Shown piece by piece: positions 1 to 44,234 of a stretch of 44,234 bases of DNA (its first letter is position 1; every line of letters starts with the position of its first letter). Source of the stretch: a virus (Duplodnaviria; Caudoviricetes); IMG/VR virus record IMGVR_UViG_3300033067_000403, positions 1-44,234 of that record. One strand, given 5' to 3'. Under the pieces are notes generated by a model that saw only the letters and a program-made list of their open reading frames with translations, had not been told where the DNA came from and ran no database searches. Both the position numbers and the translations under genes were made by a program.

Positions 1-545
1 TCTAGATAGAAAGCCCAAGCACCTCTACGTGCAGTACCTTGTGCGATATTACGCATAGCGTTAACGTGCTCTTTAATCACAGGTAGAACACCAGAAGCTT
101 TACCACCTACGCTAATCTTAGAGCCACGAGGACGAATGCTACTAAGGTCAGTTGCTGTACCAAAACCGTATTTAGTCAGCATAGCAACTTCGTGTAAGTT
201 CGTATAGAAACCATCTACGGAATCATCAGCAATGGTTCCTGAGCACGATACAGGCATTCCACGGTTTGTACCCATGTTGGCTAGTACAGGAGTGCTAGGA
301 GACAACCAACCGTTCCAAAGCAGATTAAAGAACTCTGCTTCAGCATTAGGAAGCATAGGAACATGTTTTGCTGCAGTACGGGCTATCCTCTCAAATTGAC
401 CACGCACAGAACGACCTTCGGTTTCGTATTCGTACTTTTCCTTGAACATCTGATAACCAGCTGTCGTATACCATTCAGGAACCAGACCTTGTTCTTGTAG
501 CCGTTTTCTCTCTTCGCTTAATTTCTTATAAATGTTATCTGTCAT
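1..545 (-). CDS. nrdA: Ribonucleotide reductase class I alpha subunit, N-terminal part (runs off the window start)
   Basis: Hand translation from ATG at 545: MTDNIYKKLSEERKRLQEQG...WLSPSTPVLANMGTNRGMPVSCSG...GFGT...IRPRGSKISVGGKASGVLP; lies downstream of nrdB. Confidence 0.92.
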   Translation of the reverse strand, partial: MTDNIYKKLSEERKRLQEQGLVPEWYTTAGYQMFKEKYEYETEGRSVRGQFERIARTAAKHVPMLPNAEAEFFNLLWNGWLSPSTPVLANMGTNRGMPVSCSGTIADDSVDGFYTNLHEVAMLTKYGFGTATDLSSIRPRGSKISVGGKASGVLPVIKEHVNAMRNIAQGTARRGAWAFYL

Positions 546-1077
546 TTTCTTCCTTAAATGTGTTCAATACCCAATTAGCAAACAACACTAACTCTTCTTT
601 TGAAGCGTTTGTTTTCATTGTATTTGCTAACCAACTTATTACTTGTATATTGTCTTTTGTGTATCCTCGACTTGAATCTATTCGATCTAAGCTAGGTGAT
701 GTTCTATTCTGAGATGTGTGGAAAAAATCTAATTTAATATTTAGAACAGGGCAGTACTCGGGAATCACTATGTCCTCTAGCTCAAGATTAAAAGGAAGAC
801 CTCTCTGAGTAGCCCTGTATTTTGCTGAATACAAGATACTTTTTCGGGGATCTTCTTCTTTTTTAATGACTCGCTGACTTGCAATGTAATCTTTATTATT
901 TGCTCTCCATTCTAAATGCTTCTCTCTAATCTTCTCCTTGTTTTTCAAATAATAATCATCCCTACTTTGTTTAGAGCAGGTTTTACACCAGACAGTAAGC
1001 TTGTCAGGACGATTATTATTTAAAGTAAACTCCGAAAATAGTTTAGTTATTCCGCACTTAGTGCATCTTTTTTCCAT
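535..1077 (-). CDS. Free-standing HNH-type homing endonuclease
   Basis: N-terminal CxxC...CxxC, C-terminal CPVL...SPSLDRIDSSRGYTKDNIQVISWLANTMK; wedged between nrdB and nrdA; start moved to ATG 1077. Confidence 0.85.
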   Translation of the reverse strand: MEKRCTKCGITKLFSEFTLNNNRPDKLTVWCKTCSKQSRDDYYLKNKEKIREKHLEWRANNKDYIASQRVIKKEEDPRKSILYSAKYRATQRGLPFNLELEDIVIPEYCPVLNIKLDFFHTSQNRTSPSLDRIDSSRGYTKDNIQVISWLANTMKTNASKEELVLFANWVLNTFKEENDR

Positions 1078-2045
1078 ACAAATCCAGATTGATCCCAATT
1101 CCGATTATATTCCCGGCCTTGCCCTGAAAAGAAATCATTGAACTGGTAGTTGTTAATACCTTTGTAGAACCATTCGCTTATCGGATCATATTTTACATCG
1201 TATTCTTTAGTAAAGCCTAGCTGCTTTAAACATTCATTAACACGAGACTGTACAAAGTTCTCTAGTTGGTGAGCAGTAATACCTTTGATATCACCCTTCT
1301 CAAATAGCTTTGCAATAATCTGGCACTCATGTTCGTAAAGTTTTTGAGCAACTGATCGAATCCGAGATTCAATTGACAATTTATGCAATTCAAATTCCTC
1401 ATTGGATAATGTGTTTTTAAGTTGCTCTAGCTTATATTTAAATGCCCATGCACCACCCATCGAATGGATATTCTCGTCACGTACTGAGAAGTTAATACCA
1501 CGAACGATGTTCATGAGTTTATTCTTACCTTGTGACTGATAGTGCTTTAAGAAAGCAAAGTTGCTATACAAGATAACACCCTCTACCATCGAAAAAGCAG
1601 CTAAAGAAATAAGATCGTCATGATGATCAATGATAGCACCAATATGTTCTACTCGCTGCTTTAGAACAGGATCGTCTAAATAGGATGTATAAAACTCTGG
1701 TGTATCGATATGCAATAACTGATTAATCTTATTATAAAACGGAGCATGTACTGCAAGTTCGAACATAGAGAAGACAGAAGCCATGCGATGGAATTCAGCA
1801 CCATCGAACATATTCTTAAACCGTCCACCCCAATATTCAGAACCTGCATGTGTTTCGTAGATACTGAATAGTTTCAACGTAGTAATAACTGCATGCTTTT
1901 CAGCTGGAGTGAAGTTTACTAGTACGTCTTGAATATCTTTCTCTACTTTAATTTCATCTGGTAGCCAAAATACTTTTAGTTGTTGATCTGCGAACTCTAC
2001 AGGTTCTTGTCTTTCGTTAATTGGCAACAGGTGCTTATCTAGCAT
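1047..2045 (-). CDS. nrdB: Ribonucleotide reductase class I beta subunit
   Basis: FWLPDEI, ELAVHAPFY (ExxH plus radical Tyr), VEGVILYSNF, RDENIH di-iron motifs. Confidence 0.95.
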   Translation of the reverse strand: MLDKHLLPINERQEPVEFADQQLKVFWLPDEIKVEKDIQDVLVNFTPAEKHAVITTLKLFSIYETHAGSEYWGGRFKNMFDGAEFHRMASVFSMFELAVHAPFYNKINQLLHIDTPEFYTSYLDDPVLKQRVEHIGAIIDHHDDLISLAAFSMVEGVILYSNFAFLKHYQSQGKNKLMNIVRGINFSVRDENIHSMGGAWAFKYKLEQLKNTLSNEEFELHKLSIESRIRSVAQKLYEHECQIIAKLFEKGDIKGITAHQLENFVQSRVNECLKQLGFTKEYDVKYDPISEWFYKGINNYQFNDFFSGQGREYNRNWDQSGFVWKKDALSAE

Positions 2046-2464
2046 TATTCATCCTCTGTGATTGTGTTGTATCGATCTCTAGCTTCCAAGATAGCTTGTG
2101 CATCTTCTGTTTCGTATCTTGCACGATAGAGGTCTTCCGTTAATTTACTTCCGCTTGCTTTATCGATTGCGGGTTTACTTGCGTAACCGCTATTGATCCA
2201 AGCTTCGTCAATTCTCTCTTCGCCTACCCACCGACTGCATACAACGATTTCATTTAAACGATTTCTGTGCTGTAGACCATCTTGGCGCTGATATGGTTTA
2301 TTGATATCCATACCTAACGAATACAGAAAGCTTTTAAACTTAATCTCTTCATTTTCAAACTCTGCTGAATAATTTGGCATTACTTTTGTAATTTCTGATT
2401 CAGAGATAATACATAGTGCAACAATTGCACTTGGGCGGGGAGGGAACTTTAATTTTTTATTCAT
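2045..2464 (-). CDS. Hypothetical protein
   Basis: 139 aa ORF, AAAGG RBS, downstream of a promoter, coupled to nrdB. Confidence 0.75.
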   Translation of the reverse strand: MNKKLKFPPRPSAIVALCIISESEITKVMPNYSAEFENEEIKFKSFLYSLGMDINKPYQRQDGLQHRNRLNEIVVCSRWVGEERIDEAWINSGYASKPAIDKASGSKLTEDLYRARYETEDAQAILEARDRYNTITEDE

Positions 2465-2494
2465 ATACTACCTTTAAAAATTAAGAGAATAGTG

Positions 2495-2523
2495 ATTATA
2501 TCACAGGGTTTCGGGTAAATCAA
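2495..2523 (-). promoter_or_regulatory. Sigma70-like promoter
   Basis: TTGATT-17-TATAAT with TG extension on the minus strand. Confidence 0.7.
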
Positions 2524-2650
2524 GGTTATCTTGATCTGTATTTTCAGTATGGATACTCTTGTGTTCTTTCAGCATTTTGTGCATAGAAGAGTATACTAAG
2601 ACTAGAATAATTAGTAACACTAAGATACTCATTACTTGCAAAATAATCAT
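2501..2650 (-). CDS. Small membrane protein (49 aa)
   Basis: MIILQVMSILVLLIILVLVYSS...; ATGA overlap with the upstream stop. Confidence 0.5.
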   Translation of the reverse strand: MIILQVMSILVLLIILVLVYSSMHKMLKEHKSIHTENTDQDNLDLPETL

Positions 2651-3204
2651 TTTGTCTCCTGTAGTTCTGGATTGTACATAAACTCAAGCAAGAACATGGC
2701 GTTTACAGCAACTGCTGACATATGGCTCATGTTTGGCTCAGTGCTTTCATGGTCAATAATTTCACCACGGCGAATAGCTTCAAAATGCCGCATTAGAGCG
2801 TCCATATAACGCTGCCTAGCCTCAGGGACTTTCTGCCAGTTATTACGCTCTTTATACTTCTTTAAACCCGCTGTAAGGTTACGTGCAACCTCTTGCAAAG
2901 CATAAGGAGGGACAAGCGTGTACTGAATCTTACCGTTGTCGTATTTAGTACCGGGAATTTGCTCTTCTACAGCATTTGGATTCCAAGCTTGCATTTGTTG
3001 TGTATCAGATCGCAAATCTACTTTTGTTAGTGTAGAAGCAGGTACAAAATAAGACTCTGTATCAGAACAATTCACAACCTTGTTTGCCAATTGACAACTT
3101 CTGAGATCGTTATTAAATGCACATAAATCACAGCCTTGTACACTACCAGCATCAAATACAGGTGTGTATACCTTACCATCAACTAAAAGATCATTTAAAT
3201 TCAT
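2647..3204 (-). CDS. dATP/dGTP diphosphohydrolase-like (DUF5664-type) protein with Cys-rich N-terminus
   Basis: GTKYDNGKIQYTLVP...GLKKY...NNWQKV...YMDALMRHF...D.ES...H...VAVNAMFL pattern. Confidence 0.8.
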   Translation of the reverse strand: MNLNDLLVDGKVYTPVFDAGSVQGCDLCAFNNDLRSCQLANKVVNCSDTESYFVPASTLTKVDLRSDTQQMQAWNPNAVEEQIPGTKYDNGKIQYTLVPPYALQEVARNLTAGLKKYKERNNWQKVPEARQRYMDALMRHFEAIRRGEIIDHESTEPNMSHMSAVAVNAMFLLEFMYNPELQETK

Positions 3205-3206
3205 GT

Positions 3207-3710
3207 TCAGTTCTCCTTAAAACCATTCAATAACAAATCTGCAGGGATGCAATTAGATAAATCATTGCTTTCAAATCCGATTGGTTTCATTACTTTATCC
3301 TTCAAATTCTTAATCACAAATAGATCGTAAAGAGAATTGTACTGTACTTCGACTTGAACACCGTCTGCTTCATACATTTGAGCAGTCTGAATAGCAGTCA
3401 GTTCTTTAGAAGGGAACTTTGTTAGGTTATTGTAAGCAGTGTCTCGCATTGCTTTGTTCATATCTACACCAAGGTGTTCAAGCTTTTGAGCCAGTCCTAA
3501 TGCAGTAACTAAAACATCGACTACACCGTCTACAACTTCTTTAACGTTGTTCTTGTCGATACCTTTTTCTTTAATCTCTTTGGTTTCTTCGTAGATCAGT
3601 TTGTATTGAAAGTCGATATCTTTCAAAGTAGTTAGATCGTGCTTACCTGCAATCTCATTGAAGGCGTAACAATCTAATTGAAAATCTGAAATATTGTAGG
3701 TACTAATCAT
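3207..3710 (-). CDS. All-alpha NTP pyrophosphohydrolase (MazG/PRA-PH-like)
   Basis: LIYEETKE...EVVDGVVD...NNLTKF...KVMKP motifs. Confidence 0.75.
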   Translation of the reverse strand: MISTYNISDFQLDCYAFNEIAGKHDLTTLKDIDFQYKLIYEETKEIKEKGIDKNNVKEVVDGVVDVLVTALGLAQKLEHLGVDMNKAMRDTAYNNLTKFPSKELTAIQTAQMYEADGVQVEVQYNSLYDLFVIKNLKDKVMKPIGFESNDLSNCIPADLLLNGFKEN

Positions 3711-3874
3711 AGGTCTTCCTTTTTAACGTCTTTAATTGATTTGAGATCATAAATTGCATCTTCCATTGATTGTTCCAGATAGACCAGCCAATACAAAGGC
3801 AAGACCAGTAGCCAAACAAAGTACACGACAAATTTTAGATTACGACTAATCAGCCATTTAACCCAAGGTTTCAT
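3707..3874 (-). CDS. Small membrane protein (55 aa)
   Basis: MKPWVKWLISRNLKFVVYFVWLLVLPLYW...; AAAGGAG RBS; ATGA overlap with the next gene. Confidence 0.65.
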   Translation of the reverse strand: MKPWVKWLISRNLKFVVYFVWLLVLPLYWLVYLEQSMEDAIYDLKSIKDVKKEDL

Positions 3875-3895
3875 AAGAAGCTCCTTTCAAGAGAC

Positions 3896-3922
3896 AAAAA
3901 ATCCCCGGTTATTAGCCGGGGT
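3896..3922 (-). terminator. Rho-independent terminator
   Basis: CCCCGGC-TAATA-ACCGGGG hairpin followed by a T-tract on the minus strand. Confidence 0.75.
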
Positions 3923-3962
3923 GTTAATTTAAATTGTAAATACTATTATAGCACAGATTGCA

Positions 3963-4910
3963 TTACGCAAGCAAGCTATTTCGCTTTTCTTTACTAGTGA
4001 CTGACTTACGATGACGATGAACAGCACCGCATTCGTTACAGCGAACTTCTTCAAATACGTTCAAAGAAGTCTCAATAGTTCGACCAGTGAATTCTACATC
4101 AGAACTACCACATACACGGCATCGAGTTAAATTATCATCAAAATAAAGAGCAGCATTGAAGTCTGAACCAGCACGACCTAGTTGGCGAGTACGCAAGTAC
4201 ACATCATATAGTAGATCAACGTCTTGTTCACAGTACGTTACCATGTCTTCCATAGCTTGTACATCACCCTCTTGGACTCTGCGCCAGAGTGAAATACCAC
4301 CAGTTGAAATCTTACGACCTAAGCCAAAGAACTCACCAATAGCGTCTAAACGGTTGCTAGGCAGCTTCAAGTATTTCTTGACAAGTTGTAGTGTATCTAA
4401 TACTTTAACTTGAGGTAACGGAGGGAAACCATTGGCAATAGCACGAGTCTGTACAACCTTGTGATCAAATCCTTGAGAATTATGTGCTAATACGGCATCA
4501 GCGTCTTCATAAAGTTCAAAAAGTTTAGCTACAATACGGCTATCATCTTTTGCTGCTACTTCAGTTGGGGTTAAGAAGATACGATGTGTTTCATATTCAC
4601 CTAACCAGCGCCAGCAAGCACAAAGAATCCAACCACCATTATCTAAGATGTTATCTTGAGATAGGTTAACTTTGAATCGTCCAAAAGTAAGAGCAGTAGC
4701 TGCTGCAGTTTCAGTATCAAATACTAAAATCTTTGGTCCATTTGGTTTAAAAGCTACATCACGAGGATCGTACTGCAGTTTTCGATCACGTTGTAAGAGA
4801 TCATTGACACCTGACTTACTAATGTTCAAAGCTTGGGCAATAGCTCTGGAAGAGAAACCTTCAAACTTCATTTGTAGGATTTTATCAATTGTCTCGTCTG
4901 TATATTTCAT
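3963..4910 (-). CDS. DEDD/RNase H-like 3'-5' exonuclease with N-terminal HTH and C-terminal Zn ribbon
   Basis: VFDTET, AHNSQGFD, LDTL, NRLDAI, YCEQDV motifs; SSRAIAQALNISKSGV HTH; CRVCGS...CNECG. Confidence 0.8.
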   Translation of the reverse strand: MKYTDETIDKILQMKFEGFSSRAIAQALNISKSGVNDLLQRDRKLQYDPRDVAFKPNGPKILVFDTETAAATALTFGRFKVNLSQDNILDNGGWILCACWRWLGEYETHRIFLTPTEVAAKDDSRIVAKLFELYEDADAVLAHNSQGFDHKVVQTRAIANGFPPLPQVKVLDTLQLVKKYLKLPSNRLDAIGEFFGLGRKISTGGISLWRRVQEGDVQAMEDMVTYCEQDVDLLYDVYLRTRQLGRAGSDFNAALYFDDNLTRCRVCGSSDVEFTGRTIETSLNVFEEVRCNECGAVHRHRKSVTSKEKRNSLLA

Positions 4911-5089
4911 AGGTTTCCTTCTGTTACTATTGCATCTTCTTTAGCAATCCAATTTAAACAATTGAATTGACCGTCCCGTTCTCTACTCCAATAAGCTTTA
5001 TCGTCAATGAACTCTACATTGAACTCTTCACCTACATGCTTGGAGTACCAGAGAATCGGATTGTGACATTTAATTACTTTAATTTTCAT
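4907..5089 (-). CDS. Hypothetical protein
   Basis: 60 aa, overlapping start/stop on both sides. Confidence 0.7.
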   Translation of the reverse strand: MKIKVIKCHNPILWYSKHVGEEFNVEFIDDKAYWSRERDGQFNCLNWIAKEDAIVTEGNL

Positions 5090-5490
5090 TTTTTAAACTT
5101 ACCATATTCTAAGTTAACTCCTTCGCTGTAATAACCATTTGAAGAGCCGTACCAACGAATATCAACCCAACCCTTTGCAGTAGCGAGTTTATAAAACGTC
5201 CAAGTTCCTGATTCAGTTGCATTAGGATCATCATTGGAAGATTCTTCTGCAAACAAAATTGGAGAATTCAATAGATCGTCTAGATCACCAGTAATATCTT
5301 CAATATATACAGACTCACAGCAATCTTGATTATGGTAAAACTTGAAATATTCTTTGTCGTTACTTAGTACAAGTTGTTCACTATCAGAGCCTACTTTTGT
5401 AAATGTACGCCCAATTAAGTCTTCCATTTGAGGTGCATAGCTATCACCCCAATATCCACTACTTTTTCTAACTTCTGTAATTTGCATCAT
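5086..5490 (-). CDS. Conserved phage hypothetical protein
   Basis: HNQDCCESVYIEDITGDLDDL...WTFYKLAT.KG.V.IRWYGSSNGYYSE motif common in phages. Confidence 0.8.
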   Translation of the reverse strand: MMQITEVRKSSGYWGDSYAPQMEDLIGRTFTKVGSDSEQLVLSNDKEYFKFYHNQDCCESVYIEDITGDLDDLLNSPILFAEESSNDDPNATESGTWTFYKLATAKGWVDIRWYGSSNGYYSEGVNLEYGKFKK

Positions 5491-5987
5491 GCATCCTTTG
5501 CTGAGTTGATAAGAAAGCAGATTGTATCATAGCTGTACTTGCGTGTCAATATAGCTTTCTGAAATGCTTTCTTGCGTTCTGTTCCATTCTTACAACCATG
5601 TTGATCTAAAGCTACTAGTACAAAATCTTTTTGTGATTCTTTTAACTTATTAAACATAGTGTTAACTTTTCGGACCCAACCCGGATGACGCCATCTTCGG
5701 TCAGGTTCACGTTCGATGTAATCAGCACATTTGCGTAAGAACTCCGGTAAACCATCTGGATACCAATACAGGTATCTTACCGCTAAGTTCTCTAACTTAC
5801 CTAAGGCTGCGTTTGCTTGCTTATGTGCTGCACCTCGTACAAGCTGTTCGTCATCGTGCTTGTGGTCTAGTGCAAAATTATTACTAGCAGTTGGTATTCC
5901 TGTAATTGCACATAAGCCTTGCTGTTCTTTGATAAGTTGTTCACGCACTATCTTTACATCGGCTGTATTGTATAGATCAATTGTCAT
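5487..5987 (-). CDS. Recombination endonuclease VII-like resolvase
   Basis: EQQGLCAITG...LDHKH...VRG...AN.ALGKLEN; follows the exonuclease; start moved to ATG 5987. Confidence 0.8.
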   Translation of the reverse strand: MTIDLYNTADVKIVREQLIKEQQGLCAITGIPTASNNFALDHKHDDEQLVRGAAHKQANAALGKLENLAVRYLYWYPDGLPEFLRKCADYIEREPDRRWRHPGWVRKVNTMFNKLKESQKDFVLVALDQHGCKNGTERKKAFQKAILTRKYSYDTICFLINSAKDA

Positions 5988-6957
5988 ATAAGTTAACGCC
6001 TCTCTCCATTGCAAACTGCATAAAGCTGCTAGGGTCATCCCAACTGCGTTTCATATAGGCACAATCCCAATACAATTGTAGTAGATCGTCCCACTCGGAT
6101 TCATGTTCTGTTCCATGAACGTCTGTATAAACTACAGGATTGGGGTATAGACGCTTGTATTCGCTGATTAGCACCTCCAGTACTGCCTTCTCTGTATTAG
6201 CCTCTTCTAGAGCCTTTACAGCCTTCATAGGACCATACTTGAATTCAGAGAGATGGTAGCCACAGTATGTATCGGCTGAATCACCAACAAGCGTTTGAAA
6301 AGCAAGGAACTTTAAGCCATCACCTTTTACAGTAGTCTTCTCTTTCCAAAGAGTACCAACGTCAGGGATAAGCTTAGATTCCCAAGGGTCTTTATCCCAA
6401 TTGAGTACTTCGATACCTTGCGATTGTTGAGCATCTTTATCAACCGATACCAAGATAGGATAATTACCTTTAGCTTTCTCTTCATAGGCTCTGATTGTTA
6501 CAACATCATCTACTTCTAGTTCTTTTACTAGTTGAGCTTTGTACTTTGTCATTAAGTACTTTCTAGCTTCTTGTAATTGCAATGGCTTTAGTAGATCATC
6601 TCGTTTGTCTTTATATGGAGTAGGTAATGCTAACTTATGTCTGAATGTCTTACCTGTACCTAAATACAATTCTACTCTGTCTGCCCACGTATGCTCTTTT
6701 AAACCTTCGACAATACCTTTCATATTCTTTAAAGCGATCTCAACTGAAGCTGCAGTTTGTACGTCTTCAATCTCGTAGTCTTCTGCTTTAAATTCAATAT
6801 CCTTTTCTTTTAGGAAGGTTTTCAGTTCTGTCCTTGTCTTGAAGATTTTCTCTTTACTTGATTTTATATGCTTGGCAATGATAGTTCGTTTCTCATTCGC
6901 AGCTGCATATCTGTACGCAATCAAGTCAGCGTCAATGATTAGCACTCGTTCATTCAT
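5977..6957 (-). CDS. 5'-3' exonuclease (T7 gp6/flap endonuclease family)
   Basis: LIIDAD, FRH...YK..R, LEVDD, SVDKD, GDSAD motifs. Confidence 0.9.
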   Translation of the reverse strand: MNERVLIIDADLIAYRYAAANEKRTIIAKHIKSSKEKIFKTRTELKTFLKEKDIEFKAEDYEIEDVQTAASVEIALKNMKGIVEGLKEHTWADRVELYLGTGKTFRHKLALPTPYKDKRDDLLKPLQLQEARKYLMTKYKAQLVKELEVDDVVTIRAYEEKAKGNYPILVSVDKDAQQSQGIEVLNWDKDPWESKLIPDVGTLWKEKTTVKGDGLKFLAFQTLVGDSADTYCGYHLSEFKYGPMKAVKALEEANTEKAVLEVLISEYKRLYPNPVVYTDVHGTEHESEWDDLLQLYWDCAYMKRSWDDPSSFMQFAMERGVNLYDN

Positions 6958-7525
6958 ATGTTTCCTTAAAAAATTCTAACATGTAAATAGAAAACTGAAG
7001 TAGTTGTTCTTTTGATGCTGAGGATTTCATCCTATTAGCTAAATAAGATATAACCATAATGTTGTCTTTGGTATAACCTTTAGAATTATCTACTCGGTCT
7101 AATGAAGGAGAACTACTTTGTAATTTTCCAGTACCTGTTTTCAGTGGTATTAAAAGTATTGGGCAAACAGGAGGAACAAAGATATCGTCTAATAGGATAG
7201 AAAATTCTAAGCCTTTTTCCTTTGCTCTCTTCTTTGCCTCTGTGTACAGAGATAACTCAGGAGACTTACGTCTTAATTCCTTTCGTTTTGAATTCTGTTC
7301 TAAGCGTGTTTTTAATGTAGGCTTAGATTTAACTTGAAGGCCTAATTTACGTTTTTGCTTGTCTTTTTCAAGAATAGTTTCTCGATTCTTTTCGTAATAC
7401 GCCTTATGAATTAATTTTTCGCATTCTTTACAATTTGAACATAATCCATCTTTTGCTGTTTTCTTTTTACTGAATAAATCTGTAGATTTCTGTGCCTTAC
7501 ATCTATTACAAAATTTAAATAACAT
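6950..7525 (-). CDS. Free-standing HNH-type homing endonuclease (paralog of 535-1077)
   Basis: CNRC...CSNCKEC; CPIL...SPSLDRVDNSKGYTKDNIMVISYLANRMK. Confidence 0.85.
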   Translation of the reverse strand: MLFKFCNRCKAQKSTDLFSKKKTAKDGLCSNCKECEKLIHKAYYEKNRETILEKDKQKRKLGLQVKSKPTLKTRLEQNSKRKELRRKSPELSLYTEAKKRAKEKGLEFSILLDDIFVPPVCPILLIPLKTGTGKLQSSSPSLDRVDNSKGYTKDNIMVISYLANRMKSSASKEQLLQFSIYMLEFFKETYE

Positions 7526-7532
7526 AATAAGA

Positions 7533-7554
7533 AAGCCCGTGTTTCCACGGGCTT
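7533..7554. terminator. Terminator hairpin, possibly bidirectional
   Basis: AAGCCCGTG/CACGGGCTT 9-bp stem, GAAA loop on the minus strand, T-rich tails on both strands. Confidence 0.75.
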
Positions 7555-7558
7555 ATTT

Positions 7559-7777
7559 TTACTCTCTTGATAATTTAATCGTATCTAAAATAGATTCAGA
7601 TTTGGCGACCAATGTGTCAACTTTATTAGTTACAATTGCCTTAGATACACTGGAGATTGCAGCTACATCAAGTCCAGAAGATTTAGCTTCATCCTTAACT
7701 TCTTTGATTTCTTCAGCGAGTGATTGTTCTTGTGTGTATAGCTTGACTAGCTTTGCGATTGCTTCTTTACTTTGCAT
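7559..7777 (-). CDS. Small DNA-binding protein (T4 DsbA/GapR-like)
   Basis: LAEEIKEVKDEAKSSGLD helical motif. Confidence 0.55.
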   Translation of the reverse strand: MQSKEAIAKLVKLYTQEQSLAEEIKEVKDEAKSSGLDVAAISSVSKAIVTNKVDTLVAKSESILDTIKLSRE

Positions 7778-7778
7778 A

Positions 7779-7985
7779 TTAACCTTTCGTAATATTTGGT
7801 TTGTACATCCATGTGAGATTCATCACGATCACAGCTAACCAGCTATAGAAGGTATAAGGAATGCTCAGTACAGGGAATAGTGTGTTAAGGGACCAGACTA
7901 CAGCCAAAGGACCGAAAGCGATCAATAAGCATGCAAGGGTCAAAGTAAAAAGAATAGTCAAAATATCTTTTGTGGTTTTTGTCAT
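7779..7985 (-). CDS. Membrane protein
   Basis: Two hydrophobic segments, GP...WSLNTLFP..IPY motif; AGGAG RBS. Confidence 0.75.
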   Translation of the reverse strand: MTKTTKDILTILFTLTLACLLIAFGPLAVVWSLNTLFPVLSIPYTFYSWLAVIVMNLTWMYKPNITKG

Positions 7986-8008
7986 TAAATTCTCCTAGAG
8001 GTTAAAGG

Positions 8009-8024
8009 AGGGGCCGAAGCCCCT
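8009..8024 (-). terminator. cUUCGg hairpin after the ssb-like gene
   Basis: AGGGGC-TTCG-GCCCCT with a weak U-tract. Confidence 0.55.
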
Positions 8025-8028
8025 ATGA

Positions 8029-8664
8029 TTAAAACGGTGAGTCTTCTTCAGCTTCGTCTTTAGCTGGAGCAGCTTTAGCTTTTGGCTTTGCTTTTTCCTT
8101 TGGTGCATCTTCTGCTGGAGCTTCTGCACCTTCACCGAATTCATCGCCGGGGACGTATGCGGCACTTTCGTCAGCTACGTACTCGATCATATCGGTAACA
8201 AGAACGTTCTTTAGATACAAAGAGCTATTGCCATTGGTGCGAGTGAACACATCAATACTGATAGAACCCATAGAACCATTTGCAGGTAGTTTGGTGCGAG
8301 TAACATCTACCAAGGTATTCTTGACTTTCTCAAATACTTTAGGTTGATATAGCTCTGGAACTGGCTTACCAGTCTTACCAAGTTGAGTTGACTTACGCAA
8401 GGTAATAACCCAAATGTTCTTACCGGAATCTTCTGGAGGTGCTACTTTGTAAATACCCTCAAAATCGTCTTTCTTGACTTTCTTGATAGAAACTTTAGCA
8501 TCGATCTTCTTAGCATAAGCTTCGAACTCGTCTACTGTGTCTTCATCGGTTAGCGCAATAGATGCTTTCCATTCATCTGGTTTAGGGTCTTCACCAGCTT
8601 TAACATAAGCCTTCACTGGCTTGTTAAGTTGGACGTATAGAAGCATACCTGTTAATTTATTCAT
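8029..8664 (-). CDS. Single-stranded DNA-binding protein (T7 gp2.5-like)
   Basis: ANGS motif, L.NV.V...IEY, acidic tail ending in PF, replication module context. Confidence 0.7.
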   Translation of the reverse strand: MNKLTGMLLYVQLNKPVKAYVKAGEDPKPDEWKASIALTDEDTVDEFEAYAKKIDAKVSIKKVKKDDFEGIYKVAPPEDSGKNIWVITLRKSTQLGKTGKPVPELYQPKVFEKVKNTLVDVTRTKLPANGSMGSISIDVFTRTNGNSSLYLKNVLVTDMIEYVADESAAYVPGDEFGEGAEAPAEDAPKEKAKPKAKAAPAKDEAEEDSPF

Positions 8665-8752
8665 ATCTTTTCCTTTCTAGGACTGATTTACTTACGGACT
8701 AAAATGTGCGATTATTGAAATGCACGACTATGTAACTTTCGCTACAATTGCT

Positions 8753-8781
8753 ATTATATCAAAAAGGTTTAACCTTGTCAA
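8753..8781 (-). promoter_or_regulatory. Consensus sigma70 promoter
   Basis: TTGACA-17-TATAAT exact. Confidence 0.85.
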
Positions 8782-8791
8782 CATAATTTTT

Positions 8792-8867
8792 TGGTGCGAC
8801 AGGAGGGAGTCGAACCCCCGACCAAGGCATTATGAGTACCCTGCTCTGACCGTTGAGCTACTGTCGC
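8792..8867 (-). tRNA. tRNA with CAU anticodon (elongator Met or Ile2)
   Basis: 76-nt cloverleaf GCGACAG...CTGTCGC-ACCA, loop CT-CAT-AA, GGTTCGA T-loop; G1-C72 paired so not initiator. Confidence 0.92.
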
Positions 8868-9370
8868 AAATCTATTTCGGTTGCGCTTGTCACTGGAACT
8901 TGTCTTACGTATTCGTTATCAGCTTTTCGGTTTGCCCAAGGTTTTAACTCATGTTGTAAGATAATTGAATCCCTAATGATTACTGCACGATTGCATTGCT
9001 TATTTAGTTGTACATAGTAAGCAACGCAGTTATTGGAAATTTGAAATGGAATTTTATCATAAAACTCCTGATCGTGCCGCCATTGGTAATCTTTTCTTTC
9101 GATGCAGTTGATTTCTTTGAACGGAAACGCTGTATCTTCTTTCCAGTTACCATGCCTTACCTCAAGTTCCCAACAAAAGTGAACTTTATTATTTTCATCC
9201 AGAGTCAGCAAATCGATGCCATACTTATTCGGATTCTCAATAGTTTTATACTTTTGTATCTTCTTATTGAGGTAAGTTAACATAGCAGTTTTACCTGCTA
9301 CGTCATAGATAGCATGTTCGGATGCATCGAACTGTTTTAAAGTTCCCTGCATCTTACGACTATTACTCAT
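8858..9370 (-). CDS. Putative PD-(D/E)XK-like nuclease
   Basis: ENPNKYGIDLL...WELEVR spacing resembles the restriction-like fold; stop codon lies inside the tRNA. Confidence 0.55.
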   Translation of the reverse strand: MSNSRKMQGTLKQFDASEHAIYDVAGKTAMLTYLNKKIQKYKTIENPNKYGIDLLTLDENNKVHFCWELEVRHGNWKEDTAFPFKEINCIERKDYQWRHDQEFYDKIPFQISNNCVAYYVQLNKQCNRAVIIRDSIILQHELKPWANRKADNEYVRQVPVTSATEIDLRQ

Positions 9371-9677
9371 AGATTGTAATTGTCCTTTGTTGTGGAGTTA
9401 CGATTTTAAATCCTTGATACTCTGAACCGTAATGCGATGCATACCAACCGAAGAATTTAACATAAACAACGTCAGAGTCTTTAGTAAATTTCCATACATG
9501 CCAGTACTCTGATCCTTGATCTTCACCGCCGTATTCATCAACACTTTGAGTTGAAATACCTTCACTCTTGAAGATATGTTCGTGTGAATGTGGAACATAG
9601 CCTTCCATCATACCTTCTGGAATATTAGGATGTAAATGCAGAATATCAGCAATTTTAGTATTCAATTCAATTGACAT
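9363..9677 (-). CDS. Hypothetical protein, GGEDQG family copy 1
   Basis: YGGEDQGSEYW...YVKFFGWYASHYGS...TITIYE; AAGGAG RBS. Confidence 0.8.
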   Translation of the reverse strand: MSIELNTKIADILHLHPNIPEGMMEGYVPHSHEHIFKSEGISTQSVDEYGGEDQGSEYWHVWKFTKDSDVVYVKFFGWYASHYGSEYQGFKIVTPQQRTITIYE

Positions 9678-9686
9678 ATTAACTCC

Positions 9687-10040
9687 TTATTTCTTTTCGA
9701 ACACAGTGATTGTTTTCTCTACAGCTTTTACTTCAAAGAACTCTTCAAACGTAGAGCCATCATAAGAAGCATACCATCCATCAAACTGGATGAATACTAC
9801 TTCAGAGCTATCTGAGAAAGAGTACACAGACCAATAATCACTACCTTGATCTTCACCGCCATAACGATCTACAAGTTTAAAAGTAATGCCAGCTTCAGTT
9901 AGCTGTTTACGAAAATCTGCAATCTCTTCTGAATCCCAACGAGGATTTTCATCAAGTTCACCAACAAACATTTCATTAATGGTATCTTTGCCTTCCATTT
10001 CTTGAGTACGTAGGATATCTAAAACTTTATCTTTTAACAT
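9687..10040 (-). CDS. Hypothetical protein, GGEDQG family copy 2
   Basis: YGGEDQGSDYW...FIQFDGWYASYDGS...KTITVFE; start moved to ATG 10040 behind AAAGGA. Confidence 0.8.
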   Translation of the reverse strand: MLKDKVLDILRTQEMEGKDTINEMFVGELDENPRWDSEEIADFRKQLTEAGITFKLVDRYGGEDQGSDYWSVYSFSDSSEVVFIQFDGWYASYDGSTFEEFFEVKAVEKTITVFEKK

Positions 10041-10050
10041 GTCATTCCTT

Positions 10051-10548
10051 TCAAGGGTTGTATTGAGTAAATACTGTGCAAGTGATTTCTTTTGGCTGAA
10101 CAAAATGCCAACCACTATAATCATTACCGTTATAAGAAGAGTAGTTGCAGTTAACTTGAATGTATCCTTTAACTACTGTATCTTCAAAAACAGCAAATAT
10201 AGTATACACTGGATATTCGCTTAAATCATACTGATCGACTAAACTGTTAACAATTTTTTGATCGTACAGTGGATTATCAAAAGTTGCCGAATCGTATACC
10301 AAAGACAGGTTCTGATCTTTCAGGTATTCATTGATAGAGTCTACATATGAACCGTCTACGTGTTGCCCACGCATATAATCTGTAATTTTATGCGAGTTAT
10401 TTTTTACATAAGCAGCAAAGGCTGTTTTAAAGCGTTGGTTCCAAGGTAGTTTGCTACGAAGTTCTTTGATTTTATCTTGAGCTTCTTTTTGAATCTGAGC
10501 AATCTGTTGCTCTACTGTCAGTTCTGTTACAGTTTTAGTTCGTGCCAT
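10051..10548 (-). CDS. Hypothetical protein, divergent third paralog with N-terminal coiled coil
   Basis: C-terminus YIQVNCNYSSYNG...VQPKEITCTVF aligns by eye with the two neighbours. Confidence 0.75.
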   Translation of the reverse strand: MARTKTVTELTVEQQIAQIQKEAQDKIKELRSKLPWNQRFKTAFAAYVKNNSHKITDYMRGQHVDGSYVDSINEYLKDQNLSLVYDSATFDNPLYDQKIVNSLVDQYDLSEYPVYTIFAVFEDTVVKGYIQVNCNYSSYNGNDYSGWHFVQPKEITCTVFTQYNP

Positions 10549-11353
10549 TTTCCAGTTCCTTTCTAATATTGTCAAACCTCATTGTATCACACAAATTGAA
10601 GATTTCAGGATAATTGTCGATTGCAAAATCTCTGAACCATCCACTACAAAGTGTAGTACAAACTTTATCGAGAGCTTTAAGGTACGCATGTCGAACTGGA
10701 TATTCCCAATTTCTAGGTACAAGAAAACGCTCAATTGCAATAACCTGTGTCTCTTCAGCTACGCACTTGAGTTTATCGTCAAATGCAAGCTTATCCCACA
10801 AATCTTTGTCACACCATGCACTGCTTGGATCACGCTGCAGTTGAGTATACAACGGTTTATCGTGATACGCAACAAGTTCGTGCAAATAATCATGATTGTA
10901 TTTCTTTTCTACGTAGTCATCAAAGAAATCTTCTACGGACTTCTTCAAACTAGGATGACCTTGGGGATACTCTTTCATTGTGCAAGCTGTGCGGTTTTTC
11001 AGCACATGTTCATCAAATGCAGTAAATGCAGGACGATATCTTGCAAGATGCTTATGATAGTGTGTAATGTGCTTTTGAAAGCTTAGATCACGCCACAGGT
11101 GACTTCGTTTGATAATTGCAAGACCAATTGGATTAACGATGTACACACGCTGACCTGCAATTTCAATAAACTGCTCAGAAGCGTATCGTTCCATATCATA
11201 GTTGCCTACAGTATTGAAATCATGCAATTCAATGCGCTTGGTATCATCAACAATTCCATGCAAACTAATAATATCCCAGTCGGAAGTATCTCTAGCTTTA
11301 AAGTCTGGACTCCAGTACTCTAGCGCACGAGAACCAATCAATAGATTTTTCAT
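10535..11353 (-). CDS. Putative nucleotidyltransferase-fold protein
   Basis: N-terminal LLIGSRAL...SDWDII (hGS...DxD); IKRSH, FF, HDYLHE, EETQVIAIER, TTLCSGWFRDFA motifs. Confidence 0.65.
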   Translation of the reverse strand: MKNLLIGSRALEYWSPDFKARDTSDWDIISLHGIVDDTKRIELHDFNTVGNYDMERYASEQFIEIAGQRVYIVNPIGLAIIKRSHLWRDLSFQKHITHYHKHLARYRPAFTAFDEHVLKNRTACTMKEYPQGHPSLKKSVEDFFDDYVEKKYNHDYLHELVAYHDKPLYTQLQRDPSSAWCDKDLWDKLAFDDKLKCVAEETQVIAIERFLVPRNWEYPVRHAYLKALDKVCTTLCSGWFRDFAIDNYPEIFNLCDTMRFDNIRKELENGTN

Positions 11354-11366
11354 TTCTACTCCTTAG

Positions 11367-11458
11367 TTATAGTAAGAGATACTAACACAACTCCTGCATG
11401 TGGGAAGCACTCGTTTGTTAATCTGACACACCACCATCACTTTTATCTCTTACTATAA
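11367..11458 (-). ncRNA. Candidate small RNA closed by a perfect 15-bp stem
   Basis: TTATAGTAAGAGATA (11367-81) and TATCTCTTACTATAA (11444-58) enclose 62 nt. Confidence 0.55.
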
Positions 11459-11460
11459 GT

Positions 11461-11582
11461 AGCCATAGTTCAGTATATTCCGTATCTTAGTTCCTCGTCA
11501 TGCTTTAGCTCACATGCGTCATAAAACCCAAATAGTAAACCACGTTCGTTAACCCAACCTGAAATATACTGAACTATAACCA
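11461..11582 (-). ncRNA. Candidate small RNA closed by a perfect 15-bp stem
   Basis: ATAGTTCAGTATATT (11465-79) and AATATACTGAACTAT (11563-77) enclose 83 nt; the stem extends with G-U pairs only on the minus strand. Confidence 0.55.
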
Positions 11583-11583
11583 C

Positions 11584-11816
11584 CAGTCCCTAAACTGGTA
11601 TTATAGTGTCTTTTCGCTCCCGTAGAAGTTTTCACTCCTATTCTTCGTTACGCTTTTTGGACGACAATCCTCAGGCCTTAGACATCCTAGTGTACCACAC
11701 CATCAGTACATCTATTTTTCCAATTGCAAATCTGCAGGTTGATAGGGCTTTCACCTACCTCGCTTGAAGTGTGCCGCTAACTCTAGGGATTTGAGCAACA
11801 AGCATAAGCGGGACTA
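11584..11816 (-). ncRNA. Candidate ~230-nt multi-stem structured RNA
   Basis: 5' UAGUCCC can pair with 3' GGGACUG; several internal hairpins, two with UGAAA loops; no ORF of 60 aa or more; within the tRNA transcript. Confidence 0.5.
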
Positions 11817-11822
11817 ATTTTA

Positions 11823-11926
11823 TGAAGAAGCTGGAAGGACTTGAACCTTCGACTCGCCTAGTACGAATTTACCTGTACTATCGACAGTAACCTGCCCAAT
11901 GACTCTACCAACTGAGTTACAGCTTC
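11823..11926 (-). ncRNA. tRNA-like RNA with a non-canonical anticodon/variable region
   Basis: Acceptor GAAGCTG/CAGCTTC, D-arm ACTC-AGTTGGTA-GAGT, T-arm GAAGG-TTCAAGT-CCTTC; ~50-nt insert with two hairpins; ends TTCA rather than NCCA. Confidence 0.75.
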
Positions 11927-11931
11927 TATTC

Positions 11932-12008
11932 TGGTGCGAGTGGAGGGATTCGAACCCCCGACCGATGGTGTAGAAGACCAGTGCTCTATCCAACTGAGCT
12001 ACACTCGC
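11932..12008 (-). tRNA. tRNA-Arg (UCU)
   Basis: 77-nt cloverleaf GCGAGTG...CACTCGC-ACCA, loop CT-TCT-AC. Confidence 0.93.
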
Positions 12009-12017
12009 TTAACCTTT

Positions 12018-12047
12018 ATTATACAACAGTTTAGACCATATCGTCAA
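12018..12047 (-). promoter_or_regulatory. Sigma70-like promoter for the tRNA/ncRNA cluster
   Basis: TTGACG-18-TATAAT, 9 nt upstream of tRNA-Arg. Confidence 0.7.
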
Positions 12048-13770
12048 GCTGTTGTGTAACTAATTGTCGAATTTCTTCTAGACTAGTTTCTTTGATCATC
12101 CGACCATCTTTAAAGACAGTTTGTAGACAACCTTGTGTTTCTTGCTCTTTGGTCTGCTGATCGTATAAAACAAAAGTATCACCTTCTTTCTCAACTCGCA
12201 GTAGACCTTTAGCTGATTTTTTAGTTCCGCTATCAGTAACAGGGTCTTTGTACAATTCAACACCAACACCGTTGATTTCAGCGTAAGTAGCTTTCATTGC
12301 AAAACCAAAACTATCACGAGTGACGTACTGGTAAGTATAAGAGCCGATGCCAAATACAACGTTACTGGAAGCAAAACCTTTGTCTTGTAGACGCTGCAAG
12401 ATATCTGTTGCACGATCTAGTGTAATTGAATCACCGTAGATCAAGCCAACACGTTCATTCAGCATCTTAAAGCCATTATCGTTAATTGTACCACCGAAAA
12501 TATCCCACAGAGTTTCAACTGCACCTTTTTGTTCAGGTGTTAGTTCAACTGGCTCGAAACTTTCCAACTTACAACCTTCCATATAGTAGTACTGTTTATC
12601 GTAACGACTCCAATCAATTTCTACTGTGGCAAGATAGACAATACCATTGTATTTAAAATAACCAGATACTTCCCAATTTCCCATCTCACCATGAACTGAC
12701 TCGATGCTTTCACGCTCATAAAGTACATCTTTAGCCCAATTTTGTGCATCTTCTAGGCTAATTGCATCGTTTAGGTTGACTACCGTAATACCACAAAGAA
12801 TATCAGCTGGATCACCACTATCAGGACGGAATACAACTTTAGCTAGACCAATCTCATTTGGAGTACGAGCCAGAATTTCTTGTTTCAGATTAGCAGAAGT
12901 CACCGATAGAGTGTGCCAGAAATCCCACGTATCGCTTACGATGCTGACTACACCAGAAGGATGTACTTCAGTAATCAAACGGCGGAATGTTTCTTCTTCG
13001 GTTTCTTTACCACCGGCACACATAACAGAGTGTTCAGTAGCTGGAACAGAACCACCTACAAACGCATTAAAACCGCCATAGAAGGCCTCAACGTAATCGA
13101 TAGCTGGAATGGTATCAGTACCAAAGAAACCAGCTGCCAAGTGACCGCTTGCATTGGATGCATCATCTACACCACTCAAACCACGATAGCTAAAGTCATG
13201 ACCTTGCCAAAGGACGAAATCCAAAGGCGCACCAGTAGCTTTAGCATAGCGAGTGAGAATCTTACGATATTCAAAAGCAGTTGTAGCAGTAGTGATCTTT
13301 TTCCAGAGTTCATTACTGAAAACTGTTTCCAGATAGTTAGTCAACCAGAAAAATTCAGGAAGTGTGTTTTTGACAGTGAACACTGGAACTTTGATATCAA
13401 CCAGTGAACCTTCTGGCAATGCTTTGATTTCGATAGGCAGGTAGCCTAGATCGTGCAAAGCAGCAATGTGTGAAGAATCAACTGCACCTTGACCAAGCGC
13501 AACATCCATACGGCGATTGTATTTTGCAAGGACTTCAATCTTACTTTTATGGAAGAAATTGTTATTGAATTGTTCAATCAAGAAAGACTTAATAAAGCCT
13601 TGCAGACCATAGAAGAGAACTTTAGTTGGCTTAACACCACCAGCATTAGGGGCTAGTTTGTTAGACCGAGGTGTAAAGTTGCTGTAAATAACTTCTGTAC
13701 CTTTTGGGTACATAGCTTTGTGGCCTACTTTGTAGAAATCGCAAGCTGTGATTGGATCGAGATATGTCAT
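12031..13770 (-). CDS. nadV: Nicotinamide phosphoribosyltransferase family protein (probable Namat of NARP1)
   Basis: DFYKVGH, HDFSYRG, GTDT, SVPATEHSVM, SIVSDTWD, RPDSGDP, LIYGDSI, KDPVTD...KKSAKG. Confidence 0.93.
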   Translation of the reverse strand: MTYLDPITACDFYKVGHKAMYPKGTEVIYSNFTPRSNKLAPNAGGVKPTKVLFYGLQGFIKSFLIEQFNNNFFHKSKIEVLAKYNRRMDVALGQGAVDSSHIAALHDLGYLPIEIKALPEGSLVDIKVPVFTVKNTLPEFFWLTNYLETVFSNELWKKITTATTAFEYRKILTRYAKATGAPLDFVLWQGHDFSYRGLSGVDDASNASGHLAAGFFGTDTIPAIDYVEAFYGGFNAFVGGSVPATEHSVMCAGGKETEEETFRRLITEVHPSGVVSIVSDTWDFWHTLSVTSANLKQEILARTPNEIGLAKVVFRPDSGDPADILCGITVVNLNDAISLEDAQNWAKDVLYERESIESVHGEMGNWEVSGYFKYNGIVYLATVEIDWSRYDKQYYYMEGCKLESFEPVELTPEQKGAVETLWDIFGGTINDNGFKMLNERVGLIYGDSITLDRATDILQRLQDKGFASSNVVFGIGSYTYQYVTRDSFGFAMKATYAEINGVGVELYKDPVTDSGTKKSAKGLLRVEKEGDTFVLYDQQTKEQETQGCLQTVFKDGRMIKETSLEEIRQLVTQQLDDMV

Positions 13771-13779
13771 ATTACTCCT

Positions 13780-14589
13780 TTAGATAACGGTAACTGATTG
13801 TGCTTTTTGAACCATATCGTTCATCAAGTTGTGAACGTAGATTGTATCATAGAATTTTAGAAGTTCTGCTACTCCTTTAGAAAAAATTCCATGTGTTACA
13901 TACAAATTCAGGCTTTTGATATTTGGTTGTGTACGCCAGAGCATTTCAGCCAAAGACAAGAAAGTTGCACCACCGTCACAGATATCGTCCACTACACAAA
14001 CTTTACCAGAGATTGTATCATAAGCATAGTCTTCATAGATCACACGACCATCTTGCCGAACCTTATTAAGCGTAAAAACTTTAGTGTCAAAGCCTCGTAC
14101 CTGAAAGTAAGTATTAACTTTTGCACTAGCACCTTTGTCTGGTGCAATCAAAGCATCAAATCGAGGTAGATATTTAGCGCAGTCAGCTTGAGATTTGTTT
14201 TCAACCTCAAATAGATATTTACTAAACACCTCTAAAGATGCAGAACTATGAGCATCACACATTACAAGTTTTGAAAACCATGCATTAGCTACAATAGTAT
14301 TAGCGAATACTTGCAATGCAAAACTTTCACCTTGAGTGCATACACGATCTTGGCGACCATACGGTAGGTATGGGATATGCAACTCAATATTTTTAGGATT
14401 AACCGTTTGTCGAAACAAAGCGTCCAGAATATTCAAACATACAAAAATGTCATCCGAAGAAGGCATACGCATCCACACTTGGACTTTATTTTGTTCAGAG
14501 ATTTGTGGAATCTGTACGCCAACTTCACCCGCTGGAAAGTTCCATTGTTTAAAGTCCGTTGTCACTCCATCAATTTTAAGTTCAACCAT
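13780..14589 (-). CDS. prs: Ribose-phosphate pyrophosphokinase family protein (probable Adps of NARP1)
   Basis: FPAGE, PYLPYGRQDR, DAHS, PDKGA, VVDDICDGGATF, LYVTHGIFSKG; start moved to ATG 14589. Confidence 0.9.
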   Translation of the reverse strand: MVELKIDGVTTDFKQWNFPAGEVGVQIPQISEQNKVQVWMRMPSSDDIFVCLNILDALFRQTVNPKNIELHIPYLPYGRQDRVCTQGESFALQVFANTIVANAWFSKLVMCDAHSSASLEVFSKYLFEVENKSQADCAKYLPRFDALIAPDKGASAKVNTYFQVRGFDTKVFTLNKVRQDGRVIYEDYAYDTISGKVCVVDDICDGGATFLSLAEMLWRTQPNIKSLNLYVTHGIFSKGVAELLKFYDTIYVHNLMNDMVQKAQSVTVI

Positions 14590-14773
14590 TTGTAGTTCCT
14601 TTCGTAGAATGCTCAGATTGTACATCAACTTTTCTCAGGATGTTCATCTTTACATTGAGACTTGCCAATTTATTTAAATCGGCTTGAGGCATAGACATGC
14701 TGGACCGCAAAACGCCTTTGTCATCGTACTGTTGTAGAGTTTGGTACTCTTTATTGTATTCGTATCGATTCAT
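14582..14773 (-). CDS. Hypothetical protein
   Basis: 63 aa ORF in operon. Confidence 0.6.
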   Translation of the reverse strand: MNRYEYNKEYQTLQQYDDKGVLRSSMSMPQADLNKLASLNVKMNILRKVDVQSEHSTKGTTNG

Positions 14774-14774
14774 G

Positions 14775-15158
14775 TTAGTAACTAATACTTCCTAAACGAT
14801 CATTGTAAGTTTTACCAGTTGTTTTTGCATCGATATAAATAACCCGTTTCTTTTTCCAACGTTTCTTTGTTATATCTTCTGCAGTGACAAACTGATTTTC
14901 CTCCCACTTGTGATGCTTTTTATAAGCAAGCATAGCATCTGCAATATCCTCTGAAGTTAACTTGTAATTCCAATCCTTGTTGTCACGCTTAATCTCAAAC
15001 TCAATCATTTCTAGATAGTGTTTAGGATTGTACTTATAAAGCTCACCTTCTACCAGCTTACCAATAGGCATGTAGTCACCTACCATACCATTCCAAAGTA
15101 CAACCTCTGGATTACCTTTTAGCTTACTAAGCATAGCAATCAAATCATTTTTACGCAT
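14775..15158 (-). CDS. Hypothetical protein
   Basis: 127 aa, AAAGGA RBS. Confidence 0.8.
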   Translation of the reverse strand: MRKNDLIAMLSKLKGNPEVVLWNGMVGDYMPIGKLVEGELYKYNPKHYLEMIEFEIKRDNKDWNYKLTSEDIADAMLAYKKHHKWEENQFVTAEDITKKRWKKKRVIYIDAKTTGKTYNDRLGSISY

Positions 15159-15179
15159 ATCGTCCTTTCATTAAATAGG

Positions 15180-15629
15180 CTACTTATGTTTAATAAGATA
15201 CTCTAAAGCTTTTCTTAAGACTTCAACATCATCTTGTAGAAATCCTATACCCCTGTTGCATAAGTTACAAAGAAGGCCTCGATTTTTTCCTGTTACATGG
15301 TCATGGTCCACCGCAAAAGAAAGTAATCTACCATTGTGAACTCCTTCTCCTGCAGGGTTATTAGTACCACAGATAGCACAACAATGGCTCTGAGCTTCTA
15401 AAATTCTTTCATATTCTCCTAACTCTAACCCGTATTTTAACATGATCCAACGTCTTTTATAACCTAACCACGTAGGATTTTCCTTTTTAGGGATGTTTCT
15501 GTTTCTAGATACTCTTCTTGCTTCATTGTCACAAGTTTTACATCTATAACCAAAACCATCTTTCTCTCTTGAAGATTTGTAGAAATGTTCGTATTCCTTC
15601 TCTTCTTTGCATACTGTACATACTTTCAT
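15180..15629 (-). CDS. Endonuclease VII-type HNH homing endonuclease
   Basis: KYGL...CAICG...AVDHDHVTGKNRGLLCNLCNRGIG; directly after the DNA polymerase. Confidence 0.85.
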   Translation of the reverse strand: MKVCTVCKEEKEYEHFYKSSREKDGFGYRCKTCDNEARRVSRNRNIPKKENPTWLGYKRRWIMLKYGLELGEYERILEAQSHCCAICGTNNPAGEGVHNGRLLSFAVDHDHVTGKNRGLLCNLCNRGIGFLQDDVEVLRKALEYLIKHK

Positions 15630-17926
15630 TAGTGACATTGCCCCCAACTTTTACCCGGAATATATTCAAAACCTAAGTCAACTCGTAACTTTAGTTCTTC
15701 ACATGCGTTTTTAATACCTAATTCAATGCACTCTACAGGCAGAGTTTTTAAGCCTACGTATGGTCCTTTTGTACCATGTCCGACAGCACTGCAGCCTGAG
15801 TTGCTTTGAACAAAAGCCTTAGCTTCTTCTTCAGTTGCAAAGCCCTTGACAGTCATCAGTGAAGGATGGCAAGCCATTTGCTGTTCATCATGCATGTGAA
15901 TCAACCACCAGACTTTCACATCCTCGATTGTATCCTTAAATGGATCACCTAGAATACCTCGCTCTTCCATAGCCTGAGCTAAACGAACTGCAGACCACTT
16001 GGCAGCAATAGCACCACCAGACTGGAATAGAACGTTAATAAGGCTGTGTTTACTGCGAGTTGATAGTCTCCTACCATCCAAGCCCGGAATGCTTTTCTTA
16101 CCGCTTGCTTCCCATGTCTGTTCTACTTTTTCTTTTAGTTCTTTCAGTGCAGGTACAGCATCCCAATACTCGTTAAATAGTCGCTGACCTTCTGCTTCTG
16201 TAATGCCAAGCATCTTAGATAGCTTTTTAGGTTGCGCCCCATAAATCGCAGCATAACTAAACGACTTTGCAGAGTTACGATCAATGCCTAGTTTACGAGC
16301 ATTAATACTGTGAATGTCATTAGGCTTTTCTGCAACCAAAGCTGCAGCAAGTTCAGCACCTTCTGTATAAGGCAGAACATAATGCCCCATTACTCGTGCT
16401 TCAAGAGAAGCGAAGTCATAACCTAGTTGCCACAGTCCACGACCGCATCCAAATAGACTACGCATTTGCTCACCATATAGTGAAGTTACACGAGGTACAT
16501 TGCACACGATCTTATGACGATAGCGACCTGTATTAGCTCCTAGAGTATCTGCAGGAGTAGGGATACGTCCATCCTCTCGTACAGCACTGATAAAGCCTGT
16601 CATTGGCTCACCATCTTCATCCAATGCTCCACCAGCAATAGAGTTCTTGCGGTGACGGTATGTGTAGTAATGCACAACGTCCTTTACGAACTCAGCTTTT
16701 TGACCAAGAGCGATCAGATTAGGACAGATTTCTTTTTCAACACCTACTGTCAGCTTTGGAGTAGTCGGCAAATAGATTGGTTTGGAACCGTTGATTTTCT
16801 TTAGTAAGAATGCACGAAGATTCTCCATTTTTACATCCAGCAGTTCCAAGCGCAAATCTCTGAACACCGATGTTTCAGTCTGTTTAACATAGCGATCAAT
16901 TGCCTCGATAATGCCGTTGTAATCTCGGACACTCTTATCAGTCTTCTTGACAATATCACGCTCTTTGACTTCGGACGGAACCCAACCAAGTGAAATCAAA
17001 TAACCCTTAACTACATCGATATCTTCAATGCATGCATCCTCTTCTGTCTTCAAAGGCTCTTGGGTAGTAATAGGAAATTCCTTACCTTCGAAAGTAATGG
17101 TGTTGAAGTCTTCTGACAATACAGCACCAGTCTTTTCACAGAATTTCAAAAGATTAGCAGAAACTTCACCGTTCTTCTTAAAACGGATTTTAGGCAGTTC
17201 ATAAAAGCCAGCTGTAGCTTGTGTCATGCGTTTCTTTGGCAGCAATGGATCGACAGCTTTAGCAATGTTTTCCATCATGGTGTTTAGCTCTTGCAGGTTC
17301 TTATGAGCAAGGTTCAAATCGAAGTCGAAACCGAACAGTTCCTGACGTAAAGTAAGATCGGTAAGCTTAATCTCCATGCTATACGCACGGGTCCAATTAT
17401 GTTTGCCTTGTTCTTTGATCAGTTCATCCAGAATAGAAGCGTTGACGCTAGTATCTTGGATACAGTAATCCAGCATTTCCTGAGAGAAACGGTCCCACTC
17501 TTCAAAATGAGTCTTATTATTGCCAAGGCGCTTACCCCATGCATCTAGGCTATGTCCACCAAGACGATCAGCATTGAGCAATTTTGACCATAATAGCGTA
17601 TCTGTGATGGTAACAGGCTTACCAAAAAGAGTAGAAGGCTGACCGGGATAACCAATACGGTAATCCAACACTCCATATAGCATAAGGACTGGTAGGTCAA
17701 AAGAGATGATATTGTGACCGATCAACTCAGTGCAATCACTAAGGATACGGCTTAGATTCTTGTGCGTAATTTCTTCTTTTACAAGATGCACGACAGCTTT
17801 GGTATCAAGATTACGCACGACTACGCACCAAACTTTGTAGTCTGGTTTCAACTTGTAGGGCATCGCAGAGTAGTCTAGACCGTTCTGCAAAAGATTTGTT
17901 GATTCAATGTCAATGATGTACCGCAT
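15629..17926 (-). CDS. DNA polymerase, family A (T7-like) with 3'-5' exonuclease domain
   Basis: DIES, GHNIISFD, HSLDAWG, YCIQD; TGR, DFASLEAR, DIHSINA, AKSFSYAAIYG, HDE. Confidence 0.96.
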   Translation of the reverse strand: MRYIIDIESTNLLQNGLDYSAMPYKLKPDYKVWCVVVRNLDTKAVVHLVKEEITHKNLSRILSDCTELIGHNIISFDLPVLMLYGVLDYRIGYPGQPSTLFGKPVTITDTLLWSKLLNADRLGGHSLDAWGKRLGNNKTHFEEWDRFSQEMLDYCIQDTSVNASILDELIKEQGKHNWTRAYSMEIKLTDLTLRQELFGFDFDLNLAHKNLQELNTMMENIAKAVDPLLPKKRMTQATAGFYELPKIRFKKNGEVSANLLKFCEKTGAVLSEDFNTITFEGKEFPITTQEPLKTEEDACIEDIDVVKGYLISLGWVPSEVKERDIVKKTDKSVRDYNGIIEAIDRYVKQTETSVFRDLRLELLDVKMENLRAFLLKKINGSKPIYLPTTPKLTVGVEKEICPNLIALGQKAEFVKDVVHYYTYRHRKNSIAGGALDEDGEPMTGFISAVREDGRIPTPADTLGANTGRYRHKIVCNVPRVTSLYGEQMRSLFGCGRGLWQLGYDFASLEARVMGHYVLPYTEGAELAAALVAEKPNDIHSINARKLGIDRNSAKSFSYAAIYGAQPKKLSKMLGITEAEGQRLFNEYWDAVPALKELKEKVEQTWEASGKKSIPGLDGRRLSTRSKHSLINVLFQSGGAIAAKWSAVRLAQAMEERGILGDPFKDTIEDVKVWWLIHMHDEQQMACHPSLMTVKGFATEEEAKAFVQSNSGCSAVGHGTKGPYVGLKTLPVECIELGIKNACEELKLRVDLGFEYIPGKSWGQCH

Positions 17927-17944
17927 GTCTTCCTTCCAAATAAA

Positions 17945-17982
17945 TAAGCCCCAAGTCTATCACAACTTGAGGCTTACGTCAA
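17945..17982 (-). promoter_or_regulatory. Terminator hairpin overlapping the promoter for DNA polymerase
   Basis: TTGACG-17-TAGACT; stem TAAGCCTCAAGT/ACTTGGGGCTTA plus T-rich tail. Confidence 0.6.
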
Positions 17983-17985
17983 CTA

Positions 17986-19710
17986 TCAATGATTATTTAA
18001 CCAGTCTTCTAAGCTGAATAAAGTATGTGTAGCGTTATCGTAGTAAATAAAGCCAGCCGGACCTGTTAGACCGCATACTCGATTCTTAGTAACTGTAATT
18101 TCTGTACTGTTTCGTGTTAGCTCACTCTCTGCCATCTTATCTCGTTTGAGCAAAATGTTAGCTGAAGCTGATTTGATGATGGTACTAGAACCCATAATGT
18201 TCTGTTCACTATCTGCACCGCTTTGACCTGCTGGAGTCTTTCGCATGTGGTTGATAAAGATGAACGTTACACCGTGGCTCTTAATAAAGCCTTTGGCCCA
18301 CTTCATGAACTCTGCTTGCTCTTCATTACTCAGACCATCTAGGATGTCTTGCAAGGGGTCTAAAACGATCACCTTAGCACCACACGCAGCAACTAGCTCT
18401 TCTACTGTGTCTTGAATCTCTTCGATAGTACCGTCACGGTTATCGAGCAGATAGAAACGAGAATCACCATCTTCGGTAGTCATCAAGTTCTTGGCTTGAT
18501 CACGAACCTTGTCTGAGTTCAAATACTCAAGCTTCTGACCTGTATCTTCAATCAAAGCTAACTTCTTGGACAAATGCCGAGATAGTAAAACTTCGCCATA
18601 CTGACCAGCATCAAGTTCCATCGAGACAATGCCAACTGTATGAGGCGAGTTAAAAATCCAGTAATAGATTAGTTCATTAACCAGCGTTGTTTTACCAATG
18701 CCAGTATCAGCTGCAATGTTCACGATATGACCAAGAGGCATACCACCAACAAATAACTCATTTAACTTCTGCATGAAAGGTGGGAATGGAATCTTGGCTA
18801 CTGCAGTTTGACCTAGAATACGATCATACAGATTACTTGAAGGTAAAACACCTACAGGCACTTGTTTCTTCGCATTGTAGAAATCGCTCAAGAAAGCTTT
18901 TGATTCACCTTTTTGCAGGTACTCATTGGCATCTTTAAAGCGCATTGGCATGATCTTGACCTTACCCTTAGGCAAGACCTTAATCAAGGCTTCAGTGGCT
19001 GTTTGACCAGCTTTATCGTTGTCATACGAAATGATGATCCAATCGAACGAGTCAAAGAACTTGAACTGTGCTGCTACTTGCTTATGTGAGTTGGCTCCAG
19101 TCGTAGGGCTAACTACAGCTGTCTCAACTTCACCACCTTTGCTTTTGTTGTATTCATCCAGCATCTGATACGCAGATAGAGCGTCAACTTCGCCTTCTGT
19201 AATTACAACATACTTGCCACCACGGTTAAACTTGAACTGCATGAACAATTCACAGTCAGCACCAGTACGACCCTTAGAATAAAAATCCTTAGGTACTTCA
19301 CGCACTTTATAACCGACAAGCTCACCATCTTGAGTACAAGGATAGTATTGCTCAATTACTTCTCTAGTCTCAGCTGAGAATGCATGTCGCACCCCAAACC
19401 GAGAGTAGATGTGGTCTTCGATGCCACGAAAGCCATTACCCTTATTGGAAGTCTCTGCTTTTAATGCAGCATTTTCCTCTGGTGTCATAGCTGGCTTTGT
19501 ATTCGTCTTCACTTCCATATCTTCTATTTCCTTCGGTTTAGTTTTTATTTTCTTACCAGTATTTAAACGAGCTTTGAGTTCTGCTTTAGCATCTTCACTA
19601 AGGACAGTCTTTTCGCAAGAGAAACAGTGAGTATTTCCATTACTATAAACTGCCTTAGCATCTGAGCTACCGCATTTTTCGCAAGCTTCGTGTCTTACGA
19701 AACGATCCAA
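17986..19710 (-). CDS. DNA primase-helicase (T7 gp4-like)
   Basis: CEKCGSSD...CFSC Zn domain; TOPRIM ITEGEVD and YDND; Walker A ADTGIGKT; TTG start behind AGGAG. Confidence 0.95.
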   Translation of the reverse strand: MDRFVRHEACEKCGSSDAKAVYSNGNTHCFSCEKTVLSEDAKAELKARLNTGKKIKTKPKEIEDMEVKTNTKPAMTPEENAALKAETSNKGNGFRGIEDHIYSRFGVRHAFSAETREVIEQYYPCTQDGELVGYKVREVPKDFYSKGRTGADCELFMQFKFNRGGKYVVITEGEVDALSAYQMLDEYNKSKGGEVETAVVSPTTGANSHKQVAAQFKFFDSFDWIIISYDNDKAGQTATEALIKVLPKGKVKIMPMRFKDANEYLQKGESKAFLSDFYNAKKQVPVGVLPSSNLYDRILGQTAVAKIPFPPFMQKLNELFVGGMPLGHIVNIAADTGIGKTTLVNELIYYWIFNSPHTVGIVSMELDAGQYGEVLLSRHLSKKLALIEDTGQKLEYLNSDKVRDQAKNLMTTEDGDSRFYLLDNRDGTIEEIQDTVEELVAACGAKVIVLDPLQDILDGLSNEEQAEFMKWAKGFIKSHGVTFIFINHMRKTPAGQSGADSEQNIMGSSTIIKSASANILLKRDKMAESELTRNSTEITVTKNRVCGLTGPAGFIYYDNATHTLFSLEDWLNNH

Positions 19711-19711
19711 A

Positions 19712-20758
19712 TTAATCTCCTGTCTTAATCAACCATTTGTTACTAATTGACTTAAAACTGCGATCATGTACCGTATTGCTCTTAAACACAACACCTTCTC
19801 GTTCACTGCCATTTAGCACTGACTTACCCTCTGCAAATTCAATAATGCTTTGGAGTGTTTGATATTTAATATCAGTAGCTTCAACCAAGATAGGTACGTG
19901 CTTTAGACCTAGACGTTCACATGCAGCTTTAAGCTGTACAGGCAAGATGTATTGCCCTGTGTTCGTATTGTACATGTCGTAGACGTAGAAGTCAAGCTGT
20001 GTTTTGTACTGGTTGCCTTGGATACCTTCACCAATCATTTCACCTTGAATAGCCATACCCTTCATAAAGTTTCGGCGCATGATATCTTCAATTTGAAACT
20101 TACGTGCTACTTTCCAGAATGAATTTGCTTCGTCTTCTTTCAAATCAAGATTACGAGAGCATACGTGAAATACGTCTTCATGGTCAAGATAGAACGTAGC
20201 AGAAGAACCATCGAGCTTTTCAGTGATAGACCAGCTATCTTCTTGGTACTTCTCAAAAGATCGGGTCAGGTTCTGAATACGCTCTTGGTCAGTCTTTGGT
20301 ACTAGAGGTGGGAAATTACCTCGTGCCATACCAGCGAGTTGAGCATTCATTGGGCGTTCCCACTTTAGGATACCCAATGCTTCGGTTACATCAAAACCTT
20401 CTTCAATGCGTACTTCACAAGAAAAACCCAAACCTACATCTGGACCATTATCAGTTAAAATAGTAATAGGCAGCAACAAACCCTGTGAGATTTGACCACG
20501 TAGTTTTACAGTACGTAGACGCTCACCCTTTACACCTTCAAATTCACGAGGCTCTTTACCTTTGGATAGAAATGGTGCAAGATTTGTTGGAACCCAAGAG
20601 TCAATTTCAAGGTACACAGCAAGATTATCCTCTGCATATTCACCTTTCTTGACTACTACTTTCCAACCATCGACTACAGCTACTTCAATAGCGTCTGCAC
20701 CTTCGATGGGTTCAATACCGGCAATCTTACGAATTGTTGCGAGTTTACGTTCTGTCAT
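19712..20758 (-). CDS. RNA ligase, DRB0094/Rnl5 family
   Basis: RKLATI...IEGADAIE...LRGQISQGL; PKTDQERIQN; TEKLDG; GE; REGVV; FKSISN. Confidence 0.9.
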   Translation of the reverse strand: MTERKLATIRKIAGIEPIEGADAIEVAVVDGWKVVVKKGEYAEDNLAVYLEIDSWVPTNLAPFLSKGKEPREFEGVKGERLRTVKLRGQISQGLLLPITILTDNGPDVGLGFSCEVRIEEGFDVTEALGILKWERPMNAQLAGMARGNFPPLVPKTDQERIQNLTRSFEKYQEDSWSITEKLDGSSATFYLDHEDVFHVCSRNLDLKEDEANSFWKVARKFQIEDIMRRNFMKGMAIQGEMIGEGIQGNQYKTQLDFYVYDMYNTNTGQYILPVQLKAACERLGLKHVPILVEATDIKYQTLQSIIEFAEGKSVLNGSEREGVVFKSNTVHDRSFKSISNKWLIKTGD

Positions 20759-20934
20759 TTGTTCTTTCCTTTCGATTTGAAATGCTTTTTTGTAAAGTAC
20801 GAGATAGTCGTTATAGACAAACGAGATGATAACATACCTAATGATAAAACAGTCACCAGACCATCAAAAATTTCGGATAGTCCGAAAACTACAAATTGCC
20901 ACTTTGGGATAGGACTTTGTGTTCTATTGATCAT
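20755..20934 (-). CDS. Small hypothetical membrane protein (59 aa)
   Basis: Hand-translated MINRTQSPIPKWQFVV...; ATGA overlap. Confidence 0.6.
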   Translation of the reverse strand: MINRTQSPIPKWQFVVFGLSEIFDGLVTVLSLGMLSSRLSITTISYFTKKHFKSKGKNK

Positions 20935-20937
20935 ATT

Positions 20938-21108
20938 TTACCCTGTAAATTTTTGAAAAATAACACGTTCACCGGACTCCGAATCTAAGTAGCAGTTTGA
21001 ACCATTTGGACCACTGAGGTATTCTTGAGCAGCTACTAGCGTAGTAAATACTGCAGCAACACTTACTCCGCATCCACGGTCCTCTTCTAGAACTATATAA
21101 ACTTTCAT
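20938..21108 (-). CDS. Small hypothetical protein (56 aa)
   Basis: MKVYIVLEEDRGCG...; AAGGAG RBS. Confidence 0.65.
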   Translation of the reverse strand: MKVYIVLEEDRGCGVSVAAVFTTLVAAQEYLSGPNGSNCYLDSESGERVIFQKFTG

Positions 21109-21139
21109 AGCTTACTCCTTCTCTGTTTCCGTTATTGTA

Positions 21140-22039
21140 TCACAGATCATCCTTATGCCGAATACCAACCAGCACCGGAAATCTCGGTACATTATACCCG
21201 TTTCCAACGTCAAAATACTTAACCTTTGCAAGCTGGCCCATCAAAGTTTCCCTGCGTTCCCACAAGTCTTCTCGGATGGCATCAGTCATACCGCTACCAC
21301 AACTGAATGTAGAGCCTGTAGAGGTGCATAGAATCAACGATCCCATTGTATCTAGGGCTACCATACCTTCCTTGGCTGTAGAGCGTTCTGTGCGACCTAA
21401 TTCATTGGTCTTTGCAGCATTGGTATTGGTGTACTTAGGTTCCCAACCAATGATTTCAAATTCATTGTCAACAAAGCGTTTGACTTTCTGTAGTTCTGGA
21501 TTCTTTGTACCAGAGCGACCGCATTTGTATTTAGCGTCAGCATCCCGTAGCATAACACCTTCAGCACCTTGAGCCAGCATTGTAGCTTCAAATTCATCGA
21601 TCTGTGTTTCTGATTCTACAGTCAAATGCTCCAATACTTTGACACGAGCAGGAAAACGAGTGTAATTAACTAAACGTGTAAAACGCTCAATCCAAGTTTG
21701 AGTAGGATGCCAGCGATCAAACACCCAAAATGTAAAGTCAGGTTCACCTTCAATACGCATTACTCCAGAAGTACTTTGGTTAAATACATCAAGTGCATTC
21801 TTATCACCTACGATAAGTTCACCATCCATACCTTCCATAGCTTCTGCATGATGTTGTACATAAGCTTGAATGCTTAGGTTAGGGATGCGCTTGAGGCTAC
21901 GGCTGTAAGCTACACCACCGAAGACGATGCAGCGGATACCATCAAGCTTTTCAGACATGTACCGATTAGCTGGTTGTGTCTTGACTTTTGTTTGCTCGAT
22001 AGCTAGTTGTGGTTTGAAACCTTCTGGAATTGTCATCAA
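21140..22039 (-). CDS. ATP-dependent DNA ligase
   Basis: SEKLDGIR, MDGEL, VFD, EGVMLR, KVK, GSG, PRFP motifs. Confidence 0.95.
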   Translation of the reverse strand: MMTIPEGFKPQLAIEQTKVKTQPANRYMSEKLDGIRCIVFGGVAYSRSLKRIPNLSIQAYVQHHAEAMEGMDGELIVGDKNALDVFNQSTSGVMRIEGEPDFTFWVFDRWHPTQTWIERFTRLVNYTRFPARVKVLEHLTVESETQIDEFEATMLAQGAEGVMLRDADAKYKCGRSGTKNPELQKVKRFVDNEFEIIGWEPKYTNTNAAKTNELGRTERSTAKEGMVALDTMGSLILCTSTGSTFSCGSGMTDAIREDLWERRETLMGQLAKVKYFDVGNGYNVPRFPVLVGIRHKDDL

Positions 22040-22142
22040 TGATCTCCTAGTTTGATTAAACGATAGCGTTTGTTGCCAAGCTTTAAGTATACACCAGCAT
22101 AGTAGAAAATTTTAGGACTTTGATAAATTAATTTTGGAAAGG

Positions 22143-22487
22143 TCATTTCTTTGCCTTACTTTTTAATGATTCAAGTTGTTCTGCAAGTTTAAGTTCAATC
22201 AGTGCAACTGTTTGTTTACCAATATTACTTTCTACAATTTGTTGACCAGTGTAAGCACCAGCCATCATCCACATTGTACGCTCTGAAGGTAACAGTGAAT
22301 TTGTTAATCCTGTAAGTAAGATAAGAACAATGGGCCAAACACGAATACCCTTTAGTGTAGGATATGTATCACCATGCCACCAAATATAAATAATATAACA
22401 AATCAGCGTAATGCAAAACATAAAAGAAATTAGATTTGAAATACTAGTAATGACACCAGCAAGATAAATAATTAACACTAAACTCAT
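22143..22487 (-). CDS. Membrane protein
   Basis: Hydrophobic segments, LPSERT motif. Confidence 0.75.
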   Translation of the reverse strand: MSLVLIIYLAGVITSISNLISFMFCITLICYIIYIWWHGDTYPTLKGIRVWPIVLILLTGLTNSLLPSERTMWMMAGAYTGQQIVESNIGKQTVALIELKLAEQLESLKSKAKK

Positions 22488-22747
22488 GTTGCACTCCAAA
22501 AAGAATATGTTTGTTCAAAGATATCAGGCTTACAAGGATAAAACTCACCTTGAACACCTTTGATGATCCAGTCATTGGGTTTTGCTGTAATCCAACCTTC
22601 CAGTGTATATATGGTCCATGAGACATGCCGCCCAGTAAAACAGCCAGTCTTCAACTCTGGAAATAGTTTAGAAATAGCTTCTGCACCTTCAATAGTACCA
22701 TCCCATTGAAAAGCTTCAATAACTACTGGTTTCTTTACGAATTTCAT
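22484..22747 (-). CDS. Conserved phage protein
   Basis: KKPVVIEAFQW...DWIIKGVQGEFYPCKPDIFEQTY, a widespread motif. Confidence 0.85.
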   Translation of the reverse strand: MKFVKKPVVIEAFQWDGTIEGAEAISKLFPELKTGCFTGRHVSWTIYTLEGWITAKPNDWIIKGVQGEFYPCKPDIFEQTYSFWSAT

Positions 22748-22881
22748 TGGTGGGCCACCTGCAAAATCATATTAATGCCTTGGATGACCATTTGTTGCTC
22801 CATTGGATTCAACTCGTGCCAAGTTCGTTTGCTACCGAATTGTGCAGCTACTTTAGTCCAAAATTTTTCAACGTCTGACAT
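22744..22881 (-). CDS. Small hypothetical protein (45 aa)
   Basis: MSDVEKFW...; GGAG RBS; ATGA overlap. Confidence 0.6.
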   Translation of the reverse strand: MSDVEKFWTKVAAQFGSKRTWHELNPMEQQMVIQGINMILQVAHQ

Positions 22882-22884
22882 ACT

Positions 22885-23184
22885 TTACTCCAAAATAAAA
22901 GTTGTTCGGGTCCACATACCAAATCGGCAATCTTTGCACTCTGCATCTAAGCTATAGACTTTATCACCTGATTGAACATTTGTAAATAGATACAAGTGTT
23001 CATTGGTATTAGTCTCAGCTTTACCTGCATTATATGCATCTTCTAGGATATTGCACAGAGCATCAAACTTATTTGAATCGTTACTGGAGAAATAATACAG
23101 CAAAGTAGTACTTAAAGGAACAGGCGCTCCTTGTAAAGTATAAGTTTTGCATTTTGATTTAAAAAACCAATTTTCAAATGTCAT
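22885..23184 (-). CDS. Hypothetical protein
   Basis: 99 aa ORF in operon. Confidence 0.65.
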   Translation of the reverse strand: MTFENWFFKSKCKTYTLQGAPVPLSTTLLYYFSSNDSNKFDALCNILEDAYNAGKAETNTNEHLYLFTNVQSGDKVYSLDAECKDCRFGMWTRTTFILE

Positions 23185-23371
23185 TTTGTTCCTTTAAGTT
23201 ACCAAATTCGTTGTAATACTCTTTAGCTTCATGACAAGCTAGTAGAATACTTTGCAAGCGGTTAGCTAAATGCATATCACGATCCGACATATGATAGCCA
23301 CCGTTGATCAATTTAGCTTTGACTGAAGCAATACGACTCACTGCATCTACGAAATTATCTGGCTGTTTCAT
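23174..23371 (-). CDS. Hypothetical protein
   Basis: 65 aa ORF in operon. Confidence 0.65.
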   Translation of the reverse strand: MKQPDNFVDAVSRIASVKAKLINGGYHMSDRDMHLANRLQSILLACHEAKEYYNEFGNLKEQNDI

Positions 23372-23769
23372 AAACCTTCCTTACGATACGCAAGTTCTTT
23401 GATTAGCAATCCCTCTACGTAAGAGCCTTTGAGTTGCGTTTGAGTATCAAGTATAGCATGAATATGATCAGTATCCATAGCGCTCAATGTTAAATAAACA
23501 CCATGAGGAATATGTTCTCCATTCTTACCATAAGATTTCCATACAAAATTCCTACGTACAGTTTCAAAAGGATCACTTAGGTATACATCCATAAACGTTG
23601 CAGGTGTTTTATTGAAGCTACGGCGAATGTAAGCAGTACCGCCATCTACAATGTAAATTTCACCAGATACTGTATCTTTATGTTCTTTGTAATCATGTCG
23701 ATGGTAACTACGCAAGTAAGTACCGTCAGGGGTCATGATTGCATTGCAAATGATTTGATCAGAATTCAT
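23368..23769 (-). CDS. Conserved phage hypothetical protein
   Basis: NAIMTPDGT...SYHRHDY...VDGG..YIRR...W.SYGKNG; start moved to ATG 23769. Confidence 0.8.
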   Translation of the reverse strand: MNSDQIICNAIMTPDGTYLRSYHRHDYKEHKDTVSGEIYIVDGGTAYIRRSFNKTPATFMDVYLSDPFETVRRNFVWKSYGKNGEHIPHGVYLTLSAMDTDHIHAILDTQTQLKGSYVEGLLIKELAYRKEGL

Positions 23770-23923
23770 AGTAATCCTCATCATCGTCAGACCATACGTC
23801 AACCAACGTAGGACCATCACCAGTTGGATCGAACATTTTTTCAGCTTCGGCAATTGCTGCACTTTCATCAGCAGCTTCAACTTCAATAGTCTCTTCGTAT
23901 TTCAATGTTACAAAATATTTCAT
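23759..23923 (-). CDS. Small acidic protein (54 aa)
   Basis: MKYFVTLKYEETIEVEAADESAAIAEA...; AAGGAG RBS. Confidence 0.65.
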   Translation of the reverse strand: MKYFVTLKYEETIEVEAADESAAIAEAEKMFDPTGDGPTLVDVWSDDDEDYYEF

Positions 23924-24159
23924 GTATTTTTCTCCTTAAGTTTGGCTTCGACTTGGCGCAGTTTGTCAATGTACGTACCACCTTCAACTGGGGCATCGTC
24001 ATACCAAACTTGACGCAACTCTTCATCCGTTAGCCCAACCCATGTTGCACAAAACTTAGTGCCAACAGGGTAATGATCATAGAAATCATTGCTAGTTTCG
24101 TGCCAATTGACATAAGGATAACCTTGGTCATCTAATACAACTTCAGCTACTACGTTCAT
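23920..24159 (-). CDS. Hypothetical protein
   Basis: WVGLTDEE...EAKLKEKNT tail common in phage proteins. Confidence 0.75.
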   Translation of the reverse strand: MNVVAEVVLDDQGYPYVNWHETSNDFYDHYPVGTKFCATWVGLTDEELRQVWYDDAPVEGGTYIDKLRQVEAKLKEKNT

Positions 24160-24329
24160 AGTTTCTCCATTCTGATATTTTTGAGAGTAGGACTCTTACG
24201 CATTTGACACAGATGCCAACTAGCGGCTTTATCATCACAAGCATAAGTACGATTTGAGATTGTACCATCACTTTTGACTTCTTGCCAAGTTAGACGAACA
24301 TTTTTAACATCTGTTTTCTTAATCTTCAT
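24156..24329 (-). CDS. Small hypothetical protein (57 aa)
   Basis: MKIKKTDVKNVRLTWQE...; overlaps both neighbours. Confidence 0.6.
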   Translation of the reverse strand: MKIKKTDVKNVRLTWQEVKSDGTISNRTYACDDKAASWHLCQMRKSPTLKNIRMEKL

Positions 24330-24693
24330 AGTACCTGTTCTCCGGTTTAGCTGCAGTGAATCGCTTATGAATCATGTTCCAAGCTTCGTAGTTGACCTGC
24401 ATTGTAGCAGATAAATCACGCAAAGCTAAGTTCTTTATTTGAATTACTTCATTGCTTTTGTTCCATGCAAATTCCCAATTCGTACTGACCCTTGCAGATT
24501 CCACTGCTTGTTCATGCGTGTACGCAGGAACTCTTCGCAATCTAAGTAAAGAGAACTCTGTCTGTTTGATGTAGTACTGGTAGAGGTTTTTTCTAGTCAG
24601 TTCCTTAGCTTTATCTAAAGAATCTAGAAACTCTTCACAAAGTTGAAATACAACTTGTGCTGGAACTTCCGTTGTTACTTCTGGTGTACTCAT
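24319..24693 (-). CDS. Hypothetical protein
   Basis: 124 aa ORF in operon. Confidence 0.7.
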   Translation of the reverse strand: MSTPEVTTEVPAQVVFQLCEEFLDSLDKAKELTRKNLYQYYIKQTEFSLLRLRRVPAYTHEQAVESARVSTNWEFAWNKSNEVIQIKNLALRDLSATMQVNYEAWNMIHKRFTAAKPENRYYED

Positions 24694-24986
24694 GATCCCA
24701 TCTGCTCCTGTGCTACTTGTTTGTAAATTGTGTTCATAGTCTCGATTGTACCATCAAAATACTTATGCAACACAATAGAAGTACGAACATCATAGCACCG
24801 GCCTAGTCTTGGATGGTCTAATACTAAAGGTAGACCCGCTACAGGTTGTTTAGGGTTGTCATTCCAGTTCCAAAAAACTGGTGTACCTACGTAATGCACA
24901 ACTGGCTTCTGTGGTACTTTAGGAATGCAACCATTTCGCATGCAGTGAGCCACTGTTTCGCATTCATTACAAATTACTGTATTCAT
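24690..24986 (-). CDS. Conserved phage hypothetical protein
   Basis: KPVVHY...DHPRLG...VRTS...ETMNTIY motif; AAGGAG RBS. Confidence 0.8.
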   Translation of the reverse strand: MNTVICNECETVAHCMRNGCIPKVPQKPVVHYVGTPVFWNWNDNPKQPVAGLPLVLDHPRLGRCYDVRTSIVLHKYFDGTIETMNTIYKQVAQEQMGS

Positions 24987-25134
24987 TTCATTACTCCTTT
25001 TAGTGTTAAAAAACTTGCATTAAACTTCAGTTATAACGTTAGTTAATACGTAAGTTATATTCTGAAGTTAGATTCTGAAGTTGAGTTCCTTGTCGAGTTC
25101 CCTGCCGATCCCTCCGTCCCTCGTCCCGTTGTGA

Positions 25135-25195
25135 ATTGTACTCCTAAAAAATTTCTTGTCAACCCCTTGTTTTGAAAAATTTTCTGTGCTATGAT
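25135..25195. promoter_or_regulatory. Divergent promoter pair at the strand switch
   Basis: Minus: TTGACA-16-TACAAT (25162 to 25135); plus: TTGTTT-17-TATGAT with TG extension (25167-25195). Confidence 0.7.
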
Positions 25196-25225
25196 CGAGG
25201 CTCCACAACTTTGAAAGGAACTGAA

Positions 25226-25648
25226 ATGATCTTGAAACCTGAATTTGCTAACATGGTTGACCGTATGGGTCTTGAAGATGGTGAACTAAGTTTAGCTGAG
25301 ATTGTATGGGAGAAAGCTGAACGAGCTATGCAAGGAAAACCTACGCAAGAAGCTTTGTTGCTAAAGAGCGTAAGCTATGCTCCAACCAACCCTTATGCTC
25401 TTACGCAAGATGAAATCCAATCGTTGACTACAGGACTTGCTGCAGTGCTTCGTAATGATGAACAAGTACTAACTAACTTGAAGCGAGACATTGACACTCT
25501 CTGGCGCTACTCTGACCCTGCCAATCCAGATTCATTCGTTGCATTTGAGCGCATGAACATTTTGCGTAATACACAACGCAGAGTCAAGAAAGATCATGCT
25601 AAACTTGCACGTATCCAACACAAACTGAAGAAACAAAAGAGCAAATGA
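25226..25648 (+). CDS. Hypothetical coiled-coil protein
   Basis: ATG 25226 behind AAAGGA. Confidence 0.75.
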   Translation: MILKPEFANMVDRMGLEDGELSLAEIVWEKAERAMQGKPTQEALLLKSVSYAPTNPYALTQDEIQSLTTGLAAVLRNDEQVLTNLKRDIDTLWRYSDPANPDSFVAFERMNILRNTQRRVKKDHAKLARIQHKLKKQKSK

Positions 25649-25989
25649 CCCGTAAACGTTATGAAATTGTTGCAACCTGCTTTGATCGTAAAGGTAAGGT
25701 GCTAGGTACTGGAGTGAATGACTACAACCGCAGTCATCCTCTTGCAAAGCACTTTGCAGTTAAAGCTGGTGAATCTGAACAAAAGGATAAACTGCATGCC
25801 GAACTTGCAGCTGTCCTTGCATCAGGTCGTAAGAATATTCATAGTATTCTTGTGCAACGGTTTCATAACGATGGTACAATGGCAGTAGCAGCACCGTGCC
25901 CTACTTGCCAAGCCATGCTTAAAGGTTTCGGTGTTAAACTTGTTCGATACACTCATCCAGAAGGAATAAAAGAATATGAAATTTTATAA
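25645..25989 (+). CDS. Small zinc-dependent deaminase (CDA superfamily)
   Basis: GVN, LHAE, APCPTC motifs. Confidence 0.8.
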   Translation: MTRKRYEIVATCFDRKGKVLGTGVNDYNRSHPLAKHFAVKAGESEQKDKLHAELAAVLASGRKNIHSILVQRFHNDGTMAVAAPCPTCQAMLKGFGVKLVRYTHPEGIKEYEIL

Positions 25990-26218
25990 TCCGTTTAAGG
26001 CTCACATTGTGCAGCTGACAAATAATAAATTTGCCATCAGAAAATACTTGATTATTTCAGGTAATTTTGCCTATTTGAGTCATAACCCACTTGACCGCCA
26101 TTGGAGATTGACAGAAAAACCAGTCTTTGATACTTTGAGTCAAGCCAAAGAACGTTTAAAAACGTACAAAACTTACAAAAAACCTGACGATTCAAAAGAA
26201 ACTTTCGTTTTTCAATAA
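25976..26218 (+). CDS. Hypothetical protein
   Basis: 80 aa ORF in operon. Confidence 0.7.
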   Translation: MKFYNPFKAHIVQLTNNKFAIRKYLIISGNFAYLSHNPLDRHWRLTEKPVFDTLSQAKERLKTYKTYKKPDDSKETFVFQ

Positions 26219-26222
26219 GCGC

Positions 26223-26681
26223 ATGGCTGATCAAAAACAACTAGATGAAACGTACATGGGTACTGCAATGCTTCACGCAAGGCTATCCAAGGCCATTAGA
26301 GCGCAGGTAGGGGCCGTTTTAGTTACTAGTCAAGGGGTTACACTCACCGGATACAATGGAACGCCTACAGGACGTTCTAACGATTGTGAGTATGAGGTTC
26401 ATGACATTGGTAGACCCTATCCTGACCTCGTAACAAAACCAGAAGTAATTCACGCTGAGTTAAACTGCATCTTAAAAGCTGCTCGTGAAGGCGTAAGTTG
26501 TATTGGTGCTACAATGTATGTTACACTATCACCTTGTGTACCTTGCGCTGCTATGATGATTCAAGCTGGTGTAAAGCGTCTGGTGTACAAAGATGTATAT
26601 CGTGATCAAGGTGGAATTAATCTACTGAGAGATGCTGCTATTGATGTAGAATTGTATGAAGCAACACAAATGGACACCTGA
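26223..26681 (+). CDS. dCMP deaminase
   Basis: QVGAV, GYNGTP, IHAELN, TLSPCVPC, QAGV..LVY. Confidence 0.9.
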   Translation: MADQKQLDETYMGTAMLHARLSKAIRAQVGAVLVTSQGVTLTGYNGTPTGRSNDCEYEVHDIGRPYPDLVTKPEVIHAELNCILKAAREGVSCIGATMYVTLSPCVPCAAMMIQAGVKRLVYKDVYRDQGGINLLRDAAIDVELYEATQMDT

Positions 26682-26692
26682 AAGGAACTAAT

Positions 26693-27001
26693 ATGGGTAA
26701 AATTCAACAAATCAATGCACTTGTACGAACTGAAGCTGAAGTTGCAATTAAGATCAACCCCAATATTGCATATTCTACTTTGATGAAAGAATTTAGTGAA
26801 TGTATTTTTAAAGTAGAAACATATAAAGAACTTTTTAAATTCATCGCTGCACAAATTGCTTGTGGTAACAATCGTTTCATCGAAGGTATTGGTAAAATCG
26901 AATACGATTATGGACAGCAATTCAAAGAAGATGTAGTTGTGTTGTATTCGATTAGCATTAGTCAGTCTGAAACTGATATTTTTGGTACAGAGTACGTCTA
27001 A
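26693..27001 (+). CDS. Hypothetical protein
   Basis: 102 aa, FIEGIG motif, RBS. Confidence 0.75.
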   Translation: MGKIQQINALVRTEAEVAIKINPNIAYSTLMKEFSECIFKVETYKELFKFIAAQIACGNNRFIEGIGKIEYDYGQQFKEDVVVLYSISISQSETDIFGTEYV

Positions 27002-27213
27002 TGCTTAGATGGTTTGGTACTGCATTCTATATGATCAGCATGATCTTAACAACTTTAAACATATTCCCTCTAAATCTTGTATTTGGTTTCATTGGTGGAT
27101 TTTTATGGTGTTTAGTCGGCTGGATCAGTTACAATGATAAAGCACTTGTGATTGTAGAGGCAGCTTCGGCGGCTATCTATTTATTTGGTCTACTTCATTG
27201 GTGGTTCAAATAA
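27001..27213 (+). CDS. Small three-TM membrane protein
   Basis: Hydrophobic, W.GT...NIFPLN...W..VG...DKAL. Confidence 0.75.
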   Translation: MLRWFGTAFYMISMILTTLNIFPLNLVFGFIGGFLWCLVGWISYNDKALVIVEAASAAIYLFGLLHWWFK

Positions 27214-27341
27214 TTTCGACTCTCGCCTTTCTACGGGAACATCCACCTGTTTAAAAAGCTGTAATGCCATCGAAACTTGTTGAGAGTCTTAAATAAAGAG
27301 ACAGGGACGAATTACAGAACGGACACTTGAAAGGAAATAAA

Positions 27342-27866
27342 ATGAAAGGAAATGATGTGACTAAAATTATTGCTGAACTTGAGAAGAAACTTGTAGATAA
27401 ACGCAAAGAGTACGAGAAAGTTACAAAACTTGCTGAACTACTACCAATGTTTAAAGATCGTATTATCAGCAATGAAATCACTGGTGATCGTTTTGAAGAG
27501 TTAGCTTCGCATTACAAAGGTGTATACTTCGCATGGGGTATTAATTTACGTGTAAGTGAACCAACTAACTACGAAGGTGAATATAAAGATCAAGTTACAG
27601 TTGAGGTATACTGTAACTGCATCAGTATGTTCGGTGAAGACTTGTACAATTATGCCAATAGGACACTGCATGAAGCAATGCGGAATGTACCTATGTTTCA
27701 TAATGATGCTATGAACAGTACATTTTATTTTGAACCACATCAAGTTGAACTTGGTCTAGACACCATTGTTGCATGGTACAATGAAGTCAAAGCTAAGGGT
27801 GATATCATCTTGAAGCAAAAGCGCAAAGAAGAACTTGAGCGTCAGCTTAAAGAATTGGAAGAGTAA
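27342..27866 (+). CDS. Hypothetical protein
   Basis: ~174 aa with terminal coiled coils, RBS. Confidence 0.75.
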   Translation: MKGNDVTKIIAELEKKLVDKRKEYEKVTKLAELLPMFKDRIISNEITGDRFEELASHYKGVYFAWGINLRVSEPTNYEGEYKDQVTVEVYCNCISMFGEDLYNYANRTLHEAMRNVPMFHNDAMNSTFYFEPHQVELGLDTIVAWYNEVKAKGDIILKQKRKEELERQLKELEE

Positions 27867-28036
27867 TGAAACAAATTGTGTATAAAGGTTTGGTCCTCAT
27901 GAAAGGTTCCGCTGCTCTTGAGCTATGGGAGGCATGGCAAAAAGAAACCAAAGATCGTCCAGCTGCTCAAAAGAAACTAGACTTGCATATGAAAGACATT
28001 TTCACTCGTCATAAAGAACTATTGGAGAAATACTGA
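27866..28036 (+). CDS. Small hypothetical protein (56 aa)
   Basis: MKQIVYKGLVLMKGS...; TAATG and TGATG coupling. Confidence 0.65.
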   Translation: MKQIVYKGLVLMKGSAALELWEAWQKETKDRPAAQKKLDLHMKDIFTRHKELLEKY

Positions 28037-28233
28037 TGCAAAATAATATTCCAGCATTTCCAACTACAAGTAGGAATGGTAACTTCGGTGAAGGTATGAC
28101 CCTTCGTGATCATTTCGCAGGTTTAGCTATGCAAGCTTGTATAGCACGAGGGGATGATTCAAATCGCTTAGGTATTGCTGAATGGGCGTATCGTATGGCA
28201 GATGCAATGTTAACTGAAAGGCTTATGAAATGA
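28036..28233 (+). CDS. Conserved small phage protein
   Basis: PAFP...GMTLRDHFAGLAMQ...AY.MADAML motif. Confidence 0.85.
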   Translation: MQNNIPAFPTTSRNGNFGEGMTLRDHFAGLAMQACIARGDDSNRLGIAEWAYRMADAMLTERLMK

Positions 28234-28646
28234 AACCAACTCTCTACCTAATCCGTGGTGTACCCGGCTCTGGTAAATCAACGTTTGCTGAAACTATGAA
28301 CATGCAAGCAATGACGCTGATCAATCTTGAAGCTGACGATTATTTCAAGACTTATAATAAAGAGACAAACTCTTTCGATTATAATTTTGATCCAACTAAG
28401 CTACAAGCTGCTCATAAATATTGTCAGACTGTAGCTAAAGTCTTCCTAAAAGATGGCTTTAATGTGTCAGTGTCGAATACCAGCGTAACCGATTGGGAAG
28501 TACAGACGTACAAAGATATTGCTGATGAATGCGGAGCTAAGTTTGTAAGTTTAATCGTAGAGAATTACCACGATGGTAAGAACGTACACGGTTGCCCTGA
28601 TGAAAAAGTCGAACAAATGAAACGTAAGTTTAGTATTAAATTGTGA
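28230..28646 (+). CDS. P-loop kinase (AAA_33, polynucleotide kinase-like)
   Basis: LIRGVPGSGKST, EADDYF, VSNT, NVHG.P. Confidence 0.85.
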   Translation: MKPTLYLIRGVPGSGKSTFAETMNMQAMTLINLEADDYFKTYNKETNSFDYNFDPTKLQAAHKYCQTVAKVFLKDGFNVSVSNTSVTDWEVQTYKDIADECGAKFVSLIVENYHDGKNVHGCPDEKVEQMKRKFSIKL

Positions 28647-28655
28647 AGGAGTACT

Positions 28656-28838
28656 ATGACAACAGTAGGACAATTAATTGACGAACTATCTTCGTTCAAT
28701 AAGGATTTGAAAGTTACAATTACTGATGGATATAGTTGTAAACTCTATGACGGTAAATATAGTATAGAACTTTTTAGAGAAGACAATGGTGAGTATGTTG
28801 TTGATGTTGGTATCGGTGGAACTGAACAAACGGAATAA
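28656..28838 (+). CDS. Hypothetical protein
   Basis: 60 aa, AAGGAG RBS. Confidence 0.7.
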   Translation: MTTVGQLIDELSSFNKDLKVTITDGYSCKLYDGKYSIELFREDNGEYVVDVGIGGTEQTE

Positions 28839-28847
28839 AGGAATAAA

Positions 28848-29141
28848 ATGCTTGAATTACTTATTTACAAGGCTGGCGTGATTATTATGATGATAGCGTT
28901 TGCTATTCGAACACAGAATGCTGATATTGGTCCTGCAATTATTCTTTCTATAGTTTGGCCCTTATCTATTTTATTGATGTTGATCATCAAGTGTTTTTGG
29001 GCTGTTGGATGGGATTTTGATATTGTAGGTGGAGATAAATGGTTTGGTTATCGGAAACCATCTAACCCTAGAGTTATCGGCTTTGCTGTTACTGTGTTAA
29101 AATTAGAATTTCAATTCTGGAATAAAAAATTAAAGGACTGA
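28848..29141 (+). CDS. Membrane protein
   Basis: Two hydrophobic segments. Confidence 0.7.
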   Translation: MLELLIYKAGVIIMMIAFAIRTQNADIGPAIILSIVWPLSILLMLIIKCFWAVGWDFDIVGGDKWFGYRKPSNPRVIGFAVTVLKLEFQFWNKKLKD

Positions 29142-29142
29142 C

Positions 29143-30024
29143 ATGATGCTGACTTACGAACAACAAATGAATCTAGTTAACCGTGGTCTTGCTACGCTTA
29201 AAAACGATGGTAAGTACACTACGTTTAAATACGCTCGTAAGGCAATGTACGACTACCTCTGGTATAAAGTACCTGAGTTGACGAACTGCCGTGGGCACGT
29301 ATATTGCAATACTACTCATGAACTCGTGCAAGCTGCTCCAAAGAAGAGTTTCAATTATCTTGAAAAAGATTACTGGAAAAATATACCTTTGAACACGCCA
29401 GTTGAAATGTACAAGAAAATCAATGGCTTTATGGCCTGTGTTACTCTGCATAATAATGAAATTGTTGTATCCACTACTGGTACAACTACAAGTGAATATG
29501 CAAAATGGGCTAAAGAGTTAATTCTTCAAGATTGGTCTATCTACGATATGGTTATTTATCCTGATGTTACTACTCTATTTGAAGTGGTTGTACCTCAAGA
29601 CCCTCATATTGTTAAAGAACGTGAAGGTTTACATCTACTCGGTGTACGTGAGAAAGATAGCGGTAAGTTTCACCCAATGGGTAAAGTTACTCGTTGTTCC
29701 CTAGAACAAGCACTAGAGATTGCAAAGCATGATCGTGGTGAAGGTTTCATGATGTACCCAATGTACTCTGATAGTCGAGCCTACGATTACGACAACTGTT
29801 GTAAAATCAAGAGTGATTACTACGTAGGTAAGAAGAAGTTGATGCGTATGACAGCAAAATTTGTTGAAGTAATGTACAATAATCCTACTGCTATTGCTAT
29901 GCAATTGCCAGAAATGTGGTATGATGCACCTGAGTACATTGTACGAAAGATCACTAAAGATGCTTGGTTAGCCTCTTCTGATCAAGAACGCAGATTAATT
30001 CTTGAAGATTTAAAAGGAGTTTAA
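29143..30024 (+). CDS. RNA ligase, T4 Rnl1-like
   Basis: CRG, KKSFNY.E, KINGF (motif I), STTG, LFE...DPHIV, EGF, KIKS.YY. Confidence 0.8.
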   Translation: MMLTYEQQMNLVNRGLATLKNDGKYTTFKYARKAMYDYLWYKVPELTNCRGHVYCNTTHELVQAAPKKSFNYLEKDYWKNIPLNTPVEMYKKINGFMACVTLHNNEIVVSTTGTTTSEYAKWAKELILQDWSIYDMVIYPDVTTLFEVVVPQDPHIVKEREGLHLLGVREKDSGKFHPMGKVTRCSLEQALEIAKHDRGEGFMMYPMYSDSRAYDYDNCCKIKSDYYVGKKKLMRMTAKFVEVMYNNPTAIAMQLPEMWYDAPEYIVRKITKDAWLASSDQERRLILEDLKGV

Positions 30025-30025
30025 T

Positions 30026-30121
30026 ATGAAAGTCTTTTGGATGACATGCACTGAATGTGCTTTAACACAACTGATGCAACCATGTGAAGCTTGCCCTAAT
30101 CGGCATGCACAAGGTTTATAA
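30026..30121 (+). CDS. Tiny Cys-rich peptide (31 aa)
   Basis: MKVFWMTCTEC...PCEAC; AAGGAG RBS. Confidence 0.55.
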   Translation: MKVFWMTCTECALTQLMQPCEACPNRHAQGL

Positions 30122-30309
30122 TGCAAGGCCATAATTTCAATCGTAACCTGCATGCTAAAGGCATGTTTGTTTACTGCGGTCGTTGTGGCCTTGTTCGTCT
30201 GAATAATCGTGCAACTGAAAAGCAAGTAAACAAACCTTGCATTGGATTACGAGAACTAGAAGACGAAGAGTATTTAAAACTAAAAGGACAATTGAGAGGT
30301 AAACGATGA
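30121..30309 (+). CDS. Small Zn-finger-like protein
   Basis: GHNF...YCGRCGL...N..T...PC. Confidence 0.7.
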   Translation: MQGHNFNRNLHAKGMFVYCGRCGLVRLNNRATEKQVNKPCIGLRELEDEEYLKLKGQLRGKR

Positions 30310-30872
30310 AAATCTTCACAAGCGACCTACACCATGAACACCGAAGGATTGTAGAGTTCACAAACCGTGGAAAAGATACAACAACAGAATTGCATACGGA
30401 TTGGTTAGTCAAAGTATGGAATCAGAATGTAACTTCAGCCGATGTAGTTTACCATCTAGGTGATTTTTCATTTGCTAAAGATTACAACCGTATTTCAACT
30501 TTTGTATCCCAATTGAATGGCACTAAGATTTTTATCAAAGGTAATCATGATAAACGGGAACACCTTAACCAACTTGTAAAAGATGGTTTGATTGCTGCAT
30601 GGTATGATTACAAAGAGATTAAGCTGCAGGATATTCCTACAGTGCTATTTCACTTTCCTATCTCAAGCTGGCATCGTCAAGGCTATGGTGCATTGCATCT
30701 ACATGGACATTGTCATGGAAATCATGCAGATAGTAAGGGTAAAATGCTTGACGTAGGCTTAGACTCAGCGTACAATATCTATGGAAGACATCGTTTCTTT
30801 ACTGAAGAGGATGTTCTAACACTGATGCAACAAAAAGAGATTCATATCTCTGATCACCATAAGGAATATTAA
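30306..30872 (+). CDS. Calcineurin-like metallophosphoesterase
   Basis: SDLH, HLGD, GNHD, HFP, HGHCH, DVGLD. Confidence 0.92.
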   Translation: MKIFTSDLHHEHRRIVEFTNRGKDTTTELHTDWLVKVWNQNVTSADVVYHLGDFSFAKDYNRISTFVSQLNGTKIFIKGNHDKREHLNQLVKDGLIAAWYDYKEIKLQDIPTVLFHFPISSWHRQGYGALHLHGHCHGNHADSKGKMLDVGLDSAYNIYGRHRFFTEEDVLTLMQQKEIHISDHHKEY

Positions 30873-31690
30873 TGAAACACATTGTTTGTTATTCGGGGGG
30901 GCATTCTTCTGCTCTAGTCGCTATCGAAGTGACCCGTAGATTTGGTAAAGAAAATGTAATTCTGTTGAACCATGACATTTCATCTTGGGTTGAGAATTCA
31001 GACATTAAACGTTTTAAACAAGAAGTAGCTGACTATCTGGGTCTGGAAATTACCTACGCTAATATTCAGAATTTACCTTTGGCTGAAATTCCAGATCAAT
31101 TCGATGTTGTTGTATCTGCGGCAGCTTTTAAGGTAGGCTCTGGTACAGAATTATGCACAAGTCGGTTAAAAACTGAACCATTTGGTAAATACCTAGCAAA
31201 TAATTTTGCAGATAAAAACTGTATTATTTACTATGGCTTTGATGCAAATGAAACTGCACGTATTCAACGTAGAAGCGGTATCCTCGGTGCACAAGGCTTT
31301 AAAACAGACTATCCGCTGGCACTGTGGACTGAACGAACTATCCAAAGTACTAATGAAATAGGTATCTTGCCCCCAAATACATATGAGAATTTTAAACATG
31401 CTAATTGTGTTGGTTGTCTAAAAGCAGGTAAACAACATTGGTATATTGTGTACTGCACTCGTTCAGATGTGTGGGAGAAAGCTAAATGGGCTGAAGATGA
31501 AATTGGTTACACAATTATTAAAGGGACTACTCTTGAAGAGTTGGAACCACTGTTTGAATCAATGAAACAAGCTAAGATTGTACCGACAGAGCATATTAAA
31601 CACCAGACGTTCTGGAAGTTAGCAAAACAGAAGATTAAAATTAATGTTGAAACCGATAGTGACAACAAACCATGTGAATGCGTATTTTAA
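30872..31690 (+). CDS. PAPS reductase family (PP-loop) protein
   Basis: CYSGGHSS, C..RLK, YGFD..E..R, YPL, HANCVGCLKAG, C-terminal CEC. Confidence 0.75.
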   Translation: MKHIVCYSGGHSSALVAIEVTRRFGKENVILLNHDISSWVENSDIKRFKQEVADYLGLEITYANIQNLPLAEIPDQFDVVVSAAAFKVGSGTELCTSRLKTEPFGKYLANNFADKNCIIYYGFDANETARIQRRSGILGAQGFKTDYPLALWTERTIQSTNEIGILPPNTYENFKHANCVGCLKAGKQHWYIVYCTRSDVWEKAKWAEDEIGYTIIKGTTLEELEPLFESMKQAKIVPTEHIKHQTFWKLAKQKIKINVETDSDNKPCECVF

Positions 31691-31702
31691 TAAAGGAAAA
31701 AT

Positions 31703-32596
31703 ATGATTGAAGTAAAAATTATTGCAGATAGTTACAATCTTGAAATGAGATCGAGATTGACTACATTTGAGTTGGTCTATCCTCGTTTCATTCATAGTGA
31801 ACTAATGACGCATCGTATGTTTAGCCGCAATGCAGCCAGTTCTCGTGCTATTCCAATCGACAAGGTTATTGAGCTATTGCAGACGAATCCAGCTATGCCT
31901 GTGCATTGGGGTAAGAATCAGGCTGGTATGCAAGCTAATATTGAGATTGAGAATAAAGAGGGTGCTAAACTGCTGTGGTTAGCTGCACGAGACAGCGCCA
32001 TTAACCACGCTATTGTCATGCGAGATATGGGACTGCATAAACAGATCGTTAACCGTGTCCTAGAGCCTTACCAGTTGATTAAAACGATTGTTACAGCCAC
32101 TGAGTTCAATAACTGGTTCTGGCTGCGTGATCATGCTGATGCACAACCTGAGATTAAAGAACTGGCTCAGAAAATGCACGATGCATATATGGCAAGTTCA
32201 CCTCAAGGATTATATGAAGGTGAATGGCATGTTCCGTATGTAACAACTATCCGAAACAGAAGTTTTGATCTCCCGTTTGTCTATCTGGATGAAAACAATA
32301 ACTACATTACTGCAGAAGAAGCACGTATGATTAGTGCAAGTTGCTGCGCTCAGGTAAGCTACCGTAAGAATGATGGTAGCCTAGAGAAAGCATCTGTTGT
32401 GTTTGATCGACTGATTAATTCAGTACCTGTACATGCTAGTCCTGTCGAACATATCGCTACACCAATCGTAGATAGTGATGAATTCAAAATTGAAGGTATC
32501 ACTCACCTAGATAAGAATGGGCAGCTATGGTCCGGTAATCTACGTGGTTGGGTTCAATTCCGACAACTGATTCCCAATAATGTAAAGGAAGGTTAA
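31703..32596 (+). CDS. thyX: Flavin-dependent thymidylate synthase
   Basis: YPRFIHSELMTHRMFSRNAASSRAIP, HKQIVNR.LEP, LR.H.DAQPEI. Confidence 0.9.
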   Translation: MIEVKIIADSYNLEMRSRLTTFELVYPRFIHSELMTHRMFSRNAASSRAIPIDKVIELLQTNPAMPVHWGKNQAGMQANIEIENKEGAKLLWLAARDSAINHAIVMRDMGLHKQIVNRVLEPYQLIKTIVTATEFNNWFWLRDHADAQPEIKELAQKMHDAYMASSPQGLYEGEWHVPYVTTIRNRSFDLPFVYLDENNNYITAEEARMISASCCAQVSYRKNDGSLEKASVVFDRLINSVPVHASPVEHIATPIVDSDEFKIEGITHLDKNGQLWSGNLRGWVQFRQLIPNNVKEG

Positions 32597-32943
32597 TGGA
32601 AACTGCAATCAAAAGAACCAGTCATAAACAACTGATCAAATTGATTGCAGAATCCTCTAGGTATCATCAATATGAAGTAGAGGATATCCTGAATCATATG
32701 ATCGGTCATGTACAGGTCATCTTAGGCCGTGGTGAGACTGTGAAGATTGATGGTATAGGTACATTGAAGCCTACTAAATATTTGTTGAGTACACAAGACG
32801 GTTTTTCTGGTAATCCAACAAAAATGCTGTACAATGCAGTCAAGATCACCGTAAAGATCGATCCTGAAATGAAACGTAACTTAGAAGGAATCCGACATGC
32901 AACAACAGACACCTCCAAAATGGCCCTTTCCAACGATGAATAA
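32596..32943 (+). CDS. HU/IHF-like DNA-binding protein
   Basis: LIKLIAE...L..GETVKIDGIGTL...NP. Confidence 0.7.
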   Translation: METAIKRTSHKQLIKLIAESSRYHQYEVEDILNHMIGHVQVILGRGETVKIDGIGTLKPTKYLLSTQDGFSGNPTKMLYNAVKITVKIDPEMKRNLEGIRHATTDTSKMALSNDE

Positions 32944-33037
32944 CCAACGCACACCTGAGAGCCAACAGTTGCTAGATCAAAAAGTGCATACCAATACAAA
33001 ACCTGATGTATCTGATGTACCGGAGGCTTTATTTTGA
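32897..33037 (+). CDS. Small hypothetical protein (46 aa)
   Basis: MQQQTPPKWPFPT...PEALF; AAGGA RBS. Confidence 0.55.
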   Translation: MQQQTPPKWPFPTMNNQRTPESQQLLDQKVHTNTKPDVSDVPEALF

Positions 33038-33210
33038 AGAAACAGAAAAAAGAGAAACAAGAGAAACAAGTAGAAGTTTTTGATGCAAAGTCAATCTTTT
33101 CAGAAGGCAGTTGCGAATTTGTATCTCTTCAAGATGAACGAGAAGTCATAGCAGATTTGCGATACTGGCAAGAAAAAGAGTTTAATTTTAACTACAATGA
33201 AAGGGAGTAA
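33034..33210 (+). CDS. Small hypothetical protein (58 aa, TTG start)
   Basis: GGAGG RBS, coupled stops and starts. Confidence 0.5.
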   Translation: MKKQKKEKQEKQVEVFDAKSIFSEGSCEFVSLQDEREVIADLRYWQEKEFNFNYNERE

Positions 33211-33377
33211 TGACACTTGAAGATTTCGAAATAGCAATTCAGCAATTATTTGCTAAAGCTAACGAAGAAGAGCTACCAATCGACTATATCTATGATATAC
33301 TACACCGCCAAGCTTTGATTGCAGAGACAATCTTAAAAGTTGGTATTGAAATGGCTTACAAAGAAAGGTTTAAATAA
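33210..33377 (+). CDS. Small hypothetical protein (55 aa)
   Basis: MTLEDFEIAIQQ...; TAATG coupling. Confidence 0.6.
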   Translation: MTLEDFEIAIQQLFAKANEEELPIDYIYDILHRQALIAETILKVGIEMAYKERFK

Positions 33378-33505
33378 TGCGTTATACTGTCAAATGGAAC
33401 AATGGATACTGGAAAGTTTTCGACACTGTACAATACACTGATGTGCAGCTGTGCAGTCTGCTAACGGAAGCTAACGCTGTTGCGTTGCGTCTAAACAACC
33501 GCTAA
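33377..33505 (+). CDS. Small hypothetical protein (42 aa)
   Basis: MRYTVKWNNGYWKVFDT...; TAATG coupling. Confidence 0.6.
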   Translation: MRYTVKWNNGYWKVFDTVQYTDVQLCSLLTEANAVALRLNNR

Positions 33506-33511
33506 TCCCTT

Positions 33512-33549
33512 CGGCTGATACCTTCGGGTATTGGCCGCTTTTTTCTTTT
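33512..33549 (+). terminator. Rho-independent terminator
   Basis: CGGCTGATACC-TTCG-GGTATTGGCCG followed by a T-tract. Confidence 0.85.
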
Positions 33550-33560
33550 AAGGAGCCACT

Positions 33561-33746
33561 ATGCAAAAAGATTTTGATATTATTCAACTAGAAGACTTGG
33601 AAACAGTCATTGTACGTAACAAAGTTCATAAAACATTGTTCGATGTAGTAGAGATTGATTCAGATGGAGACATTGTTAACTACATCACTCGTGGTGCAAC
33701 TTTCGAGCAAGCTCAAGATATTTTAGAAAAACTTGGCGAACTCTGA
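33561..33746 (+). CDS. Hypothetical protein
   Basis: 61 aa, AAGGAG RBS. Confidence 0.7.
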   Translation: MQKDFDIIQLEDLETVIVRNKVHKTLFDVVEIDSDGDIVNYITRGATFEQAQDILEKLGEL

Positions 33747-33761
33747 AAAAGCTGCTATAAT
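33733..33761 (+). promoter_or_regulatory. Sigma70-like promoter
   Basis: TTGGCG-17-TATAAT with TG extension. Confidence 0.65.
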
Positions 33762-33793
33762 TCAGTCATCCCAACAACTTACCAAGGAAAATC

Positions 33794-33937
33794 ATGCAAA
33801 GTTCTTACATCCAAAACACCAAAGGCAAGAAAAAACGCTTTGATGACGGTGGATATGAAGAGACTCCAGTTCGTAGTGACAAGAAGAAGAAGAAAGACTT
33901 CTCACAACAACGCAAAACTAAGCGAGGTGAAGAATGA
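33794..33937 (+). CDS. Small basic protein (47 aa)
   Basis: MQSSYIQNTKGKKKRF...; AAGGA RBS. Confidence 0.6.
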   Translation: MQSSYIQNTKGKKKRFDDGGYEETPVRSDKKKKKDFSQQRKTKRGEE

Positions 33938-34101
33938 CTCGTAAATTCTCTGAAGTATTGGGAGAATATCTGGAAGAGCGTGAGCGCCAGAACGGTGATT
34001 ATTACACTGATCGTTTCTTTGGTGATAGGCTTCAGGGACGGCACAATCTGGAAGATTTGGCACAAGAATTGGATAAAATGATCGAAGGAGTTGAAGAATG
34101 A
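33934..34101 (+). CDS. Small hypothetical protein (55 aa)
   Basis: MTRKFSEVLGEYLEER...; ATGA overlaps. Confidence 0.6.
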   Translation: MTRKFSEVLGEYLEERERQNGDYYTDRFFGDRLQGRHNLEDLAQELDKMIEGVEE

Positions 34102-34274
34102 ACGCAATAATTAAAGAGATTGCCGAACAATCTTATGTGGACGCAGACACAGGCGATGGTGTTTACCAGAAATTCAGTATGCAAAAGTTCGCCGAATTGC
34201 TTATTCGGGAATGTGCTAGTTTAGCTTACGATGGCCCTAACGGAATCTTAGAACATTTTGGAGTTGAAAAATGA
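34098..34274 (+). CDS. MNERIKE/KFAELI family protein, copy 1
   Basis: MNAIIKEIAEQ...KFAELLIREC...EHFGVEK. Confidence 0.7.
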   Translation: MNAIIKEIAEQSYVDADTGDGVYQKFSMQKFAELLIRECASLAYDGPNGILEHFGVEK

Positions 34275-34480
34275 ACGAACGAATTAAAGAATTTAGGTTC
34301 AAGGCCGCTGAATACGCCAACGAACAAAAGCCATTAGGTATCACTAAGTGGAATGAGAAGCGGGATGAAAAGTTCGCCGAGTTGATTGTTCGGGAATGTG
34401 TCAATTCTATACCTCTGGATATGGACCACGTAGAATACCTAAGAGTAATGCGGACTATTAAAAATACATTTCGGAGTTGA
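34271..34480 (+). CDS. MNERIKE/KFAELI family protein, copy 2
   Basis: MNERIKE...EKFAELIVREC. Confidence 0.75.
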   Translation: MNERIKEFRFKAAEYANEQKPLGITKWNEKRDEKFAELIVRECVNSIPLDMDHVEYLRVMRTIKNTFRS

Positions 34481-34483
34481 AAA

Positions 34484-34738
34484 ATGAACAAACGAATTAA
34501 AGAACTTGCTGAACAAGCGTATAGGGCAGAGATGTTGGAGGAGAATCCAGCTTGGAAAGAAAATGAATTCACCGACTTGTTATTGGACGAACTTAAAGTT
34601 CTTTTTGAAAAGTTCGCCGAGTCGATTCTTCAGGAATGTATGGCAAAAGTTTGCGAAGAATTGGATACAAGCTGTAGCAAAGATGGTAAAGAAATATTAA
34701 ATGAGAGAGTATTAAAACATTTCGGAGTTGAAAAATGA
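34484..34738 (+). CDS. MNERIKE/KFAELI family protein, copy 3
   Basis: MNKRIKELAEQ...EKFAESILQEC...KHFGVEK. Confidence 0.75.
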   Translation: MNKRIKELAEQAYRAEMLEENPAWKENEFTDLLLDELKVLFEKFAESILQECMAKVCEELDTSCSKDGKEILNERVLKHFGVEK

Positions 34739-34914
34739 AAGAACAAACATGCCTAATGTGCGATAAACCAGCTGAGTGGATTCGCAGTACTCAATTTGCA
34801 GGTAATCATCCTTTCTGTGATGAACATGCAAGGCAAGAGCAAGGATTTGGAGGCAGCGACTCTTATGAGTACTGGTACGAACTTAAAAAGGAAAGCAATG
34901 AATCTGCATCTTAA
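34735..34914 (+). CDS. Small Zn-finger protein (59 aa)
   Basis: CLMCDKPA.W...FCDEH. Confidence 0.65.
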   Translation: MKEQTCLMCDKPAEWIRSTQFAGNHPFCDEHARQEQGFGGSDSYEYWYELKKESNESAS

Positions 34915-35455
34915 AGAACTGCTAAAGCATCTGGCGTACTATCTTATTTTCCTGTTAGTAACAAGTCTTGTCGTAATCGAATACCAAAACTACTCTGCAA
35001 ATAAACAAGCAGAGACAGCTGAAAAGATTCGAATCGAGAGAATCAAACAGAAAGAAAAAGATTGCATTAAAGCTGCACTATGGCATGAAGCTCGTGGTGA
35101 AGGAGAGCATGGAATTGTAGCTGTTGCCTCTGTGATTGAAAACAGGGTTAACCATCCAGCGTATCCAAGCACGTACTGTGGTGTTATCAATCAACGCAAA
35201 CAATTCAGCTATACACTTGAAGACAAACCTACGGGAATGCGTCTAGAAGCCTCTATAAAGGACTCAGAACGTCCTATGTATACCAAGGTGGCTCTGACAG
35301 CTGAAAGCATGGTAGAAGGCCAATTTGAGCCTGTACTACCTAAGTCTGTAATTTGGTACACAACAACAAAAATTTCAAATTATTGGACCAAAACCAAGAA
35401 AGTCTATGCTACAATTGGCAATCATCGTTTTTACAAAGAAAAGGAACCGAAATGA
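34898..35455 (+). CDS. SleB-like cell wall hydrolase (Hydrolase_2) with N-terminal membrane anchor
   Basis: HEARGE..G..AVA.VI.NRV..P.YP...C.VI.Q.KQFS; IGNHRFY. Confidence 0.88.
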   Translation: MNLHLKELLKHLAYYLIFLLVTSLVVIEYQNYSANKQAETAEKIRIERIKQKEKDCIKAALWHEARGEGEHGIVAVASVIENRVNHPAYPSTYCGVINQRKQFSYTLEDKPTGMRLEASIKDSERPMYTKVALTAESMVEGQFEPVLPKSVIWYTTTKISNYWTKTKKVYATIGNHRFYKEKEPK

Positions 35456-35766
35456 ACAAACCACACAAACATGCAGAAATTATCAAAGCTTGGGCTGATG
35501 GTGCTGATATTGAGTACTATAGTGCGGAACTAGGTTGTTGGCAAGATGTAGTATGTAATTCTCCAATTTGGTATAACGCTTCACAATATAGAGTTAAACC
35601 TATTCCGAAGATCGAGAAAAAATTCATCTTTGCTCAACATTTTGAAAAGAATCCTGAAAAAATTGATGCTAAGATTTGGCCCGAAGGAATGAACCATATC
35701 GATGAAGCGATCATTCAGGTGACACTGACTGATGGTAAAGTAACAGCTGTTGAATTAACTCGTTGA
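35452..35766 (+). CDS. KPHKHA family phage protein, copy 1
   Basis: MNKPHKHAEIIKAWADGADIE...P.W...YRVKP. Confidence 0.8.
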   Translation: MNKPHKHAEIIKAWADGADIEYYSAELGCWQDVVCNSPIWYNASQYRVKPIPKIEKKFIFAQHFEKNPEKIDAKIWPEGMNHIDEAIIQVTLTDGKVTAVELTR

Positions 35767-35777
35767 AAGGAGCTAAA

Positions 35778-36107
35778 ATGAATAAACCCCATAAACACGC
35801 AAAAGAAATTATTGCTTGGGCTAACGGTGCTGAGATTGAATTTCGTCATGAAGAGTGTCATGCATGGAAAACAGCAGATTCCCCTACATGGAACTCACAC
35901 ATTAAATATCGCATCAAACCACAACCAGTAATTAAAAAGATGTATATGCACTACGACTGCATTGAACGAACAGTTGCTACGGAGCTTTTTGACGGACTAC
36001 AAGTTCCTCAACAAATGTATGCTAAAAATCAAGCAATGAGTGATCATCTTGAATTTACATTCACTGACGGTAAACTTACATCTGTCAAGATTGTGAATTG
36101 TGAATAA
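35778..36107 (+). CDS. KPHKHA family phage protein, copy 2
   Basis: MNKPHKHAKEIIAWANGAEIE...P.W...YRIKP...TDGKLT. Confidence 0.8.
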   Translation: MNKPHKHAKEIIAWANGAEIEFRHEECHAWKTADSPTWNSHIKYRIKPQPVIKKMYMHYDCIERTVATELFDGLQVPQQMYAKNQAMSDHLEFTFTDGKLTSVKIVNCE

Positions 36108-36119
36108 ATAACCTTTATT

Positions 36120-36159
36120 TCCCTGTGGGTATATCCTGCAGGGATTTTTGTTGTATAAT
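36120..36159 (+). terminator. Terminator fused to a downstream -10 box
   Basis: TCCCTGTGGG/CCTGCAGGGA stem, T-tract, then TATAAT at 36154. Confidence 0.6.
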
Positions 36160-36184
36160 TGAGGCTTCAACACTAGGAGTTCAA

Positions 36185-36499
36185 ATGAAGACTTACAAAT
36201 TCTACGCTGATCCCGGTCATGGTTGGCTTGCTGTTAAAATTCAAGAGTTACTTGAGTTGGCAATCATTACTCAGATTAGCCCTTATAGCTATGTCCGTGG
36301 TGGCACAGCTTATTTGGAAGAAGATTGTGACGCTGCTTTGTTCTTTAATGCCTACCGTGATAAGCATGGAGTTGATCCAAAACATACTTACACTCATACA
36401 GATACTCGCAGTCCTATCCGCAGTTATGATCGCTACAATACAAACAAAGTAGTTGATCTTGCTTTGCGTAACATGAAAGGAAGTAATAATGTCTGCTAA
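36185..36499 (+). CDS. Conserved phage early protein
   Basis: DPGHGWLAV...IS.YSY...YLEEDCDA motif. Confidence 0.85.
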   Translation: MKTYKFYADPGHGWLAVKIQELLELAIITQISPYSYVRGGTAYLEEDCDAALFFNAYRDKHGVDPKHTYTHTDTRSPIRSYDRYNTNKVVDLALRNMKGSNNVC

Positions 36500-36791
36500 C
36501 ATGACTCTCACTGATCTAGCAAATCTTTTGAATTATGTCCACATGTGGCACTCTCCATTTGCTGCAGGTTCAGGACGAAAAAGTATTAAATACGTAGACC
36601 CTCACATCGATATGCGAGATGGTAAGTGCTTTAGTATTACTTTCCGTACATATGGCGGTGAATTCAACTTTAATACAACAAATGAGAACAGAAATAATCC
36701 AAAAAGTCTGTTGAAACGCTGCACGGACTGGTTAGATTTTGATATAATCGAGACTTCAACAACTGGAGAGACTGATGCTGACAATGCGTGA
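36489..36791 (+). CDS. Hypothetical protein
   Basis: 100 aa ORF in operon. Confidence 0.7.
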   Translation: MSANMTLTDLANLLNYVHMWHSPFAAGSGRKSIKYVDPHIDMRDGKCFSITFRTYGGEFNFNTTNENRNNPKSLLKRCTDWLDFDIIETSTTGETDADNA

Positions 36792-37032
36792 TGAAAATAT
36801 CGGTGAGTTTCAAGAGTGCGAGTACGGTAATTACTTCACTTATCGTTACACCAGTAATACTTGGGCTATACTTCAAGGACTTCCACACGAAGTTGATGTA
36901 GGCGATGGTGGTGTGCGTTTTGCTCGTGTGTTGAAAACAGTAGTTCACTTATGCGTTGATGAGGATGCAGAAGGTAAAGCTCTTATTGATAAGTGGCAAA
37001 TCAAGAAACACAATATTTATACAAAGGATTAA
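36775..37032 (+). CDS. Hypothetical protein
   Basis: 85 aa, GGAG RBS. Confidence 0.7.
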   Translation: MLTMRDENIGEFQECEYGNYFTYRYTSNTWAILQGLPHEVDVGDGGVRFARVLKTVVHLCVDEDAEGKALIDKWQIKKHNIYTKD

Positions 37033-37033
37033 T

Positions 37034-37144
37034 ATGTTTTTAGCTCTGTTTGGATTTTTTATGGCATGCGCTTATGCTGCACCTTGGTGGGTGTTTGTGA
37101 TCGGTGCGTTGTGTTTAATTATTGATAATGAGGATTTAAAATGA
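37034..37144 (+). CDS. Small membrane peptide (36 aa)
   Basis: MFLALFGFFMACAYAAPWWVFVIG; AAGGA RBS. Confidence 0.6.
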   Translation: MFLALFGFFMACAYAAPWWVFVIGALCLIIDNEDLK

Positions 37145-37473
37145 AAAAAGATATAAATGTCAATTCATATTACGTAAGTCTATATGATCTATTGGACGGA
37201 AATACACCGGAACAAGTAAAGACAGAACTAGATTCTATTCTTAATGAATATATTGTAAATATCCGAGAAGGATGTAAGCTTACATTTGATGTTAGGCAAG
37301 GATACGATAATGAAACAGAAGTGTATCTACTTGTTACTCGAAAAGAGACAGATCAAGAGTATGCAGAGCGTTTAGATGAAGAAAAAACTGTCAAAGACAA
37401 AGCAAAAGCTTCACGCCTTAAGGAATATTTACGACTAAAAGCTGAGTTTGAAGGAGATAGTAATGGCACATGA
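37141..37473 (+). CDS. Hypothetical protein
   Basis: R.ETDQEYAERL...EYLRLKAEFE tail. Confidence 0.8.
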   Translation: MKKDINVNSYYVSLYDLLDGNTPEQVKTELDSILNEYIVNIREGCKLTFDVRQGYDNETEVYLLVTRKETDQEYAERLDEEKTVKDKAKASRLKEYLRLKAEFEGDSNGT

Positions 37474-37681
37474 TGCAGGTAAAGGCTCACGGCCTCGTCC
37501 TTATAGTATTCCACAAGAGGAATACACCAGTCGTTTGGATGCTATCTTTAAAAAGCAACAGCAAGAGAACACTGCAGAACCGTCTTGTCCAGTTTGTTCT
37601 GGTACAATGCACACGCAAGAGAATTGGAAGTTTTTCTATTGCAACAACGCAGACTGCAGTGGCATGATTCATAAAGGTTGA
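37463..37681 (+). CDS. Small protein with GKGSRPRP motif and Zn ribbon
   Basis: GKGSRPRP...IF; CPVC...CNNADC. Confidence 0.7.
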   Translation: MAHDAGKGSRPRPYSIPQEEYTSRLDAIFKKQQQENTAEPSCPVCSGTMHTQENWKFFYCNNADCSGMIHKG

Positions 37682-37753
37682 TAAATTTGTAGGGTTATTC
37701 GTTAAGCCTTAAAAGTTATGCTACAATTGAGGCTTCAACACACAGGAGTTATT

Positions 37754-38203
37754 ATGCGAAAGATTCAAGCTGTCTACCGTGGTGCAACTTCCGAAACTGG
37801 CAATGAAACCAAAGATTGCACTGTTCGTGCTTTGGCAAATGCAACAGAGATGCCTTACGAGAAAGCTCACGCTCTCTTGAAAAAGCACGGACGTAAGGAT
37901 CGCAAAGGCGCTTTCTTCCCTACAATGCAAGCTGCCTATCAAGAAGCTGGCTTTGCATTGTATGGTGTCTACGGTACGACTCGTGCGGCTCGTTATACGG
38001 CTCGTATTAGCAATCGAGAGGCACAGACTGGTATCACCTTGGCAAAACTCCTGCCTAAGCTTGGTTTTGGTGAATACATCGTCAATACAACTGGTCACGC
38101 TGTTGCTGTTGTCAATGGCAAGATCATCGATACGTTTGACAATCCAGCTGGAAAGCGAGTTATCGCTGTCTTCAAAAAAGTCGAAAATAATTTCGGCATT
38201 TGA
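37754..38203 (+). CDS. Putative papain-fold (peptidase C39-like) protein
   Basis: DCTVRALA...GHAVAVVNG.IID, possible Cys-His-Asp triad; AGGAG RBS. Confidence 0.6.
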   Translation: MRKIQAVYRGATSETGNETKDCTVRALANATEMPYEKAHALLKKHGRKDRKGAFFPTMQAAYQEAGFALYGVYGTTRAARYTARISNREAQTGITLAKLLPKLGFGEYIVNTTGHAVAVVNGKIIDTFDNPAGKRVIAVFKKVENNFGI

Positions 38204-38249
38204 TCAAAACTGTGCTACAATCAAGTCTTCAACAACTGAAAGGAATCAT

Positions 38250-38513
38250 ATGTCTAGCTCTAAAGTTTTCGCCTCTTTGATCGAACAATCCAACGGTAAG
38301 ATGGTTACTGTATCCTTTATCAAAAAGGACGGTTCATTGCGTGTTTTGAATGGTCGCCTTGGTGTCAAGAAGTATCTCAAAGGTGGTAAGATCAATACCA
38401 ATACCGATGAATACATCAACATCTATGATGTAAAAAACCAAGGTTATCGCAGCATCAACCGTAGCACTATCGTGGCTTTGCGTATGCAAGGTATCGAAGC
38501 AGTCGCTATCTAA
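38250..38513 (+). CDS. SH3-like beta-barrel phage protein
   Basis: VTVSFIKKDGSLR...YD....GYRSI. Confidence 0.75.
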   Translation: MSSSKVFASLIEQSNGKMVTVSFIKKDGSLRVLNGRLGVKKYLKGGKINTNTDEYINIYDVKNQGYRSINRSTIVALRMQGIEAVAI

Positions 38514-38525
38514 TAAGGAACAACC

Positions 38526-38891
38526 ATGTCTCAAACGCCACTATATCCTCGTCCATTGACTACTGCTGAACGCATTGACTTGCGTAATCAGTTGTTGATC
38601 TGTGCAGAAAATTACTTCGATGGAATTCTGACTGCAAGTACTACTTGTGGTATCTGCAATGCTCTTGCAACTCAAACAGGAGAAGATAAATACTACTACT
38701 TGATGGAGTGTTTGCTATCTGAATTGTTTAAAAAACATACTACAATGCTTGGTGAATATACCAATACACCGGCAGAGTGGGAAGGTCGAGCCTATATGTG
38801 CTTGTTCCTTGCAGAATACCTGCAGGATACAATCGAAGGCAGAACTTACGAAGTTATTGCTGCTAAAAAACCTTGGTACATCTTCTGGTAA
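38526..38891 (+). CDS. Hypothetical protein
   Basis: 121 aa, RBS, ends KKPWYIFW. Confidence 0.75.
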   Translation: MSQTPLYPRPLTTAERIDLRNQLLICAENYFDGILTASTTCGICNALATQTGEDKYYYLMECLLSELFKKHTTMLGEYTNTPAEWEGRAYMCLFLAEYLQDTIEGRTYEVIAAKKPWYIFW

Positions 38892-38905
38892 TTGAAAGGA
38901 AAATC

Positions 38906-39226
38906 ATGAAAAGCTCTAAAATTCTCGAAAGTGCTAAAGCTCAACTGCCTGACTCATTCGAATTTAAGCACGATAACCGTGTATCACCCTATATTTGTGA
39001 TCACATTATGGAAGTTGGTTATGACCATAATCAAGTGGCAAAAGCCCGACAGATTAAGAACAAAATCAGTGAATTAATTGGTCATCAGTTCTCTCTTGCA
39101 GATTGGGTTATTTCTCAAGGTTATGCAACATCCGAGGAAATCTATGGTAATCCTAAGAAAATGCAACAGACTCGTAAGAATTTCATTGACGATTTGATCA
39201 AGTATTACAAGCAACAAGGGGATTAA
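38906..39226 (+). CDS. Hypothetical protein
   Basis: ATG behind AAAGGA. Confidence 0.75.
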   Translation: MKSSKILESAKAQLPDSFEFKHDNRVSPYICDHIMEVGYDHNQVAKARQIKNKISELIGHQFSLADWVISQGYATSEEIYGNPKKMQQTRKNFIDDLIKYYKQQGD

Positions 39227-39227
39227 T

Positions 39228-39581
39228 ATGCAGACACCTACTATCGCTGAAATCTTGCATTATGCAGCTGACAAGAGACTTGCTTCAAAACGTTCAGAGT
39301 ATTGGATGCACTCCAATTATTCGATGCACTCCAATGTTAATAAAGAAAAATTTTCTTGCTGTGCAATGCATGAAGCTGTCAGGGATTTGTGCTATAATCT
39401 AGATTGGGAGCAGCGTGATGCACTGATTCAAAGAATTGAGACAGGGTTAAAAAACATGGGTTGTCCTACTGGATCAATCAATGCTTTTGAGGACCACTAT
39501 GAATTCAATTCAGAAAATCAACAGTCTCGTTATGTGTGGTTAAAATTTGCTGCTAAAATGGCAGAAGAACAAGGAGTCTAA
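39228..39581 (+). CDS. Hypothetical protein
   Basis: 117 aa ORF in operon. Confidence 0.75.
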   Translation: MQTPTIAEILHYAADKRLASKRSEYWMHSNYSMHSNVNKEKFSCCAMHEAVRDLCYNLDWEQRDALIQRIETGLKNMGCPTGSINAFEDHYEFNSENQQSRYVWLKFAAKMAEEQGV

Positions 39582-39582
39582 A

Positions 39583-39807
39583 ATGAAAGTAGAAACAGTA
39601 CCTGCATCTTTTACACCAGTATCTATTCAGATTACTTTTGAAAGTGCCGAAGAATTGGATATGTTTGTGCAGGTTGTCGGATATAATGAATCAATCCCCG
39701 CATTGGTAACAAGACACTTGTCGAAAGATAGACAAGAGAAATACAACCTCTGTAGTGAGCTGCTTAGTGCATTGCACCGTAAATCAGTTTTTCTGTCCAA
39801 CAAATGA
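39583..39807 (+). CDS. Hypothetical protein
   Basis: FTPVSIQITFES..E motif, AAGGAG RBS. Confidence 0.7.
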   Translation: MKVETVPASFTPVSIQITFESAEELDMFVQVVGYNESIPALVTRHLSKDRQEKYNLCSELLSALHRKSVFLSNK

Positions 39808-39932
39808 GCAAGAAAATCAAAAAGAATAAGCTCAAGCAGAGAAATCATCTTGTAGCTATTGTCATGCGTAAATCTGTGCAAAAGCATAAGAATCGCAAGC
39901 GTGAAGCTAAAAATCAACATAAGGAGGATTAA
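39804..39932 (+). CDS. Small basic protein (42 aa)
   Basis: MSKKIKKNKLKQRN..VA...HKNRKRE. Confidence 0.6.
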   Translation: MSKKIKKNKLKQRNHLVAIVMRKSVQKHKNRKREAKNQHKED

Positions 39933-39934
39933 TC

Positions 39935-40093
39935 ATGGGTTCAGGTGATCGGCTTACATTTGGTAATTCCAATGGCTTTGGCCTAGGTCTTTACTACCAC
40001 AAGTTTCCATTCAAGCACACCATCAACATCAATTTGCTGTTCTGGTATGTCAGTATTGGTATTGGTCAAGCATACGATGATTACGCATCTTAA
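39935..40093 (+). CDS. Small hypothetical protein (52 aa)
   Basis: MGSGDRLTFG...; AGGAGG RBS. Confidence 0.6.
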   Translation: MGSGDRLTFGNSNGFGLGLYYHKFPFKHTININLLFWYVSIGIGQAYDDYAS

Positions 40094-40565
40094 ACATACT
40101 AAAGGTGATCTGCTGGCTTTGGCTCGTGCAGGTCACTTTAACTGCATTGTACAGGGCTGTAATTGCTTTTGTACAATGGGCAGTGGTATCGCCAAGCAAA
40201 TCAAGCAAGAGTATCCAGAGGCCTATGCAGTAGATTGCGAGACAGTAAAAGGTGATCGCAACAAGCTAGGGACTTACTCTGTAATGCTAGGTAAGCAGTT
40301 CAATATCATCAATGCCTATACACAGTACGATTACAACCGCAAAGGTCAAGCTGTCCAAGATCACTTTGATTACAAGGCCTTTGGTTCTGTACTTCGCAAA
40401 CTAGAAAGTAGATACGAAGGTTGTCATTTTGGCTTTCCTTACATTGGGATGGGCCTTGCAGGTGGAAATAAAGAAAGAATTTTAGCGATGCTGGAGATTT
40501 TTGCTTGCAATATGAGTTATACTGGAGGCTCTGTAACACTCGTTGAATACGAAAAGGAGAAATGA
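40077..40565 (+). CDS. Macrodomain (ADP-ribose binding/hydrolase) protein
   Basis: KGDLL, IVQGCNC..TMGSGIA, NAYTQ, FPYIGMGLAGG. Confidence 0.88.
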   Translation: MITHLKHTKGDLLALARAGHFNCIVQGCNCFCTMGSGIAKQIKQEYPEAYAVDCETVKGDRNKLGTYSVMLGKQFNIINAYTQYDYNRKGQAVQDHFDYKAFGSVLRKLESRYEGCHFGFPYIGMGLAGGNKERILAMLEIFACNMSYTGGSVTLVEYEKEK

Positions 40566-40566
40566 A

Positions 40567-40785
40567 ATGAAATTTAGTACTAATCTTGAATTGGCTTATC
40601 TTGATCTAATCAATGAAGTCGCTAGTGTCAATGCCAAAGCTGCAGTCTATATGCTGACTGATATGCGTCAACTTCCTAGTTTTGAACCTTGTGGTCAACT
40701 ATCAGCTATTGTCTTTTGGGACCAGACAGAGCAAGGTACAGACTACTGGTTCGAAATCATGCAACAAATCGGTCAAAATTTTTAA
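40567..40785 (+). CDS. Hypothetical protein
   Basis: W..T.QG.DYW motif. Confidence 0.75.
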   Translation: MKFSTNLELAYLDLINEVASVNAKAAVYMLTDMRQLPSFEPCGQLSAIVFWDQTEQGTDYWFEIMQQIGQNF

Positions 40786-40794
40786 GGAGTTAAT

Positions 40795-41865
40795 ATGAAG
40801 AAAATCATCGTTGCGTTTATGCTTGGCTTGTCTATGTTGTTTATGCAAGCGCATGCAGAGCCTACTTTTAATCAAGTACAGACCTTGATCGCTCAACAAG
40901 AATACCGAGCAGCTGAAAAAGGCCTTGAAGAAATTATTAAGAACCATCCAAACTCAGCTAAAGCGTTCTATGCTATGGCTCAGGCTCAAGCTGGTCTTGG
41001 CAATCTAACCAAGGCTCAACACGCTCTTGATAAGGCTATGGGTCTTAATCCAGCATTAGACTTTGCACCGCAATCTAGTGTAGAAAATCTAAAGCAAGCT
41101 ATTCACCCTCAGGTGGCTAAGATTGAAACAATTGAAGAAAGTCACTTCTGGCGTAATGTTTTCTTGATTATTTTGCTCGGAGTAATTGGTTACGTTGGTT
41201 ACGTAATGTACGATAATCACCAGAAGAGTAAGAAACGCCAAGCTCAAATTGAGAAAGAAGCTCAAGAGCGATATGCAGAATACAAGCGCAAATTGTATGA
41301 GACTAAGCCGAAAAACGAAGTTAAAACTGAACTAAAAACTCCTGTAGTATCTTCTGGTTTTGCATCGGTTAAACCTACTCCAGCAAAGGATGAACGCATT
41401 TATGCCGGTGGTAGTCCAAGTATACCAACACCTGTACCTATTCAAAAGACCGAAGTGCGTACAAGCCCAAGCGGTTATAATGCAAGTCCTGCAGTAACTC
41501 CTGCACCTGTAGTTGTAAATAATACAACCAGCAATAATTCAGCGACTGATTTTATGCTAGGTGCTATGATGGGCCATGTTCTTACTGCTAATAATAGCAG
41601 CCATAAAGAAGTAGTACGAGAAAGAGTAATTGAACGAGAGGTTCCAACTGAGACTAAATCAAGCTCATGGGACGATACCCCAAGTACTCCAAGTCGTAGC
41701 TCTACGTGGGATTCAGACAGTCCTAGCAAGCGTTCTAGCTCTTGGGATGATGATAGTAGCTCTAGCTCTAAATCAAGCTCTAGCTGGTCCTCTAGTAGCT
41801 CTGATAGTAGTTCATCGTGGGACTCAGGTTCATCTAGTTCTAGCTCTAGTTCTAGTTGGGATTGA
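40795..41865 (+). CDS. TPR-containing membrane protein with Ser-rich SSWD tail
   Basis: Signal peptide (AHA), TPR-like HPNSAKAFY...A..AL.KA..LNP, TM helix, low-complexity tail. Confidence 0.8.
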   Translation: MKKIIVAFMLGLSMLFMQAHAEPTFNQVQTLIAQQEYRAAEKGLEEIIKNHPNSAKAFYAMAQAQAGLGNLTKAQHALDKAMGLNPALDFAPQSSVENLKQAIHPQVAKIETIEESHFWRNVFLIILLGVIGYVGYVMYDNHQKSKKRQAQIEKEAQERYAEYKRKLYETKPKNEVKTELKTPVVSSGFASVKPTPAKDERIYAGGSPSIPTPVPIQKTEVRTSPSGYNASPAVTPAPVVVNNTTSNNSATDFMLGAMMGHVLTANNSSHKEVVRERVIEREVPTETKSSSWDDTPSTPSRSSTWDSDSPSKRSSSWDDDSSSSSKSSSSWSSSSSDSSSSWDSGSSSSSSSSSWD

Positions 41866-41878
41866 TAGGAGAGAAGAC

Positions 41879-41977
41879 ATGTTTCTGTTACAATTTATTT
41901 TCGGAATCGGTCTTCTCTGTGTTATACTTGCATCTGGATATGTAGGATATAAACTAGGGAAAAGGAAAAGCAAATGA
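41879..41977 (+). CDS. Small membrane peptide (32 aa)
   Basis: Hydrophobic, AGGAG RBS. Confidence 0.55.
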   Translation: MFLLQFIFGIGLLCVILASGYVGYKLGKRKSK

Positions 41978-42177
41978 ACATTACATACAACTCAATAGAT
42001 GGTAAATTCTTCTATGAAATGCAGAAAGAGGAATTGCTGGAGGCTATTGCAGTGATCGACAAGCAAATCAAAAGCTATACCAAAAGCATTTCAGGCATCT
42101 GTATCTCTGATCAAGAGCGACAGACTGAATTAATGCAAGCGCATCAAAACTGCAATTTCAACTTGAATAAATTTTGA
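41974..42177 (+). CDS. Hypothetical protein
   Basis: 67 aa ORF, ATGA overlap. Confidence 0.65.
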   Translation: MNITYNSIDGKFFYEMQKEELLEAIAVIDKQIKSYTKSISGICISDQERQTELMQAHQNCNFNLNKF

Positions 42178-42235
42178 AGTTGTAAGCTCAAGGTAAGATT
42201 TGCATGTATAATTGAGGTATCAACAACTGGAGAAG

Positions 42236-42532
42236 ATGATGAAAGCTTACAAACACCTCGTTAAACATGCTCTTGCCTTGGGTCATACTATCAGTGTTTG
42301 GGACGGTGAAGAGTGGCAGGTAAGTCACAGCACAAAGTACCAAAATATCATTGATGCGATTGAATCCGTAGAGGAAGCAAACGTAGTTATTCGGCTTGCT
42401 ATTGGTGGTGAACGCATTGGATGGGCACAAGTGCTTCCATATGGTCTTGAAGATGATGAAACAGTTGTAGATTACATTTGCAGTGATTTTATGGAAAATT
42501 GGTATGCAGAGTACGAAAAAACCGTGGTATAA
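42236..42532 (+). CDS. Conserved phage early protein
   Basis: ISVWDGEEW...I..AIESVEE...E.VVDY; behind a promoter module. Confidence 0.8.
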   Translation: MMKAYKHLVKHALALGHTISVWDGEEWQVSHSTKYQNIIDAIESVEEANVVIRLAIGGERIGWAQVLPYGLEDDETVVDYICSDFMENWYAEYEKTVV

Positions 42533-42565
42533 TTCAAGCTCAACAACTGGATTGGAAAGATTGAA

Positions 42566-42811
42566 ATGAAATGCAAATACAACGAAGGTTCTAACTTTGA
42601 TCGTAAAGGTCAATGGGTTATTGCAAAGTATCTTGATCAAGCATGGGTAACTGGTACTGTAATGGAGACTCGTGTAAAATACGGTGGTAAAGTACAGCAT
42701 AGTATTTTGAGTGATTCACCAACTTACGTTAATGAAAAATTGCGAGAAGCTGGTGATCATTTCCTAGTGCTAGAAGAAAATGTAACAGAAGCTCAAATGG
42801 TGATTGCATGA
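42566..42811 (+). CDS. Hypothetical protein
   Basis: G.V.ETRVKYGGKVQH motif. Confidence 0.75.
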   Translation: MKCKYNEGSNFDRKGQWVIAKYLDQAWVTGTVMETRVKYGGKVQHSILSDSPTYVNEKLREAGDHFLVLEENVTEAQMVIA

Positions 42812-42978
42812 ATTTGTACAGGAAAATGCACGACCCTTTCTTTCTTACTTGTGCTAAACACAGAATGGAGCATTTTCTGATGGTATTGTCAGAAGAGCAT
42901 CTAGCAAGGCACATGTGGGCAACAGAGGATGAAATCAAGGATTTTACACTGGCTTATATGGCTGGTGGTGAATTGTAA
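42808..42978 (+). CDS. Small hypothetical protein (56 aa)
   Basis: MNLYRKMHDPFF...; ATGA overlap. Confidence 0.5.
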   Translation: MNLYRKMHDPFFLTCAKHRMEHFLMVLSEEHLARHMWATEDEIKDFTLAYMAGGEL

Positions 42979-43016
42979 GAGTTTGTAACAGAGCAAATAC
43001 TTCAGCAATTCTTTGC

Positions 43017-43315
43017 TATAATCTAGGCATACCAACTAACCAAGGAACTAAAATGCACACTCTGCGTGAACAATTTGATATTCAACTGCGTAATGCAAAG
43101 CTCACTGCTAAGTATAAAAAGATCGAACTGGATATTGTCATGGTGACTCATCCAGACTATGCAACCAGAATTAGTGTTCTTGGTAATGCTATCAGTCGTG
43201 CAGCTTATAAGTCATGGAAAGAGGACGGAAGTAACGTAAGAAAATTGCTGGTTATCAATGCAAACGGCGAAATTGCTGTATAATCTAGGCATACCAACTA
43301 ACCAAGGAACTAAAA
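43017..43315 (+). repeat. 37-bp direct repeat (promoter -10, leader and RBS) flanking one gene
   Basis: TATAATCTAGGCATACCAACTAACCAAGGAACTAAAA at 43017-43053 and 43279-43315. Confidence 0.95.
43053..43283 (+). CDS. Hypothetical early protein
   Basis: 76 aa behind promoter/RBS. Confidence 0.75.
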   Translation: MHTLREQFDIQLRNAKLTAKYKKIELDIVMVTHPDYATRISVLGNAISRAAYKSWKEDGSNVRKLLVINANGEIAV

Positions 43316-43519
43316 ATGACTCTCGATAAATTCATCCAAAATCTGCAAAATCTCCAAGCCGAAGGTCACGGAGATAAAGAAGTATTCTATCGTCACGGTG
43401 CATCTGGCGATTGTGGTCCGCTTTCATCTGCTTGCATTACTGATGAAGTTGATGATTCCTGCGGCCCATTCGATCTTGAAGACGGTGAAATGTACGTTTC
43501 TATCTACGCTGGTAATTAA
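43316..43519 (+). CDS. Hypothetical early protein
   Basis: 67 aa behind promoter/RBS. Confidence 0.75.
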   Translation: MTLDKFIQNLQNLQAEGHGDKEVFYRHGASGDCGPLSSACITDEVDDSCGPFDLEDGEMYVSIYAGN

Positions 43520-43563
43520 ACTGTGATATAATTCAAGCATAGTAACCAATCAAGGAAATCCAA

Positions 43564-43986
43564 ATGGCTTATGTAAGCGAAGAAGTAATCACCAAAGCTC
43601 GTACTGCTTTGAAGGCTTTAAACAAGCAATACGGCGTTAAAGCTACTTTGTCTGGTAAGGGTAGCAGCAGCTTGCAATTGACGATTGCAGAAGGTTCTGT
43701 GGACTTTATCGATAACTACTGCGAGACTATTGAAGCTAAACGCACACTGAATAATGTGCAAGATGTTATTGAGTACGTTAGACTTGATAAATACATTCAA
43801 GCCAATCAATACTATCTTGATAGTTCTTTTTCAGGTATTGCGTTGGAATATCTGCAGAAAGCAAAGGCTATTATGTATGTCGATCATTGGGATAGATCAG
43901 ACCCTTATACTGACTATTTCAATTGCTCGTACTACGTCAGTATTAATATCGGACGTTGGAACAAAGGATATAAGCTGGTAAAGTAA
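43564..43986 (+). CDS. Conserved phage early protein (LPD29-like C-terminus)
   Basis: NQYY...DRSDPYTDYF...YY..I.IGRW.K.Y motif. Confidence 0.75.
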   Translation: MAYVSEEVITKARTALKALNKQYGVKATLSGKGSSSLQLTIAEGSVDFIDNYCETIEAKRTLNNVQDVIEYVRLDKYIQANQYYLDSSFSGIALEYLQKAKAIMYVDHWDRSDPYTDYFNCSYYVSINIGRWNKGYKLVK

Positions 43987-44001
43987 AATTAAAAATCCGT
44001 A

Positions 44002-44035
44002 GACCACCTTGGAGAAATCCTTGGTGGTTTTTCTT
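44002..44035 (+). terminator. Rho-independent terminator
   Basis: ACCACC..GGA-GAAA-TCC..GGTGGT followed by a T-tract. Confidence 0.7.
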
Positions 44036-44134
44036 TGGTTTAAAAAGTCGTGCCAAGGGTCAGGAAAATTTTGACTAAAAAACCCTTGGGGGTCTATGGA
44101 AATAAAACGCCTAAAACAAATCAGTCAGCGGCGA

Positions 44135-44234
44135 ATATAACCGTTCACTTATATAACCGTTCACTTATATAACCGTTCACTTATATAACCGTTCACTTAT
44201 ATAACCGTTCACTTATATAACCGTTCACTTATAT
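44135..44234. repeat. Perfect 16-bp tandem repeat, 6.25 copies, running to the window end
   Basis: Unit ATATAACCGTTCACTT with no spacers. Confidence 0.98.

Follow-up and report, generated by a model that had tools for sequence, protein, structure and literature searches.

Among the orphan stable RNAs of phage tRNA clusters are rnaC and rnaD of T4, the T5 RNAs, GOLLD and ROOL, which have gone for decades without a function. In T4, rnaD (species 2; 119 nt) and rnaC (species 1; 139 nt) are stable RNAs located directly 3' of tRNA-Arg in the tRNA cluster (GenBank), with functions given as unknown in the available parts of PMC9697503 and PMC12685909, and in T5 the orphan stable RNAs RNAI, RNAIII, RNAIV, RNA2H and RNA1-3 are interspersed with the tRNA genes (GenBank). 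According to the accessible portion of PMC12286853, ROOL and GOLLD RNAs are phage-borne near tRNA islands, contain multiple pseudoknots, kissing loops and A-minor motifs, have no known function and, in the case of many GOLLD RNAs, are longer than 800 nt. A further structured RNA of aquatic phages, manA (RF01745), may contain a pseudoknot and is cis-acting, being found in the 5' UTRs of metabolic genes in marine samples and cyanophages, as far as the available text of PMC2864571 goes.

Here, we describe an uncatalogued structured RNA family that belongs to this known broad kind and that combines an unusual fold with a testable maturation step. The window, i.e., the whole stretch of DNA that was analyzed, is a linear IMG/VR virus record of 44 kb (44,234 nucleotides; completeness estimate of 57%) with genes for a DNA polymerase, a primase/helicase-sized protein, RNA ligase, NAMPT and a Prs-like protein. 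The window phage is related to Limnohabitans phage DC31, which is the sole cultured record with similar DNA across the RNA locus. On the minus strand, a sigma70-type promoter is followed by tRNA-Arg(UCU), a tRNA-like module, the structured RNA, two long stems and a DUF7277/DUF7275 gene, as follows:

12018..12047, minus strand: operon promoter, sigma70-type, TTGACG-18-TATAAT, consensus match of 11/12
11932..12008, minus strand: tRNA-Arg(UCU), the first module of the operon, from Rfam and ARAGORN searches
11826..11926, minus strand: tRNA-like module, separate and optional; acceptor, D and T arms are present, the central part is non-canonical
11573..11816, minus strand: structured RNA, predicted mature span; the 5' end is approximate, after an A/U-rich spacer, and the 3' end comes from the RNase III consensus
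11460..11582, minus strand: P9, long stem with 15-bp perfect arms and an insert of ~80 nt, overlapping the base of hairpin P8 (z = −6.2)
11573/11572 and 11468/11467, minus strand: predicted RNase III cuts, from consensus fit
11364..11461, minus strand: second long stem with a different insert, 18-nt arms that are 94% complementary, reaching the ribosome-binding site (11364-11359)
10535..11353, minus strand: DUF7277+DUF7275 protein gene (PHROG 2141), a downstream neighbor and no required partner

Promoter-like text is also present upstream of tRNA-Arg at related loci, and 5 copies of the RNA (of 152) have a promoter-like site directly 5' of it. The tRNA-like module (11926-11826) reaches 42.6 bits with the Rfam tRNA model in a focused search only, folds with z = −2.95 and has a single match, in L011, among the first 23 loci; we observe that a GUUA-capped hairpin and a second hairpin replace its standard anticodon arm and that its 3' end reads UCA, not CCA. 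The DUF7277+DUF7275 gene was not found in the three complete carrier genomes by a search whose positive control worked; the GS...DxD pattern at the N-terminus of its protein presumably resembles that of pol-beta nucleotidyltransferases.

Like the T4 and T5 stable RNAs, the family is a non-coding module that lies within a phage tRNA operon on the same strand as the tRNAs, and each of the 561 tRNAs called in the loci has the orientation of the RNA. However, at 165-250 nt it is longer than rnaD and rnaC, and the family covariance model found nothing above 6 bits in the T4 region with filters off (E of at least 1.1), a best score of 7.3 bits in the T5 tRNA region and no match in the whole T5 record. 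With ROOL and GOLLD, the family has in common the tRNA-island setting, A-rich contacts and (likely here) kissing loops, but it neither exceeds 500 nt nor matches a ROOL or GOLLD family model, and manA was likewise without an Rfam match to the structured RNA. Rfam 15 returned no match on the RNA in the window (E up to 10) and none among the matches listed (best 150 of 160) for 20 diverse homolog loci, and neither ARAGORN nor Rfam found a tmRNA, with its tRNA-like domain and tag reading frame. The first-pass annotation, made from the window alone, had proposed a new class of structured non-coding RNA adjoining tRNAs and had suggested an Rfam search as a check; the proposal is borne out by ~150 covarying copies, the absence of Rfam matches within that scope and a model that misses the T4 and T5 stable RNAs. 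A literature search covering few subscription papers gave no description of the family; the words "noncoding" and "non-coding" do not occur in the available part of the DC31 paper (PMC12195039), and the family motifs are absent from the searched part of the supplements of Fremin et al. 2023 (PMC10690425), among whose 10,006 candidates the family may be included.

The first homolog set consisted of 22 viral loci, found via the downstream protein, plus DC31; the full RNA was present in 19 of these 23 loci, with three copies truncated by contig ends and one locus (L009) without the RNA. Further homologs came from short-motif scans with subsequent profile confirmation, which retained 80 copies in 80 loci, 84 in 105, 42 in 44 and 85 in 94 metagenome loci in the respective scans. 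Since all homologs were found by short motifs, conservation is overstated for any motif used in a scan. In GTDB, 18 loci matched the pattern and one of them belongs to the family; it lies on a MAG contig of 2.5 kb, probably a piece of phage that was mis-binned. Another candidate, L308, was rejected as a chance pattern match. Deduplication left 155 rows, or 152 without L491, L523 and L527, which are mis-anchored at the 3' loop; these three were dropped from the 152-row tallies and the 39-arm test described below and kept in the 155- and 151-row tallies, the stem lengths at control positions, the RNase III offset scan and the tree counts. Anchoring at the 5' loop seems to be wrong in three others (L011, L311 and L429), which all tallies include. 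A strict subset contained 118 sequences with a median identity of 64%, and its 83 representatives with <93% identity were aligned with plain MAFFT, unfitted to the fold (alignment A1).

In total, the structured RNA has ~150 distinct copies, nearly all of them on viral or metagenome contigs, from freshwater phages. Their length ranges from 165 to 250 bases, with a minimal form of ~165 nt and shortest family-model matches of 161-171 nt; on the window, the model matches 11570-11818 with 163.5 bits. Carrier genomes of ~76-80 kb, and complete ones of 102, 162 and 163 kb, have one copy each. In a blastn search with five family members, DC31 was the only match among cultured phages, and plasmids gave nothing; the RNA is missing at the same locus in L009 and from phage P26059A. 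The RNA moves as a stand-alone module: of the 155 rows, 48 have a tRNA within 25 nt upstream of it, 18 have a long stem as the upstream neighbor and 89 have something else, no tRNA was called inside the fetched flank at 25 of the 155 loci, and the 3' neighbors vary among tRNAs, other stems and genes, with no fixed downstream gene. Two contigs (8 of 24 runs, as assembled contigs) touch the RNA, a metatranscriptome contig of 191 nt that spans 11586-11791 only and one of 2324 nt that starts near 11805; we do not count them as evidence of a discrete RNA, because their stops differ and contigs cannot show ends.

Single-sequence folding was unremarkable relative to shuffles (z = −1.0 for the minus strand and −0.8 for the plus strand), so the case for a structure rests on the homologs. 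The elements of the fold in the window are the following:

11811..11814, minus strand: 5' strand of P1, GUCC, pairing with GGAU (11687-11684)
11761..11810, minus strand: P2, long arm with covariation, its loop carrying CCCUA (11788-11784)
11741..11759, minus strand: P3, optional T-loop-type hairpin that covaries, with loop UGNRA plus two unpaired bases
11720..11739, minus strand: P4, optional insert hairpin, in 20 of the 135 copies that have a canonical P3
11715..11719, minus strand: conserved junction A-run; three A columns of A1 are at 83/83 and a fourth is at 82/83
11688..11714, minus strand: P5, hairpin with loop GGU (11701-11699) pairing with GCC (11676-11674) as pseudoknot PK2
11659..11670, minus strand: P6, 4-bp hairpin with loop GUC (11665-11663) pairing with GAC (11610-11608) as pseudoknot PK3
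11615..11653, minus strand: P7, optional insert with the second UGAAA hairpin (11640-11623)
11573..11607, minus strand: P8, long 3' hairpin of ~14 pairs, just 3' of the GAC strand of PK3, its loop carrying UAGGG (11592-11588)

The 56 proposed pairs are paired in 93.2% of the cells of A1, compared with 35-43% for slid controls, and 35 of them show double changes; eight key pairs switch 3-22 times on a tree. At the level of sequence comparison, covariation demonstrates the P1/P2/P5 junction, PK2, P6, PK3, P8 and the overlap between the P8 base and the downstream stem, which makes PK2 and PK3 two sequence-proven pseudoknots, with a kissing loop as the likely third. P1 hardly varies in A1, its sequence having been part of the search motifs; in copies found without the P1 motif both strands change, and double changes affect three of the four pairs, in 7-11 of 40 distinct copies. 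The two pairs of PK2 with the most support have 25 and 17 double changes and at least 13 and at least 8 tree switches, and one pair of P6 has 22 double changes and zero breaks in the 83 copies. PK3 is 100% paired, with 3 double changes that are all at one pair while the other two pairs never vary, and it is written CUC/GAG in 5 of 151 rows. P8 is 96.5% paired on A1, with double changes at 10 of 12 pairs (42 at one of them), at least 10 tree switches and an arm of 14-15 nt in 149 of 152 copies, and the 5' arm of P2 measures 20-23 nt in all 144 measurable rows. Outside the helices, a junction run of 4-6 A and an AA preceding PK3 are each present in 152/152 copies. Nearly every unpaired invariant base is an A, the pattern expected of packing contacts and not of a pocket for a ligand or for catalysis. 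The RNAalifold consensus of A1 placed the 5' GUCC opposite the second GGAY instead of the first; this pairing was rejected, since the strand concerned covaries inside P6 and, in divergent copies, GUCC changes together with the first GGAY.

The motifs listed in the first-pass annotation are all on the minus strand where it had placed them, and the RNA is real, but judged by the alignment much of that first-read fold is wrong. The base of the long arm holds on A1, as does the GUAC/GUAC hairpin (P5) within the proposed UGUACUG/UGGUACA pairing; the inner UGUUGCU/AGCGGCA register of the long arm does not, being 72% paired where a register three columns off does better. The terminal helix UAGUCCC/GGGACUG shows no double change, and its three outer pairs are disrupted in 26, 35 and 19 of 83 copies; GGAUG/CGUCC fails as well, through two pairs that are disrupted in 22 and 69 of 83. 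A local hairpin at the 3' end, read as an alternative to that terminal helix, is real (11600-11581), conserved and longer than suggested (11607-11573, P8), but the switch against the terminal helix is unsupported; the conserved alternative, in which one pairing excludes the other, sets the base of P8 against a downstream stem of RNase III type.

The two UGAAA hairpins had been taken as T-loops for tRNA-elbow recognition, and we regard as largely refuted an explanation by which they dock with each other or with the elbow of a tRNA, in the way known from RNase P and T-box RNAs. P3 (11741-11759) does stand as a hairpin: it is 98% paired on A1, two of its pairs have 34 and 33 double changes, and the T-loop-type loop is present in 135 of 151 copies. 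It is missing, however, in 12 of 151, and the second UGAAA hairpin (11640-11623), present in the window as described, is no core element, since only 24 of 151 copies have an insert where P7 lies. The two are separate optional hairpins, where the RNase P specificity domain and T-box RNAs have two conserved interdigitated T-loops, and tRNA-elbow binding is unlikely as the core job of the RNA.

Two loops, CCCUA in P2 and UAGGG in P8, are invariant and stand on arms of fixed length. In two scans with patterns that contained neither loop, 61 of 63 and 32 of 35 distinct matches retained both, and the misses consist of three contig ends and two chance matches. The loop pair shows no compensatory change; its complementarity and constancy make a kissing interaction, as a third pseudoknot, likely. 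The P2 and P8 loops would kiss and thereby clamp the stacks P1-P2 and P6-PK3-P8 together, and the other end of the two stacks would be tied by PK2 and A-rich strands. Since the two stacks are similar in length, PK2 and the kiss could close a compact particle. Furthermore, the kiss never changes and PK2 changes freely, which indicates that the surface of the kiss is probably read by a third party.

Two other uses of the loops were considered. The first is pairing between molecules, giving protein-free rings or cages like a miniature ROOL or GOLLD; a complementary pair of loops that never changes, carried on arms of constant length, would suit it, and ROOL and GOLLD near phage tRNA islands do use intermolecular kissing loops and A-minor contacts (PMC12286853, accessible portion). 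The similar stack lengths and the PK2 tie nevertheless make an intramolecular kiss look feasible, judged from helix lengths, and the RNA is far shorter than GOLLD (>800 nt) and is without a ROOL or GOLLD model match, so that we consider rings unlikely. The second is mimicry of a codon-anticodon helix, CUA with UAG, by which the RNA would pose as tRNA-Leu or a stop codon to the ribosome or to an anticodon nuclease. CUA and UAG do lie within the invariant loops of an RNA that lives among tRNA genes, but covariation gives a P8 loop of 6 nt and not 7, a G precedes UAG in 25 of 155 rows and thus the U-turn base is not kept, and most tRNA-Leu(UAG) arms called at the same loci differ in the loop; such mimicry is very improbable.

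PK3 with its AA is reminiscent of the guanosine site in P7 of group I introns, which have a P4-P6 domain between P3 and P7 and a canonical strand order. A ribozyme or ligand-binding RNA in which PK3 and the invariant AA form a purine-nucleotide pocket could account for two PK3 pairs that never vary, next to a third that does, with the AA alongside, and hammerhead-like elements occur in the same operons. Here, however, the strand order is opposite to that of group I introns, a P4-P6 domain is absent and has no room, and Rfam gave no group I match. In addition, the restriction of the unpaired invariant bases almost solely to A, a 5' end whose sequence varies freely in divergent copies and the fact that both ends can be explained by other processing speak against catalysis, and we find this explanation quite unlikely.

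Long stems that are processed by RNase III are familiar from the stalks of rRNA operons and the early sites of T7. The stem P9 forms a duplex of 22-24 bp in the window, and 137 of 152 copies have a stem of 14-25 bp, i.e., the length of about two helical turns that RNase III uses, that begins within the final strand of P8, with 8 of the others clipped by locus ends and 7 without a stem. Control positions gave mostly 7-13 bp, and the insert of the true stem is very variable in length.

We scored the stems with the E. coli RNase III consensus (PMC4357697, as given in the part available), which is weak and favors A/U-rich stems; with this caveat, the score peaks at the end of P8 with 9.97 of 16, compared with 5.3-7.2 at 14 other offsets, and of 39 non-redundant arms ~29 score best there. 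The P8 5' strand follows changes in the strand that P8 and the downstream stem have in common. In the computed window precursor the downstream stem wins and leaves the P8 5' strand free, and the cut form has the full P8. The simplest reading, and the predicted one, is that the RNA is set free by cleavage and P8 can then complete its fold: a precursor would form the longer downstream stem instead of the P8 base, host RNase III would cut exactly at the end of P8, and the freed stub would zip onto the P8 5' strand and seal the 3' end of the RNA. In the window, the RNA would thus end at 11573 and the insert 11572-11468 would be released.

This arrangement resembles known RNase III processing stems in its long, consensus-fitting duplex and its interchangeable inserts. 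It differs from them in that the outer strand of the site is also the last strand of the terminal hairpin of the upstream RNA, so that the cut would trigger refolding; the searched literature holds no description of an RNase III cut that refolds the terminal hairpin of an upstream RNA. The seven stem-less copies form a clade (L328, L433, L470, L472, L425, L456 and L286) in which the P8 base differs in sequence and is still paired, and a tRNA-Met is called ~10 nt later in 5 of the 7. At the 5' end, which follows an A/U-rich spacer, no RNase III register peaks among 18 upstream stems, and the varied 5' neighbors suggest that the RNA is the product of processing and not a processing tool.

The same overlap could serve as a folding switch in cis, in which competition between the P8 base and the downstream stem decides the RNase III cut and with it the release of a downstream small RNA, tRNAs or mRNA. 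The mutually exclusive pairings are kept in 137 of 152 copies, and in the clade of the window the stem reaches the ribosome-binding site, both of which speak for a switch. On the other hand, the downstream content (tRNAs, other stems and genes) is not conserved, seven copies have the RNA without the stem, and since the precursor computation favors the downstream stem, the P8 base is more simply explained as the fold that follows cleavage. A switch in cis is in our view not a likely role.

With regard to function, the account that we favor, with about even confidence, is that of a compact, stable, dispensable, trans-acting RNA, transcribed with the tRNA operon and matured by RNase III, that serves as scaffold or decoy for a host RNA-binding partner and would compare with rnaC and rnaD of T4 or with a small ROOL or GOLLD. 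The third party reading the kiss would most plausibly be a host protein of tRNA or translation metabolism or of RNA-sensing defense, and such a partner would give a conditional benefit. The biogenesis part of this account is much better supported than the function, and the trans role and the class of the partner are its least supported steps. As to a possible partner protein, none of 5 records had DUF7275 and 2 of 5 had WYL_2, one of the records being later found to be without the RNA. A tentative variant, which we rate as rather doubtful, is that the host RNase III cut completes the triple-pseudoknot fold and thereby switches on a kissing surface, ring assembly or a catalytic pocket directed against host defense or translation.

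Whichever partner is involved, the family is small and its fold is well resolved from ~150 natural variants; its minimal form is ~165 nt, and its 3' end is predicted. Knock-out, probing, cryo-EM and pull-down are feasible owing to a cultured phage-host pair, DC31 on Limnohabitans. A processing cut that completes the fold of the upstream RNA would, if true, offer a neat route of maturation, and the known RNA architectures would gain a compact fold with three pseudoknots.

Other elements of the window and of related loci were noted in passing. The window encodes a WYL_2 (Sm-like) protein (37953-38513, plus strand) and RNA ligases of two different families (29143-30024, plus strand; 19712-20758, minus strand), which are possible RNA-handling partners, and adjacent Prs-like and NAMPT genes (12031-14628, minus strand) lie directly upstream of the tRNA operon. 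The second long stem (11364..11461) stands in for the first in several relatives, and the predicted RNase III cuts would release small RNAs inside both long stems; the two inserts (11560-11480 and 11443-11382, both minus strand) appear as conserved small RNAs common to relatives, and the stem of a hairpin in the first of them seems, by eye, to have changed on both sides. In L227, L252 and L430, a hammerhead-like element (CUGAUGA ... GAAAC ... GUA, found by eye) lies ~10-100 nt upstream, and its cut would land just 5' of the RNA. In DC31 (L001), a small ORF at 3082-3445 with HNH-like motifs, again by eye, is flanked by a 5'-end fragment of tRNA-Arg and by a non-canonical tRNA-Arg that ARAGORN does not call. 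Other structured or tRNA-like modules that look uncatalogued swap in and out of the operons, several of them closed by a similar long stem; we observe them in the upstream flanks of L003, L017, L018, L021, L427, L448 and L454 and at 4270-5250 of L551, and Curvibacter phage P26059A carries a different module set at the same locus.
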